This document shows, piece by piece, positions 1 to 64,000 of a stretch of 64,000 nucleotides of DNA. The DNA comes from Spirochaetia bacterium (GTDB lineage: Bacteria > Spirochaetota > Spirochaetia > DSM-16054 > Sediminispirochaetaceae): the NCBI GenBank assembly GCA_034520965.1, contig JAXHMY010000001.1, positions 864,001 through 928,000 on the forward strand, read 5' to 3'. The notes beneath the pieces were generated by a model, which saw only the letters and a list, made by a program, of their open reading frames with translations, was not told the DNA's origin and searched no databases. Every line of letters starts with the position of its first letter. Within the stretch, counting starts at the first letter, position 1. The translations under genes were made by a program, and so were the position numbers.

Positions 1-151
1 CATCTTGATTTATTTCTCCTGCTATACCTGTCCATTGAAAAGATCGATCACTGTTCTCCACAGTCAAAATGGCCTGTTTGATATTTTTTTTTAAAACTAG
101 GTTATTTAGTACCATTTGGAATGAGTTATTATCAATATTCTTCATTGCCAT
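1..151 (-). CDS. Second cassette ORF, 5' part only (runs off the window); resembles the N-terminus of a serine hydrolase (beta-lactamase-like family)
   Basis: Not in the ORF track. GAGGAG RBS then ATG at 151; translates MAMKNIDNNSFQMVLNNLVLKKNIKQAILTVENSDRSFQWTGIAGEINQD. Lies directly after the attC-like GTTAGCG site. The SxxK motif would lie outside the window, so the family call is tentative. Confidence 0.55.
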   Translation of the reverse strand, partial: MAMKNIDNNSFQMVLNNLVLKKNIKQAILTVENSDRSFQWTGIAGEINQD

Positions 152-210
152 TTGCTTTACTCCTCAAATATGCTCATATATTTACGTCTCTTACTGGGAA
201 AATAAATTGC

Positions 211-298
211 CGCTAACGTTCTGCGAGTACCCGAAGTTGGCGAACAACGGGAGCCAATTTGGGCGGAGCGAAGCGTAGCCGGGTACTCGCTGTTATAT
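211..298 (-). mobile_element. attC-like cassette recombination site (88 bp)
   Basis: Minus strand: ATATAAC-A-GCGAGTACCCG...CGGGTACTCGC-AGAAC-GTTAGCG. Has AAC/GTT cores and perfect 11-bp arms (223-233 and 280-290), and sits between two co-oriented AT-rich ORFs. Confidence 0.85.
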
Positions 299-330
299 GA
301 CGTTTCGGGGGCGTTCTTAGACATACTATT

Positions 331-744
331 TTACTTTGTCTCTGGGAAAAATTGATTTTTATTTCCACAGTTTAGACATACCCCCCTATGAACACATAAC
401 AGATTACCACACTCGTTACATTTCCATTTTTCTTTCTCTATGTTTATAAATTTAGTCAGTCCTATTTCCTTAATTGTTTTAAGATTTATTATCGGGCTTT
501 CACCATATTTTGTTGTATATCGTTTATCCAGATTTTTAATTCTTCTACAAGGAAATTTACTGCATTCGGTGCACAACCGTTTTTCATCCCCTTTTTTTTC
601 AGGACATGATTTTATACTACAAACAGTACAATGGTACGGTTTATTACCTATGCTATTACACCCAACACATTTATTTTTTATTCTTTGGAAGCCTAAACAT
701 AGATCACATATTACTCCACATGGAGCAATACTAGTGTTATTCAT
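331..744 (-). CDS. Cys-rich DUF3795-like protein; ORF of the first gene cassette (cassette spans about 217-808)
   Basis: APCGxxCxxC...CxGC...CxIKxC...CxECxxFPC pattern; AT-rich; own AGGAG RBS; flanked by att sites. Confidence 0.8.
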   Translation of the reverse strand: MNNTSIAPCGVICDLCLGFQRIKNKCVGCNSIGNKPYHCTVCSIKSCPEKKGDEKRLCTECSKFPCRRIKNLDKRYTTKYGESPIINLKTIKEIGLTKFINIEKEKWKCNECGNLLCVHRGVCLNCGNKNQFFPETK

Positions 745-788
745 ATTTAATAACTCCTGCTTTTTTCATCTTATAAATCATTTCCATA

Positions 789-848
789 GCCCCCGAAATG
801 TCATATAACTCCCAATATCTTGTTCTATCTTGCACTTTTTCACAGCTT
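789..848 (-). mobile_element. attI-like insertion site; predicted crossover G|TT at 809/808
   Basis: Minus-strand GTTATATGA at 809-801, about 40 bp past the integrase stop. Bases 789-809 are a 20/21 inverted match to 292-312. CAAGATA direct repeats lie at 816-822 and 826-832. Confidence 0.75.
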
Positions 849-1922
849 CTATCCTCCCGGGAGGGTGTCAAAGGGGCTGGTGATATTTTGTACGCTGAGA
901 TTGCTTACGTGGGTGTAGATTTCGGTGGTACGGGAGCTTTTATGGCCCAGGAGCTCCTGGATGTAGCGTAGATCGGTGCCGTTTTCAAGTAGGTGCGTGG
1001 CGAAGGCGTGACGGAGAGAGTGGAAACTGAGTTGTTTGGTGATTTCGGTGCGCGACAGTGCCCGGTCAAAAATCGCCTGGGCGGAACGGACGGACAGGTG
1101 TTTTGAGAGCTGCTGTCCGGGAAAAAGCCAGCTGTGAAGCATAAAGTTGTTCCGGTACTGGGTGTAGAGAGCCTGTAGGCTGCGCGGAAGGATGGTGTAG
1201 CGGTCCTTATTTCCCTTTGCTGCACGGATATGGAGGAGGCCGCGGTCGAAATCAAGGTCGCCGAGCTTAAGACGGACGACCTCGCTCACGCGCACACCTC
1301 CGGAGTAGGCGAGTGAGAGGAGAAAACGGTGTTTGATGTTGGAGAGGATATCGGGATACTTTCTGCTCATCCGGGGGACGGGAATTGAATCCGCCGGATT
1401 GGGATAGCGCTGCGGGTAGTTTATCCTGAAGAAATGGCGCAATGCGCTTACACAGTGCACCGCGCCGCTGCGAGAGAGCCCTATACTGTCGGCCAGGCTT
1501 TCTAGATAAAGAACTATTCGTTCCCGGGTAACCTGAGCGGGAGGGCAGGCGGTACGCTGGAAAAACCTCCGCACCTGGCTTTCATATACCTGCATTGTGC
1601 TTCTGCTGTAGCCGGCCAGCTGGAGCTCCCGCCACATGGCGGCAAGGCCCGGGGTCAAATCGGGTACTTCAGGGGCTTTAGGTGCTACCCTTTGGGTGGG
1701 GGGCGCTGCTTTTTCGGATTCGGGCAGGCTGAACAGCCCTGTGTGGTGCAGTTTTTTCAAAAGGTCGTCAAGGTTGGACTGGCTGTCGGATATGATCCAG
1801 TGTTCATTAGTGGGATCCCATTGCCGCCCGGGAATGCTTCGCAACAGCTTGACCACACCGGGATGATAAGGAGTCTTTATAATTAAGTGTCCCCTGTGGT
1901 CTCCTCGTATCGAGAGCTGCAT
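849..1922 (-). CDS. Tyrosine recombinase (integron-integrase-like, lacking the IntI-specific insertion) with an extra N-terminal domain
   Basis: Catalytic motifs GVRVSE (R), KGNKDR (K), HSLRH (HxxR), LGH and TEIYTH (Y); SAM-like core-binding region GYSRSTMQVY. Confidence 0.9.
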   Translation of the reverse strand: MQLSIRGDHRGHLIIKTPYHPGVVKLLRSIPGRQWDPTNEHWIISDSQSNLDDLLKKLHHTGLFSLPESEKAAPPTQRVAPKAPEVPDLTPGLAAMWRELQLAGYSRSTMQVYESQVRRFFQRTACPPAQVTRERIVLYLESLADSIGLSRSGAVHCVSALRHFFRINYPQRYPNPADSIPVPRMSRKYPDILSNIKHRFLLSLAYSGGVRVSEVVRLKLGDLDFDRGLLHIRAAKGNKDRYTILPRSLQALYTQYRNNFMLHSWLFPGQQLSKHLSVRSAQAIFDRALSRTEITKQLSFHSLRHAFATHLLENGTDLRYIQELLGHKSSRTTEIYTHVSNLSVQNITSPFDTLPGG

Positions 1923-1945
1923 GTTCCCACCTTTTTGTTTATTCC

Positions 1946-1974
1946 ACTATAATCCCGGCTGTGAGTGGCGTCAA
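1946..1974 (-). promoter_or_regulatory. sigma70-type promoter of the integrase
   Basis: Minus strand TTGACG (1974-1969), 17-bp spacer, TATAGT (1951-1946). Confidence 0.65.
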
Positions 1975-2013
1975 GCAGAAGGTCTAATGATTATACAGGC
2001 GAACTTTACAGGC

Positions 2014-2412
2014 TTAGTCATGTCCGCCGGGGACTGCCGCGATTGCCTCAATTTCTACCTGGTAGCCAAAATGAAGCTCCCGGGTTGGTACTACCGCTCT
2101 AGCCGGGCGGTGGCTGCCAAAGAACTGGGCATAGACCTCGTTGACTCTGTCCCACAGGGAGATATCTGCTATATACACGGTTGTTTTGAGGACATCCTGC
2201 TTCCTGCAGCCCGCTTCCGAGAGGATGGCTTCGAGATTTGCCAGCACCTGCCTGGTCTGGACTTCGATGCTTCCAACCTCCCCTACTCCCTTATTCGGGT
2301 CTACCGGGAGCTGCCCGGATACAAAAACCAGCCCCATATGCACAACTGCCTGGGCGTAGTGCCCCGCCGGTTTCGGCGCAGCCTGCGATTTAATTTCATC
2401 CATAAAAGACAC
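2014..2412 (-). CDS. ridA: RidA/YjgF/UK114 family enamine deaminase
   Basis: APKPAGHYAQAV, FVSGQLP, RPARAVV and VEIEAIA motifs. Confidence 0.9.
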   Translation of the reverse strand: MSFMDEIKSQAAPKPAGHYAQAVVHMGLVFVSGQLPVDPNKGVGEVGSIEVQTRQVLANLEAILSEAGCRKQDVLKTTVYIADISLWDRVNEVYAQFFGSHRPARAVVPTRELHFGYQVEIEAIAAVPGGHD

Positions 2413-2545
2413 CTCTCTATGATTATAATTATACTATGTCCGGGCAGGTGAAAGTAAGTACCCATCTGTGTAAAGGAGCAGCACCCCGGAAGCTCCGGCA
2501 AATACAACCATGAGGCTATCACTATCACCGCTAATATAAAAGAGA

Positions 2546-4015
2546 TTACACACCGCCGCCCCTGCCCAGACTGAGCACCATGCTTCCATATGCAGGCAGG
2601 CTGAGCTCCAGGACACTGCCTTTCACTGGAACAAAGGTACCCGGCCGGAACATATCCTCTGCAGCTGAGCTGTGGGATTCAACTGATAGTGAAATTGTGG
2701 TCTGCTCGCCTAAAGAGCTGACAACCACTACAATCCGTTCTTCCTCCGTAACCCGTTCAAAGGCAATTATATGATGATCCAGATACAGGGGCCGATAGCT
2801 ACCACCGCATAGAGCCGTCGATCGGCGGCGCAGCTCCGCCAGTTCTGCAATAAAGGCACTCAACTCGGGCGCCGCATCCGCCGTTTCCCGGCGCCACAAC
2901 ACCTCGGTCCACGCCGGCCGCAGCGCCGCATCCGAATGCTCGCTCCGGCGCCCCTCTATTCCGAACTCACTTCCATAGTAGATAGAAGGAATCCCCGGAA
3001 TGGTAAACAGCAGCGCGTACAGCGGAAAAAGGTGCCGCGGATTATCCAGTTTCGACGCCACCCGGTTCACATCGTGATTATCCGCAAAGTTGTAGAGCAC
3101 CGGTTTGCAGTCGGCCCCGGGTCCACCGCCATTGTCGTTACACGCGCGGCCCCCGCTCCCGTTTGCCTGCCCGAAGTTCCGCTCCAGCGAGTGGGCCAGC
3201 TCGAAGTAGTTCCGATCATTGTGGGCCGACCACAGCGCCTTGTACGTCTCGTAATTCGTCAGGCTGTGCAGCCCCGTCTCAGCGGCAAAGCGGTCATACT
3301 CGCCGTGAATAATCTCGCCCAGCAGGAAAAAGCCCTTGCCCCGGGTAGTAAACTCCCGCAGCTCCCGCAAAAAATCCGGCGGGAGGGCATAGGCCACATC
3401 CAGTCGCAGTCCGTCGATTTCAAAGTCATCAATCATCTGCGCCACCGCCCCAAACAGGTGCTCACGCATCTCACGGTTGTCCAGATTCAGCTCCGGCAGC
3501 TCTTCGTGCCCCTCCCAAGCCCGATAGGTAAACCCGTCGCCGAAGCGGTTGTTCGCCGAAAAATCGACCGCCTTGAACCAGTCGCGGTACGGCGAGGCGG
3601 CACCCCGCTGCCGCAGGTCAAAAAAGGCAAAGTGATCGCGGCTGGTATGGTTAAACACCCCGTCCAGCACCACCCGCAGTCCATTCTCGTGCAGCCGCCG
3701 TACCACGCTGCGCAGGGTATCGTTGTTTCCTAGCCGCCGGTCGACATGATAATGATCCACCGTGTCGTAGCCGTGGGAAGTCGATTCGAACAGCGGACCC
3801 AGATACACCGCATCGCAGCCGAGCCGGCGAATATGCCCGGCGGCCTCAGCGACCGCATCCAGCCGCGGTTCGGCCGGCGAAGCAAAATCGTTCCGCTCCG
3901 GCGCCTCGCAAAACCCGAGGGTATAAATGTGATAAAAGATGCTATGCCGCCACCACTCGCAGCTTTTGCCGCCAGCTGGTTCAGTAATCTCCGTATCTGT
4001 GAATATGGTGTTCAT
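2546..4015 (-). CDS. GH13 alpha-amylase family glycosidase (neopullulanase/cyclomaltodextrinase-like)
   Basis: HGYDT, DGVFNH, DGLRLDVA, GEIIHG and DNHD conserved regions. Confidence 0.9.
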   Translation of the reverse strand: MNTIFTDTEITEPAGGKSCEWWRHSIFYHIYTLGFCEAPERNDFASPAEPRLDAVAEAAGHIRRLGCDAVYLGPLFESTSHGYDTVDHYHVDRRLGNNDTLRSVVRRLHENGLRVVLDGVFNHTSRDHFAFFDLRQRGAASPYRDWFKAVDFSANNRFGDGFTYRAWEGHEELPELNLDNREMREHLFGAVAQMIDDFEIDGLRLDVAYALPPDFLRELREFTTRGKGFFLLGEIIHGEYDRFAAETGLHSLTNYETYKALWSAHNDRNYFELAHSLERNFGQANGSGGRACNDNGGGPGADCKPVLYNFADNHDVNRVASKLDNPRHLFPLYALLFTIPGIPSIYYGSEFGIEGRRSEHSDAALRPAWTEVLWRRETADAAPELSAFIAELAELRRRSTALCGGSYRPLYLDHHIIAFERVTEEERIVVVVSSLGEQTTISLSVESHSSAAEDMFRPGTFVPVKGSVLELSLPAYGSMVLSLGRGGGV

Positions 4016-4044
4016 ATGGTGTGCCTCCCTTGCAAAAAGTTTTG

Positions 4045-4062
4045 TATACCGTTCGGTATATA
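4045..4062. promoter_or_regulatory. Putative TetR operator upstream of the GH13 gene
   Basis: Palindrome TATACCG-TT-CGGTATA; 18 bp identical to 4695-4712. Confidence 0.75.
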
Positions 4063-4117
4063 GATGTTAAAAAATTTTAGCGCTTCAAACCTTGTGTGCC
4101 GTACTGTCCGCTGCCAC

Positions 4118-4684
4118 TCATGAATATATCCCGTGACTGAACTGGTGCACCACCCGGTAGGGCAAGTCCGCGCTTACCTCAACCCGCCCGTCTAAAATAA
4201 GCCGTACGTAGGTGAGGACAGTCCCGGTAAAGGACAAGGCATACGCTTCCTCCCGGCCGCGCATGTTCCCGTGGTCCTCCACCGCGTAGCGAAACATATA
4301 GTGAAAGTTGTCCGCCACCTCCTCCAGAAACGCCTCCGCCCGACCGGCCGCCTCGCTTTCAGCCGGTGCATTCCGCAAATACAGAAACAGCCGCATAAAC
4401 ACCGGCGACTGCCGGGCATACCGGAAAAAAACACGCGCACTCTCTTCCAGGCACCAGGTCAAATCACCCCCGTAGGTCGAAGGCCCGCGCAGGTCCTTCA
4501 GCAACGGTCCGGCATAGTGTTCAAGTACCGCATCCAGAACCCCCGACTTGCTGCCGAAGTAGTAATACAGGGTCGGTTTGGTCACTCCCCCGGCCTCGCA
4601 CAACTCCTGCACTCCCACCGCATCGTAGCCGCGGGCAGCAAACAAGCCCAGTGCCCCGTCCAGTATTAAGCTCCGTGTTTCCAT
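4118..4684 (-). CDS. TetR/AcrR family transcriptional regulator
   Basis: N-terminal HTH (ILDGALGLFAARGY...GVTKPTLYYYFGSK); likely start is the ATG at 4684 (METRSL). Confidence 0.92.
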   Translation of the reverse strand: METRSLILDGALGLFAARGYDAVGVQELCEAGGVTKPTLYYYFGSKSGVLDAVLEHYAGPLLKDLRGPSTYGGDLTWCLEESARVFFRYARQSPVFMRLFLYLRNAPAESEAAGRAEAFLEEVADNFHYMFRYAVEDHGNMRGREEAYALSFTGTVLTYVRLILDGRVEVSADLPYRVVHQFSHGIYS

Positions 4685-4690
4685 AATCTC

Positions 4691-4719
4691 ATTATATACC
4701 GTTCGGTATATAAACACAA
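4691..4719 (-). promoter_or_regulatory. tetR promoter overlapped by an autoregulatory operator
   Basis: TTGTGT-17-TATAAT on the minus strand; perfect palindrome TTATATACCG-TT-CGGTATATAA at 4692-4713. Confidence 0.75.
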
Positions 4720-4807
4720 GCGAAACAAGCACTCATAAATGCCCTGGCCACGCGAAGATATTCGCAGTTCCATCGGGACCCAGGCTCACGCCCCCATGAC
4801 CGAAAAG

Positions 4808-4840
4808 AGCTTCGAGAAGTTTCTGAAAACTCTCGAAGCT
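4808..4840. repeat. Intergenic hairpin downstream of lipA (terminator or REP-like)
   Basis: AGCTTCGAGA...TCTCGAAGCT, 10-bp perfect arms. Confidence 0.5.
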
Positions 4841-4917
4841 TAAGAACGCAGAGCCGGGGGCCGGCGAACATTTTACTTTTCCGGAATGACACCCTTGGTC
4901 AGAATAATACAGGCGGA

Positions 4918-5805
4918 TTAATCGCTGTCCATAGCCGAGGTCATCTCGGCGGCTTTATAGGAACTGCGAACAAAGGGGGCGGAGGCGACAAAGGCAAAGC
5001 CCTTTTGGTAGCCGGTTCGCTGGTACGCCTTAAAGGCGTCCGGGTGGATGTACTCGGCCACCGGGTAGTGACTCTTGCTGGGGGGCAGGTACTGGCCGAT
5101 GGTCAGGAAGTCGCAGTCGACGCTGCGCAGGTCGTCCATAACGGTTTCGATCTCGGAGAGGCTCTCGCCCAGGCCTAGCATGAGGCCCGATTTTGTGTAC
5201 ACCCGGGGGTTGAGCTGTTTGGCCGCCTGTAGGACCTTTAGGGATTGGCGGTAGTCGGCCTGGGGGCGGACCTGGGAATAGAGGCGGGGGATGGTTTCGA
5301 GGTTGTGGTTGAGGATGTCCGGGCCCGAGTCTAAGACCGTTTTTAGGGCGGCACGGTCTCCTTGCAGGTCGGGTATCAGCAACTCGATGGTAGCCTCGGG
5401 TTTTTGTGCGCGGATGGCCTGGACGGTGGCGGCAAAGTGGCCGGCCCCGCCGTCGGGCAGGTCGTCGCGGGTAACGGAGGTGATAACCACATGCACAAGG
5501 CCCAGCTCGACCACCGCCTGGGCTAAGCGGGCGGGCTCGTCGGGCTGTACTTCCTGGGCTTTGCCGATGGGCACATCGCAGAAGCGGCAGTTGCGGGTAC
5601 AGATGTCACCCAGAATCATAAAGGTGGCGGTGCGGCTGCTGAAACACTCCATCCGGTTGGGGCAATTGGCCGCTTCGCAGACGGTGTTGAGGTGCAGCTC
5701 TTTCAACAGGCGTTTGACCGAGTTGAGGTTGCCGCCGCTGCGGATGGGGACCCTCAGCCACTCGGGTTTGGGGGCCGGTCTGGAATTCGGGTTTGGTTTT
5801 ATCAT
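4918..5805 (-). CDS. lipA: Lipoyl synthase
   Basis: CEAANCPNRMEC, CTRNCRFC and RSSY motifs. Confidence 0.97.
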   Translation of the reverse strand: MIKPNPNSRPAPKPEWLRVPIRSGGNLNSVKRLLKELHLNTVCEAANCPNRMECFSSRTATFMILGDICTRNCRFCDVPIGKAQEVQPDEPARLAQAVVELGLVHVVITSVTRDDLPDGGAGHFAATVQAIRAQKPEATIELLIPDLQGDRAALKTVLDSGPDILNHNLETIPRLYSQVRPQADYRQSLKVLQAAKQLNPRVYTKSGLMLGLGESLSEIETVMDDLRSVDCDFLTIGQYLPPSKSHYPVAEYIHPDAFKAYQRTGYQKGFAFVASAPFVRSSYKAAEMTSAMDSD

Positions 5806-6491
5806 AACAGGAGCTCCTGAAATCCTTTTCCGGCCACATACTCGGTGGTGTCGTAGCCGAATATCTCAGCAAACAGCGGGCCGGCCTGCTGTTTTACCGC
5901 CTCCACCGCTACCTCGCGGGCCAGTTCCTTTGAAATGGAGGTAACCTCCCGGCCGCCTCCCTGGATTCCACACGGGATTATGAGGGAGAAGTATTCCAGG
6001 TCGGTGCTTACATTGAGGGCAAAGCCGTGCATGCTTACCCCCTTATGGATGGAAATGCCGATAGCGGCGATTTTTCGATTTTCCACCCAGACGCCGATGT
6101 AATCGTCCTCGGTGTGGCAGTGGATATTGTAGTGTCGGCCCAAGAGCTGTATGAGGAAGGTTTCGATGTTATGCACAAAGCGCTTTATTTTACGCTGATG
6201 GTGCCGCAGGTTGATGATTGGATAGCCGACCAGCTGCCCTGGCCCGTGGTAGGTGGCCTGGCCGCCCCGGTCGACCCAGGCGGTTTGAACCCCCCGGCTG
6301 CTCAGCACCGCCTCGGAGAAGAGCATGTCCGAGTCCGCGGCCCGTTTTCCCAGGGTCACTACGTGGGGGTGCTCCAATAGCAGAAGTGTATCGGGAATTT
6401 CCTCGCGGCTGCATTTTTCAATAAGTGAGTATTGTAATGTAAGGGCCTCTTGGTAGTCGATTAGGCCGAGGTCAACAATCCGAAGCAGCAT
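5802..6491 (-). CDS. lipB: Lipoyl(octanoyl) transferase
   Basis: EHPHVVTLG, RGGQATYHGPGQL, KIAAIG, HGFALN and PCG motifs; likely start at 6491. Confidence 0.95.
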   Translation of the reverse strand: MLLRIVDLGLIDYQEALTLQYSLIEKCSREEIPDTLLLLEHPHVVTLGKRAADSDMLFSEAVLSSRGVQTAWVDRGGQATYHGPGQLVGYPIINLRHHQRKIKRFVHNIETFLIQLLGRHYNIHCHTEDDYIGVWVENRKIAAIGISIHKGVSMHGFALNVSTDLEYFSLIIPCGIQGGGREVTSISKELAREVAVEAVKQQAGPLFAEIFGYDTTEYVAGKGFQELLL

Positions 6492-6498
6492 AGTATCA

Positions 6499-6696
6499 CT
6501 ATACTCTGATGCAGGCCACATGGTCAATTTCAGTATTCACAACTACATTCACTTCCTTCTTGATCTTTGGTGGATTTTCTACAAGAAGATCCAGGTCTTG
6601 CGTCGAGACGATTGGTATCTGTGGATTGTGATCATAATGCTCTGCATAAACCCGTAAGATCGATTCGAAGAGTTTTACATTTTTATCTTGTGACAC
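6499..6696 (-). pseudogene. Truncated nucleotidyltransferase-fold gene (GSU2403/AbiEii-like) remnant
   Basis: Retains the STQDLDLLV DxD motif but has no preceding IGSW/GG segment and no C-terminal part; translationally coupled to the upstream 105-aa gene. Confidence 0.5.
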
Positions 6697-7000
6697 GTAA
6701 CAGTTTCCTTAACTCTCTGAGACTGTTTTCGACTTGCTTTTTTCTCTGCACATATTTCCGACGTTCTGCGATATCTTTTTTGTATTCTTCTACTTTCTCA
6801 GAACTCTCTTTCCCTATATAAATATCTTTTACACGATTGTCCGCTTTATCACGATACGAAAGGTAATAATAGCCTTGACTCCCCCTCATCCGCAATTGTA
6901 GAGACCCTTGAGGATATGAGCGAATCTTATCTTCATATTCTTTAAGGAGTGCTTCGAGTCGATTGTACTCTTCCTGTATTACATCAACTATCACACTCAT
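6683..7000 (-). CDS. Small basic hypothetical protein, possible DNA-binding partner of the nucleotidyltransferase
   Basis: Coiled coil, then PQGSL...YYYLSYR...YIGK, then coiled coil; AT-rich. Confidence 0.65.
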   Translation of the reverse strand: MSVIVDVIQEEYNRLEALLKEYEDKIRSYPQGSLQLRMRGSQGYYYLSYRDKADNRVKDIYIGKESSEKVEEYKKDIAERRKYVQRKKQVENSLRELRKLLRVTR

Positions 7001-7103
7001 TTGATACCTTCTTTTCTTGCCCTACAACTACTAATATATTTTACTATTGTTGGGCAAACATATCAAGCTAAACGCTATAATGGCAGCATCTGTTGACTGC
7101 TCG

Positions 7104-7850
7104 TCAAATGCGGCCCTTTAGGTAGTCCTGCCGCAGCTCCTCGGAAAATTTCTCGATGGCGTAGCGCAGCATTGTGCGGGGCATGGTGTTATATCGTGGC
7201 CGCAGAAATCCTTCCTCAGCCGCACGATCACGGTTGCCCACCTCACGCAGCATCCAGCCGACGGCCTTGTGGATAAGGTCGTGGGGGTGGTCCAGCAGCA
7301 GATCGGCGATGTTGAAGGTATCCTCGAACTCTCCGGCCCGGATAAAGGCAAAGGTGGTTATAATTGCAATGCGCTGGTGCCAGAGGTTTTCCGACCGGGC
7401 CAGTTTATAGAGGAGCATGCGCTGCTCCGGCTCGGCCAGCATCCAGGGCCCCAGGATGTAGTGAGCGCTGGTATCGACCAGATCCCAGTTGTTTACGTAG
7501 TCCATGTGCTCGATATACAGCCGGCGGAACTCCCGGCGCCGGTCGTCGCTGCAGCTCTTTAGCTTAGAGGCCTCCACCATAATCAGCAGTGCCGTCGAGC
7601 GCTGCTCGTGGATTTCGGAGCGCAGAAGCTGAGCCAGATCGTCGACCGAAATATCCCGGTACTTTTTTGCTATGCGCCGCTGCGCCGGCAGGGAGACTCC
7701 GATAAACGTATCCCCCTCACCGTACTCCCCCGGCCCAGTCTTAAAAAACCCCTGATGATGCCGAGCCTTCTCCGGATTTGCCTCGCGCTCCAGCGCAGCA
7801 CAAATGGCCGCGGCGCAGATAGTGTAACTAATAACACTATTTTGATACAT
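7104..7850 (-). CDS. DNA alkylation repair protein (AlkD-like)
   Basis: FFKTGPGEYGEGD, NNWDLVD, DLIHKAVGWMLRE and PRTMLRYAIEKF motifs. Confidence 0.92.
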   Translation of the reverse strand: MYQNSVISYTICAAAICAALEREANPEKARHHQGFFKTGPGEYGEGDTFIGVSLPAQRRIAKKYRDISVDDLAQLLRSEIHEQRSTALLIMVEASKLKSCSDDRRREFRRLYIEHMDYVNNWDLVDTSAHYILGPWMLAEPEQRMLLYKLARSENLWHQRIAIITTFAFIRAGEFEDTFNIADLLLDHPHDLIHKAVGWMLREVGNRDRAAEEGFLRPRYNTMPRTMLRYAIEKFSEELRQDYLKGRI

Positions 7851-7852
7851 AG

Positions 7853-8287
7853 CTATCGCAAAGCCTTAATTACAAAATCTTCTGGACTACGCTGTATTGT
7901 GATTGATAAGATATAGTAATCGAGTCCGTCTTTTTTCATCCCCATCGTGAAAGACATGGTATCAGACCCATTGTCAATAGTGCCATTCACAGAATCTCCG
8001 CTAATATTGTAATCGATAATGTGTGTGCCATAATAGTCCAGTGGCCCCCAATCATAGCCTGAAGTCTTCATGTCAGACCTCTCATCTGTATCACTATGAA
8101 AATGTTCGTAAAGTTTACTATATTTGCCGGAAGACAAATCGTCATTAAAAGAATCAACTCTATCACTTATTGAAGTTCCAAACCAATTTACAAACATATC
8201 ACATGAACCGATTGAAATAGTTATTAAAACAAGAAACAAGAAATAGACCAGCCTTTCATTCACGAAAGTTTTTTTTTCTGAACTCAT
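7853..8287 (-). CDS. Hypothetical lipoprotein
   Basis: Hydrophobic signal with IGSC lipobox; AT-rich. Confidence 0.65.
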   Translation of the reverse strand: MSSEKKTFVNERLVYFLFLVLITISIGSCDMFVNWFGTSISDRVDSFNDDLSSGKYSKLYEHFHSDTDERSDMKTSGYDWGPLDYYGTHIIDYNISGDSVNGTIDNGSDTMSFTMGMKKDGLDYYILSITIQRSPEDFVIKALR

Positions 8288-8302
8288 TTTGAGCCTCCTA
8301 AA

Positions 8303-9337
8303 CTACATCATATCCGCATCGATTAAATGCGGAATAATAATTTTTTCAAAATTATTTAAAATGCGCTTGTGTATTGCTAAAAAACCTCTTAATTCTTTAC
8401 TCTCTGCCTGATCAATATATGCAGTATTTAAAGAAAGATACATTCTACCCAGAACAAAACGCCGTATAGAAAAAGCCGATTTTGCATAGTAACGAAGGGT
8501 AATGTAAGCATTATGATACTTAAGCTCCAATGGATAAACTATCTCATTATAATATTTTTTCCTGTCATCATTTTCTAGCTTCAATAGTTTTTCTCTTTCA
8601 TCTTCGAGTTCGCTTTTCAAAGTTTCAGTCAAAGGTGCCAGCTTATTTATCTGCTTCACAAAGCCGTTGAAGCGGCGTTCCAGGCCGCGGGCGGAGGCGA
8701 CGGGGTCGTCGATGAAGGCGTCGCGGCGCTCCTGGCGCCAGGTGCTGTAGTCGATTTGGCCGCGCTTTACATCGAACTTTTCGCCGGGCTGTTCGCCGGG
8801 GCGCACTTCTACGCCCTCCTCCGGGCCCAGGGAGACGGTTTTGCCCTCGGCCTCTACATCGACCAGGCCGGATTGTACTACGAACAGGGAGGAGCCGTCC
8901 TCGCCGGCGGCCACGGTAAGCTCGGTGCCGCGGACGCCCGCTGCGGCGCTGGGGGTGGTGATGCGCGGCTCACGGTCGCCGGCAATCCTGTCGAAGCGGT
9001 AGGAGATGCTGCCCAGGGTGCAGCGCAAGACGCTGCGCTCCCTGCCGGAGGAGATCTCCGAGTCGATGGTAAAGATGGTATCCGACTCGACGGTGATGGT
9101 GCCGGAATTGCTCTGCTCCAGCTCGGCAAAACCATCCAGGCCCGTGATAACTGAGTCGCCGCCGCGGAGGTCGTCGCCGATGTAGGCGGGAATTCTATCG
9201 CCCCCCCGGCGGTCGATGTCCACCCGGCCCTCGCGGTAGACCAATTGGGCATCCATGGCAAGGATGGCCCCACTCTGTAACATAAGCATCAAAACAAGGG
9301 CAATGCTGACTCTGAGAATATGTGCTGATGGTTTCAT
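8303..9337 (-). CDS. Exported FecR-domain protein
   Basis: Signal peptide; GDSVITG, TPSAAAGVRGT and VQSGLVDV FecR-type motifs; helical C-terminus. Confidence 0.85.
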   Translation of the reverse strand: MKPSAHILRVSIALVLMLMLQSGAILAMDAQLVYREGRVDIDRRGGDRIPAYIGDDLRGGDSVITGLDGFAELEQSNSGTITVESDTIFTIDSEISSGRERSVLRCTLGSISYRFDRIAGDREPRITTPSAAAGVRGTELTVAAGEDGSSLFVVQSGLVDVEAEGKTVSLGPEEGVEVRPGEQPGEKFDVKRGQIDYSTWRQERRDAFIDDPVASARGLERRFNGFVKQINKLAPLTETLKSELEDEREKLLKLENDDRKKYYNEIVYPLELKYHNAYITLRYYAKSAFSIRRFVLGRMYLSLNTAYIDQAESKELRGFLAIHKRILNNFEKIIIPHLIDADMM

Positions 9338-9795
9338 TGCAGGGGTCCTTTCACGCCGACCACTATCGGGTAGCCCAGTTTTTTTCCAGATAATAATAAG
9401 AGGAAACGTCCGTAGTTCGTAGAAATTTCGGCAAAAGCCGGATTATCCGGCAGGGAGTGCTCGAAGAAGACCCGGACCTGGGCGGTGTCGGCAAAGCGGG
9501 TGTACTGTGCCGGGCCGGCGGGGACGAGGGTGAGGAGCCGGGCGTCGGAGAGGAAGCCGGAGGCGGAGAGGTTTTCCCACATGAGCTGGGCGTCGCGCTC
9601 GGTGGTGAGGATTTCGCCGTCGAAAAGAAAGGGGACGTGAGTGAGGTTGGCGGCCTTTTGGGGGTCGCGTTGGTGCAGTTCGTACAGCAGGTTTTGGACG
9701 CTGCTCTCGCGCTGCGAGACCGGCATGCCGGCGCATCCGGCGAACAGGAGCAGCAGGGCTGCGAACATGGCGGTTCGGGTGAATAGCTTTCGCAT
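9334..9795 (-). CDS. Hypothetical lipoprotein
   Basis: FAGC lipobox; GGAGG RBS; overlaps the start of the FecR gene. Confidence 0.7.
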   Translation of the reverse strand: MRKLFTRTAMFAALLLLFAGCAGMPVSQRESSVQNLLYELHQRDPQKAANLTHVPFLFDGEILTTERDAQLMWENLSASGFLSDARLLTLVPAGPAQYTRFADTAQVRVFFEHSLPDNPAFAEISTNYGRFLLLLSGKKLGYPIVVGVKGPLQ

Positions 9796-9933
9796 AGTGC
9801 CTCCGGCTTGTGTGTTTTATAGATAGTATAATATCGCAGCTTGCCGTAAAAAGCAAAGACATCTGTAAAAGGGAAGGTGCTTTTCCGAAACGGGGCCAAA
9901 GGGCACCGGAAGGGCGCTGCGTCAACTGACCGG

Positions 9934-12066
9934 TCACTGCTGAAGTGAGTTTTCCCTGCCCGCAACTTCAAAGATAGAGACTTCCTCAGCCTTGCCCTTT
10001 ACCCATTCCTTTCCGACATAGCGAATTTCGTACTGCTCAGGTTTGGAAAGGCAGCCGTGGGTAGCCTCGCTTATGGCAATTCCGATGTTAAGCTTCTTGG
10101 TAAGCGCTTCTACACGGCTGGCCAGGTTCACCGCATCGGAGATAACCGTGCCGTCCATACGCTGGTTCTCGCCCACGGTTCCCAGCATAAGCTCGCCGGT
10201 ATGTAGGCCGACTCCAAAGTTGATCGGCTGGTAACCCACTTTGCTGCGGTCCTGGTTGTACTGTACCAGTTCCTCTCGCAGGTGGATGGCCGCTTCAACT
10301 GCGTCTTCAGCCCGATCGGGAAACAAAGCCATGATGCCGTCGCCCATATATTTGTCCACAAAGCCTCTATGCGCGCGGATGATCGGCCCCATGCGGCTTA
10401 GAAAGGAGTTGATAAAACGAAAGTTTTCTTCCGGGGTGAGCTTTTCCGAGAGGCTGGTAAAATCGCGAATATCCGCAAACAGAACGGTCATCCGGTGGTT
10501 GGCGTGATCGCCCAGTTTTATCTCCATCACATTTTCTTTCTTTAGGAAGCGCAGAAACTCCCGCGGAACAAAACGTTCCATCGATTCGTTTAACTGCAGC
10601 AGGTGAGCGGACATCTGCTCGGATTTTTGAAAGGCTTTGGCAAACTTTTGTGTCATTACCATCGACTGAAACAGGATAAAAATCAGAAGTCCGAAGGGTA
10701 CCAAAAATATTGAGGGAAGCACTAACATTGTTTTAGCTATATCATGGATCACAGTGATAAAGAGCAGAGAGAACCCGATGATAAACAACCAGGCTCCGGG
10801 CCCATGATGCCGAGCAGCCTGGAATAGGATGTAAAATACATACAGGGCTACCGCCACGGTAAACAGCTGAAACAGAGACAGCCACCGCATGTAGAAAGTA
10901 CTGGGGAAAACTACTATCAGCAGCGTGTAAATCAGAGCTACCACCTCGATGAGCCGCTGGGCGTAGGGGTGCACGTGTTCCTTAAACAAACAGTGAATAA
11001 AGCGGAAAAAGAATATCACCCCAAAAGTAAAGGTAATGTATCCGATGCGTGCCAACAAAGGCCAGGGGAGGTCGGGTATAAATTTTAGAATAGCCAACTC
11101 TTCATACACGACAATCCGTGTGGCCAGCACGAAGGTAAACAGGGCAAAGTAGAGGGGCGACCGGTCACTGCGGCGGAAATAGTACAAACCCAGATGGTAG
11201 ATGCCCATGATAATCAGCGCTCCGAACAGAAACATGTCGTACATGAGGCGGTTTTGGCGCAAATCTCTTACCTGATCCGCCGTACCAAGATAGATTGATT
11301 CGTTAATTCCGCTGGAGCGGTCGCGATAACTTGATACCTGTATCAGAAGCTGTATGTCCCGTGTTTCAGGCTGAAAGCTTACTACTTCCGGCCGCCATTC
11401 GGGCCGGGCGATTTCGCGACTTTCTCCGACTGTGCCGGAACTGTAGATTAAGCGGCCATTGATATACAGCCGGGCGGCGGTGCCGATAAAACCGATTTTA
11501 AGCCCTATTTCCTCGGGATGTTTGGCGGGCAGACGGATGTTCAGCCGGTAGGTGCCGTAACCGTAGCCGCTTTTTGGGGCTGCAGGCACAATCGAAGGAC
11601 TTCACCTGCCGGGAACGGGAATAAGCTGGGCCGGTTGTTGGGCGGGCCGTATTTCTTGGGCGGGGCCCTGGGGTCGGGCCGGGGCCGGTTGATCTGCGTC
11701 GGACAGGGCCGGTTCGTTTGAGCCGGCCGGGGACGCTTGATCTGAGCCGGCCGGGCTCGGGGGCTCCAGAAATTCCCGCCACACAAACCGCCACATGCCG
11801 TCGAGCTTTAGAGGGCCCTGCTGCTCGAAGGAGTAATCCGAGAGATCGAGCCGACCGCCCTCTACCAGGGGCTCTGCTACCCGGCCCCCTTCTACCTGGG
11901 GCTCTTCGGCGTTTAAAGGGGGAAGGGTGCCGAGGACAAGCGCACACAAAATACTTATCACGGCAGCACATATAAATAGCGAAGTCCGAGGCTTGTGCCC
12001 AAGGCTCCTGCCCGGCACTGCTGCTAAACGAAATCGGCTTGTGTACCTTGCATTTGAGTTTCTCAC
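9934..12066 (-). CDS. Membrane adenylate/guanylate cyclase with 7TM-DISM-like sensor, interrupted by an in-frame TGA at 11602-11604
   Basis: Class III cyclase motifs FADIRDFT, DKYMGDGIMA and SDAVNLASR. ORFs 11602-12066 and 9934-11589 share one frame; the TGA sits at the Trp of the VPGxW motif. Confidence 0.85.
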
Positions 12067-12238
12067 AACAGGGCTTAGTATAACGAGAAAATATTTTTTT
12101 GTCTCAATAAATTGATTTCAGAAAAATCGTGGGTGCGAATTGTAGATTCATCACTTCATTGACCTCGAGCCGCATCAAAGCTATGCTATAATTTATCAGT
12201 TGTTCGGGCTTTAATATCGCTGCAAGAAGGAGTCTTCC

Positions 12239-13234
12239 GTGAAAAAGAAAATAGTTGTTTTTGCCACCAGCTTTCAAGATGAGCTGCTGACCCACCCCGA
12301 GGGGGAAGGCGAGCCGGCGCGGCAGCTGCGGCAGGCTGCCGAAGGCAACTCTTTAGAGTTGGATTTTAGGTGCGACCGTAACCCGGGAACTCCGCCTTCT
12401 GCCGAAGAGCTTAAGGCTGTGGTGGCCCTGATAGCCGACCTCGAAAAGTGGGACCGAAGATTGCTTGAACAGGTGGGCCAAGCAAAGGGCGGCGATTTGG
12501 GTCTGCTGGCCCGATACGGCATCGGGTACAACAGCATTGATATAACTGCCGCCCGCGAAGCGGGGGTTCATGTTACCAACACTCCGGGGGCCAGCTCCCA
12601 GCCTACCGCCGAGTGGGCCGTCTCCACCCTGCTGGATGTAGCCGGTCGCCGAATTCCCCACCACTCGCGAGCCGGTGGCGGACTTACTAAAAGCGGTCCC
12701 TCCCGTCTGGATATAAGCGGAAAAACCCTGGGAATAATCGGAACGGGAAATATCGGCAGACAGGTGGCCGCAATGCTGAGCGGTTTCGGACTCAAGCTGC
12801 TCGCAGCCGACCTGTACCCAAACCATGAATGGGCAAGGGCTCACGGGGTAGAGTACACAGATATAGGAAGCCTGTGCGAACAGGCCGACTTTATTACCCT
12901 CCACGCCTCCGGCGGCAGCCGGCTGATAGAAGCGGCTGAGATTGCCCGCATGCATCCGACCACCGTACTAGTAAACTGTGCCCGGGGAGTACTGGTAGAC
13001 AACCGGGCCGTGTATGAGGCAGTTCGCGACGGACGGATATACGGATACGGTATTGATGAGGTGTGGGAGCATTGGGATATGCCCCTTACCTCCGACCTTA
13101 ATATTACCGCCAGCCCGCATGTGGGCTCGGATACCGATTTAGGAAAACTGCGGATGCAGCAGCTTTCAGCCCAAGCTGTTATCGACTATATCGACGGAAG
13201 AGAACCTCAGTACATCGTCAACAAGGAGAGCTGA
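12239..13234 (+). CDS. D-isomer-specific 2-hydroxyacid dehydrogenase (SerA-like)
   Basis: GIIGTGNIG, NCARG and SPHVG motifs. Confidence 0.88.
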   Translation: MKKKIVVFATSFQDELLTHPEGEGEPARQLRQAAEGNSLELDFRCDRNPGTPPSAEELKAVVALIADLEKWDRRLLEQVGQAKGGDLGLLARYGIGYNSIDITAAREAGVHVTNTPGASSQPTAEWAVSTLLDVAGRRIPHHSRAGGGLTKSGPSRLDISGKTLGIIGTGNIGRQVAAMLSGFGLKLLAADLYPNHEWARAHGVEYTDIGSLCEQADFITLHASGGSRLIEAAEIARMHPTTVLVNCARGVLVDNRAVYEAVRDGRIYGYGIDEVWEHWDMPLTSDLNITASPHVGSDTDLGKLRMQQLSAQAVIDYIDGREPQYIVNKES

Positions 13235-13333
13235 CACATGAGGCGTAGATACGCATTGTCTTTTTGGTTCTAAAGTTGTATTTTTTACCTGTACTTTCTA
13301 CCTGAACTTTGGGGGAAAATATGGGGGGAAAAT

Positions 13334-14074
13334 ATGAATAAAGAAATTGAAACGATTGTAAGCGATCTTAAAGAGAACTTTGTGCCGGTGCTGCAGGAGC
13401 TGTTTGCCGACGACCTGCAGGGGGTAATTATGTATGGTTCGGCCGCCAAAGGAACCTATGTGGCCGGGGTCTCGGATGTAAACCTGCTGCTGCTGACCGG
13501 CGAGACGCATCCCGAAGCAATTATGAAGCTGGGAAACCGGGCTAAAAAAACCATTCACAAACACCGGCTTTCTGTGCAGTTTCTCACTACCAGTGAGTTT
13601 GAAAACTCGGCCGACGTATTTCCGATGGAATACCTGGATATACAAAACTCGCATATCCTTGTGTGGGGTTCCGCGGACCTGGACTCACTCAAAATAGAAT
13701 CAACCTACCTGCGCCATCAGGTAGAAGAACGTCTGCGGGGCAGCGTGCACGCACTTCGGCAGGCACTCTTCGCATCCCAGGGAAAAGCCAAGCTGCTCTC
13801 GGGGGTTCTAAAAGAGTGGTTCGGCTCGCAAACGGCGCTCTTACGGGCGGTATTACGCCTGGCGGAGGTGTCGAGTATTCCGGAGAACTCCCGGGAACTG
13901 GTCGATGCAATTGGTTCGACCTTCGAACTGGACTCGTCTGCTCTTTATCCGCTTGTGCAGCTGCGGGAGGGCGACAAGAGCGGTGACGCGGCCCAAATTG
14001 CAGTGCAGACTCTGCAGTTTCTTACCCAGTTGGTACGAAAGGTCGATGCGATGGAGACAGGGAGCAGCTCGTAA
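13334..14074 (+). CDS. Nucleotidyltransferase-domain protein (Pol beta fold)
   Basis: MYGSAAKG...SDVNLL motif; DVFPMEYLDI. Confidence 0.75.
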   Translation: MNKEIETIVSDLKENFVPVLQELFADDLQGVIMYGSAAKGTYVAGVSDVNLLLLTGETHPEAIMKLGNRAKKTIHKHRLSVQFLTTSEFENSADVFPMEYLDIQNSHILVWGSADLDSLKIESTYLRHQVEERLRGSVHALRQALFASQGKAKLLSGVLKEWFGSQTALLRAVLRLAEVSSIPENSRELVDAIGSTFELDSSALYPLVQLREGDKSGDAAQIAVQTLQFLTQLVRKVDAMETGSSS

Positions 14075-14880
14075 TGAAAGGGTTTCATAGACAAATTACA
14101 TTCTTAAGCGTGGCGGGAGTCTTGCTGCTGCTCAGCGCACTCCCAGTCCTCTCTGCACAGTCAATTCCCGATTACCGTGGCTTTGTAAACGACTTTGCAG
14201 GGGTGATAGATTCGGACTCCGCCGGTAAAATTGAAGCGGTGGCCCGGAAGGTCCAGGAAACCACCGGCGCGGAGATTGCGGTGGTAACTATCGATACGGT
14301 TGAACCCTATGCCGATGTAGACCAATACTCAATTGAACTGGCAGAGCAGTGGCAAGTTGGCCAGGAAGGCGAGGATAACGGGATTATTTTTCTAATGACC
14401 CTGGAAGAGCGGCAGGTTCGTATGGAAGTGGGCTACGGTCTGGAGGGAGCAATTCCCGACGGGCGGGCCGGCGAGATACTCGATGAGGCGGTACTGCCCT
14501 ATTTGAGCCAAGGAGAGTACGGAAAGGGATTTCTGGCAGGCACGGTTGAGGCGGCCCGGGAGATTGCCGATGAGTACAACGTGGAACTGGGAAGCCTGGA
14601 TGCCCCGCCGATGGCGTCGCAGTCCGGCGGTTCCGCAGGCAGCGACGGCAGCAGCGGCAGCGGAACTCCCGGCAGACTCATATTCTTAGTATTGATCCTC
14701 TTCCTCGGCGGAGGACGGATGTTCCTGCCCATGCTTTTACTAGGCGGGATTACCGGTGGACGCCACTATCGCGGGGGCTTCGGCTCTTCTGGATTCGGCG
14801 GCGGCAGCTTTGGAGGAGGCGGCTTCGGCGGCTTCGGCGGCGGCGGCTTTGGCGGCGGCGGTGCCAGCCGCGGCTTTTAA
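14074..14880 (+). CDS. TPM-domain (YgcG family) membrane protein
   Basis: VNDFAGVI, DNGIIFL, EVGYGLEG and Gly-rich GGGGASRGF tail. Confidence 0.92.
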   Translation: MKGFHRQITFLSVAGVLLLLSALPVLSAQSIPDYRGFVNDFAGVIDSDSAGKIEAVARKVQETTGAEIAVVTIDTVEPYADVDQYSIELAEQWQVGQEGEDNGIIFLMTLEERQVRMEVGYGLEGAIPDGRAGEILDEAVLPYLSQGEYGKGFLAGTVEAAREIADEYNVELGSLDAPPMASQSGGSAGSDGSSGSGTPGRLIFLVLILFLGGGRMFLPMLLLGGITGGRHYRGGFGSSGFGGGSFGGGGFGGFGGGGFGGGGASRGF

Positions 14881-14886
14881 GAGCTT

Positions 14887-14936
14887 GGCGCCTTCATAAA
14901 ACAAGACGTTTTGCAATCGTCAGTTTTGAAGGCGCC
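14887..14936. repeat. Intergenic hairpin between the TPM gene and lemA
   Basis: GGCGCCTTCA...TGAAGGCGCC arms with an imperfect inner stem. Confidence 0.5.
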
Positions 14937-14992
14937 TGTAAAGAGTGCATTTTTAAATAACAAATTTTCGGAACATCAATTCGGAGGAATGA

Positions 14993-15577
14993 ATGAGCGG
15001 TAAAAGCAGAGCGGGCTTTATAATTAGCCTCGCAATAGTGGTAATAATAGTAATCAGCCTGTTTTCCTGGTTTGTGGGTACCCGTAACCAAATGGTGACC
15101 CTGGAAGAGAGAATTGACGCCTCCTGGGCCGAGGTAGATAACCAGCTGCAGCGGCGCAGCGACCTGATACCGAACCTGGTAGAGACGGTAAAGGGTTTTG
15201 CCTCGCAGGAAAGTGAGGTGTTTACCAACATCGCCGACGCGCGGGCCAAGCTGGCGGGTGCCAAAGGGGTGGAAGAGACAGCCGAGGGCTATAACGAGAT
15301 GCAGGGGGCCCTCAGCCGGCTGCTGGTGGTGGTTGAGAACTACCCCGAGCTTAAGTCGAACGAGAACTTTATACGACTGCAGGATGAGCTGGCGGGCACC
15401 GAGAACCGGATTGCCGTGGCCCGTAAACGCTACAATGAGGCGGTGGAGCAGTTTAACCGGCGCATCCGGATGTTTCCCGGCTCGATTATCGCTAATATGT
15501 TGGGAATGGAAAAACAGCCCTACTTTGAGATTGAAGAGAGTGCCCGGGATGTTCCAGAGGTGGATTTTGGCTCATAA
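14993..15577 (+). CDS. lemA: LemA family protein
   Basis: QRRSDLIPNLV, ENYPELK and TENRIAVAR motifs. Confidence 0.95.
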   Translation: MSGKSRAGFIISLAIVVIIVISLFSWFVGTRNQMVTLEERIDASWAEVDNQLQRRSDLIPNLVETVKGFASQESEVFTNIADARAKLAGAKGVEETAEGYNEMQGALSRLLVVVENYPELKSNENFIRLQDELAGTENRIAVARKRYNEAVEQFNRRIRMFPGSIIANMLGMEKQPYFEIEESARDVPEVDFGS

Positions 15578-15587
15578 GCCCATACTA

Positions 15588-17916
15588 CTAACTTAAATCG
15601 TAGCCCAATGTCCTTATCGAGGATTTTGCCTGCTTAAGCACCGATAAAATCTGTTCGTAGTACTGGCCGGCTTGTTCGCCACCCCTCTCTAAGCCTTCAG
15701 GCCCCTCTGTCCCTTCGGATCTTGCGTCCCCCTCTGCAAAAGAGGCCTGGAGCTCTTCCGTCAGAGAAACCAGCCGCTCATAGTGTTCACGAAAGGTGAT
15801 AAAGTTATCGTAACCGGCCAGATCGGACTTTGAAGCTGCCTCTACCCATTGGCTGAGCCAGGTCTTAGTAAGATCCGGTGCCTGCTCGCTGCGATTCTCA
15901 TCGTTTATCCAATTGAGAATCCGGACTATCCATTCCTGCAGGACCAAGGCACCGATGGTAAATTGGGTTTGGGAGCTTCTTTTTTCGGTGTCGACCCGGG
16001 TTCCTGCAGCTCCAACAGTTGAACCGTCCGCCGCAGAAGCAACTGCATCGCCCGGCTCCTCACCGCCTTCGTCATTCTGTTCCACGATTTTGAACTGACG
16101 AATTTCACCGGCTAATTTAGAGGCATTCTCGGTATTACGAATGACTATATCAGTCATATTGCCCTGGGCAAAGTTCACGCTTTGGGTTTTATCAGTAAGC
16201 TCTTTTAAATGACCCATTGTATCCCGGGAAAAAGTACGCAGCGACTGCAGTGTTTTTGAGATATCCCCCACTCCACTGGTCATTTCATCGGAGCCCGACT
16301 GAATTTCATGGGTTACATTCTGCAGGGTAGATACCGCGTTCAGCATCTCTTCGCTGCCAGAGGAAAGCTCGCCGGCGCTGGCGGCTATCTCGCCAAAAGC
16401 CTCCACAAAACTGCGCACCTCACGATCAACATCTTCAAAAGTTCTGCCTGTTTCGGCACTAATTTCGGTTGCCTGCTGTATACGCCCAACGATCTCTTTC
16501 AACCTCCCGGATATTTGCTTGGCGCTTCCGCTGGTTGAAGTAGACAGGTTACGAATCTCGTCCGCCACCACCGCAAAGCCTCGGCCGGCGTCACCGGCAT
16601 GGGCTGCCTCAATGGCCGCGTTCATCGCCAACAGGTTAGTTTGGGCGGCAACCTTATTTATCACCGTAATCATCTCCTGCATATCCTGAATGCTCACCCC
16701 AATTTCCTGAATGATATCGTTGGTTTGGGAAACCTTTTTTCCACCTTCACCGGTTATTTGGGCCAACTCTTCTCCCGCCTGTTGGCGGTCTTCGGTTATC
16801 CGCGCCACCGACTGAATCGATGAGTTCATCTCTTCTATGGCTGCTGAGGTCTCGGTCACCGAAGAAGATTGGTTTTCAATTTGTGTCCCCACACTTTTAA
16901 TGGTGGCATCAATCTGCTCGGCCGCCGAAGAGGCCTCGTTGATGCGGTTATCCAGGCTGTACATCTGGCTGCGCATTGTTCCAAGTTCCTCGGCCATCTG
17001 ATTGGTAAAAATCAGTGTCCCTTCAACCTGATTAGAGATCTCCTCGCTGTTGTCTTGCGAAAAGTGAACCATCTCCTGAATACCGGCTAACATCTGACGC
17101 AGTTTTTCAATCAGGTTAGCATCAAAATCGTGGGACAAATAATTGAACTCACGAATACTGCTTTTTAGCGCCACCCTGCGGGTAAGATCTCCGGTCCCTA
17201 TTTCTTTGATCACCTGTTCCAGACGTTCAATCGGTCCAGCATAGGCACGCCTCATCAAGATCGCCATTAAAATGGCAATTAAAATAAAAGCAAATCCAAG
17301 AAGTATAGTCAGACGACGAATAAAGACAGTGCTTGCTTGATAGTCTTCCATTACCGCCGACACTCCAATTACCCAATCCCACTCCTCAAAATAAGAATAC
17401 ACCGCCAGCTTGTCCTGCAGCGGGGCGCTTTTTGAACATTCTCCAGGGGTATTCCATGACTGCTGTTTCGCCGCTGTCCAGTTGATGAGCCTCTTCAAGC
17501 ATATCTTTTATAAAGTAGCGACCCGAGTCGTCCTGAGCATCGATAATGCTCTCCCCATCCCGCTCGCGCCCTTCTGAAAGCACATAATTCCCGTATTTAT
17601 CCAAAATGAAAACATAGCCATTTTCCCCTACATTCACCTGCTCCAGATATTCCAACAGATTGGCTTGGTACATCTGGGAGAAATACTCCATACTGCCGTT
17701 TCCGGCCATTGACTTCTTCAGAGCCTCGTAATAATCCTGTTCGACCATCAGCGATATAAGCTCGGACTGCTCCTGCAGATTTTGCTTTACATTTTGATCG
17801 AGCTGATTAGCTATCTGTACATACAGTACAGCTCCGGCGATGATCACGGGTAGAATAAATGCGAATATCGAGACAACCAACAGGTGTATTCGCAGGGGTA
17901 ATCCGGTGTGCTTCAT
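15588..17916 (-). CDS. Methyl-accepting chemotaxis protein (Cache-HAMP-MA), frameshift near 17435
   Basis: Cache motif GYVFILD...YPW in ORF 17386-17943; [31 protein letters not shown] in ORF 15588-17498. Confidence 0.9.
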
Positions 17917-18152
17917 TGTGCATCTCCTTACTAATTTGTTCATTAATGTGCTAATTTACTCTATCCCTCAAGTTAAACGAACATATTCTATAATCACATA
18001 AATTAAATAATCAAATTTTATCGATTACGCAAAGATAGTACCACTCAGCCCCTTGAAAGGAATAATTCAGACCAGTATAGTATGAACAGTTTACAGTTAA
18101 AACCCCACTAAGGGGTTATACCACAAGATAATATATATATAAGGAGAGCGAT

Positions 18153-18362
18153 GTGTTAGTACAAGGGCTCACGCTCACAGTTATCGGGATGCTGGTAGTA
18201 TTTAGCATACTAATACTGCTTGTATTCACGATGAAACTGCTTTCGGCAGTAGTGTTTCGGTTCTTCCCAGAACCGGAAGTACCCGTTCAAGCTCAGCAGT
18301 CGGCTGGGAATATAGAAATAGCGGTGGCAATCGCTGCCGCGTATGCCAAGAAGAACCAATAG
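18153..18362 (+). CDS. oadG: Na+-translocating oxaloacetate decarboxylase gamma subunit
   Basis: GMLVVF transmembrane segment and AVAIAAA; precedes oadA. Confidence 0.88.
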   Translation: MLVQGLTLTVIGMLVVFSILILLVFTMKLLSAVVFRFFPEPEVPVQAQQSAGNIEIAVAIAAAYAKKNQ

Positions 18363-18367
18363 GGAGT

Positions 18368-20180
18368 GTGTATAAGATGAAGAAGCGTGTCGATTTTATG
18401 GTAACCGCCTTCCGGGACGGCTTCCAGTCCGTCTACGGGGCACGGGTTTTTACCAAAGACTTTTTACCGGCGGTTGAGGCTGCCGTGGATGCTGGAATAG
18501 ACCATTTTGAAGCCGGCGGCGGCGCCAGGTTTCAATCGCTCTATTTCTATGCGAATGAAGATGCTTTCGATATGATGGATCAGTTTCGTCAGGCCGCCGG
18601 CCCGAATGTAAATCTACAGACCTTGGCACGTGGTGTAAACGTGGTAGGACTCGATTCACAGCCGCGGGATATAATTGATTTGCATGCCAAGATGTTTGGC
18701 AAGCATGGAATAACTACTATTCGTAACTTCGATGCCCTGAACGATGTAAACAACCTGACCTATTCAGGCGAGAGAATCGTTGCCCACGGCCTGAAGCACG
18801 AAATTGTTATTACCATGATGGAACTGCCCCCCGGGGTAACCGGTGCTCATACGCCGGAGTTTTACATTGGGGTATTAAAACAGATTCTTGATGCAGGTAT
18901 TCACTTTGACTCTATCTGTTTTAAGGATGCCTCCGGAACATCCGTGCCGAGTAAGGTATACGAAACCATCAAACAGGCCCGCCAAATCCTGGGCGAAGAC
19001 CGGAGAATTGTATTCCACACCCATGAAACTGCCGGAACCAGCGTCCTGGCCTACAAGGCCGCCCTGGATGCGGGAGTAGACCAGATAGACCTGTCGATGG
19101 CCCCCTGTTCGGGTGGAACCGCACAGCCCGATGTGGTTACCATGTGGCACGCCCTGCGGGGCACCGAATACGACCTGGGAGTAGATATAACCAAGTTGGA
19201 AAAGGCCGAGGAAGTCTTCAAAGACTGCATGAAAGACTACTTTATGCCGCCTGAAGCCAAAGTCGGTCGAGCCCTTCATCCCCTTCTCACCGATGCCCGG
19301 CGGGGCCCTGACTGCCAACACTCAGATGATGCGCGACAACGGTATTCTTGACAGGTACCATGAAGTTGCAAATGCAATGGGAGAGGTTATTCGACGCGGT
19401 GGATACGGTACATCTGTTACCCCGGTCAGCCAGTTCTACTTTCAGCAGGCCTTCAACAATGTAATGATAGGCCCCTGGAAAAAGATTGCCGACGGTTATG
19501 GAAAAATGGTACTCGGTTATTTTGGAAAAACCCCGGTAGAACCGGACCCGGAAATTGTGAAACTGGCCTCCGAACAGCTCGAACGGGAGCCGACTACCGA
19601 AATGGTTGTTGATATCAATGACCGTGACGAGACCAAGGGGATCGAGGCTGCGCGCAAGATGCTGAAGAAGGACAAGCTGGAAGAGACCGACGAGAACCTC
19701 TTCATTGCGGCCACCTGTAAGGAAAAGGGAATCCAATTCCTGAAGGGCGAGGCCCGCAGCAATGTCCGCAAAATCGACCGCAGCAAGCCTGCTGAAGAAG
19801 AGGGAACCGCTGCCGGTGCTTCCGCCTATACTGTCAAAGTCAACGACAAGCCATATAATGTGAAGTTTGAGGATGGAAAGGCCATCGTCAACGGCGCTAG
19901 CTACACCGTCGATGTACAGGCCGCCGACGACAAAGCAAGCGGCACTCCCTCCGGCGGAAGCGGTGAGACTCACAAGGTCAACGCCCCAATGCCCGGACTG
20001 GTACTGCGCCTTGAGAAAAACGTTGGCGATACTGTTCAGGAAGGTGATTTGATTATGGTGCTTGAAGCGATGAAGATGGAGAACGAAATCCATGCACCTG
20101 CCGCCGGTACGATTAGAGAGATCAGTGTAAAACAGGGTGATCAGCTGAAGGCCGGCGAACTTCTAGCGGTTATTTCGTAA
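18368..20180 (+). CDS. oadA: Oxaloacetate decarboxylase alpha subunit (carboxyltransferase plus biotinyl domain), frameshift near 19265
   Basis: FRDGFQS, FKDASG, HTH metal site, MPGG, VTPVSQ and EAMKM biotin motif. Confidence 0.9.
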
Positions 20181-20190
20181 GGGGTCGTCT

Positions 20191-21348
20191 ATGAGTTTAG
20201 GTGAAGCATTACATAATTTTTGGTTGTCTACCGGCTTGGTGAATTTTGAGCTGGGTCAGGCAATAATGATCATCGTCGGACTGGTTCTGATCTATTTGGC
20301 AATCGTCAAAAAGTTCGAGCCCCTCCTGCTGCTGCCGATTGGTTTCGGCGGTATTCTGGCAAATATACCCTTGGCGGGTATTGCCGGAGCGGAAGGTTTT
20401 ATCGGCATGATCTACGCTGTTGGAATCGGCACCGGTGTATTTCCGCTGCTGATCTTTATGGGCGTTGGAGCAATGACCGACTTTGGTCCGCTTATTGCCA
20501 ACCCCAAGACTGCCCTGCTGGGGGCGGCGGCACAGTTTGGTATTTTTACCACTCTGTTGGGCTCACTTGCACTCGCAGGATTGCCGGGATTCAATTTCAG
20601 CCTGGCCGATGCGGCTGCAATTGGAATTATCGGTGGAGCCGACGGTCCGACTTCGATCTTTGTGGCCAGTCAGCTCTCGCCGCGGTTGCTGGGAGCTATT
20701 GCCGTGGCGGCCTACTCCTATATGGCGCTGGTGCCGATTATCCAGCCGCCGGTTATGCGCCTCTTCACTACCAAAGCAGAGCGTATGATTAAAATGGAGC
20801 AGTTGCGCCACGTAACCAAAACCGAAAAGATTCTCTTTCCCCTGGCGGTTCTTCTTCTGGCTATACTCCTGCTGCCCTCCGCCACTCCGTTAATTGGAAG
20901 CCTGATGTTTGGTAACCTGGTAAAAGAGTGCGGCGTAACCGAGCGACTGTCTCAGGCGGCCCAGCACGAGATGATGAACATAGTAACCATCTTTCTGGGT
21001 CTTTCCGTGGGTTCCAAGCTGCAGGCCGACAAGTTTCTGAATGTAGAGACCCTTGGTATTCTGATACTCGGTCTGGCTGCGTTCGTAGTGGGAACAGCCA
21101 CCGGCCTTCTACTGGCCAAACTGATGAACAAGCTCTCCAGCAAACACCCGATCAATCCGCTTATCGGTGCGGCTGGTGTTTCGGCGGTTCCGATGGCAGC
21201 GCGTGTTGCCAGCAAGGTAGGAAAAGAAGAGAATCCGCAGAACTACCTGCTAATGCATGCAATGGGCCCGAATGTGGCCGGAGTTATCGGCTCGGCTATT
21301 GCCGCCGGCGTTCTACTGTCTATCGTTCCAATAATGATGGGCGGTTGA
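20191..21348 (+). CDS. oadB: Na+-translocating decarboxylase beta subunit
   Basis: [29 protein letters not shown] and [13 protein letters not shown] motifs. Confidence 0.96.
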
Positions 21349-21385
21349 TCAATCTGCCACTAGCCTACATTCGCTACTATAATAC

Positions 21386-21423
21386 AAAAAAAGAGCTGCC
21401 TTTATTTGGGCAGCTCTTTTTTT
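21386..21423 (+). terminator. Rho-independent terminator after oadB
   Basis: AAAAAAAGAGCTGCC-loop-GGCAGCTCTTTTTTT. Confidence 0.85.
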
Positions 21424-21511
21424 ATGGTAACATTGCCTTTTCTCTCCGAAATATGTACTTTTTTACTGAAACTGATGACTAATTCAGTAGAATAATCCTG
21501 AGGAGAACTTT

Positions 21512-22595
21512 ATGCCCTATAAAATAGCTTTTTTTGATGCAAAGCCTTATGATCAAAAGTTTTTTGACGCAGCGGTCGGGGCCGCAGGGGCCGGCAGCTC
21601 CGCCGGGAGTTCCAGTTCAGCGGAATTCGAATTAAAGTACTTCAACACCCGGCTTAACGCCGACAGTGTTTCTTTAGCTAAGGGCTTCGACAGCGTCTGC
21701 GCCTTTGTCAACGACGATCTCTCGGCGGATGTCATTAGACAACTTAAAGAGATGGGGATCGAAATCGTCGCCCTTCGCAGCGCCGGTTACAATAACGTGG
21801 ACCTCGAAGCGGCTTACGGCAACGTACATATGCTGCGAGTACCAGCCTACTCCCCATATTCGGTGGCCGAACACGCCGTGGCAATGATGCTGTCCCTCAA
21901 CCGGAAGACCCACCGTGCCTATTATCGGACCCGGGACAACAACTTTTCCATAAACGGCTTTCTGGGTTTCGACATGCACGGCAAAACCGTCGGCATAATC
22001 GGTACCGGTCGCATCGGTCTGACCCTTGTAGGGATCTTGCGGGGCTTCGGTATGAAGGTTATTGCCTACGACGCCCCGCCCCAAACCCGGAGTCGAGGAG
22101 CAGTACGGTTTCAGTTATGTGAGTCTGGACGAACTCTACACCCGCTCCGATATTATATCACTACACTGTCCGCTGACCCCCGACACCCATCACATAGTAA
22201 ATGCCGAGTCGATCAAGAAGATGAAAGGCGAGGCAATGATTATCAACACCAGCCGCGGGGCATTAGTAGACACCGGGGCCTTGCTGGATGCTCTGCGAGA
22301 ACAGCGTGTCGGCAGTGCCGGGCTTGATGTGTATGAAGAAGAGGATGATTACTTTTTTGAAGACCTTTCCAACGAGACTATTGAAGACGATAAGCTGGCC
22401 CGTTTGCTCACATACCCGAATGTATTAGTTACCAGCCACCAGGCTTTTTTTACCAAAGAGGCACTTACAAACATTGCGGCTACCACCCTCGATAACTTAC
22501 GGGCCTACTTCAAGGGCGAAGCCCTGGAGAACGAGGTGTGCTACCGATGCAACCAACCGGAGTGCCGTAAAGAACACAACGGCCGCTGTTTCTAA
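21512..22595 (+). CDS. ldhA: D-lactate dehydrogenase (LdhA-like), frameshift near 22075
   Basis: LRSAGYNNVD, VPAYSPYSVAEH and GTGRIG in the first ORF; NTSRG, LDVYEEE and SHQAFFT in the second. Confidence 0.88.
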
Positions 22596-23599
22596 GAGCC
22601 CTCCACGGTGGCTTTATAGCGCTTCAGTAAATCATCGAGCTTGGAGTTCAGATCCTCATTTATGATATCCTCATCAGGATGCTCTTTTAAGCGATGTAGG
22701 GAAGCTTCGATGCCCAGGTGAAACGGAGTGGTGCACCTGAATGCGGGCACCAGCCGTTTTATCTTTGTGTTGTCGAATAAAGCGGTGTGAATCTTGTCGC
22801 CCTTCAAGGGCCCGGTAAACTCCGGGTAACGGTCGCAAATGTAATCGGCGGACATGTGCACAATCTGTGCCGGCCGCCCCAGTTTCATCCCGAGGATGTG
22901 ATGTACCTGGTCCCAGGTAAGCGCCTCGTCGGAGGTAATGTGAAAGGCCTCGCCAAGCGCTGCCGGATTGCCTAACAAGCCTACAAAACCCTTTGCAAAA
23001 TCGCTGTTATGGGTCAGCGTCCAGCGGCTGGTTCCGTCACCCGGCACTATGATAGGTTTTCCATTCAAAATACGATCAACTATAGTGGGGCCGCGATCGA
23101 AGATAGAGGGAATCATTTTCTCGCCATAGGTGTGGGAGGGCCGCACAATGGTAACCGGAAATCCTGACTCCCGCCACGCTTTGGTCAAACGCTCTTCACA
23201 GGCTATTTTGTCGCGGGAATACTGCCAAAAGGGGTTGCCCAGAAGGGTCCCCTCGGTTACATAGGTGCCGGCCGGCGGTTTTGCATAAGCAGAGGCGGAG
23301 CTGATATATACATACTGTGCCACCTTACCGGAAAAAAGATCGATATCCTGAGCCACATGCTCTTCGGTAAAGGCCACCCAGTTAATTACTACATCAAAGC
23401 GATATCCGGCCAGGGCTTTCACCGTCCCCGAGCGGTCACGTATATCTCCTTTGAGCGGGGTCACCCCCTTCGGAAGCTCTTCATTGTGACTGCCGCGGTT
23501 GTACACATATACATCGACTCCACGACTCACCGCCTCTCTGATACAGGCACTGGAAATAGTTCCGGTTCCACCAATAAAAAGTACTTTCATATGACTCAC
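22592..23599 (-). CDS. NAD-dependent epimerase/dehydratase (extended SDR)
   Basis: GGTGTIS, YISSASAY, YSRDK and RPSHTY motifs. Confidence 0.88.
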   Translation of the reverse strand: MSHMKVLFIGGTGTISSACIREAVSRGVDVYVYNRGSHNEELPKGVTPLKGDIRDRSGTVKALAGYRFDVVINWVAFTEEHVAQDIDLFSGKVAQYVYISSASAYAKPPAGTYVTEGTLLGNPFWQYSRDKIACEERLTKAWRESGFPVTIVRPSHTYGEKMIPSIFDRGPTIVDRILNGKPIIVPGDGTSRWTLTHNSDFAKGFVGLLGNPAALGEAFHITSDEALTWDQVHHILGMKLGRPAQIVHMSADYICDRYPEFTGPLKGDKIHTALFDNTKIKRLVPAFRCTTPFHLGIEASLHRLKEHPDEDIINEDLNSKLDDLLKRYKATVEGS

Positions 23600-23666
23600 C
23601 CCTCTAAGACCTTTTTTTTAATCTTACCACGTCTGCGGGTATACTCAAACCGTAGAATTGCTCGTT

Positions 23667-25493
23667 TTATTTCGACTTCATCAACTGTTTTCGATGATAC
23701 ATGCGCTCATCCGCCATGCGTATCAATTCTCGAGGAATCGACTCTACGTCTAACTCCGAGTGGTCGTTCAATTCGCTCAATTCAGAAAACCCTACACTGG
23801 CGGAGACGGGGTAGGTCTCCCCGCCCTCTTCGATTCCCCCTGCAAAGGCTTCTTCGATTTTTGTCCATATTGTTTCAGCACGTGTACGGGTGCAGCCCGG
23901 GAGTATGATTAAAAACTCATCGCCCCCTAAACGTGCCAGTGAATCTGATTCACGAATATGCTGTTTAATTCCGTTTGAAACGGCCTTGATAAGAGTGTCG
24001 CCGACCGCATGACCAAAAGTGTCGTTTACCACCTTAAGCCCATTTACATCGACAAAACCCACCGTAACATTGCTTCCATTAGAAGCACTTTGTGCTATAG
24101 CGCGGTTAAGCACCTCGAGGCCGGATCTTCTCCATCGAGTATTCGTAGAGCCCATCAACCCGGGCCCGATGATTCACTGCTTCCTGCCGTACTTTCTGTT
24201 CGGTTATGTCATCTTTAAACGCAACATAGCTAATCGTATTACCTTGCCGATCTTTCACCGGCGATATGAGTTCCGACTCCCAGTACAGACTGCCGTCTTT
24301 GCGGGAATTGTAAATTTCACCCTTCCACTTTTTCCCGGAGCTAATGGTATTCCACAGGCGGCTATAAAAATCTTTGTCATGATGTCCGGATTTGAGGAGC
24401 GCCGGTGTTCTCCCTATCGCCTCGCTGCTCGAATACCCGGTAAGCCTTTCAAAACTGGGGTTTACATACTCGATCCGCCCTTGGGTATTCGTCATTACTA
24501 CAGTTTCAGGGGACTGTTCTACCGCGGCATACAACTTTCTTAAATCCGTCTTTAGGCTGCTTCGAGTATAGTAGGTAAAAAACAGGGCAGTTGCCGTCAG
24601 AACTATAAGCAGTAAAAAGACAGAAGATTTAATGAAAAACCATCTCTGCTGGGGATACAGAAAAGCGTCCGTTTTAGGATCGGTAATTGATACCAATTTC
24701 CAGCCCATAACTGAAAGGGGCTGCATATACACATTAGAATCTTCCGGCACAATTCCTTCCGAGGAGAGCTGCAAGCCCTCATACTGCCTAGTCTGAGATA
24801 GACGTTCGAGCAGCATTTCTGAGAGGGGATACACCCCTGAGTAAAGCCATTCTTCCCGATTGGTAGCTATTACTACATCGTTTTTGGTAACCAACGCAAA
24901 GGGCAGATTCTGCGCCTGAAGGGTTCGACTTAGCAATAGGCGGGATCCGCCTTTAAGACCAGCACTCCAACTATACCTGTTCCAGAATGAACGGGAGCAC
25001 TAAAATACACCCCTATCTGTCCCGTGGTAACTCCAGAGGCAAAGCCGACATAAGGCGTGCCCTGCATCGCTTCTGTGAAGTAAGGTCGAAACTCATAACT
25101 CTCTCCCACCATCTGGGAAGCTAATTGTCCTGTCCCGATTGAAGCGCGGCAGATGCCGTTGGTGTCAAGCACATACGCAATTTCCGCCTTGGTACTCTTC
25201 TGCGCAATATCCAAAATTTGATTTACAGTAACCATATCACTGGTAAAGGCCTCTGCTATAAACTGCGAATCTGCTAAGCCGGCAAGAAAATCGCTGTATC
25301 TTGTGAAGAACCCCACCTCTAAATCTCGTACGATACTGATTGTTTCGGAACGCTGCCGCTGCACAAGGTTTTCTTGTTTTACTCGATTTATTCCGTTTAT
25401 CTGTAACAGAAGAGACACTGCACCTGCACAGACAAGCAGCAGTGTACCTATAAATAAAGTTCGATGGTTCTTTTTCATTTTTTTAAATTTCAT
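23667..25493 (-). CDS. Cache-PAS-GGDEF diguanylate cyclase, split by frameshifts near 24935 and 24150
   Basis: FRPYF Cache motif; PAS (YVNPSFERLTGY...W); DVNGLKVVND and RLGGDEF. Confidence 0.85.
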
Positions 25494-27629
25494 ATTAGTA
25501 GCTCTATCTCCTCTATAAGCTTTTGTTCCTTGAAGGGTTTGGAGACAAACCCGTCCATTCCAGCTTCACTACACTTGCGACGGTTCTCATCGTCTGCATA
25601 CGCCGTGAGGGCAATTATTTTGCTGTGTGCCCGCTGCTCTGATTCTTCTAACAGACGCACTCTCCGGCACACATCCAAACCGCTGAGTTTAGGCATACTC
25701 ACATCCATCAGTACCAGATCGAAGTATTCTGCCTGCAAAAGCTTCCACGCCTGCTCACCATCTGCGGCCGGAGTAGTGCTCCACCCCTTGCTGCGCAAAA
25801 ACTGCTCCAGATACAAGCGGTTAATACCTTCATCCTCGGCAACGAGAATTTTCAGCTTCCGGTCTAATACCGTACGGTTTTTTACAGAAGACTCTTCATG
25901 TGCAACAGGTAGTGGAGAGGTCTTCTCCACGGCCTCAACCGGAAGGGTTACAGTAAAGGTGGTCCCCCGCCCAACTTGACTCTCAAGCTCGATATTCCCA
26001 TGCAGTAGACTAACTATAGATTTTACGATGGATAAGCCCAGGCCTAGGCCCGACTCAAGATTACCAAGCACTGAATGCATATTCCCATCCACTTGCGTAA
26101 ATGGAGTAAAGACAAGTTCCCGTTTATCTTCAGGTATCCCGCTTCCGGTGTCTTCTACCACAATATACAGTAGCGAGTCGCGAACGGCTAAGCGCACTTC
26201 AACCCATCCGTCAGAGGTGTTTTTAATTCCATTTTCGGACAGATTCAGCACTATCTGTACCAGCCGCTCCCTGTCCGCACGCAGCAGTACCTGATTATCG
26301 ATAATCTCAAACCGAAAGTCCAGTCCCTTATCGGCTGCCGATGTACGCAGGAGCGGTTCTATCCAACTGCCAATTTGTTGCAGGTAAAATTCAGTCGGGT
26401 ACAGCGAAAAACTTCCGGATTCCAGACGGTTTACATCAATTAAATCTGATAACACCCGATGCAGCTGGTTAGAAGAACTGTAGAGCATTTCGAGCATCTT
26501 CTCCTGCTCCGTATCCAGCGGGGTAGTATCCAGGAGTCGAGTCATCCCGATAATACCGTGGAGAGGAGTTCGCAGCTCGTGGCTCACACCGGCTAAAAAC
26601 CGGTCTTTTGCCTCATTTGCACGAGTTAAATTTTCAAGGGCACTGCTCAATTCGGCAGTTTTTTGGTTTACCCGGCGGCGCAAAGAATAGGTCCAGAAAA
26701 AGAACCCCGTAAGTAAAAGCGAAAACAGTAAAAATATTCCCAAAACAACCCTTAGCCAGGGACTTGAGAGCAGGGAGAGAGTGGAAAAGCCCTGGTACAG
26801 TATAGACCCCGAACCAGCGCTCGAATATCTGGTCGTACTCCCCTGAGCTTTTTAGCAAAGATAGGCCTTCATTCATGGTTGCCAGCAACGCGGCATTACC
26901 CTCCTGAACCGCAATACTATACTTCTGCTGAAACAGAGGCTGGGTAATTAGCCGTACACCCCGAATTTCCTGCTGCTGCAGTTGCCGCACCCCCTGCAAC
27001 ATTGAAAGCACCGCACAGTCGGCACGTCCCGATTCCAAGGCCGGCAACAGAGCTTCCCAACTGTCAACTGTGAGAATCTCAGCTCCTATTTCCTGATTAA
27101 GCAGATAATCGTGTCCCACATCCTGCGCCTGCACAAGTATGCGCTTACCTTGAATATCTTCAATAGAAGCAATGGGGGATCCTTCACGCACAAACACTCC
27201 GTAGGACGAGATAAAATGGGGAATTGTAAAGTCCGCCACCTTGTCCCGTTCGGCGGTTTTATACATACCGGCCAGTAAATCTATTTCACCCTGCTCAAGC
27301 TCTTGCCGAACAGTCTCCCATGGCCCCAGGCTTATCTCGATATCCAAATTCATAAGCTCGGCAATACGTCGTAAAATCTCTATATTAAAACCATCCGGCT
27401 CGCCTTGCTCATTGACAAACTCAAAGGGTGGATACCCCCAATCGCCACGGGCCCGCAGGGTTGTTTCTGAGCCGGAACCCAGCTTTTGCGTCTCCAATAA
27501 GGGAACAAATGCGTCCGGTTGCGGTTTCTGCCGAGTGAGCGGCAGCAGAAGCAACAGAGCCGACAACGAAATTACGGCCAGTAGGACCGATAGAAGTACA
27601 CGAGAAGGCTTCACAAATATTCTCTCCAT
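25490..27629 (-). CDS. Hybrid sensor histidine kinase with periplasmic amino-acid-binding domain, frameshift near 26745
   Basis: YPPFEF binding domain; SHELRTPLHG, ENGIK, DTGSGI and GLGLGL; receiver domain AEDE...MDVSMP...KP. Confidence 0.88.
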
Positions 27630-27700
27630 AGCTGCAGATCTTTACTAAATCTTAAAACAATCTGGTCTAAAACGCCATAGGGGTATAGTAAGGATTTATG

Positions 27701-27740
27701 AAAGAAAAAGCCGCCGCTTCGGTGTCCCGAAACGGCGGCT
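27701..27740 (-). terminator. Rho-independent terminator after PEPCK
   Basis: AGCCGCCG...CGGCGGCT stem followed by a T-tract on the minus strand. Confidence 0.75.
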
Positions 27741-27760
27741 ATAATGTATAGAAAAGGGTT

Positions 27761-29665
27761 TTAGCCTTTGAAGTCTCCCGGTTTAATTACGTTTCCGTAT
27801 TTTGCCTGGGCGGCTTTGATTTTTTCGATGGCAGCGTCCCATTTTGCAATAAGGGATTTGGGTGTATCAGTGTCCATCTTGTGGTAGAACTCTTTGGTTC
27901 TTTCAAGTTTCTCGATCCACTTGTCACAGCGGAAGCTGAACTGATGTGTATAGGTAGCTTTGTCGTATTCGGCCTTCATGTACTTCTTGTACAGCTTGGA
28001 GATATCTTCGTAGGTCGGAATTATTCCGGTGGGAGTTTCGTAGCCGCCGAGCTCGCCATGTACCCGTTTCTCTGCCCAGTGGAGCCATACCTTTTTGGCA
28101 GTTTTTGGGTTGATGAACTTGCCGTCCTCGCCCTTCAGGAAGTAGTTGGTAGAATAGACCTTAGGAACATCTTTCATGCCCTTCACAAAGTCAATGTTGT
28201 TCATGGTGTACTCACCCAGGGGGTAGGAGACGAAGTCAAGGTTAGCCATGGGGCTGGCCTTTCGGACACCCTCGGCACCCAGGGTTGCTGAAGTGGTTTC
28301 AGACTCGAGGGTTGAGGCCTTTAGTACAATACCCTCTTCCCAGTTGTGGGATTCTTCGACCGGAACAGTGGTGTCGCTGTCGCGTCCGCCGTACAGCACG
28401 CCCTGCACCTGTACACCCTTCTTATCCTCAAAGCCGTCTTTGTCAAAATTATCCAGGTAGTCGAGGCGCATGGTGTAGCGGGAGTTACTGTGGGCAATGC
28501 CTATTTCCTGTCCTTTGGAGTCTTTCTTGCCTTCGTACCAACCGGGTCCGGAGTGGTTGTCACCCTCTTTGGGGGTATCCATGCCCATGGCGATCCAGTA
28601 GGGGTTGTTGTCGGGCCCGCGGAGCACGTTGGAGAAAATAAGCTCCTGAGGTATTAACAGGTTCTTGAAAATAAGCGGATCATCTTCGGCGTTTACCTCT
28701 TTGATAATACCGAAAATGCCCTGCTCGACGTTTACCGCACGAAACTGTCCGTCGATGTTGCGGAAATAGGCAATGTCGTCGCCGACAACCTCTTCTCCCG
28801 GGATCATGGCAGTTGAAGTTTTACCGCATGCGGAGGGGAACGCGCCGGCGAAATAGGTTTTACGGTCTACATCGTTGTCGGCAGCGGCCATCAGAAACAT
28901 GTGCTCACAGAGCCAGCCTTCCTGACCCGACTGGTTAATTGCCAGACGCATGGAGTGCTTTTTCAGTCCCACGGAGTTACCGGCGTACTGGGCGTTCATG
29001 GAATATACAATATTGTTCTGAGTATCCATATAAATACGGCGCTTATCCAGGTTTACCGAACAACCGCGTTCGTCAAGCTGACCGGCGGAGTGGATAAAGC
29101 GGTAAATATCATCTTTCTCTACCTGAGTCTTCATTTCTTTGAAGTGCTCATACGCATTGCGGTAGAGGATCTGCTCGGAGTGGAGTACGTACCAGGAATC
29201 GGTAAACTGAATACAGGGGCGGGTAAATTCGGAGAAGGTAGGGCCTTCTGCGAAGAACTTTACTACCGCGTCTTTGCCGTCCATAATGTTCTTTGCAATA
29301 CCCTGGATCTCGGCCAGTCCTTCTTCATACTCAACACTGTTGAGCGACTTCATCCGTTCCAGGTTTTCCTTGTATACCATGAACTTGGTATTCACCTTAT
29401 CACGGGCCTGGTCTCCGTATCCATCCCAGTGGATAGTTTGCCCGTCTTTTGCCAGCTTGTGCTCTTCGCCCTTTTCAATAGCCATCTTACGTACATAGTT
29501 TTCGTCGGCTTCACTGTCGTCGCATACATAGATGGATGCGGGGTTACAATGCTGAGCGAAATACCCTACGTGGTCGTAGACCTTCTGGTTTTCGAGTGCC
29601 ATGAGCTTTTTGTAGCTCTCTTCACTCATCTTAGATTTTAAGACATCATCGTATTTCAGGTCCAT
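27761..29665 (-). CDS. pckG: Phosphoenolpyruvate carboxykinase (GTP)
   Basis: YAGNSVGLKK, GWLCEHM, FPSACGKTSTAM, VGDDIA and NSRY motifs. Confidence 0.95.
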   Translation of the reverse strand: MDLKYDDVLKSKMSEESYKKLMALENQKVYDHVGYFAQHCNPASIYVCDDSEADENYVRKMAIEKGEEHKLAKDGQTIHWDGYGDQARDKVNTKFMVYKENLERMKSLNSVEYEEGLAEIQGIAKNIMDGKDAVVKFFAEGPTFSEFTRPCIQFTDSWYVLHSEQILYRNAYEHFKEMKTQVEKDDIYRFIHSAGQLDERGCSVNLDKRRIYMDTQNNIVYSMNAQYAGNSVGLKKHSMRLAINQSGQEGWLCEHMFLMAAADNDVDRKTYFAGAFPSACGKTSTAMIPGEEVVGDDIAYFRNIDGQFRAVNVEQGIFGIIKEVNAEDDPLIFKNLLIPQELIFSNVLRGPDNNPYWIAMGMDTPKEGDNHSGPGWYEGKKDSKGQEIGIAHSNSRYTMRLDYLDNFDKDGFEDKKGVQVQGVLYGGRDSDTTVPVEESHNWEEGIVLKASTLESETTSATLGAEGVRKASPMANLDFVSYPLGEYTMNNIDFVKGMKDVPKVYSTNYFLKGEDGKFINPKTAKKVWLHWAEKRVHGELGGYETPTGIIPTYEDISKLYKKYMKAEYDKATYTHQFSFRCDKWIEKLERTKEFYHKMDTDTPKSLIAKWDAAIEKIKAAQAKYGNVIKPGDFKG

Positions 29666-29804
29666 ACACCTCTCCTTATTATTTTATCGATGTTCAAATA
29701 TTGGTTTGGGACTATCTTATCTTCTATGAAGCTTTTATTGCAACACCTTGCAGCCTCTTATAAGGCTATTGACTAGCAAAAATTTCAGTTTTAAGCTGTT
29801 TGTT

Positions 29805-30746
29805 ATGAATATTGCAGTGTGGCTTGAAAGCCCGTATTCCAGTTGCTGGACTATTACACCGACACAAATTGAATATATGAAAAGCCGTATTCCCGGTGCA
29901 CAGGTGCAGTATGCCCGCTCGCCGGAGGAATTTGTCGAGCTTTTACCGAAGGCAGAAACCGCAGTCAGCTGGTTTTTCGAACAGAAGTGGCTCGATCGCG
30001 CCCCGCTGCTGCGCTACCTGGTCACGCCGGCCGCCGGTTTCGACTACTTTTCGGTTGAGCTGCCGCCGCAGGTACAGCTGAAAAACTCCCGCTTTCAGGG
30101 AAAAATTATCAGTGAATCGGTGATGGGAATGCTGCTGTCCCAGAGCCGGCGTATCGCCGAAAGTACCGAACGAATGCGTCGCGAAGAGTGGCCGCGAGTA
30201 GAAATTACCAACCGCATGCGGCGGCTGAGCGGCTCGCACGTGGTAATTCTGGGTTTTGGTAATATCGGACACTGGATAGCCCGCCGGGCAAAGCTGTTTG
30301 GTTGCAAGCTTACCGGTATTAAACGAAACAGCGATACGCCCGCCCCCGATTTTTTCACTCATGAAGACCGGATCGAACCGGTTGCCCGCTTAGAGAGCAT
30401 TCTGTCCACCGCCGACCACCTGGTACTTGCCCTGCCCCGCAGCCCGCAGACCGACCACATAATCGGCCGCCGTGAACTGAAGAAGCTGCCGAGAGGGGCG
30501 GCACTGTATAATGTCGGACGGGGGAATGCTATTGACGAGGCAGCTCTGGCCGATGCACTGGGCGCAGGCTGGATAGATGCGGCCTACTTAGATGTGTTTG
30601 AAACGGAGCCCCTGCCCCAAAGCTCGCCCCTGCGCCGGTTTTCCAATTGCTACTTAATGCCCCACTCCAGCGCCGCAGCTCCTGACTACTTGGACCTGTT
30701 TATCGACGAGTTCTCGGCGCGCTACCGGCGCTGGCACGCCGGTTAA
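29805..30746 (+). CDS. D-2-hydroxyacid dehydrogenase
   Basis: GFGNIG, NVGRG, LDVFETEPL and MPHSS motifs. Confidence 0.88.
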   Translation: MNIAVWLESPYSSCWTITPTQIEYMKSRIPGAQVQYARSPEEFVELLPKAETAVSWFFEQKWLDRAPLLRYLVTPAAGFDYFSVELPPQVQLKNSRFQGKIISESVMGMLLSQSRRIAESTERMRREEWPRVEITNRMRRLSGSHVVILGFGNIGHWIARRAKLFGCKLTGIKRNSDTPAPDFFTHEDRIEPVARLESILSTADHLVLALPRSPQTDHIIGRRELKKLPRGAALYNVGRGNAIDEAALADALGAGWIDAAYLDVFETEPLPQSSPLRRFSNCYLMPHSSAAAPDYLDLFIDEFSARYRRWHAG

Positions 30747-30793
30747 TATAGGGCTTTGCCCGGAGGGCTTTTACACTGGGCCAGTGATAAAAT

Positions 30794-32090
30794 TTATGAG
30801 GATAACTGAGTAAGCTGGGTGTTCGAGCGGGTAAGTTTGTGTGCCAGCAGCTTAGACAGAAATATACCGTAGTGGGGATAGTTTTTCATTGCCTGCACAA
30901 AGGACTTGCGAGAGACCCGCACCAGCTTGCCGGTTTTATCGGCGGTGACGCTGGCGCTGCGACGGTTGTTGAGCAGGAAGGACATTTCCCCCATAAAGAC
31001 ATCCGCCGGAGAAAGCTCGCCGACTATTTTTCCGCTGTGGGTAACGGTAAAATGACCGCTGGAGATATAGTAGAGAAAATCACCCTTCTCACCCTCGCGA
31101 AAGACCACATCCCCCGACTTGGTAAACAGTACCTCCTCATCGGCAAAGCCTTCGGGAGTACCACGCTCGGAATACTCGGGATGCTGAAAGTTAAGCTGAA
31201 CTTCGTTGCCAGTTTCGTTATACTGAATCTCCGCACCGGAGTACTCAGCCATTTTTATTCCCCGCCCGTGGGGACGCATTTGATCCTGCTGTTCAATCTG
31301 ACCGCGCACCTTCTGTACATTAAAGCCCTTGCCCTGATCACGGATAATAAAGGCGGAGGAGTCACGACGGCTCTCCCACTCAAAATGCACCCGCTTGGCG
31401 GCAACCTCCGGATTAGAACAGCGCTCGAGAATAATATCCACCACGCTTTTGCCCTTTGAAAGCTCGGCATTTTTCTCGTCGTAGGTGATCCCGCAGTTTC
31501 CGTGCTCGATAGCATTGATCATCAGTTCGGCGAGGGCCATTTGCAGATCGAACTTATGTTCCCGAGGCCAGATAGCCCTGCTGCATGAGGCTGGTTACCG
31601 CAATACCGGCATAAATTGGAACGGCCAAAGGGTCGTTGTCAATTTCAAAAGAACCGGAGGAATGGCTTGAGAGGTGGGTGGCCAGCTCTCGCTGGAAAAT
31701 AAGCTGCCGGTTTTCAAGGATGATTGAGACCGATTTTGACAAGTGACTGACAATTCTTGATTTATCCAGCATTACCAATAAATTGAGTTCACCAAACTCG
31801 GTTATAATGGAGCGTTCATCCTGAGTCTGGCTGTCGTACACTCCGATCATGCCGAAACTGTGGAGCCAGGCATCTTTTTGCACAGCCTCTACAGTTTCGC
31901 GGTAGTTGATGAGGGGGTCATTGCAGTTAATGAGCACTACTTCGGGCAGTTCAAAATTGAGCGACTCCAGGGCCCGCTCCTGATTGGCTACCATCTTTAC
32001 CGAATAACCGCTGGGTTTCCGCTGCTCAAAGGCGGTTTTCACCCTCCGGCGTACACTTTTTTCAGAGTTTATTAATAAAACTAGTCCCAT
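30794..32090 (-). CDS. Receiver-like / HATPase (RsbW-type) / cNMP-binding protein, frameshift near 31560
   Basis: ELMINAIEHGN, DQGKGF and HGRGI; cNMP domain GEMSFLL...RSASV. Confidence 0.82.
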
Positions 32091-32139
32091 AGCTGTCCCT
32101 TGTACTTTCTAAGCATTAAGTTTCTTTTCGGAATTTCTG

Positions 32140-32355
32140 CTAGGCGTAGCGAGCTATTTCGCCGGTCTCGGCCTCAATAAAATAACCGGTTCTGAGGCAG
32201 GTTTCAAACAGGTTCGTACTCATTTGGTGGCGAGTTTCCTTAAAACCCCAGCGCCTTTCCTGCTTCATCAGTAAGGTATAACCGCTGCTGCTCTTTTCCA
32301 GTACCTCAACGTAAGTTCTATACTCACCATCACCTTTTACTACATAGTGTTTCAT
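32140..32355 (-). CDS. Small hypothetical protein
   Basis: GAGG RBS; 71-aa ORF ending LFETCLRTGYF. Confidence 0.65.
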   Translation of the reverse strand: MKHYVVKGDGEYRTYVEVLEKSSSGYTLLMKQERRWGFKETRHQMSTNLFETCLRTGYFIEAETGEIARYA

Positions 32356-32478
32356 GAAATTACCTCGCTTTCAGTATGTCCTGTAGTTATTTTCGGCATA
32401 TAAGGAAATTATTTGAGGTAATTCCGGTGATAATACAGCTGCACTTTTAGTTAACTTGTTAAGTTTTTAGTCCAGCTT

Positions 32479-33560
32479 TTAGTCCAGCACCAGAAATTTG
32501 TCTTCAATGTGCTCGAGCATCCAGCGTGCCTTCTCCTGGAGAATGGTGTTTTCAAGTCGCATTTCTGGGTACTTATCAACTTCGATCGACAGGGCTTTCT
32601 CCAGGAGCCGTCGATACTCCTGAGCATCCTGGTTTTTCACGGCTATACTCCCGGCCAGGGCGACATACGGGCCAAGGGCATGGCCATCGGATAGTTCAAC
32701 AGCTTGGTTAAAATGAAAACGGGCTTTCTGTTCAAGAGTGGTGGTGGCGGTGGCTCGGCGTCGGCGAAATCGTGCCTGGAATAAAACCTGTCTAAACTGC
32801 CCTTTGCATATGTGCCAATTTCGGAAGTTCCAAACAGCATCTGCACATCCGGAATCCCGCCGTATATCTCCAGCATTAGTGAATGCAGGGCCCCCTGCTT
32901 GTACTGCGGATCAACTTCCAGGGCGCGAACCGCCAGCGCAACCGGCCGGGGCAGCTCCATCAACAGCCCCATATCGAATCCGGCCGCTGAAACGGCCCCC
33001 ATCCAGCCGGCCGCCGCCCAATAGAGCCCGCGCAGGTCCTCCGCCTCCATGTGCATTAAGTAAGAAGAGCCCCGGCCGCTTTCCAGGGCAGCGCGAAAGC
33101 CCGGATACTCAAGCTCAAGCGAGCGCAGGGCGTAATCCCGGCCCCTCAGGTACATATTGCGGGCCCGCTGGAGCATCTCCTTTTGACGCTCAAGCTGCCG
33201 GTACTCGAGCATGCCCGCGGGGGTGTGAATAAAGGCATTTGCATACGAGATAAAGCCTTCGGCGGTAGCCTCCAGCAGGTCTCGGTTCTCCGGATTGCTC
33301 TGGAGCAGGCTTTCATACATCTTCAGTGCAAAGGGAAGGGCATCCTTCACCAGCTCCGGGTCGCCGTCGCTGCTGAACACCGAGCTTCCCCGGGGCGAGG
33401 CAACCGCATCGGCCACCATCGACGTGGCCATCTTGTTGATGGAACAGGAGGAGAGAACTGCCGCGCCTAGCAAAACAAGAGGTACAACAAGCGGTAAAAC
33501 AAGATGTATATCAAGCGGCGGAGCACTTCTTTCTGACTTCATACCTGAGTACCTATTCAC
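32479..33560 (-). CDS. TRAP-T associated TatT family lipoprotein, frameshift near 32750
   Basis: LSSC lipobox; DPELVKDALPFALK, YANAF, YLRGRDYA and YWAAAGW. After the shift it reads KARFHFNQAVELS...KARWMLEH to TAA at 32479. Confidence 0.8.
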
Positions 33561-34917
33561 CAGAATCTACAATTTGAAGGTTAAACCAAGCCCAACAAAA
33601 GAGCCCTGTACATCCGCCGGATTTGTATAAGATCAGTGCCGTCAAGGTACTGTAACGAATGTCATCGAACAAACCGATATACATGCTGTAGCCGGCATTC
33701 AGGTTCAGCATCATATCCCGGGTAAACAGATAATTCACACTCAGTTTTGCGGTTCCCCCGAAACTGGCGAGAAAACTAAAATTATCTCTGAACTCTTCAT
33801 CACCAAGAATTGGCACCATTGTACCAAGACCAACCGAAGCCGAAGGGGCGATACTCAGCCGGCCGAGCCGCAGGTTGTACTCCATTCCTACATACGAGAT
33901 TACCGGAAACCATATGAATAGATTATCTCCGAGGGGTACTTCCACCCCTGCTATAGGCCGCCAGTCATAGTAGCCCCTGGTAGCTGTTGCTTCGAGTCCA
34001 ATTACAAACCTATTTTCTATACCATCCGGAGCATTATCCTGGAGAACGTGGGCATATACTTCGGCATTCACTCCAAGCCGGGGAATTTCCTGCATCTGGT
34101 CGCCGATACCCGGTTTTTTACTACTGTAAACCTTGGTTGCAGTCGAGATTTGCTCGTCCACATCCTTTATCACAAACAGTCCGGCCTCTTCCGTACGGGT
34201 AAAACCGGAGGAGAGTATCCGGGATTCAGTAAGCGAATATTCATCACCAACCCGCACACCCATATTACGGCCGAACTCAATAATAACTTTTCTGCCATCA
34301 ATGTCCACAATTCCTGTTTTCAACTGGAACTCGGGTATGCTGCGCAGTTCATACTGCAGCTGTATTGGAATCATATCTACGGCGCTTTTTACGGCCTGCC
34401 TGGAATTATCTCCGCTTGCGCTGGTATCTATCTGGAAGCTGGCAAAGGCTTCGGCGGTATCCACCTTAATAAAGGTAAAAGAGGTCTGCAGTTCCGCCTC
34501 ATACTCACCACCCTCTTGATATACGTTGTAATAGGAGATAACCGGTACCACCACGATAAAAGAGCCTACCAGCTTATTGAAGTCGGCCTCGGTGAAGGTC
34601 TCTTCTCCTAGGCGTACTGCCTCCGGTATTTCAACATTCTCCTGCTTGAGCTCTTTGATTTTATTGATAAACTCATCAATCTCATTTGAGTCTAACCTAT
34701 AGTTCATTCCAAGGATGTTAAACCGGCCTAAATCTATAAACACATTCTGGATTGATTGGTCAACCAGGCCTAAGGCACCACTTGGAACGGAATAGTCTGA
34801 ATAGCTGAGGTTAAAAACTGCAATATCTTTTTTCTCCGACACTTCCTGGGCACCCGCCGGCATTACTCCCAGCAGCCCGACTAAAAGCACTACCGCCCAC
34901 CATGTTCTCCACCGCAT
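33553..34917 (-). CDS. Exported hypothetical protein, possible C-terminal beta-barrel
   Basis: Signal peptide; C-terminal alternating hydrophobic/aromatic strands. Confidence 0.65.
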   Translation of the reverse strand: MRWRTWWAVVLLVGLLGVMPAGAQEVSEKKDIAVFNLSYSDYSVPSGALGLVDQSIQNVFIDLGRFNILGMNYRLDSNEIDEFINKIKELKQENVEIPEAVRLGEETFTEADFNKLVGSFIVVVPVISYYNVYQEGGEYEAELQTSFTFIKVDTAEAFASFQIDTSASGDNSRQAVKSAVDMIPIQLQYELRSIPEFQLKTGIVDIDGRKVIIEFGRNMGVRVGDEYSLTESRILSSGFTRTEEAGLFVIKDVDEQISTATKVYSSKKPGIGDQMQEIPRLGVNAEVYAHVLQDNAPDGIENRFVIGLEATATRGYYDWRPIAGVEVPLGDNLFIWFPVISYVGMEYNLRLGRLSIAPSASVGLGTMVPILGDEEFRDNFSFLASFGGTAKLSVNYLFTRDMMLNLNAGYSMYIGLFDDIRYSTLTALILYKSGGCTGLFCWAWFNLQIVDSGE

Positions 34918-35040
34918 ACCTGTTCCTCCTTAGGTTGAATACAGATAGAAGCATACTATCAAGCCCGCCAAATTTCAATATTCTTATTAATTTTCCGGTT
35001 TTAGCCGCCTTTATTGCGGCTGTTATCTCGTCCGCCCCTG

Positions 35041-36189
35041 CTATTCGAGCCCGGGCAGCGTTTCCCAGCGTCCTTCCCGCCAGCTGCGCATTCCAAGCTC
35101 CGCCAGTTGGACTCCCTTCGCCCCTTCCAGCAGACTCCATCGAAAGGGTTCATCTTCGGCCACATGGCGCAGAAACAGCTCCCACTGGGCTTTGAAGGCA
35201 TTTCCTGCAGAATCTCGGGTGGGCATTGCGGTCCAGCCGGCGTAATAGTCGATGGGGCTTTCAATATCCGGGTTCCACACCGGCTTTGGAGTAGCAGAGT
35301 CATGCTGCACATAGCAGTCGCGCAGGCCCGCTACTGCACTGCCCGCGGTTCCATCTACCTGCAGGGTCAAAAGGTCGTCCCGGCGTACCCGGACCGCCCA
35401 GGAGCTGTTGAACTGGCAGACTATTCCGTTCTTCAGCTTAAAAATCGCATAGGCTGAGTCATCAGCCGTGCATGTGTATTCCTTGCCCTGTTCATCGATA
35501 CGGCTGGGTATATGAGTGGACCCCAGACTGGTCAGCGATTCGATCTCACCGAACAGGTTATCGATAACATAACGCCAGTGGCAGAACATATCGATCATGA
35601 TACCACCGCCCTCCTCTTTCCGGTAGTTCCAGGAAGGCCGCTGGCTAGGCTGATGATAACCGTCAAACACCCAGTATCCAAACTCGCCCCGCACCGATAA
35701 TATGCGCCCGAAGAATCCGCTTTTAATCAGATAGTCCAGCTTGAGCACACCCGGCAGCCACAGCTTATCCTGCACTACCCCGTGCTTCACTCCCGCTGCC
35801 TCTGCGGCGGTGTACAATTCCAGAGCTTCCGCGGCGGTGGTTCCGGTAGGCTTTTCACAATAGATGTGTTTACCCGCCTTTATAGCCCGGTGAATTCCCT
35901 CGGCCCGCATAGTGGTAAGCTGACTATCAAAATAAATTTGGTTAGATTTTTCCGACAGAGCCGTATCAAGATCGGTCGTATAATGTTCAAGATGGTAGGC
36001 AGAAGAGAGCCGACGAAGTTTATTTTCGTTTCGCCCTACCAGAATCGGCACCGGATACAACTGGTTTCCATTCTTCAGCGGCAGCCCGCCCTGCTCCCTG
36101 ATTGCCAGAATAGAACGGACGAGGTGCTGATTGGTTCCCATCCGGCCGGTTACGCCGTTCATAATTATACCTATTTTTTTTACAGCCAC
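35041..36189 (-). CDS. Gfo/Idh/MocA family oxidoreductase
   Basis: [12 protein letters not shown] and DMFCHW motifs. Confidence 0.9.
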
Positions 36190-36225
36190 CTGCTGTACCT
36201 CCTGAAATTTGCTTTAGAAAGTGCC

Positions 36226-37065
36226 TTATGTGTGTGTCTTATACGCTTCTAAAATCATATCGAGAAAACGGTTTTGATCCATAGTCCAATAGTAGGTGGA
36301 AAAAATTTCAACTTCAATAAAACCGTCAAACCCTGCCTGTTCGACCCAACCGCGAATTTGTCCCACCGGTATGCATCCCTCTCCCATCAAAGCCCGGTCG
36401 TGCAGCAGATCACGGGTGGGTGAACGCCAGTCGCATACATGAAAGGCGAAAATACGGCCCCCTTCCCCGGAGCGGGCAATTTCCCGCTGCAGCTCCGGAT
36501 CCCACCACAGGTGGTACACATCCACCGCCACCCCTACGTTAGCAGAGCCTATGCGTTCACACATATCATTGGCCTGTTTTAGAGTGTTTACAGCCGAACG
36601 GGTATCCGCGTACATCGGATGCAGGGGTTCAATTGAAAGCCTCACCCCCGCCGCTTCGGCGGCCTCGTTCATCTTCACAATTCCCTCTTCAATCTGCGCG
36701 CGGGAATCCTCCAGGGGCTGCCGCGGATCGGCCCCCGGGACAAGTACAATCGAGGGGGCTCCCAACTCGGCCGCCTCTTCGACGGCCAGCAAATTGTTCT
36801 CCAGGGCAGCGACTCTTTTGCTTTTTTCAGTGGATGCAAAGAAACCGCCCCGGCACAGGGAAACTACTTGCAGGCCGGCCTCTTTAATCTGCCGCCCCAC
36901 CGCAGTAATCGAGCGCCCCTCCAGGGTATCCCTCCAGACGGTGATGCCCTGTACACCTGCTTTGGCGTACTGTTCTATTGCTATCTCTATACTCCACGGC
37001 TTGGTGGTGATGCTGTGCACACATAAACGACCGGTATCATTCAGCGGCATTGTTTGCGAACTCAT
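36226..37065 (-). CDS. Sugar phosphate isomerase/epimerase (xylose-isomerase-like TIM barrel)
   Basis: IEPLHP, DVYH, HVCD and EVEIF metal ligands. Confidence 0.88.
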   Translation of the reverse strand: MSSQTMPLNDTGRLCVHSITTKPWSIEIAIEQYAKAGVQGITVWRDTLEGRSITAVGRQIKEAGLQVVSLCRGGFFASTEKSKRVAALENNLLAVEEAAELGAPSIVLVPGADPRQPLEDSRAQIEEGIVKMNEAAEAAGVRLSIEPLHPMYADTRSAVNTLKQANDMCERIGSANVGVAVDVYHLWWDPELQREIARSGEGGRIFAFHVCDWRSPTRDLLHDRALMGEGCIPVGQIRGWVEQAGFDGFIEVEIFSTYYWTMDQNRFLDMILEAYKTHT

Positions 37066-37084
37066 ACACTTTTCCTCTTCTGTT

Positions 37085-38503
37085 TTAGAACGGATTTAAA
37101 TCGACAGCCTGAAAACTCAGGTAAGGCCCGTCCTCAGCCAGCCGCTGCACATACACCGCCAGTTCCATCAGATGGTAGTCGCCCCACATGCAGGACTCAC
37201 CGTTTGGTATATGCTGCCCCGCCTGCACATGGTCCCAGCCATTCGGCCGATGGTAAATTGAGTGCAGCAGGAGCCCCTGATGATCCTCGTCACTTGAAAG
37301 ATAGGGTTCCTTGCACAAGGCGGCCGCCACGGTAAGCCCGGCTTGAAAGTAGCGGGAACCTGCGTCCCGGTCGGAAGCCTCCCCCTGCTGCAGGTAACGG
37401 CCCAGCCGCAGGAGCCCCTGGGCGGCAATTGCCGCCGCAGAGCTGTCCACCGGCTCCCACTGGTTATACGGCTCGGCCGGCCGGTTTTGGTAGTCACCCA
37501 ACTTGTGGAGGTTAGGAGCTCCCGTGTCCCAGTAGGGAATTCCATCGCTCGGCATCTGGTCAATATAAAAATCCGCCGTAGCCCGGGCTACCTCCAAAAA
37601 GCGATTGAGCACGGACTGTTTGTCGGGGAAATAGGGCAGCTCCAGAGCACTGAACTCCTGTTCCGGCAGGGTAGAGAAAAACTCCAGCTCTTCGGCAAAA
37701 CCGCAGAGGATCCATGCATGCCCGCGGGTCCAAGTACTAAAGGGCGAGTATCCCTGCTGACTACTGGGGCAGCGAAAGGCCCCGTTGGTGGTATTAAAAA
37801 TCGCCTCATGGGCTGTGCGGCCCCGGATATCGTAACTGTCCCGCTTCCCATTCCCAAAGTACACATTAAAGCGGGCACTTGTTTCGGCATGCTGCAGCAG
37901 CCGTCGAAGCAGCGAAATTTTCTGGTCACCCTCGCCCATCAGCACATGTCCGAAACGGTGGGCCACAGCCAGAATTCGCATACTGCGGATCGTATCGACA
38001 AACAGCGAATGAGGGCCGTTAAAGGTATACACATAGCCCAGATCCTTCGGCAGAGGCGTCCAGCGGGCAGCCTGCACCGCCCCCGAAACCTTCAGTGCCA
38101 AACGGTAAAACTCAGCTTCCCATTCATCATGGCTAATCCGCCCCTCGCCCATGAGCCGCAGGAGGTTACCGTAGGTACTTATATTGTTAAACCCATGGTC
38201 GTGCACCCCGGTATGGCTCACATGGGGGGCCATTAGCTCCACTGTTCTGCGGCGGCCGACTTCCAAAAAAGAGCTGTCCCCGGTTCCGTCAAACTGCAGA
38301 ATCGGAATGCCGAACTGAAAGCCCTGGGTCCATTCGGTCCAGCCCCGGGTAGTGTATTTTCCATTTACCGTATATACCGGAGTCCCTTGGCTGCGATCCC
38401 AGGCGGCATCCAAGTTTCGTATTTTCGGTCCCGCGGAGGTGAATACCTGCTGGATATCGGGCTTTAATTTTATTGGTGTAAGGTTCTCATCAATATTTAT
38501 CAT
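37085..38503 (-). CDS. GH88-like glycoside hydrolase (unsaturated glucuronyl hydrolase related)
   Basis: WTQGF, HDHGF, WTRGHAW, PYWD, DSSAAAI and WGDY motifs. Confidence 0.8.
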   Translation of the reverse strand: MINIDENLTPIKLKPDIQQVFTSAGPKIRNLDAAWDRSQGTPVYTVNGKYTTRGWTEWTQGFQFGIPILQFDGTGDSSFLEVGRRRTVELMAPHVSHTGVHDHGFNNISTYGNLLRLMGEGRISHDEWEAEFYRLALKVSGAVQAARWTPLPKDLGYVYTFNGPHSLFVDTIRSMRILAVAHRFGHVLMGEGDQKISLLRRLLQHAETSARFNVYFGNGKRDSYDIRGRTAHEAIFNTTNGAFRCPSSQQGYSPFSTWTRGHAWILCGFAEELEFFSTLPEQEFSALELPYFPDKQSVLNRFLEVARATADFYIDQMPSDGIPYWDTGAPNLHKLGDYQNRPAEPYNQWEPVDSSAAAIAAQGLLRLGRYLQQGEASDRDAGSRYFQAGLTVAAALCKEPYLSSDEDHQGLLLHSIYHRPNGWDHVQAGQHIPNGESCMWGDYHLMELAVYVQRLAEDGPYLSFQAVDLNPF

Positions 38504-38507
38504 TTCC

Positions 38508-39302
38508 TCACAGCTCCTTAATATGAAACCCGCCGTCGACATGAATTACCGAACCCGTAGAGAAGGCCATATCCCCCTCGATAAGCGAACGTACCGCCTT
38601 ACCAATATCTTCCGGATAGCCCCAGCGGCGCTGGGGAACCATTCCATCCGCAATGAGGGGGTCGTACTTCTGCCTTACCCCTTCGGTCATGTCGGTTGCT
38701 ATAATTCCAGGCCGGACTTCGTACACTTGCACATTCTCGCCGGCCAGTCGCCGTGCCCACAGCTGGGCTCCCATGGCAGCCCCAGCCTTGGATACACAGT
38801 ATTCACCCCGGTTCAGCGAAACCGTATCGGCGGATATGGAAGTGACAAACACCACCTTAAATCCACCGGAGAGCAGGGCCTTCGGTTGTGCCTGCATCCA
38901 GTAGCGTACCACTTTCTGGGTAAGGAAGTAGGGCCCCTGCAGGTTAATCCGCATCAGCCGTTCAAAGGACTCCTCCGTTGCATCTACGATATCATTCCGC
39001 TCCAGGGGCGCAACACCGGCGTTATTTACCAATCCGTCGATCCGTCCGAACAGGGACAACGTATGCTCCACCAGAGAGTTGCGACTCCCAGTATCTCCCA
39101 CATCTCCCTGCAGGGCAAAAAAAAGCTGTTCCTTATGAGGAGCGTAGGATTTGCATTCTTCCACCGCCGCTTCAGCTGCTTCGGCATTGCTACGGTAATT
39201 TACCCCTACCGAGCAGCCTGCTGCGGCTAATTGCGTAGCGACGCCGCGGCCGATACCGCGGCCGGCGCCCGTGACAAGTACTACCGGTCCGGCTGTGCTC
39301 AT
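38508..39302 (-). CDS. SDR oxidoreductase (3-ketoacyl-ACP reductase-like)
   Basis: TGAGRGIG, NNAG and YCVSK motifs. Confidence 0.9.
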   Translation of the reverse strand: MSTAGPVVLVTGAGRGIGRGVATQLAAAGCSVGVNYRSNAEAAEAAVEECKSYAPHKEQLFFALQGDVGDTGSRNSLVEHTLSLFGRIDGLVNNAGVAPLERNDIVDATEESFERLMRINLQGPYFLTQKVVRYWMQAQPKALLSGGFKVVFVTSISADTVSLNRGEYCVSKAGAAMGAQLWARRLAGENVQVYEVRPGIIATDMTEGVRQKYDPLIADGMVPQRRWGYPEDIGKAVRSLIEGDMAFSTGSVIHVDGGFHIKEL

Positions 39303-40559
39303 ACCCGGGTCACCTCCACTTCGGCTCCCTTACGCTCGGCGGACAAATACCCTGCATACACCACAGCAATGGTATCGGCGGCCAGCATACTGTCGGCCTC
39401 CACCGGCTGCCCCTCGGCGGCCGCCCTGTAGAAGGCCTCCATCTCGTGCTGATACCCGGTAAACCAGTCCTCGTCCGGTGAAGTAAAGGCCCAGCCCTGT
39501 TTAGTACCGGTTTTCTCTACCACATAAATGTCGTTAAAGTACTCATCCTTGGGATTATAGGTTTGAAAGGCGGTGTTAGGGTTAATATTACAGATACCCC
39601 GGTGATTGTGAGCCGACACCTCAATCCAGTTGTGCACTCCTCCTAAGACCAATTCTGAGGCAAAAATGTCGGCAAAGGTACCATCCTCAAAGACCACATG
39701 GATAGCCGCAAAATCCTCAATGTCGGTGTAGGTAGCACGCAGATGTCCCTTGTCGATAAAGTTTTCAGAACGGGTGAGTGCATGGGTGCGGGCGCTCACC
39801 GACTGCGGTCGGATTGATCCGCCCCCGCGCATCCGTCCTTCGACCTTTTTCAAATACAGGGCGGCCGTGAGGGGATGAACTCCCTTGCCGATCATAGATC
39901 CACCCCCCGAATGCGACCATATTCCGTAGTACTGCGAATGGGAGCCCGAGTGTGACTCTTCCCCATGCATCCAGAGAATCTGGGCTCCGGTCTTCTCGAT
40001 TATCTCCCGCTCCTTCTGTACCGCCGGGGCGTAGACCCAGTTTTCCGCATAAAATATTTGTCCCTTGCTGCGTTCTTCCGCCGCCAGCAACCGCCTGACA
40101 CTGCCCAGAGCCGCCTCTAAGCCCTGCTCCCGCGGGAAGGTGTCTCCGCTGAAACCGCTCTTGCTCAGCGGGTTCAGTGCCGACCGCACCCCCTGCTTCG
40201 CCTCTTGCTTCGCCTCTTGCTTCGTCCGAAGCCTCGTCCTTGGTGGGGCCAAAATAGCCGGTAAAGGGTTTCTCAATTATTACCGTTTTATCGGCTTCCA
40301 GTGCCTGTACCGCCACCGGCTCGTGCGCTGCCGGGGGTACACAAATATGAACCACATCGGATTTCTCAATTAACTCCTCGAGAGTCTCGGCTACTTTAAT
40401 TTCATTTTTTTTGCCGAAGGCTTCACGATGCTCGCGGTGGGGCGAATAGACTCCAGTTATCTCAACCTCAACTCCATACACTCGCCGCAGGGCCTCCACA
40501 TGAAAGGATGCGGAAAAACCCGAGCCGACAATACCTGTTCTCAATGTTTGTTTCTTCAA
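39299..40559 (-). CDS. Gfo/Idh/MocA family oxidoreductase, frameshift near 40160
   Basis: GSGFSA and IEKP in the 5' ORF; YAENW and GGGSMIGKGVHP in the 3' ORF. Confidence 0.82.
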
Positions 40560-40581
40560 TGTTTCCTCCTTACTTTAATAA

Positions 40582-42105
40582 TTAACCGGACCGCTTGAAA
40601 GCTCCGAACACTGTTTCCTTGGCCTGCCGCATCATCCGTCTGAACCAGGGCACCTTGCTCACCAGGGTAAACACCGTCAGCAGCACAATAATCAAACTAA
40701 TTGGCCGGGTAATCAGGGGCGTCAGGTCTCCATCGGTTATTACCAGTGCCCGCCTCAGGTTTTTATCCAAAATATCTCCCAGGATAATTCCCAATACCAG
40801 CGGTGCCACCGGGTAATCCATTTCCTTCATCATAAAACCGATCAGACCAAATACCACCATCACCCCGATTTCAAAAATACGCGAGTGGATTGCATAGGCT
40901 CCAACTACACACAGTACAAATACTACCGGCATGAGCTTTTCCCGGGGAACCAGCAATACCTTCACCAGCCCCCTGACCATCGACATACCCAGCACATACA
41001 TCCCGATGGTGGCCATAAACACCATTGCCACCGTTTGATACACAAACTCCGGTGATTCCATCATTATTAAAGGACCCGGCCGGACATTATGAATAAACAT
41101 AGCCGCCAGCAAAACCGCCGCCGGGGCCGAGCCGGGAATGGCGAGGGCGAGTACCGGAATAATGGTTCCTCCAACCGCCGCATTATTTGCGGTTTCCGCC
41201 GAAATGAGGCCCTCGTAGCTGCCCTTTCCGTACTTCTCCGGTTCCTTGCTTGCATTCTTCGCAAAGTCGTAGGAGACCCAGGAAGCGATATCCTCTCCAA
41301 CTCCGGGTATCGCCCCCACAAAGGTGCCGATAACTCCCGAGCGGATGATAGTCTTCCAGTGTTTTATAACATCCTTGGGTTTGGGAAACACCCGGTTTAT
41401 CTTCGTTTCGATTACCTCAAGCTTCCGGTTCTTCATTACCGAGATAATTTCGGAAAAACCAAACACCCCGACCATTGCCGGAATCAGGTCAATCCCTCCA
41501 GAGAGATTTACACTATTAAATGAGAAGCGCACATAGGCATGAATCCCTTCCATCCCTATCATTGCCACAAACAAGCCTAGAAAACCGGCTATCCAGCCCT
41601 TGAGGGGATCCTTAGGGGCAGTCAGGTTTCCGCTAATCACCACGCCAAAAATGGCCAGGGCAAAAAACTCAAAGGATTGAAAGTTCAGTGCAAGATTTCC
41701 GATAAGCGGGGTAAAAATCGCCAAAAACAGAAGTCCGATCATAGAGCCGAAAAAAGAACCGGTGGTACCGATCCCGATCGCACTGCCCGCAAAGCCGCTC
41801 CGGGCCAGGGGGTGCCCGTCCATTGCAGTGGCCGCATTGGCCGGAGTCCCGGGTATGTTAAGCAGGATCGCACTGCGGCTGCCGCCGTAGATGGCTCCCA
41901 CATACATACAAATTAATATTAGCACCGCCTGGCTGGCGGGCATCTTGAAAGTGAGGGTAGTCATCAGAGCTATTCCCATCGTGGCGGTTAAGCCGGGAAG
42001 CATTCCGACAAGTATCCCCAACTGGGTAGCCCACAATACATGAAAAATGGACCAGAAATTCATGTACTCCATTAGTCCGTCAAAGAACATTACAAGTCCA
42101 TGCAT
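40582..42105 (-). CDS. tctA: Tripartite tricarboxylate transporter large permease
   Basis: GMLPGLT, NIPGTP, ETANNA and AIPGS motifs. Confidence 0.93.
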   Translation of the reverse strand: MHGLVMFFDGLMEYMNFWSIFHVLWATQLGILVGMLPGLTATMGIALMTTLTFKMPASQAVLILICMYVGAIYGGSRSAILLNIPGTPANAATAMDGHPLARSGFAGSAIGIGTTGSFFGSMIGLLFLAIFTPLIGNLALNFQSFEFFALAIFGVVISGNLTAPKDPLKGWIAGFLGLFVAMIGMEGIHAYVRFSFNSVNLSGGIDLIPAMVGVFGFSEIISVMKNRKLEVIETKINRVFPKPKDVIKHWKTIIRSGVIGTFVGAIPGVGEDIASWVSYDFAKNASKEPEKYGKGSYEGLISAETANNAAVGGTIIPVLALAIPGSAPAAVLLAAMFIHNVRPGPLIMMESPEFVYQTVAMVFMATIGMYVLGMSMVRGLVKVLLVPREKLMPVVFVLCVVGAYAIHSRIFEIGVMVVFGLIGFMMKEMDYPVAPLVLGIILGDILDKNLRRALVITDGDLTPLITRPISLIIVLLTVFTLVSKVPWFRRMMRQAKETVFGAFKRSG

Positions 42106-42121
42106 ACTACAACAGCCTCCT

Positions 42122-42652
42122 TTAAGGCAAACTCACCAAGAACAGGTAGCGAAATATCGCAGTCACTATAGCAGAAACTAGGATTGCCATAACTGCAGCA
42201 ATAAACAGCTTTTTCTTCTTTCTTTTGGGCGGATCATTTTTCTGATATTCAAATATTCCAATAAAAGCAAATACAAACAGAAAGGTGGATAGCAGATAGG
42301 GCAGACGGCCGACCAAACCCCAGGCGTACACCAGGGTAAGCGCAATTGTACCGATGGCCCGCAGGATCGAATCCTTTATAAAAAAGGCGCGGGTCTTCTT
42401 CCCGTTAATCTCTAATATGTATCCCCTCTGGCGAATTGATCGCACCAACATAATCAGGGCAAATATTCCGATTACCACTCCTAAAAAGCCGGGGACAATC
42501 CCCGGTACCGACAGCGGGTTTACCTCCCGGTTTTCCAGGCGCGGCATATTAATCGACATCACCACCACAGACACCGCAAATACCAATAATACTAGTGAAC
42601 TGATAAAATCTGCTTTCGGCATATCTTTTTCATTCATATTCCTACTCCTCAC
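42122..42652 (-). CDS. tctB: Tripartite tricarboxylate transporter small subunit
   Basis: Four to five transmembrane segments, PGIVP, C-terminal LP; lies between tctC and tctA. Confidence 0.88.
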   Translation of the reverse strand: MRSRNMNEKDMPKADFISSLVLLVFAVSVVVMSINMPRLENREVNPLSVPGIVPGFLGVVIGIFALIMLVRSIRQRGYILEINGKKTRAFFIKDSILRAIGTIALTLVYAWGLVGRLPYLLSTFLFVFAFIGIFEYQKNDPPKRKKKKLFIAAVMAILVSAIVTAIFRYLFLVSLP

Positions 42653-42723
42653 GCAAGCTGCATATACCGTAACTGCAGCGGCAGCTTAGGTGCCTGCCGC
42701 TGCATAGGTCGCACAAATTTAGT

Positions 42724-43751
42724 TTACGGTTTAGGTATACCGAGTTCTTCCGGGCTCATGACCGTGTCGCCGGACTCATGCTTCAGCCATGCGTCGATTT
42801 GTACCATCGGGAATGACTTATCCACTGCCGTCTCGCCGTAGGCAGGGTCAAACACAACTGCATTGTTCGAGGCCCATTCGCGCAGTTTATCGGATTCCAT
42901 CACAACCTCTTCCCAGATAGTATCAAGGGTGTTAGTTACTTCGGCGGGTACTCCCTTCGGGACAAAAATACCGAAATAGATCGGTGCAGTCTTGAAGTCG
43001 GGTATCCACTCTTTAATGGACGGAACAGTCTCGTCATATCCGGCGATATCCAGGGGTGCATCGGCCAGTACTGCCAGGGGCGCAGCTTACCGGCTTTGAT
43101 CATGTCCACCTGTTCAACCGACAGCTGCGGTACAGCATCAGTTTCGCCACCGACTGTGGCTACCACCGCCGGGTTACCGCCATCATAGGTCACATGGTTG
43201 TAGTTGATTCCGGTATAGCTTTTAATCATCTCGATGGCTGTATGTCCTGCACTATTTACACCTGCAGTTGCAACCTTGATTCTCTTGTCGCTGTTCTTGA
43301 ATGCATCTAACAGCTCACCAAAATCCTCATACGGAGTATCGGGATTCACCGACACTACCGCCGGCATAGCAACATTCAGGTACAAATTCCAATCATCTAA
43401 GGTAGTATCCAAAAGACCCTGAAGTTTATACACTCCCAAATCTTTCACCGCACCGGCCGTCCAGGTATATCCGTCCCGCGGTGCATCGAGGGCACCCTTG
43501 GTTCCAACAGAACCGGAGGCACCGCCCTGGTTTACTACCACAATCTCGACTCCAAGTTCATCCGATACGATATCCGCCGTTACACGGGCCGAGCGGTCGG
43601 TGGACCCACCGGCTCCCCACGGAACGATGAGATTGATCGGTTTGTTAGGCTGCCATTCATAGCCGCCCTCTTCCGCCTCCTGTTGGCCACCGGCCCACAG
43701 AAATCCTGCCGCTACCAAAAGCAGCACCGTTACAGTAAGCAGTCTCTTCAT
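42724..43751 (-). CDS. tctC: Tripartite tricarboxylate transporter substrate-binding protein, frameshift near 43075
   Basis: VPWGAGGSTD, NQGGASG, DGYT and YDGG motifs; the C-terminus continues in another frame to LGIPKP*. Confidence 0.88.
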
Positions 43752-43781
43752 ATGCTTACCCTCCTTTTATAGAATTATATT

Positions 43782-44669
43782 TCAAGAGAGCGAGGCATAC
43801 CCCGCCTCTCTCAATAGCTCTTTTGTACGCACTGCGTACTTATGGAAAGTATTCCAGCGATACTCAGCATCAGCTGTTACTGTGGGGTCATGAAACACCA
43901 CCGCAACATGGGGCTCGATAGAAACGCCGCTGCTGTATCCGTCCTTACGCAGTTCTGCAAGCAGCTCCGGCACCTGCCCATCACCTTCGCCGGGAAAGGA
44001 GTACTGCACCTTTTCATTGAGAACCCGGCCATCCTTTATATGCACGTACCGGACCGCATCCTTCACTTGCCGGTAAAAATCGAGACTATCCTGGTAGGTA
44101 TAGGGCGGCTGTCCACGATAGTCGTAGGTAGCAAAGGGATTTCCCGTATCAAATACCAGTTGAAATGCCGGCGAATCGATCTGCTCAAGCAGGTAAAGGC
44201 TGTGCTCCGGGCTCTGCCCGCCCCAGGTCTCACAGTTCTCATGCACACAGGTCACCCCGCCGTCTTCGGCTCGCCGCACTATTTCTTTAAGCCGCCGCAC
44301 TATCTCCCGTTCCAAATCCGGGTCATCGCCAACCGGTCCATTCGGAGCCCGGTAGCTCATAATACGGAGCATCTCTACCCCCATCTGCTGCATTCGCGGT
44401 ATCGCCCGTTCTATCTCCTCAATATCCCACTCCAGGGGGTCGTTTATTCTGCGGCCCCAATTTGCGATTTCACTGCCAAAGCTCACCGCCTGAATTCCGG
44501 CGGAAGATAACTTTTCATATACATCCTCAAAACCGTGTTCTGGAAGCTTAGTGATATTTACCCCGTCTATCGCCCGCAAATCAATTTTGTTCCAGCCTAG
44601 ACTGCGGCACATCTCTATCTGCCCTTCGATAGATGGGGAAGCTTCATCTGTAAAACCGGTAATAAACAT
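43782..44669 (-). CDS. Sugar phosphate isomerase/epimerase family protein
   Basis: GFTDE, HENC, FDTGN, HIKD and SIEPH motifs. Confidence 0.88.
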   Translation of the reverse strand: MFITGFTDEASPSIEGQIEMCRSLGWNKIDLRAIDGVNITKLPEHGFEDVYEKLSSAGIQAVSFGSEIANWGRRINDPLEWDIEEIERAIPRMQQMGVEMLRIMSYRAPNGPVGDDPDLEREIVRRLKEIVRRAEDGGVTCVHENCETWGGQSPEHSLYLLEQIDSPAFQLVFDTGNPFATYDYRGQPPYTYQDSLDFYRQVKDAVRYVHIKDGRVLNEKVQYSFPGEGDGQVPELLAELRKDGYSSGVSIEPHVAVVFHDPTVTADAEYRWNTFHKYAVRTKELLREAGYASLS

Positions 44670-44680
44670 CTCCTCTCTCC

Positions 44681-46111
44681 TCACCCATAAATAGAATAGG
44701 CATCCTTGGCGTACGCCGGTTCAGGCAGGGCCCGGCCAATCTCATCAAGCCGGTACCCAAAACCGTGCCCACTGAGACTCACGGTCGAAACCATTCCGTT
44801 TCTCCGTCGGTATACCCCAGGATGCACCGCCGCTTCTGCGGCGGAGGCCTCCGGATAAAACTGGGAGGCATTTGCTTCAAAACCCATAAGGGTCGGTACA
44901 AAAGCCGCAAAAGAGGTATGGGACAAGGCCGCCAGCATAGGGTTTGTCAGGTCCTGCACCATTAGGGGCATGCCATAACTCTGTGCAAGGCTGGCCATTA
45001 AAATGGAGGCGGTGTAGGTTTTGCAGGTTTTAAGGGCAACCCCGCTCCAACCCAGTTTGCGGGCCGGCAGCAGCACCGACCAATGATCTGCCCCCTCATC
45101 CAACAGCAAAGGCTTTATCGCCGAAACGGCATGGACATCCATGCTCAATACTTCAATTTCCGCCGGAAAGGGCTGCTCGACAAACAGCAGCATTCCGAAT
45201 ATGCGCGGATATTCGCGCATAAGTTTTGTAAGCAGTGCAACCACATACCTCGGATCACTCACCGTACAGTTAAAATCTACCGAAAGCCATGTAAGCCCAT
45301 GCTGCAGGGCGATTTTTCCCACCTGTATCAACCGCTGTACATCCCACTCATAATCCTGTCCCAGCAGCTTTACCTTCAAACAGGTAATTCCATCCCGCTT
45401 AATCCACTCCTGCAGCAGCAGGGGGTAGCCGTCATCGGGTGCTGTTTCTTGTATCTCCTCGGGAAAAAGGAAGTCCTCTCCCCCTACCAAATGCCACACC
45501 GGCAGCCTCTCCAACGGCCTGGTGCGCAGAAAGTCGGAGGGATACAGATCTCGAAACCGATGGGGCGATTCAGTCCGACCCTCCAAATAATACGAAAGAT
45601 CATGCTTCAGAAAATCGCTTCCATAAATGGCATGAACCGGGCGCTCATTTACCCTCCCGAATGCATCGTGGAGGGCAATATCGAATGCCGAATAGGCCGC
45701 CAAAGCAGCGCTCCAGGGAAAAGGCCTGTCCACAGTGCTGTGAGCATTGATTTTTTGCACCAAGTCCGGAAGAAAGTCTCGAATTACCTGAAAACCAATA
45801 TCCAGCGCATGCCCTTCTAAATTGGAACTCAACAGATGGTCGGCACATGCGGTCACCGCCTGTTTCATAAATGCCACGCGTTCCTGGATGGAGCAGCAAG
45901 CAGGCCAAAGCCACTGCACACTCAGGGGCACCTCTCCCCAGCCGGTTTCAATCCGTCCCCGGCCATTCTCTACCACCGCTTTTACACGCACACACTCAAT
46001 ACCGGTCATAGATTCAAACCCAAAACGGAGCGGAATACGCGCCTTCACGGGTAAATAATAAAGGGAAAGCGAGACTATTTTGATATCCGTTAAACTCATA
46101 TACCCGTACAT
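44681..46111 (-). CDS. Enolase superfamily (mandelate racemase-like) enzyme
   Basis: LKVKL, VDFN, VEQP, LDE and ALKTCK motifs. Confidence 0.85.
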   Translation of the reverse strand: MYGYMSLTDIKIVSLSLYYLPVKARIPLRFGFESMTGIECVRVKAVVENGRGRIETGWGEVPLSVQWLWPACCSIQERVAFMKQAVTACADHLLSSNLEGHALDIGFQVIRDFLPDLVQKINAHSTVDRPFPWSAALAAYSAFDIALHDAFGRVNERPVHAIYGSDFLKHDLSYYLEGRTESPHRFRDLYPSDFLRTRPLERLPVWHLVGGEDFLFPEEIQETAPDDGYPLLLQEWIKRDGITCLKVKLLGQDYEWDVQRLIQVGKIALQHGLTWLSVDFNCTVSDPRYVVALLTKLMREYPRIFGMLLFVEQPFPAEIEVLSMDVHAVSAIKPLLLDEGADHWSVLLPARKLGWSGVALKTCKTYTASILMASLAQSYGMPLMVQDLTNPMLAALSHTSFAAFVPTLMGFEANASQFYPEASAAEAAVHPGVYRRRNGMVSTVSLSGHGFGYRLDEIGRALPEPAYAKDAYSIYG

Positions 46112-46121
46112 TATGTATCAA

Positions 46122-46278
46122 ATTGTAACCCCCACATTAGGGCTTTGTCAAAAATTTAATTAAGTTTTTCAAATTTTATGAAAATTTACTGAAATAAGTG
46201 CTAAATTAAGCACTATAAAGCTACTAAGAACCTGACTTTGATTATATTATTGACAAAGTACATTCTGAATGGTATTTT
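46122..46278. promoter_or_regulatory. Divergent promoters, each overlapped by a candidate ROK operator
   Basis: Minus: TTGACA(46151-46146)-18-TACAAT. Plus: TTGACA(46250-46255)-17-TATTTT. Related imperfect palindromes at 46142-46165 and 46235-46259. Confidence 0.6.
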
Positions 46279-46324
46279 ATATTCAGATTTTTATGGTAGC
46301 ACTTTTAAAATTGCTGCATTCAAG

Positions 46325-47635
46325 GTGTACAAATTGCATAAGTCGGCGGGCCAACCAAAACTGCTCAAGGAAATCAATAACAATCATGTACTTAATCTAT
46401 TGGTGCAGAAACGGCAGATATCACGGGCACAGCTTGCAAAACTTACCGGTCTCAGTCGAGCTACAATCTCAATGTTGGTTGATGAGCTAATCGAAATAGG
46501 CCTTGTCACCGAAGCAGGCCAGGGCAACTCCAGTGGAGGGCGCCCGCCCATCATTCTGCAGTTCAATCCCAACACAGCATATGCCCTGGGCGCACACATG
46601 CAGGATAATGAATGGACAGTGGTTGCCACCAATTTGGACGGGACAATTATCCATTCGATAGGCTCACCTATTCCCCAAAACAGCCCGGAGCAGGCAGTGA
46701 ACACCCTGTCATCCCTGGTAGAGCAGATTACCTCACAAACCGCCGGCGCCCCCATTCTGCCGGCGATCGGAATAGGCAGTCCGGGCCTGGTCGACATCTC
46801 GAGCGGCACTATCCAAAGTGCTGTGGATATCGGCTGGTTCCAAGTACCTCTGGCGAAGCTCATTCAAGAAAAACTGGGTTTACCCGCCTATGTGGTAAAC
46901 CGCAGTAAAGGCGGTGCACTGGCTGAGATGTGGAGCGGCGGCGTCAACCGCAGTCAGGACCTCATCTATATTTCCATCGGCACCGGAGTTGCCGCGGGAA
47001 TTCTGCATCAGGGGCGGCTGTACCACGGCGCAAACTCCAGCGCGGGAGAGCTGGGACACGTAACCATCATACCCGACGGACCGGCCTGTCCCTGCGGGAA
47101 TCACGGCTGCCTGCAGCAGCTTATATCCGAACACGCCCTGGCTGCGCGAGCCAGGGAAAAGCTAAAATCCGGCCTGTCGAGCAGCTTATATGCACTTGCC
47201 GGCCATCACCCCGAACGACTTACCGCCTACGATGTAATTGATGCCGCCGAAGAGGGCGACACCCTTGCCTGCGAGGTAATCGATACCGCCGCCGAGTACC
47301 TGGCAATTGCGGTCGGAAACCTTATTAACCTCTTTAACCCGGAAAAGATAGTCATCGGCGGACCAGTGGGTAACCGCAGCCGCCGCTTGGCAACAAGCTT
47401 ACAGGAGAAAGTTTCCTACCGTGCTATGGCCTACCCCCTCTCAGCCGTACATATAAGCACCAGCACCCTGGGCGAACAGGCAGGCGCCATCGGCGCGGCA
47501 GTACTGGTACTGCAGAACGCCCACCAGCTTCTTTTCCAGCTCTCTCCTGCAACCGCTTCCACTTCTTCGCCCCCCAATGACTCTCCCTCAGCTGCTGCGC
47601 CTTCAGCTGCGCCCACTGCAGCAAAGCACACCTAA
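46325..47635 (+). CDS. ROK family transcriptional repressor (XylR/NagC-like)
   Basis: HTH ISRAQLAKLTGLS, GGRPP, IGTGVAAG and GELGH...CPCGNHGCL motifs. Confidence 0.93.
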   Translation: MYKLHKSAGQPKLLKEINNNHVLNLLVQKRQISRAQLAKLTGLSRATISMLVDELIEIGLVTEAGQGNSSGGRPPIILQFNPNTAYALGAHMQDNEWTVVATNLDGTIIHSIGSPIPQNSPEQAVNTLSSLVEQITSQTAGAPILPAIGIGSPGLVDISSGTIQSAVDIGWFQVPLAKLIQEKLGLPAYVVNRSKGGALAEMWSGGVNRSQDLIYISIGTGVAAGILHQGRLYHGANSSAGELGHVTIIPDGPACPCGNHGCLQQLISEHALAARAREKLKSGLSSSLYALAGHHPERLTAYDVIDAAEEGDTLACEVIDTAAEYLAIAVGNLINLFNPEKIVIGGPVGNRSRRLATSLQEKVSYRAMAYPLSAVHISTSTLGEQAGAIGAAVLVLQNAHQLLFQLSPATASTSSPPNDSPSAAAPSAAPTAAKHT

Positions 47636-47735
47636 AGCCTTCACCCTCCCCTCCCTGCAACGACAGCAATTCGAATTGCTGCTGCAACGAGCTTGACTCA
47701 CAGAGGGCATGTACTTACTCTTTAAGCTGAGGTTA

Positions 47736-48641
47736 ATGCACATGGCAAATTTAGATTCCAACCAAAACTCCTTCATCGAGCGCATAGCCAAACAGCTGTC
47801 GACCAGAGAAGTACTGAGCAGTATCTATCACCACGGCTTTGATCAGGTACCAATGCCTTCGGTGGAAGTACTCACTGAAATCATAGAAGAACTGCGAGCC
47901 GTCCTTTTTCCCGGCTACTTCGGCGATTCGGGCATTAAGGACCGGCTGTTGCAGTACCACATAGGCGCAGTGCTTGATAACGTCTACCACCAGCTCTCGG
48001 AGCAGGTACGCCGGGGTTACTGCTTCGAATGCGGGCATCGAACCAGCGGTGCCTGCAGCGAGTGCCAAATTGAGGCCGAAAGCACCGTTCAGCAGCTAAT
48101 CGAACAGCTCCCGGCCATCCGCCACCTGCTGTCCACCGACGCACAGGCCGCCTACGAGGGCGACCCCGCCAGCCAGAGTGTGGGAGAGACCATCTTTGCC
48201 TACCCCAGCCTGCAGGCCCTGACAAACTACCGGATCGCCCATGTCCTCTACAGCCTGCAGGTCCCCCTGATTCCCCGCATCATTACCGAAATCGCCCACT
48301 CCAACACCGGCATCGACATCCACCCCGGAGCCCAAATAGGCGAGCGCTGTTTTATCGACCACGGCACGGGGGTTGTCATCGGAGAGACATCCGTACTCGG
48401 CAGAAACGTACGTTTATACCAGGGGGTCACCCTCGGGGCAAAAAGCTTTCCTCTGGACAAAAACGGCAAGCCGATTAAGGGAATCGACCGTCACCCGGTT
48501 CTTGAAGATAACGTAATAATCTACTCCGGAGCCACCCTCCTCGGGCGCATCCGCATCGGCAAAGGTGCGGTCATCGGCGGCAATGTGTGGCTTACCGAGG
48601 ACGTTGAAGCCGGCACTACCGTCCGGGCAAACTTTAGCTAA
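47736..48641 (+). CDS. cysE: Serine O-acetyltransferase (long EpsC/CysE type)
   Basis: GDPAS, GIDIHPGA, IDHGTGVVIGET, YQGVTLG and RHP motifs. Confidence 0.92.
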   Translation: MHMANLDSNQNSFIERIAKQLSTREVLSSIYHHGFDQVPMPSVEVLTEIIEELRAVLFPGYFGDSGIKDRLLQYHIGAVLDNVYHQLSEQVRRGYCFECGHRTSGACSECQIEAESTVQQLIEQLPAIRHLLSTDAQAAYEGDPASQSVGETIFAYPSLQALTNYRIAHVLYSLQVPLIPRIITEIAHSNTGIDIHPGAQIGERCFIDHGTGVVIGETSVLGRNVRLYQGVTLGAKSFPLDKNGKPIKGIDRHPVLEDNVIIYSGATLLGRIRIGKGAVIGGNVWLTEDVEAGTTVRANFS

Positions 48642-48846
48642 ACCCGCCCCGAATAAATCACCCGAATAAATCAAATAGAAATCCTGCTTTCTATCCCGGT
48701 CGCTGTGGGTTATAATGGGCCTAATAAGCGCCACCGCGTGGATTGGCATCTTTTTTTAAGAATTTTTAAAAAAATGCAATTTTACAGATCCACCGGCGGT
48801 GGACAGAAAACACACTATGCGTGTAGTAACAACGAGGAGAGATGCG

Positions 48847-50130
48847 ATGTCGAATAACAACGGTCACAAATCAAAAATAAAGGAATCCTCCCTGCGCTCC
48901 CCCGACAGCGCTCCTGAAGGGCGAAAGAAGATCGAGTGGGTCGCCAAGCGGATGGACATCCTGAACGAAATCAAAGCCATTAACTCAGAGGTAAAACCCC
49001 TTAAAGGTCGCCGGGTGGCCATCTGCCTGCACCTGGAGGCTAAAACCGCCTACATGGCCACCGTCATCCGCGACCTGGGCGCCGAGGTCATCATCTCCGG
49101 CAGCAACCCCCTCTCCACCCAGGACGATGTAGCCGCCGGCCTTGCTTCGATGGGAATTGAGGTTCACAGCTGGCACCAGGCCACCCCCGAAGAATACTAC
49201 GGCTTTATCAACAAGCTCATTGATTTCGGACCCGACCTGATCATCGACGACGGAGGCGACCTGGTGGCCACCCTGCACTCCAGCCGCCGCGAGCAGCTTG
49301 AGCACATCATTGGCGGTGCAGAGGAAACCACCACCGGCATCCACCGCCTGCGGGCCATGGAAGCGGCAAAGGAGCTCAAGTTCCCGATGATCGCAGTAAA
49401 CGATGCCATGTGCAAATACCTCTTCGACAACCGCTACGGCACCGGCCAATCGGTCTGGGACAGCATCATGCGCACCACCAACCTGGTGGTCGCCGGTAAA
49501 ACCGCTGTGGTTATTGGCTACGGCTGGTGCGGGAAAGGCGTGGCTATGCGTGCCGACGGTTTAGGCGCGCGGGTGGTGGTCTGCGAGATCGACCCGATTA
49601 AGGCATCCGAGGCCTGGATGGACGGCTATGAAGTAATGCCCCTTGAACAAGCCGCAGCCAAGGGCGACTTCTTCATTACCGTCACCGGCTGTAACGATGT
49701 TATCCGTAAAGAGCACATCCGGCAGATGAAGGACGGGGCTATTCTCTGCAACGCCGGCCATTTCGATGTAGAGATAAGCAAACCCGACCTGGAGTCCCTG
49801 GCCTCCTTCGAGGATGAGGTGCGCAGAAACATCCGCAAATACGACCTCGGCGACGGCCGCTCGGTCTATCTGCTGGCAGAGGGGCGTCTGGTCAATCTGG
49901 CTGCCGGCGACGGTCACCCCGCCGAGATTATGGATATGACCTTCTCGCTGCAGGTTTCCTCCCTGCTGTACCTGATCGAAGCCGGCAAGCTGGAGGCGCA
50001 GGTGTACAGCGTCCCGGAAGAGATCGATAAGGGAGTAGCCGAGCTAAAACTGGCCTCGCTGGGCTTGGAGATAGATGAGCTGTCCAAGAAGCAGCGGGAG
50101 TACCTCAACTCCTGGAGCCTAGGCAGCTAG
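48847..50130 (+). CDS. ahcY: Adenosylhomocysteinase
   Basis: NPLSTQD, DDGGD, EETTTG, KYLFDNRYGTGQS, GYGWCGKG and GHPAEIMD motifs. Confidence 0.97.
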   Translation: MSNNNGHKSKIKESSLRSPDSAPEGRKKIEWVAKRMDILNEIKAINSEVKPLKGRRVAICLHLEAKTAYMATVIRDLGAEVIISGSNPLSTQDDVAAGLASMGIEVHSWHQATPEEYYGFINKLIDFGPDLIIDDGGDLVATLHSSRREQLEHIIGGAEETTTGIHRLRAMEAAKELKFPMIAVNDAMCKYLFDNRYGTGQSVWDSIMRTTNLVVAGKTAVVIGYGWCGKGVAMRADGLGARVVVCEIDPIKASEAWMDGYEVMPLEQAAAKGDFFITVTGCNDVIRKEHIRQMKDGAILCNAGHFDVEISKPDLESLASFEDEVRRNIRKYDLGDGRSVYLLAEGRLVNLAAGDGHPAEIMDMTFSLQVSSLLYLIEAGKLEAQVYSVPEEIDKGVAELKLASLGLEIDELSKKQREYLNSWSLGS

Positions 50131-50134
50131 GCGT

Positions 50135-50210
50135 AGCTTGGTGCTGCCAGAGGGCTAAGTTGAAGCTGCTAGCCGAAGCTTGGTGCTGCCAGAGGCCTAA
50201 GTTTAAGCTG
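50135..50210 (+). repeat. Two-copy 34-bp direct repeat, period 42
   Basis: AGCTTGGTGCTGCCAGAGGGCTAAGTTGAAGCTG at 50135-50168 and a copy with 2 mismatches at 50177-50210. Confidence 0.85.
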
Positions 50211-50272
50211 AGTGGATACTTGGAGGTGCTAATGTTTTACAATACTGCTAAGTGTTATAGGGAAAAAGAATT

Positions 50273-50944
50273 ATGAGTAGAATACCACCACGCTTCGGAA
50301 AACTGGTCAGGGATGTGGGGGCGGGGCTGTTTATTGCCGCAGTAGCGGCAATTTTCATCCACCCCCTCACCTACAGCCACTACGGCCAACTATACCTTCG
50401 CTTTCCCGCCACACTCTCTTTTTTGAAATTTGCGGTTCTGGCAACATTTGGCGAGATGCTGGTAGCACGCATGAGAACCGGCAGCTATCTGCCCCCGCAG
50501 TTCGGGCTGCTGCCAAAAGCAATCGTATGGGGTATTTTGGGAGTCTTTATCTGGGTCGCCTTTGGAATCTTTTCCTACGGAGTTACCGGCACCTTTTTCG
50601 CCGGTAGTACCCCGGAAACCACCGGGATGCTCCTGTTAAACGCCTTTAGCATATCCTTTTTCATGAACATCATATTTGCCCCTATGATGATGATGACCCA
50701 CCACCTCACCGACACCTATATCGCCCAAAACGCCGGAAAGCTCCCGCTGCACGGATTTGCTTTACTGCCCCTGCTAAAGAGCATTAACTGGGAGAGAATG
50801 TGGGGATTCGTGTACAAAAAAACCATTCCCCTCTTCTGGATTCCGGCCCACACCGTCACTTTTCTGCTGCCGGAGGAGCTGCGGGTACTGTTTGCAGTGG
50901 CACTTTCGGTTGTATTGGGGCTCCTGCTTACAGTCAAAAAGTAG
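50273..50944 (+). CDS. Mpv17/PMP22-like membrane protein
   Basis: KFAVLATFGE and FWIPAHTVTFLLP motifs; several transmembrane segments. Confidence 0.75.
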   Translation: MSRIPPRFGKLVRDVGAGLFIAAVAAIFIHPLTYSHYGQLYLRFPATLSFLKFAVLATFGEMLVARMRTGSYLPPQFGLLPKAIVWGILGVFIWVAFGIFSYGVTGTFFAGSTPETTGMLLLNAFSISFFMNIIFAPMMMMTHHLTDTYIAQNAGKLPLHGFALLPLLKSINWERMWGFVYKKTIPLFWIPAHTVTFLLPEELRVLFAVALSVVLGLLLTVKK

Positions 50945-51025
50945 TAGCGGCACCCCGAGGAAGCGTACTCTGGAAGAAAAAGCAGAAGGATAGAGGGAGG
51001 GGTTTAGGACGGGGTTATTTTTTTA

Positions 51026-52301
51026 TTAATGGTTCAAACCATGGGGAATTGAAGCAGAGATGCGATTTACCTCCTCTATTAGAGTGTACCCACACTTTTT
51101 TTTAGAGGAGGCCTGCCAATGCTTATCCCCCCTTTTTGTCCCCATCCCGAATGTGATTATCACACAAAGCCACCTGCCCCCCGGCGTTGGTACCACATCT
51201 CCGGCAGCTACGAGACCCAGGCCCATGGGACGGTCACCCGCTTCAGATGCCTCGGCTGCGGCGGAGGGTTTAGCGAGCAAACCTTTCGCCTCGATTATTA
51301 TGTAAAGCGAAAGCTCGACTATCAGGTGGTTTTCGATCATATGACCAACTGCGGAGGAGTGCGTAAAACCGCCCGTATAATGGAGGTCAGCCACCAGGCG
51401 ATTATCAACCGCCTGGGCCGTCTCGCCCGACAGGCCATTGCACTACAGGCCGATATCCTCCAGGACTACGTTCCTTGTGAGGATCTGGTCACCGACGGGT
51501 TCGAGAGTTTTGTCAGCGATCAGTACCAGCCGAACAACATCCACATCCTGGCCGGCAAGAGATCACAGTTCTTTATCACCTTCGACTATGCCCATTTGCG
51601 GCGCAAGGGCAAAATGACCGAGCTCCAGAAGGCCGAACGTGACCGGCGGGAGAAGCACTATATCCGCAAAAGGATCTCCATCAGCCAGTCGTTTCTGCAG
51701 ATTGTCGATCTGGTCGAACAATATGCACAGAAGCGGCGGTTTACCTGTCTTTACAGTGATGAGAAGCTCGAATACCAAAGACTGGTCAGGGGTTCGGATG
51801 TGCTCCAGAGCCTAAAAAGCGAGGGGAGGTTCGAGCATGTGAGAATCTCCTCCCATTTAGCACGCACCGTGCTCAATCCACTTTTTTCTGCCAATTATTT
51901 GGACAGGCAATTTAGGAAAGATAATGCCAATCATGTGCGTGAGACGGTGCGCTTCTCCCAGAATGTCAATAACTGTCTTGAGCGCATGGCGGTCTACCAG
52001 CTGTATCAGAATTATTTCAAGCCCTTTCGCATTGACCAGCCTTTTTTACAGGACTTCTCCCATGCCGAGTGGGCCGGGGTGCCGCCGGCTAAAATTGCGA
52101 GGGGGCTGCGAGGCATCTTTACCATGCGCAAGTTCTACACGCATGTAAAGCTCAACTGGTCGCAGCTGATGGTGTGGGCTCGGATGACCGGAACCCTGGA
52201 TAAGTTCGACGGGATGTACTGGCCGAAATATATATGGATGTAATCCCCATACTCGCAGGGGGCGTGTGAAAAATCGCATCCCCCATGGTTTGAACCATTA
52301 A
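51026..52301 (+). mobile_element. Insertion sequence, IS1-related, with 21-bp terminal inverted repeats that include TTAA
   Basis: TTAATGGTTCAAACCATGGGG (51026-51046) and its exact reverse complement (52281-52301) enclose a single ORF. Confidence 0.85.
51119..52243 (+). CDS. Putative transposase (Zn ribbon, HTH, DDE-like domain)
   Basis: CPHPEC...RFRCLGCGGGFS Zn ribbon; GVRKTARIMEVSHQAI HTH; acidic motifs TDGFE and YSDE. Confidence 0.78.
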   Translation: MLIPPFCPHPECDYHTKPPAPRRWYHISGSYETQAHGTVTRFRCLGCGGGFSEQTFRLDYYVKRKLDYQVVFDHMTNCGGVRKTARIMEVSHQAIINRLGRLARQAIALQADILQDYVPCEDLVTDGFESFVSDQYQPNNIHILAGKRSQFFITFDYAHLRRKGKMTELQKAERDRREKHYIRKRISISQSFLQIVDLVEQYAQKRRFTCLYSDEKLEYQRLVRGSDVLQSLKSEGRFEHVRISSHLARTVLNPLFSANYLDRQFRKDNANHVRETVRFSQNVNNCLERMAVYQLYQNYFKPFRIDQPFLQDFSHAEWAGVPPAKIARGLRGIFTMRKFYTHVKLNWSQLMVWARMTGTLDKFDGMYWPKYIWM

Positions 52302-54237
52302 CTATTTTTTCCGGACTATTATCAGGGTCTCATCGTCATGTTGGCTGGCCGAGCCGACAAACTTGTCTATTGCCGCAAATATTTTCTTCTTTAGCGCTTC
52401 GGGCTCATCGTCTGCATTCTCCGCGATAACTTGCTTCAGTCGCTCAAAGCCAAACTGTTGATCCTTGATGTTCATAGCCTCGGTAATCCCGTCGGTGTAA
52501 AAAATCAGAAGATCATTTTGTTCCACCCGAAAGGTGGTCTGGGGATATTCCCATTCCGCATCAATCCCTATCGGTACACCCTCTGAATCAATCTGGCGAA
52601 AATCCTTGTGCGAAGGGCAGTATAACAACAGAGGATGATGGGCGGCATTACAATACTCTGCCGAACCGCTGTAAGGGTCGAGAAGGAGGAACGAAAGCGT
52701 AGCGAAACGCTCAATTCCTACATTTCCGGCAACACCGCGATTGATAAGTGAAACAAACTCACTGGCGCTGCGCTTCTCCCCGGCAATCAGATGCAAAATG
52801 GTACGGATCATTACCATTACCAGACTGGCAGGAATGCCTTTGCCGGCCACATCACAAACTAGAATACCTAAGCGATTATCCTTCGGAAGCTGGATAATAT
52901 CATAATAATCGCCGCTTACACCGCGGGCCGGGATAGTTTCGGCAGAAATACTCAGGTGTGAATCGGCGGGAAGCTCCTTGGGAAACAGGTTCTTCTGAAT
53001 TCCTCCGGCTATCTCTACTTCTCTCTCAATCTCCCGTTTTTCTACCAGCTCGACATAGTTATAAAGTGCATCCATCGTTAGGGAAGTATAATCGGCAAAA
53101 ACTTTGGTGCGTTCAAAATCTTGTTCGGTAAACCGGTGTTCGGGATCCCGCGAAATTATGCTCAATACCCCATATAATCGTCCCGAAACCGTTAAAGGAA
53201 TTAAAATCAAAGAGCTGCAGTAATTTATATCGTCTTTTATCAGATCTCGGATCTCCCGGCTTTTTTCTGCATGTGGTATGTAGAGGGGCGATTGCTCACG
53301 GGCCGCACGGCCAATGTAGGTCTCGTTCAGGGAGAGAGGTTTCGACTTGAAGTAGTCGTCTATTTTTCCAATTTTCTGGGTGACAATATTGGGCACTTTG
53401 AAGGGCGGCGGGTAGTAACCGACAATACTGCGGACCCGCAGCTTTTGATCATCCTCGTTATACAGCAGGATTACCCCGCCGTCGGCATGGGTATTTTCCA
53501 CTACCGAGGCAATCACCAAATCAAGCACATTCTGCACAGCACTATGCTCGGATAAGGCCTCATTGATGTTTTTAATAAAATCGAACACCGAATTGATATA
53601 TGAGCGGGTAAACTTAAGATTTTCTTTGGTTTGCATTGCACTCTGAAGGTAGTACATACGAAACACCGAATAATGGATAAGGTAGCCTGCCGGCAGGACA
53701 ATTGCGCTATAGTAGAGCGAATCCGTTGCTAAGAAGATCTCCAGCATCAGCACCAGGATATAGTACAGAGAGAAGTACCCGCGCATATGTTCCACGAACT
53801 CGCCATCACGCACATTCTTGGTGGATACGCTGTAGTATCTGCTGCATCAAATATATGAAACTTACCAAGACTAACATGGTATGCAACACTTCCCAGACTG
53901 CAGCGGTGGGCTGAAACAAAATAAGTGCAGTCAAGGCTGCCACTATTGGGGTTGTAACAGCAACATAGATAAGACCGTCTCTCCGGTTCCTATATCCACA
54001 AACCCAGCACAGGTAAATCCCTATTATCACGAACTCTACAGCCAAAATAATAACCTGCGCGGGCATAAAGAAAAACGCTACTTCTCGAAACAGGTAAATT
54101 AAGGGAATTGCGGTAAAGGCTATAAAGCAGGGAGGACGAATCGGAAGCCGATATGCATAGACGAATAGAACCACGGCCAGTATTGATCTAAACCAGTTTG
54201 GTGATGTTAAAAATTGGCCAACTATTTCCATATTCAT
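52302..54237 (-). CDS. Membrane GAF plus SpoIIE (PP2C, RsbU-like) phosphatase, frameshift near 53810
   Basis: VSGDYYD, CDVAGKG, YTDGITEA and HDDET motifs; N-terminal transmembrane region in the upstream ORF. Confidence 0.88.
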
Positions 54238-54339
54238 ATTAAGTTTACCCGCAAAGTGTAGCAAGCCGATGATGCAGGGTCAAGGCTGAAGCAAAATTAA
54301 ACACTTTCAACCAGAGCAGAATATATACATGCAAAGCTG

Positions 54340-55335
54340 CTACAGAATTTTGACTTTGTTATCGTCTAATGCAAAGTGGCAGGCTACCCAGTGCCCCGGT
54401 TTAGCCTCGCGGTACTCGGGAACTTCCCGGCCGCACCGCTCTTCGGCAACGGGGCAGCGGGTGTGGAACACGCAGCCCGAGGGAGGGTTGACCGGACTGG
54501 GGACTTCGCCTTCAAGCACAATGTGGCCTCGCCCGCGCTCCCGCTTGGGGTTGGGGATGGGGATGGCCGAAATAAGCGACTGGGTATAGGGATGCAGGGG
54601 GTCGGCAAACAGCTGGCGGCTGGTGGTCAGCTCCATCATGCGCCCCAGATACATCACTGCGATGCGGTCGGAGATGTGCTGAACCATACTCAGGTCGTGG
54701 GCAATAAACAGATAGGTGATGCCCAGCTTTTTCTGCAGATCCTGCAGCAGGTTCACTACCTGAGCCTGAATGGACACGTCCAGGGCGGAGATAGGCTCGT
54801 CGCAGACCACAAAGCGCGGGTAAAGCGCCAGGGCGCGGGCGATATTGATGCGCTGGCGCTGTCCTCCGGAAAACTCATGGGGAAAGCGCTGGGCATGCAT
54901 CGGCTTCAGGCCTACCAGCTTCAGCAGCTCAAATATGCGGTCTTTAATCTCTTTCGGCTCCATTTCGGTGTGAATCGTCATGGGCTCGGCGATGATATCG
55001 CCGACGCGGTGGCGCGGGTTCAATGAGGAATAGGAGTCCTGAAAGACGATCTGCATTTTGGTGCGAAACTTGCGCAGGTCTTCCTTGCCCAGTTCCGATA
55101 CATTGGTATCTTCAAAGCGGATAGTCCCGCCGGTCGGTTCATACAGGCGTAGAATAGTCCGGCCGAGGGTCGATTTGCCGCAGCCGCTCTCGCCGACTAA
55201 GCCCAGGGTCTCCCCTTTTTCAATCGAAAAGCTGATGTTATCCACCGCCTTAACCACCGAGGAACGGCCTAAAGAGAGAAAACTGCGCTTAAGCTGAAAG
55301 TGCTTTGATATCCTATCTACTTGAACTATTTCCAC
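54340..55335 (-). CDS. oppF: Oligopeptide/dipeptide ABC ATPase
   Basis: [20 protein letters not shown] and [10 protein letters not shown] motifs. Confidence 0.92.
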
Positions 55336-55339
55336 TGCC

Positions 55340-56345
55340 CTACTCCTCGCTCCGCGGCTTCTGCTGCTTCATATCATAAAAACACTTCGTATAATGCCCC
55401 TCTTCCACCTGGTAGTTAGGGGGTATACTCTTTCCAGCAGCGGTCGAATACATACGGACAGCGCCAGGCAAACTGGCAATGCTTCGGCGCCTCAAACAGA
55501 TCCGGCGGGGCACCGCCGATACTGATTAACCGGCTCTGCTCGGTTTCGCCTACCTCCGGTATGGCTCCCAGCAGTCCTTCGGTATAGGGGTGCTGGGCGT
55601 TCTCATACAGGTCGTCTACCTTTGCCATTTCAATCGGCATACCCGCGTACATTACCATCACCCGGTCTGCGATACCGGCCACTACTCCCAGGTCGTGGGT
55701 AATCCAGATGACGGTCATGCCCATCTCGCGCTGCAGGCGGCGGGTTAACTCGACTATTTGGGTTTGAATGGTCACATCCAGAGCGGTGGTAGGTTCATCG
55801 GCCACTAAGATTTCCGGTTCGCAGGCGATTGCAATTGCAATCATCGCCCGCTGCCGCATCCCACCTGAAAACTGGTGGGGATAGGAGTAGAACCTTTTTT
55901 CCGGGTAGGAGATACCCACGTTTTCCAGCAATTCCACGGCCCTGGTGTAGGCCCGGCGTTTATTGTAGCCCATATGGGTCATCAGGGATTCACTGATTTG
56001 TTCGCCCACGGTTAATACCGGGTTGAGCGATCGCAGGGCATCCTGAAATACGATGCTAATGTGTTTCCCGCGAATCTTATTCAGTTTCTCCTTCGAAATT
56101 GCCAGCAGGTCGGACTGTGCATCTTTGGTTTGAAAGAGGGCGGTACCCTTCACTTCCGCCGACTCCGCCGGCAGCAGCCCCAGCAGTGACAGCACCGATA
56201 CGCTCTTGCCGCTGCCGCTCTCGCCAACTACCGCAAGGGTCTCACCGGACTGCAGTTCAAAATCCACGCCGTTCACCGCAAACACGGTTCCGTCAAAAGT
56301 ATGAAAACGGGTAGTTAAGTTTTGCACCGATAGTATTGAACTCAT
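55340..56345 (-). CDS. oppD: Oligopeptide/dipeptide ABC ATPase, frameshift near 55420
   Basis: [16 protein letters not shown] and DEPTTALDV motifs. Confidence 0.9.
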
Positions 56346-56352
56346 GTGTTTC

Positions 56353-57288
56353 CTACCTCTTTTTCTGCCGCATCCGCGGGTCCATCGCATCTCGCAGCCA
56401 GTCACCGAACAGGTTCATCCCAAAGCCGGTAAACACTATCGCCAAACCGGGATACACCGACATCCACGGATAGACGGTCAGATACTGCCGTCCCATGGCC
56501 AGCATGTTGCCCCAGCTGGGTACGCTCGGCGGGACGGAAAGGCCCAAAAAGCCCAGACCGGCCTCATAAAAAATCATCGCCGACATTTCAAAGGTTGCCA
56601 GGGTAATCAGCGGTCCCAAGAGATTCGGCATTATGTGCTTAAAGATAATGCGGGGGGTCCTCTGGCCGATACTCTGGGCCGCTTCAATAAAGCCCTCTTC
56701 CCGCAGTCGTAACACCTCCCCGCGGGTAACACGGACAAAAATAGGTATATCGGTTAGGCCGAAGATTAAAATTACATTCAACAGGCTGTTGCCGAGAATG
56801 GCGGCCACAAAGACCACAAACACAAGATAGGGCAGGGACAATACCATATTGACCATGGTCATGATAATATTATCGATTTGCCCCCCCTTGTAGCCGGATA
56901 TAAGGCCGATCATCATACCGAGGGTAAAGGCCATCATAACCCCTAAAAAGCCGACAGTAATGGAAACCCGGCTGCCGTAGATAATCCGGCTGAGCACATC
57001 ACGCCCCAGACTGTCGGTGCCCAGCAAATATTCGGTACTTCCCCCCTCTGCCCACGCCGGGGCTTGCTTAGAGGCCTGAATATCCTGCTGCATCGGGTCG
57101 TGGGGGGTTATCCAAGGAGAAAAGGCGGCTGCAAACACAACCGAGAGGAACATCACCAGCCCTATCAGCCCCGCCTTATCCCGCCACAAAAGCCGTGCCA
57201 CATACACCAGCTTGGCAGAAATACTGCGGTCCGCCTGCTCGTCAACAATTAATCCTGTTGCTCTTTCGTTACTTGTATTTTCTTCCAT
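56353..57288 (-). CDS. oppC: Peptide ABC permease
   Basis: LGTDSLGRD, EAA loop and PSWG motifs. Confidence 0.92.
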   Translation of the reverse strand: MEENTSNERATGLIVDEQADRSISAKLVYVARLLWRDKAGLIGLVMFLSVVFAAAFSPWITPHDPMQQDIQASKQAPAWAEGGSTEYLLGTDSLGRDVLSRIIYGSRVSITVGFLGVMMAFTLGMMIGLISGYKGGQIDNIIMTMVNMVLSLPYLVFVVFVAAILGNSLLNVILIFGLTDIPIFVRVTRGEVLRLREEGFIEAAQSIGQRTPRIIFKHIMPNLLGPLITLATFEMSAMIFYEAGLGFLGLSVPPSVPSWGNMLAMGRQYLTVYPWMSVYPGLAIVFTGFGMNLFGDWLRDAMDPRMRQKKR

Positions 57289-57300
57289 CTTAATTCCGAT

Positions 57301-58245
57301 TTATTTATAGCGAATTCTAGGATCGACTAACACATAGACAAAATCGGTCAGCAGATGCAGACCAATTACCACAAAGCTAGTAAAAAAAGCCGTGGCCTGT
57401 ACCAAGAAAAAGTCGCGGGTTCCCACCGCTTCCGCCAGCAGATTTCCGAGTCCGGGCCAGGCAAAAATTGTTTCCACATAGATAGAACCGCTCAGCAGAT
57501 AACTGAACTGCACACCAATTATGCTAATCAGCGGAATAGCCGCATTTTTTAGTATGTACTTGAGATAAATGCGCATTTTATGCAGACCCTTACTACGAGC
57601 GGTGGTCACATAATCCTCATTCATTACTTCCATCACCGCCGATCGGGTAAACCGAGTCAGCTGCCCGGTAGTAAACAGACTGAGGGTAAAGGCCGGCAGG
57701 ATAATCGACTTATCCGGCAGGTGCAGCCCGAATAGCTGAAAAGTCTCCCGCCCATAGGTGGGAAACCAGCCTAAATTGAGGGCAAACACCAGGATCATGA
57801 TGAGCCCCAGCCAAAAGGTCGGAATGGTCTGCCCCAACAGACCCAGCCCGCGGGCAATAGAATCAAAAATGGTATTGGGGTTCGAACCACCGAGAATGCC
57901 CATCGTCACACCCATAAGAATTGCCATTAGCAGTGCAACAGTGGCCAGTTCGACAGTTGCCGGAATACGCTGCAGCACCAGCTCCAGGGCCGGCACACGG
58001 TAGCGAAAGGAGTTGCCGAAATCTCCCTGCAGAGCCCCCTTCACAAAGTCGCCAAATTGCACCAGGAGGGGGCGGTTAAAACCCAGCTCCTGGCGCAGGC
58101 TCTCTATTTCGTCGGGGGAGGCCTGCCGTGATACCATTAAACTAACCGGGTCTCCGGTCAGATGCAGTAATATAAACACAATAAACAACACTCCCACAAG
58201 AAGTGCGAGTGAGTACATTACTCTTGATAAAAGATACCTCAGCAT
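57301..58245 (-). CDS. oppB: Peptide ABC permease
   Basis: GDFGNS, DYVTTARSKG, ETIFAWPGLG and DPRIR motifs. Confidence 0.92.
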   Translation of the reverse strand: MLRYLLSRVMYSLALLVGVLFIVFILLHLTGDPVSLMVSRQASPDEIESLRQELGFNRPLLVQFGDFVKGALQGDFGNSFRYRVPALELVLQRIPATVELATVALLMAILMGVTMGILGGSNPNTIFDSIARGLGLLGQTIPTFWLGLIMILVFALNLGWFPTYGRETFQLFGLHLPDKSIILPAFTLSLFTTGQLTRFTRSAVMEVMNEDYVTTARSKGLHKMRIYLKYILKNAAIPLISIIGVQFSYLLSGSIYVETIFAWPGLGNLLAEAVGTRDFFLVQATAFFTSFVVIGLHLLTDFVYVLVDPRIRYK

Positions 58246-58305
58246 TCATTCCCCCTCAAAAAGCCTGACATTGCTAAAACTCATATACTAATACTATATA
58301 AGAGC

Positions 58306-58329
58306 GGCGCTGCTGGAACCAGCAGCGCC
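58306..58329 (-). terminator. Hairpin after the binding-protein gene (terminator or mRNA stabiliser)
   Basis: GGCGCTGCTGG-AA-CCAGCAGCGCC. Confidence 0.65.
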
Positions 58330-58386
58330 TTAAAAATCGCAATGCAAACAGTACGCACTCGGTGCGCATCAGCACGCGTCTAAAGC

Positions 58387-59946
58387 CTACTCGAGGCTTA
58401 CGCCCTTCAGGTAGTACTGCTCCGATACACGGGGCTCATAATTCTTCACCCGTTCACGAGCAGCTTCAAAGCCCTGGGGCTGGTACAGATAGATAAAGGG
58501 AGGATCTTCTTTCATGTACTCCAGAATTTCGGTGTACACCTCGGCCCGTTCCTCCTGGTCGGGAGTAAGCTCAACCTCTTCTACCATATCGACCAGTTTC
58601 TGGTCAAACCAGGCTGCATAGCTGGCATCTCTGCCGCCGACCGACCCCTTCAAGCGCGGGAAGGCCTCGCCGATGCTGGAGGACCAGCTGTCGCCGAAGA
58701 GCGGAGGAAGTTCGCGCTTGGCCTCGAGGCCCCAGTATTTACCGGATTCCATAAACTCCAGGTCTACTTCGATGCCGATTTCACCCCAGTAACCGACTAA
58801 TGACTGCAGGACATCCTCAAAATTGATATAGGTATCCGACGGACCGGCCATGCCGATTTCAAATCCGTCTTCATATCCGGCTTCCGCCAGCAGTTCCTTG
58901 GCCTTTTCAGGGTCATAGGGATACGGCTCAATCGAGGGGTCATACCCAAGATTTCCAGGCACAACGAATCCGGCGGTTCGTTCGGCTTTACCGTTGAAAA
59001 TATTGTCGATAATGGCCTGATAGTCGATGGCATAGCTCATCGCCTGACGAACCTTCTTATTCTCAATCGGAGTGCCCGACACCGGTGGTCATGTTGTTAA
59101 AGGCAATGTAATACACCCGGTCTTTGGGATAGCTGATAAGCTTCACATTGTTCATATCTTCTACTGAGTCTGCCTGTTCGGGGGTAAGGCGGCTGATAAT
59201 ATCGATATCGTTATTCTGCAGAGCTGCAATCCGGGTAGAGGACTCGGTAATCGGACGAAAGACCACCCTGATCCACCTTGGGATACTCCGGCTGCCAGTA
59301 GTTTTCATTGGCGTCCAGCACAATCCGGTCGCCCTTATTCCATTCTACAAACTTGAAGGCTCCGGTACCGACGGGTTCCTGCATGTACCCCTCTTCTCCA
59401 ACTTCCTCGTGATATTTCTTGGACAGGATACCCCAGTGCTCGTTCATTTGCAGCAGCATCATCGAGTTCGGCTGTTCCAGTTCCATCCTTACGGTGTACT
59501 TGTCAACCTTCTCCATGTTTTTCACTGCTTTGAAGTCCTCACGGTAGGTAATTTCACTCCCCTGGCCGCGTTCCCAGGTAAAAACCACGTCATCGGCGGT
59601 AAAATCGTATCCGTTGTGAAACTGGACGTCCTTACGCAGTTTGAAGGTATACACAGTTCCATCGTCGGATACCGTCCAGCTCTCGGCCAAAGCCGGTACA
59701 ATTTCACCATCGTCGTTCAGCCATACCAGTGAATCAAACATGCTCCAGGCGACATTCGAGGCCTGGCGGGTATCACCGGTAGCCGGCTCAATGGTATTCG
59801 GGCTGGCGTTCAGCGCCACTCGCAATACCACTGGCTTCTTCATTCTCTTCAGCTGTTCTCTTTGGCAGCCGAAAAAGACAGAAGCCATTGATAAGACCAG
59901 CAATGCAAGCAACACAAACCAGAAATGTTTTCCATGTAATTTACAT
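58387..59946 (-). CDS. oppA: Peptide ABC substrate-binding protein (family 5), several frameshifts
   Basis: PALAESW, FHNG...TADDV, VGTGAFK, VRQAMSYAID and YDPEKAKELL spread across ORFs 59211-60005, 59063-59323 and 58387-59082. Confidence 0.85.
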
Positions 59947-60244
59947 TTTCTCCTCCTTTTCCTTCGGCTGGTAATTTCTGGCAGCCCTCTTTCCGGCCGC
60001 CCCAACCAAAGTTCTTGAAAATAAAAATTACAACTCTAAATACTATTACAGTATCTCACACCTTATTTCAGAATGTCAATCAAAACTCGACACTCGAACT
60101 AATAATTATTACAAAGTAATCTACTATCAAATAAAGAATAAACCTCAACTTTACACTTTCTGATTAAAATTAGAACTTTATGAGTAAAATTAAGAGTTGT
60201 TAGACCTCTAATTTAACCTCACTCCCTGGGCTTGCAAGCTCTTT

Positions 60245-60403
60245 TGTACTCGGGACAGGGATTCTCATTTTGGAAGTCAATGACTTCCAAAATGAGAGAT
60301 GCCACAACAGCTTTAAGATAATCTACTTATCTTAAACAAAATGTAAGCATTCGCAATGTGAAAATTTTTAAAATTTTCACATTGCGAATTGCTGTACTCG
60401 GGA
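60245..60403. repeat. Three perfect palindromes bracketed by an 11-bp direct repeat
   Basis: TGTACTCGGGA at 60245-60255 and 60393-60403; palindrome arms of 17 bp (60263-60297), 10 bp (60312-60336) and 20 bp (60349-60389). Confidence 0.9.
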
Positions 60404-60505
60404 AATATCCAAGACCCGGGGCAAAGAAATGCCGGGCTTCGACTTCCGCCGGAGCCCGACCAAATCACACTAGACTACAAGTGTACATGCAGCTGCACTA
60501 AAAAC

Positions 60506-62005
60506 CTATTGTGCGCCGAACCAGTTAACCGGTTCATTCGCATGGTTCTGATAGATGTGTTTAATTTCAGTATACTCTTCAAGGCCCGGTTTTCCAAGTT
60601 CCCGGCCCTGGCCGGACTGTTTGTATCCGCCCCAGGGAGCCTGTACAAAGTAAATGTTAAAGTCGTTGATCCATACCGTCCCGGTACGCAGTGCGGCGGC
60701 TACCCGCTCGGCCCGGTCCTGGTCTTTTGTCCAGACCCCACCGGAGAGACCGTAGATGGTATCGTTGGCCCACTCCACTGCCTGTTCCTCCATATCAAAA
60801 GACTCAATTGTAATTACCGGTCCAAAGATCTCCTCTTTAGCCAGGCGCATGCTGTTTTTCACACCGGTAATAAGGGTGGGCAGAAAGTAAAAGCCCCCAT
60901 CGTGGGGAGGATTATCCGGCCGGGTGCCGCCCAGCACAATTTCGGCCCCTTCATCTTTGGCGATTTGCATGTACTTCTCTATCTTTGCCCGATGCTCTTC
61001 GGAGATCACCGGCCCCATTTCGGTTGAGGGGTCAAAGGCATCGCCCATTTTTATATTAGAAATGCGCTTTTTCAGCGCAGTTACAAACTTGTCATGTATG
61101 GAAGATTCAACCAGGATTCTCGATCCGGCCGAACATATCTGTCCTGCATGGAAAAAGACACCATTAAGCGCAAAATCTACTGCCGTATCAAAATCGGCAT
61201 CCCCGAAAATTATGTTGGGATTCTTACCACCCAACTCAAGGGCTACCTTTTTAACAGTATCACTGGCGACCTTCAAAATCTTCTTACCGGTTACAATGCC
61301 CCCTGTAAAGGAGACCATGTCTACCCCGGGATTGGTGGTCATCTCGGTTCCAACGGTATTTCCCGGGCCCAGCACCAAATTTATTACTCCGGCCGGAATT
61401 CCGACCTCTTCGGCCAATTCGGTGATTCGGATGGTGGTAAAGGGTGTGATTTCGCTCGGTTTCATCACAATGGTACAGCCGGCAGCCAGGGCCGGTGCAA
61501 TTTTCCACGAAGCCTGCAGCAAGGGGTAATTCCACGGAGAAATTTGGGCTGCTACTCCAACCGGCTCTCGTACTACCCGGCTGGTGGTGTTAGGAATCGG
61601 AGATTGGATAATCTCACCGCCCTCTTTATCCGCCAACTGTCCAAAATAGCGAAAAATTCCCGCAATGTCGTCCATGTCTCCACGGCTCTCTTCTACCGTT
61701 TTTCCGGTATCCAGACTCTCCATCTGAGCCAGCTCTTCGCGGTTCTCTTCTACTTTGTCGGCTAATTTTTCAACTAATCTACCCCGTTCTGCAGCGGGAG
61801 TTTTAGGCCAATCGCCTTTGTCGAATGCCCGTCTGGCAGCTTCAACCGCCAACTTCACATCCTCGGCATTGCCCTCGGTTACTTTTGTTATTACTTCGCC
61901 TGTACAGGGATATAAAATCTCCCGGTACTCTCCGGAAACTGAGTCGACCCACTTTCCGTCAATATACATCTGTTTTTTTCCATTATAAGTTAAGCTACCT
62001 GTCAT
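60506..62005 (-). CDS. betB: Aldehyde dehydrogenase, betaine-aldehyde dehydrogenase-like (BetB/GbsA)
   Basis: PWNYPLLQASWK, ELGGKNP, HAGQICSAG and EEIFGP motifs; next to a choline-binding protein gene. Confidence 0.82.
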   Translation of the reverse strand: MTGSLTYNGKKQMYIDGKWVDSVSGEYREILYPCTGEVITKVTEGNAEDVKLAVEAARRAFDKGDWPKTPAAERGRLVEKLADKVEENREELAQMESLDTGKTVEESRGDMDDIAGIFRYFGQLADKEGGEIIQSPIPNTTSRVVREPVGVAAQISPWNYPLLQASWKIAPALAAGCTIVMKPSEITPFTTIRITELAEEVGIPAGVINLVLGPGNTVGTEMTTNPGVDMVSFTGGIVTGKKILKVASDTVKKVALELGGKNPNIIFGDADFDTAVDFALNGVFFHAGQICSAGSRILVESSIHDKFVTALKKRISNIKMGDAFDPSTEMGPVISEEHRAKIEKYMQIAKDEGAEIVLGGTRPDNPPHDGGFYFLPTLITGVKNSMRLAKEEIFGPVITIESFDMEEQAVEWANDTIYGLSGGVWTKDQDRAERVAAALRTGTVWINDFNIYFVQAPWGGYKQSGQGRELGKPGLEEYTEIKHIYQNHANEPVNWFGAQ

Positions 62006-62063
62006 ACATTTCCTCCATAATTATCCGGGTACATAAAAATTTGTGTAATCCTAGTTTTCTCCA

Positions 62064-62900
62064 CTACCATAGGGAACCTCCGGATACCGTTATATCCTGC
62101 CCATTGATTCCATAGGCTTCTTCGCGGCACAAGTAAGCCGCCAGAGCACCGATTTCCTTGGGCTGAATCAGCCGTTTTTGGGGATTGGCGGCTGCTTCCT
62201 GGGAAATCAGTTCATCACCCTTCATGTGCATCTGCTTTTCGGCAATATCGGTAATCCAATCGCGACCAAAGTCGGTTTCGACCCATCCCGGACAAATTGC
62301 ATTTGCAGTTACACCGCCCTCGGCACCTTCCTGGGCCATGGCACGGGTCAAGCCCAATACAGCCGCCTTGGAGGCACAGTAGGCCGGCGACATTGGGGCG
62401 CCCACGTTACCGGCGGTTGATGAAATCGTAATAATCCGACCCCATTTTTGCTCCATCATGCCCTTGAGCACCAGCTTCGACATGCGGAAGGGTCCGTTCG
62501 CATTTACTTCCATTACCTTCATCCACAAACCCTCCGGATGATCAACCACCCCGTGTTCAGCGGTAATTCCGGCGGCATTTGCCAGGATATCTACCTTGCC
62601 AAAAGCCTTGATGGTTTCATTGTAGAAATTCTCACAAGATTCTGTAGAAGTCACATCCAGCTCAACGGCAAGTGCTTTTACTCCGAAGGCCTCAAGCTCG
62701 CCTTTGGTGCGCTCCATCTCTTCCATACCCGGCATATTGACCAGCTCACCATCGGCTTTGGTCTCCTTGCGGTTCGACAATAACGAGCCGATAGCGACGT
62801 TCGCACCGGCCTTTGCAAATTCGAGAGCCATAGCTCTCCCCATACCTGACGCGCCGCCGGTTACCATGGCCACACGTCCCTCAAGATTACGATCACTCAT
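62064..62900 (-). CDS. SDR family oxidoreductase
   Basis: TGGASGMG, NAAG, YCASK and PGWVET motifs. Confidence 0.9.
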   Translation of the reverse strand: MSDRNLEGRVAMVTGGASGMGRAMALEFAKAGANVAIGSLLSNRKETKADGELVNMPGMEEMERTKGELEAFGVKALAVELDVTSTESCENFYNETIKAFGKVDILANAAGITAEHGVVDHPEGLWMKVMEVNANGPFRMSKLVLKGMMEQKWGRIITISSTAGNVGAPMSPAYCASKAAVLGLTRAMAQEGAEGGVTANAICPGWVETDFGRDWITDIAEKQMHMKGDELISQEAAANPQKRLIQPKEIGALAAYLCREEAYGINGQDITVSGGSLW

Positions 62901-63274
62901 ACATGATCCTCCTCTGTGTAAAATAAGTTATACATATAAATGTTATTAAAACTTTTTAATAATAATGCAGCTAATTAGTTAGATATATAAAGATATCTAA
63001 AAAATACTTAATAGCCAAATCGACCAAGCATTACTGTAGCATATTTAAAAAAAGCTGTAAATACCTACAATAACTATACATAGAAAATATTTTTTCACGG
63101 GATCAAAAAATATTCAAAAAAAATATTATTTATTATTCTCAAAATTTAAATTATTACTTCCTTTTCTAATATTTTCACTTGAAAGTATTGTTCAGATAGA
63201 TTATACTTGTTTAATCTTTATGCAGCACAATAATTTTTTGCTGCGCCGCAAATTACATTAGGAGGAAAAAGAAG

Positions 63275-64000
63275 ATGAGAATTTCAACAAAAGTTTTAAC
63301 ACTTTTTTTTATCGTTGCAGTGCTTTCTACTGGAACAATTTTTGCAGGAGGGCAACAAGAGGCAGACCAGAGCTCTAAGCAAAGCGAAGACACAACCACC
63401 CCAATCCAGGACAAAGACCAGGTAGTGGACTTTGTCGAGGTACAGTGGTCGGACATCGCCTCTACCACCGCCGCCACCCGCATTGTGCTGGAAGCCGCCG
63501 GCTTCGAGACCAACAGCAGCATGGTATCAGTACCTATAGCCTTTCAATCCCTTCAAACCGGGGACGTAGACGTGTTTCTCGGCGACTGGGAGCCTTCCAT
63601 GAAGTCCTACACCGAGGATTTGCTGGCCGAAGGAAAAGTTGAGGACCACGCGGTCAACTTGACCGGTGCAAAGTATACCCTGGCAGTCCCTTCTTATGTA
63701 GCCGAGGGTGGAATTAAAAGCTTTGGCGATATCGCCGACTACGGCGAAGAGCTGGACTATAAGATATATGGAATCGAACCGGGAAACGACGGAAACATGC
63801 TTATTCAAAGCATGATCGATGAGAATGCCTTCGGATTGGGCGACTTCGAACTGGTCGCATCCAGCGAAGCCGGCATGCTGGCCCAGGTACGCGCCATGCG
63901 CCCCAAGGAAGAGTGGATCGTGTTTCTCGGCTGGGAACCCCACCCCATGAACACCGTTTTTGACCTCACTTATCTCAAGGGCGGCGACGATTACTTCGGC
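63275..64000 (+). CDS. Choline/glycine betaine ABC substrate-binding protein (ChoX-like), 3' end outside the window
   Basis: Not in the ORF track. AGGAGG RBS, ATG at 63275; MRISTKV...AGGQQE...WSDIASTT...DVDVFLGDWEPSM...IYGIEPGNDGN...LGWEPHPMN. Confidence 0.88.
   Translation, partial: MRISTKVLTLFFIVAVLSTGTIFAGGQQEADQSSKQSEDTTTPIQDKDQVVDFVEVQWSDIASTTAATRIVLEAAGFETNSSMVSVPIAFQSLQTGDVDVFLGDWEPSMKSYTEDLLAEGKVEDHAVNLTGAKYTLAVPSYVAEGGIKSFGDIADYGEELDYKIYGIEPGNDGNMLIQSMIDENAFGLGDFELVASSEAGMLAQVRAMRPKEEWIVFLGWEPHPMNTVFDLTYLKGGDDYFG

Follow-up and report, generated by a model that had tools for sequence, protein, structure and literature searches.

An integron-like cassette platform of a putative second type, with a recombinase lacking the IntI-specific insertion, in a spirochaete genome

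The left end of the window (the whole 64,000-nucleotide stretch analysed, G000:C1:864001-928000, from a 3.35-Mb genome) very probably holds part of a second type of sedentary integron-like platform, in which a tyrosine recombinase devoid of the I2 insertion would join an attI-like site and folded cassette sites. On sequence grounds, the system appears to work like an integron: an attI-like site lies beside the recombinase gene, with insertion apparently taking place between the G and the TT of its core (G/TT), and the co-oriented cassettes appear to be bounded by folded sites of the AAC...GTT type. The I2 insertion and the canonical attC geometry were both lacking and, for this reason, classification of the locus among IntI integrons would be inappropriate. 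A previous sequence-only reading had proposed here an integron-like system in which a non-IntI recombinase builds a downstream cassette array. This proposal was supported, with two amendments: the sites are not standard attC sites and show a distinct geometry, and the recombinase copy in the window has a deletion and probably does not build the array at present. The features identified are listed in Table 1.

Table 1. Features of the recombinase gene and of the proximal part of the cassette array, in window coordinates.
Feature	Position	Strand	Basis or remark
Tyrosine recombinase without IntI insertion, 357 aa	849..1922	-	Pfam/NCBIfam profile matches; array on same strand
HARP-like N-terminal domain, about residues 1-62	1737..1922	-	Profile and fold comparison; likely
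Core-binding (SAM-like) domain PF13495, residues 95-166	1425..1640	-	Profile match
Scar of 36-bp in-frame deletion at 8-bp direct repeat	1339..1346	-	First catalytic-domain helix lost
Short K236-H301 interval, place of the specific insertion in IntI	1020..1217	-	65 vs 106 aa
Sigma-70-like promoter candidate for recombinase, TTGACG-17-TATAGT	1946..1974	-	10/12; weak
attI-like site	803..833	-	L-like box 816-821, 6-nt spacer, core G/TT with G at 809
Cassette 1, 592 bp	217..808	-	Two ends complementary
Cassette 1 gene, DUF3795 protein, 137 aa	331..744	-	ORF and Pfam
First cassette site (hairpin AAC...GTT)	211..298	-	R'' 292-298, 6-nt spacer, L'' 280-285
Start of cassette 2 (1358 bp)	1..216	-	Array continues to C1:843234
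Cassette 2 gene, 378 aa, PF00144 serine hydrolase/beta-lactamase family	start 151	-	Pfam

Analysis of the recombinase sequence revealed the full R-K-HxxR-H-Y catalytic set announced by the earlier reading (R211, K236, H301, R304, H327, and Y336), and the protein matched PF00589 with an E value of 4.6e-38. No NCBIfam model was matched above its cut-off, the best score being that of NF040815 (173 bits for a cut-off of 220). TIGR02249, used as a proxy for the intI_Cterm profile of IntegronFinder, gave 155 bits (cut-off 265), with an alignment that covered model positions 5-175 and 231-315 and left 176-230 unmatched. The scores with Xer-type resolvase profiles were likewise lower than the respective cut-offs (156/329.6, 148/335, and 173/220 bits). 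The absence of the IntI-specific insertion was confirmed by the distance between the catalytic lysine and the HxxR box, which is 65 aa in the window protein vs 106 aa in IntI proteins; in the same set of 79 loci, collected by means of the family alignment, most relatives showed distances of 64-65 aa and XerC/D-like proteins of 71-74 aa. Pairwise alignment of an intact homologue with IntI contained gaps throughout the insertion region, with no alignable I2. The structure model of the intact environmental homologue P0002, a protein 80% identical to the window recombinase (pLDDT 88 for the model), was closest to IntI 2a3v and XerA, with 2a3v as top Foldseek match, and the best PDB sequence match of the recombinase was 4a8e (XerA).

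The phylogenetic position of the protein was studied in quick trees that included 7 and 5 IntI rows and in which archaeal XerA was not among the rows. IntI formed a clade of its own (SH-aLRT 99-100; 100 in the tree where the window clade has 95), and the window protein fell outside it, grouped with array-linked proteins in a separate 23-row clade (SH-aLRT 95). The XerC/D clade (98-100) was apart from both, and the proteins from L133-L135 constituted a separate branch. A topology with all 29 no-insertion rows in a single clade was not rejected (p-AU 0.63), so that nesting of IntI inside the no-insertion family was not supported. In the explanation favoured here, in which we have high confidence as a whole, the recombinase family would be the sister of IntI. 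The Xer-like genes of the genome itself are located on contig C8.

Comparison with homologues also revealed a 12-codon in-frame deletion in the window recombinase, between residues 194 and 195. The missing segment was present in 15 out of 15 aligned homologues and corresponds to helix 204-212 in the P0002 model. Since a core helix has been lost, the window copy of the enzyme is probably inactive, as judged from sequence and model. An assembly error as the cause of the deletion was made less likely by a low-depth contig from a second run (X2) of the likely source sample, not an independent one, which covers the scar without change; contigs from X3 and X5 carry the full sequence, with the bases missing here. 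Orthologues from two genomes of the same genus (G006 and G007) carry other, larger deletions and, on account of these and of the window deletion, the recombinase can be regarded as often decayed in this genus. The deletion and the N-terminal domain described below had both been overlooked by the sequence-only reading.

The N-terminal domain is likely HARP-like, this copy being below the Pfam cut-off: PF07443 gave 17.8 bits with the window protein (cut-off 25) and 26.3 bits with P0002, and, at E<=0.05, the Pfam HARP model matched 61 of 101 homologues. A profile of 35 N-termini matched the HARP domain of SMARCAL1 (4o66) at E 1.2e-5, with the next match at E 0.19, and 4o66 was also the top Foldseek match of the domain (E 0.026). 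In the VIA fold search of the N-terminus, 4o66 (Z 4.8) ranked below eIF1 (Z 6.4), and the search of the ESM Atlas with the same region returned only unnamed clusters, at 0.89. By fold, the N-terminus weakly matched small alpha/beta domains, namely SMARCAL1 HARP (4o66), the N-terminal domain of T4 UvsW, and the C-terminal domain of MotA. The HARP domain of SMARCAL1 binds DNA junctions and is joined to a helicase, whereas the HARP-like domain of the window protein is joined to a recombinase. Family members of about 280 aa are devoid of this domain. Our literature search for a HARP domain combined with a tyrosine recombinase found no paper.

The order of elements that had been read from the sequence downstream of the recombinase gene, with a GTT core about 40 bp past the stop followed on the same strand by an ORF, an AAC...GTT hairpin and a second ORF, was recovered in full, the G of the core being 40 bp beyond the stop codon. 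The 7-bp box of the attI-like site has a second copy at 827-833. The complementarity of the two ends of cassette 1 is expected from a circular intermediate. In the first cassette site, the 3' half consists of L' (228-233), a 10-nt spacer and R' (211-217), and L'' has no extrahelical base. Considered alone, this hairpin was modestly above chance (z -1.9, with 6 of 200 shuffles equally good), and the support for it comes from the site family rather than from the single hairpin. Nineteen more sites were found to the left of the window, where the earlier reading had suggested looking for them. The whole array, 21.6 kb long and mostly left of the window, thus comprises 20 hairpin sites, one of them with a degenerate 3' core, over C1:843234-864294. 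It is AT-rich (38% GC vs 48% for the genome), contains 33 ORFs on the array strand vs 11 on the opposite one, and ends at a type I restriction-modification locus. Pfam analysis of 30 ORFs identified Gp49 with HTH, MazEF, HicA, HicB (twice), HigB with HTH (twice), ParE, MazE-like with PIN, Fic, DUF2442 (twice), a methyltransferase, hydrolases, and a CAAX protease. Such a content rich in toxin-antitoxin genes is the usual cargo of sedentary integrons. Insertion sequences, with an IS110 transposase, interrupt the array. One degenerate solitary copy of the site was observed on contig C9.

The boundaries of the cassettes were deduced from the pairing of site flanks. For cassettes entering as circles at G/TT, the bases in front of each AAC are expected to pair with those that follow the GTT at the start of the same cassette. 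These flanks paired with the 5' end of their own cassette at 77 of 100 bases, vs 50 of 100 with the next cassette, a value reached by 0 of 20000 permutations in the window array. These pairing data show the predicted cassette boundaries to lie at G/TT. The first cassette fits the same rule with the site at 809, which was therefore assigned as attI. A contig from X5, another run, which contains the first cassette, matches the window up to position 809 and continues with the end of another att site; its joints could be other orders of the array. In G006 and G007, the recombinase gene and its upstream neighbour are kept and the sequence after GTTA differs; similarly, L104 and L105 are identical through GTTA and then divergent. 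In 18 of 29 loci, vs an expectation of 1.3 with a pattern derived from the same loci, an attI-like motif was found within 170 nt past the recombinase stop, at distances of 27-108 nt. As for transcription, the promoter candidate upstream of the recombinase is weak, since positions 700-2100 contain 3 promoter-like matches vs 1.0 expected. No sigma-70 match pointing toward attI was found inside the recombinase gene, and no minus-strand terminator was found. Given this arrangement, cassettes could be transcribed by read-through from the weak candidate.

The geometry of the sites was established on a set of 111 sites with 65 distinct arm pairs from 13 loci (12 relative loci and the window array); the rules for cassette sites and for attI were drawn from the same spirochaete data that they describe. 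From AAC, a 6-nt spacer leads to the 6-bp L box; beyond a variable loop region come its complement, L', a spacer of 8-10 nt, and GTT. The AAC/GTT core of integrons is thus kept, the R' spacer contains 2-4 extra unpaired bases, and the L box (T at position 7 in 94%, G at position 12 in 92%) has no extrahelical base. In 17 of the 20 sites of the window array, the 3' arm has, beside the R box, four bases more than the 5' arm (+4). The resulting 1x5 loop was ruled out as a universal trait, since relatives use +2, +3 and +4. Canonical attC geometry, defined by extrahelical L-box bases and spacers of 5-6 by 6 nt, was not found in the sites of the window array.

The arms of the 65 pairs were complementary at 564 of 650 positions, vs 314 for shuffled arms (maximum 357), and L-box positions 7-12 were paired in 57-64 of the 65, with several pair types at most of these positions. 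The bottom strand was the more stable in 57 of 65 arm pairs, a fold bias suggestive of bottom-strand recombination. In addition, the L'-R' spacer is 8-10 nt long, with different lengths mixed within single arrays, and the R''-L'' spacer is fixed at 6; this mixture would suit a folded substrate better than double-stranded DNA. The L' box is similar to the box located 6-7 nt before GTT in attI-like sites, and the spacers of attI and cassette sites share no homology outside the core. The attI-like site has the normal spacing of a simple site, and the cassette site matches it only with 2-4 bases looped out, from which we infer that a folded single strand would be needed. Rfam analysis of L001-L003 gave no relevant family and one chance snoRNA match, and that of 8 relative loci gave no relevant family, with matches only to tmRNA, tRNA, and DUF805 RNA. 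An identification of the sites with the Flavo-1 motif, which we had considered as a guess, was unsupported, with no relevant Rfam match. Similar repeats are known from Leptospira.

Of 401 sampled Spirochaetota genomes, 144 were matched at E 1e-70 by a profile of 16 proteins of the recombinase family, arrays being checked in a subset. Among 20 relative loci, selected for long contigs, seven had downstream arrays (L117, L121, L126, L127, L128, L130, and L131) of 9-16 asymmetric sites each, with offsets of +2 to +4. L132 contained a 10-copy repeat with a poor fit to the site rule, five loci had only 1-3 or doubtful sites, three were cut by contig ends, and no sites were found in the other four (L124, L133, L134, and L135). 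In the seven arrays, flanks paired with their own cassette at 292 of 296 bases vs 211 of 296, values reached by 0-12 of 5000 permutations in six arrays and by 221 of 5000 in L126. Variable downstream genes, for which the earlier reading had proposed a test, were found: the first downstream ORFs of 16 loci gave 0 related pairs, and att-like sites accompany the homologues. When applied to 79 independently collected loci, the spirochaete-derived rule detected 7 sites (6 in Bacteroidota and 1 in Spirochaetota), all of them downstream of and co-oriented with recombinases having the short interval; none lay on the upstream side or the opposite strand, and none accompanied Xer-like or IntI genes in these loci. 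Of the 35 short-interval loci in which 1 kb or more of downstream sequence was available, only 7 were positive by the strict rule, and a first strict scan of the 79 loci revealed no +4 enrichment. These distributions show the asymmetric site geometry to be linked, in its genomic occurrence, to this recombinase family.

The genome under study also contains a true intI gene (C3:79716-80998, read in two frames), divergent from an array of about 24 near-identical 127-bp sites (C3:39304-78209) with the 6+6 spacers and extrahelical bases of the canonical attC form. The presence of this gene, together with the damaged state of the window recombinase and the attC-type core triplets of the sites, could suggest that the window array is a CALIN of variant attC sites built in trans by canonical IntI, with the recombinase as a bystander; CALINs are described as common in passages of PMC9024848. 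However, the array associated with IntI has one uniform canonical site type: the strict asymmetric-site rule gave 0 matches in it, all of its 10 matches in the whole genome (both strands) being in the window array, and no site type was common to both arrays, nor was any DNA shared between them at E 1e-5. Furthermore, the attI-like motif follows the stop of this very recombinase in the 18 loci mentioned above, and the sites are devoid of the extrahelical bases that IntI reads, as outlined in PMC4792948. No TIGR02249 match spanning the insertion region was found in 10 of 10 relative genomes (94-100% complete), four of which have masked stretches of 16-74 kb that could hide an intI; G271 (1 contig), G348 and G367, with no listed masked bases, carry large arrays and no IntI. 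We consider construction in trans by IntI very unlikely.

Two other explanations bear on the sites themselves. The resemblance of the protein to XerA (4a8e), its lack of I2, and the capacity of IntI for two-strand exchange on attI x attI, as indicated in PMC4792948, would be compatible with a real system operating on double-stranded DNA, in the manner of Xer or lambda or tolerating heteroduplexes as Tn916 and CTnDOT do, the hairpins being only inverted binding sites. This explanation, very unlikely in our judgement, would have to accommodate an L'-R' spacer that changes within single arrays beside a fixed R''-L'' spacer, stems that differ in sequence and retain their pairing, attI and cassette spacers without homology outside the core, and the greater stability of the bottom strand. 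It is most improbable that the hairpins are mobile repeats (MITE- or REP-like) or RNA elements accumulated in an AT-rich island without cassette recombination: the interruption of the array by IS110 and the degenerate copy on C9 would agree with such elements, but flank complementarity tracks the chain of cassettes, the sites are co-oriented and one cassette apart, the junctions are exactly at G/TT, and no relevant Rfam match was obtained.

In the mechanism that we propose for the integron-like platform, the enzyme would bind the duplex attI-like site past its own stop and the folded bottom strand of the cassette site. The bottom strand would be cut between AA and C, one strand would be exchanged, and the junction would be resolved by replication, as in integrons. 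The cassette reaction is presumably catalysed by the family enzyme. In integrons, according to PMC4792948, the extrahelical bases found in attC cannot be accommodated without the I2 domain and, held by it, block the second strand exchange. Because I2 and extrahelical bases are both missing here and the spacer loop is conserved, we infer that the 2-4 extra unpaired bases of the R' spacer would set the choice of strand and block the second exchange. More speculatively, the HARP-like domain, which the shorter family members do without, might read the junction between single- and double-stranded DNA at the spacer loop. Toxin-antitoxin cassettes would help to retain the array.

The system resembles sedentary chromosomal integrons (VchIntIA, 2a3v, TIGR02249) in the attI-like site beside the recombinase, the AT-rich cassettes with toxin-antitoxin genes, the AAC/GTT core with crossover at G/TT, and the folded cassette sites. 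It differs from them in the lack of I2 and of the extrahelical base of the L box, in an R' spacer of 8-10 instead of 6 nt, in the HARP-like N-terminus, and in the position of attI past the stop on the same strand. The 'inverted' integrons of the Treponema type have, in their published outline, attC sites whose L box contains a protruding G, together with a true IntI; both are absent in the window system. With XerA, XerC, XerD and NF040815 ('site-specific tyrosine recombinase/integron integrase') the window protein shares the catalytic set and the absence of the insertion; however, the window protein is below all cut-offs, and the family branches apart from XerC/D and is associated with cassette arrays.

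In integron finders, the extra domain serves to define IntI, as set out in passages of PMC4889954 and PMC9024848, and asymmetric-site arrays may escape the attC model of the former; integron pipelines would thus be expected to miss this system, as the sequence-only reading had stated. In PMC4889954, Cury et al. (2016) examined 21 such recombinases located close to canonical attC sites, their conclusion being that these are not IntI; this set may include members of the family described here. The insertion is termed 'not fully conserved' in an integron-like subgroup in a passage of PMC8138268, and, according to a 2013 study (PMC3607928), Treponema is the sole clade of spirochaetes in which integrons were found. 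Our literature searches, whose coverage left out most subscription journals, found no description of this system, and no paper on it was found in the literature on non-canonical integrons, proto-integrons, and non-canonical arrays of Bacteroidota.

Beyond this locus, we lean slightly towards a broader interpretation, in which the system would represent a widespread second class of integrons, distinct in its integrase clade and in its site code. Members of this class would act on folded single-stranded DNA without I2, with the spacer loop, possibly read by the HARP-like domain, in place of extrahelical bases; they would fill lineages thought to be integron-less (much of Spirochaetota and Bacteroidota), would coexist with classical integrons and exchange no cassettes with them, and would reflect the condition that preceded IntI, with I2 acquired later. 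If this is correct, the pair formed by I2 and extrahelical bases would be only one solution to cassette capture, and the origin of integrons would become testable through swaps of enzymes and sites. The genome studied here, with both systems side by side, would offer a natural control for specificity. Furthermore, a large unannotated pool of cassettes would be exposed, given a family with matches in 144 of the 401 genomes sampled in the phylum.

The cassettes of the window array are broken by two insertion sequences. The first encodes an IS110-family transposase and separates hicA from hicB, and the second carries a transposase-like ORF on the opposite strand with no Pfam match. Partial or duplicated cassettes were also found in this array, corresponding to the 3' portion of the cassette with DUF3795, the Gp49 and HTH pair, and DUF2442. 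In addition, an unrelated GC-rich palindromic element with GTTA at its end immediately follows a site that breaks the pattern in which each site's R' flank pairs with the 5' end of its own cassette. This element may be a small insertion or, alternatively, an empty cassette.

Directly past the last site of the window array starts a type I restriction-modification locus, and the same border was observed in the genome G010 (locus L143). Since the first bases of the restriction-modification locus match those of the Fic cassette, this locus may be a very large former cassette.

Coordinates of features in the source genome (G000) and in G333
Feature	Locus coordinates	Contig coordinates
Insertion sequence 1	L001 10199-11206	
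Insertion sequence 2	L001 12694-13524	
GC-rich palindromic element	L001 14012-14200	
DUF3795 cassette, 3' part	L001 14196-14403	
Gp49 and HTH pair	L001 5541-6352	
DUF2442	L001 6351-6764	
Type I restriction-modification locus	L002 9858-17240	G000:C1:835858-843240
Canonical intI	L003 9716-10998	G000:C3:79716-80998
Main canonical attC array		G000:C3:39304-78209
Three further attC copies		G000:C8:1328-3966
Solitary attC copy		G000:C2:425966-426099
Lone asymmetric site	L004 7704-7788	G000:C9:45704-45788
Region of additional recombinase genes		G333:C2:238711-277021

The source genome also holds a canonical integron, with about 24 uniform attC sites in an array divergent from intI. This intI is split into two reading frames at a C-rich run, a break that could be genuine or could have arisen in assembly. 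Further canonical attC copies were found beyond the main array, three of them at the start of contig C8 and a single one on C2. A lone asymmetric site on C9, degenerate and changed in both of its core triplets, is flanked by two similar-looking genes.

The same-locus orthologous recombinase genes of the congeneric genomes G006 (L140, contig C91) and G007 (L139, contig C65) each carry a different large internal deletion: the enzyme has decayed repeatedly in this genus. In some genomes the family recombinase is encoded two to four times, as in G197 (contigs C1, C2, C6 and C7) and G348 (contig C1), both copies heading arrays in the latter. Three additional recombinase genes (310 aa) with the same split TIGR02249 match were located near the array of G333, and are possibly carried within it.

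Regarding other arrays, that of G367 (L121, contig C25) includes several very short cassettes (~150-280 bp) and gave 8 candidate site-scan matches at an offset of -3. In an uncultured Bacteroidia locus (L011), a site 2137 nt past the recombinase stop has a 3' arm nearly identical to that of one site type of the window array, a likeness that hints at cassette exchange across phyla.
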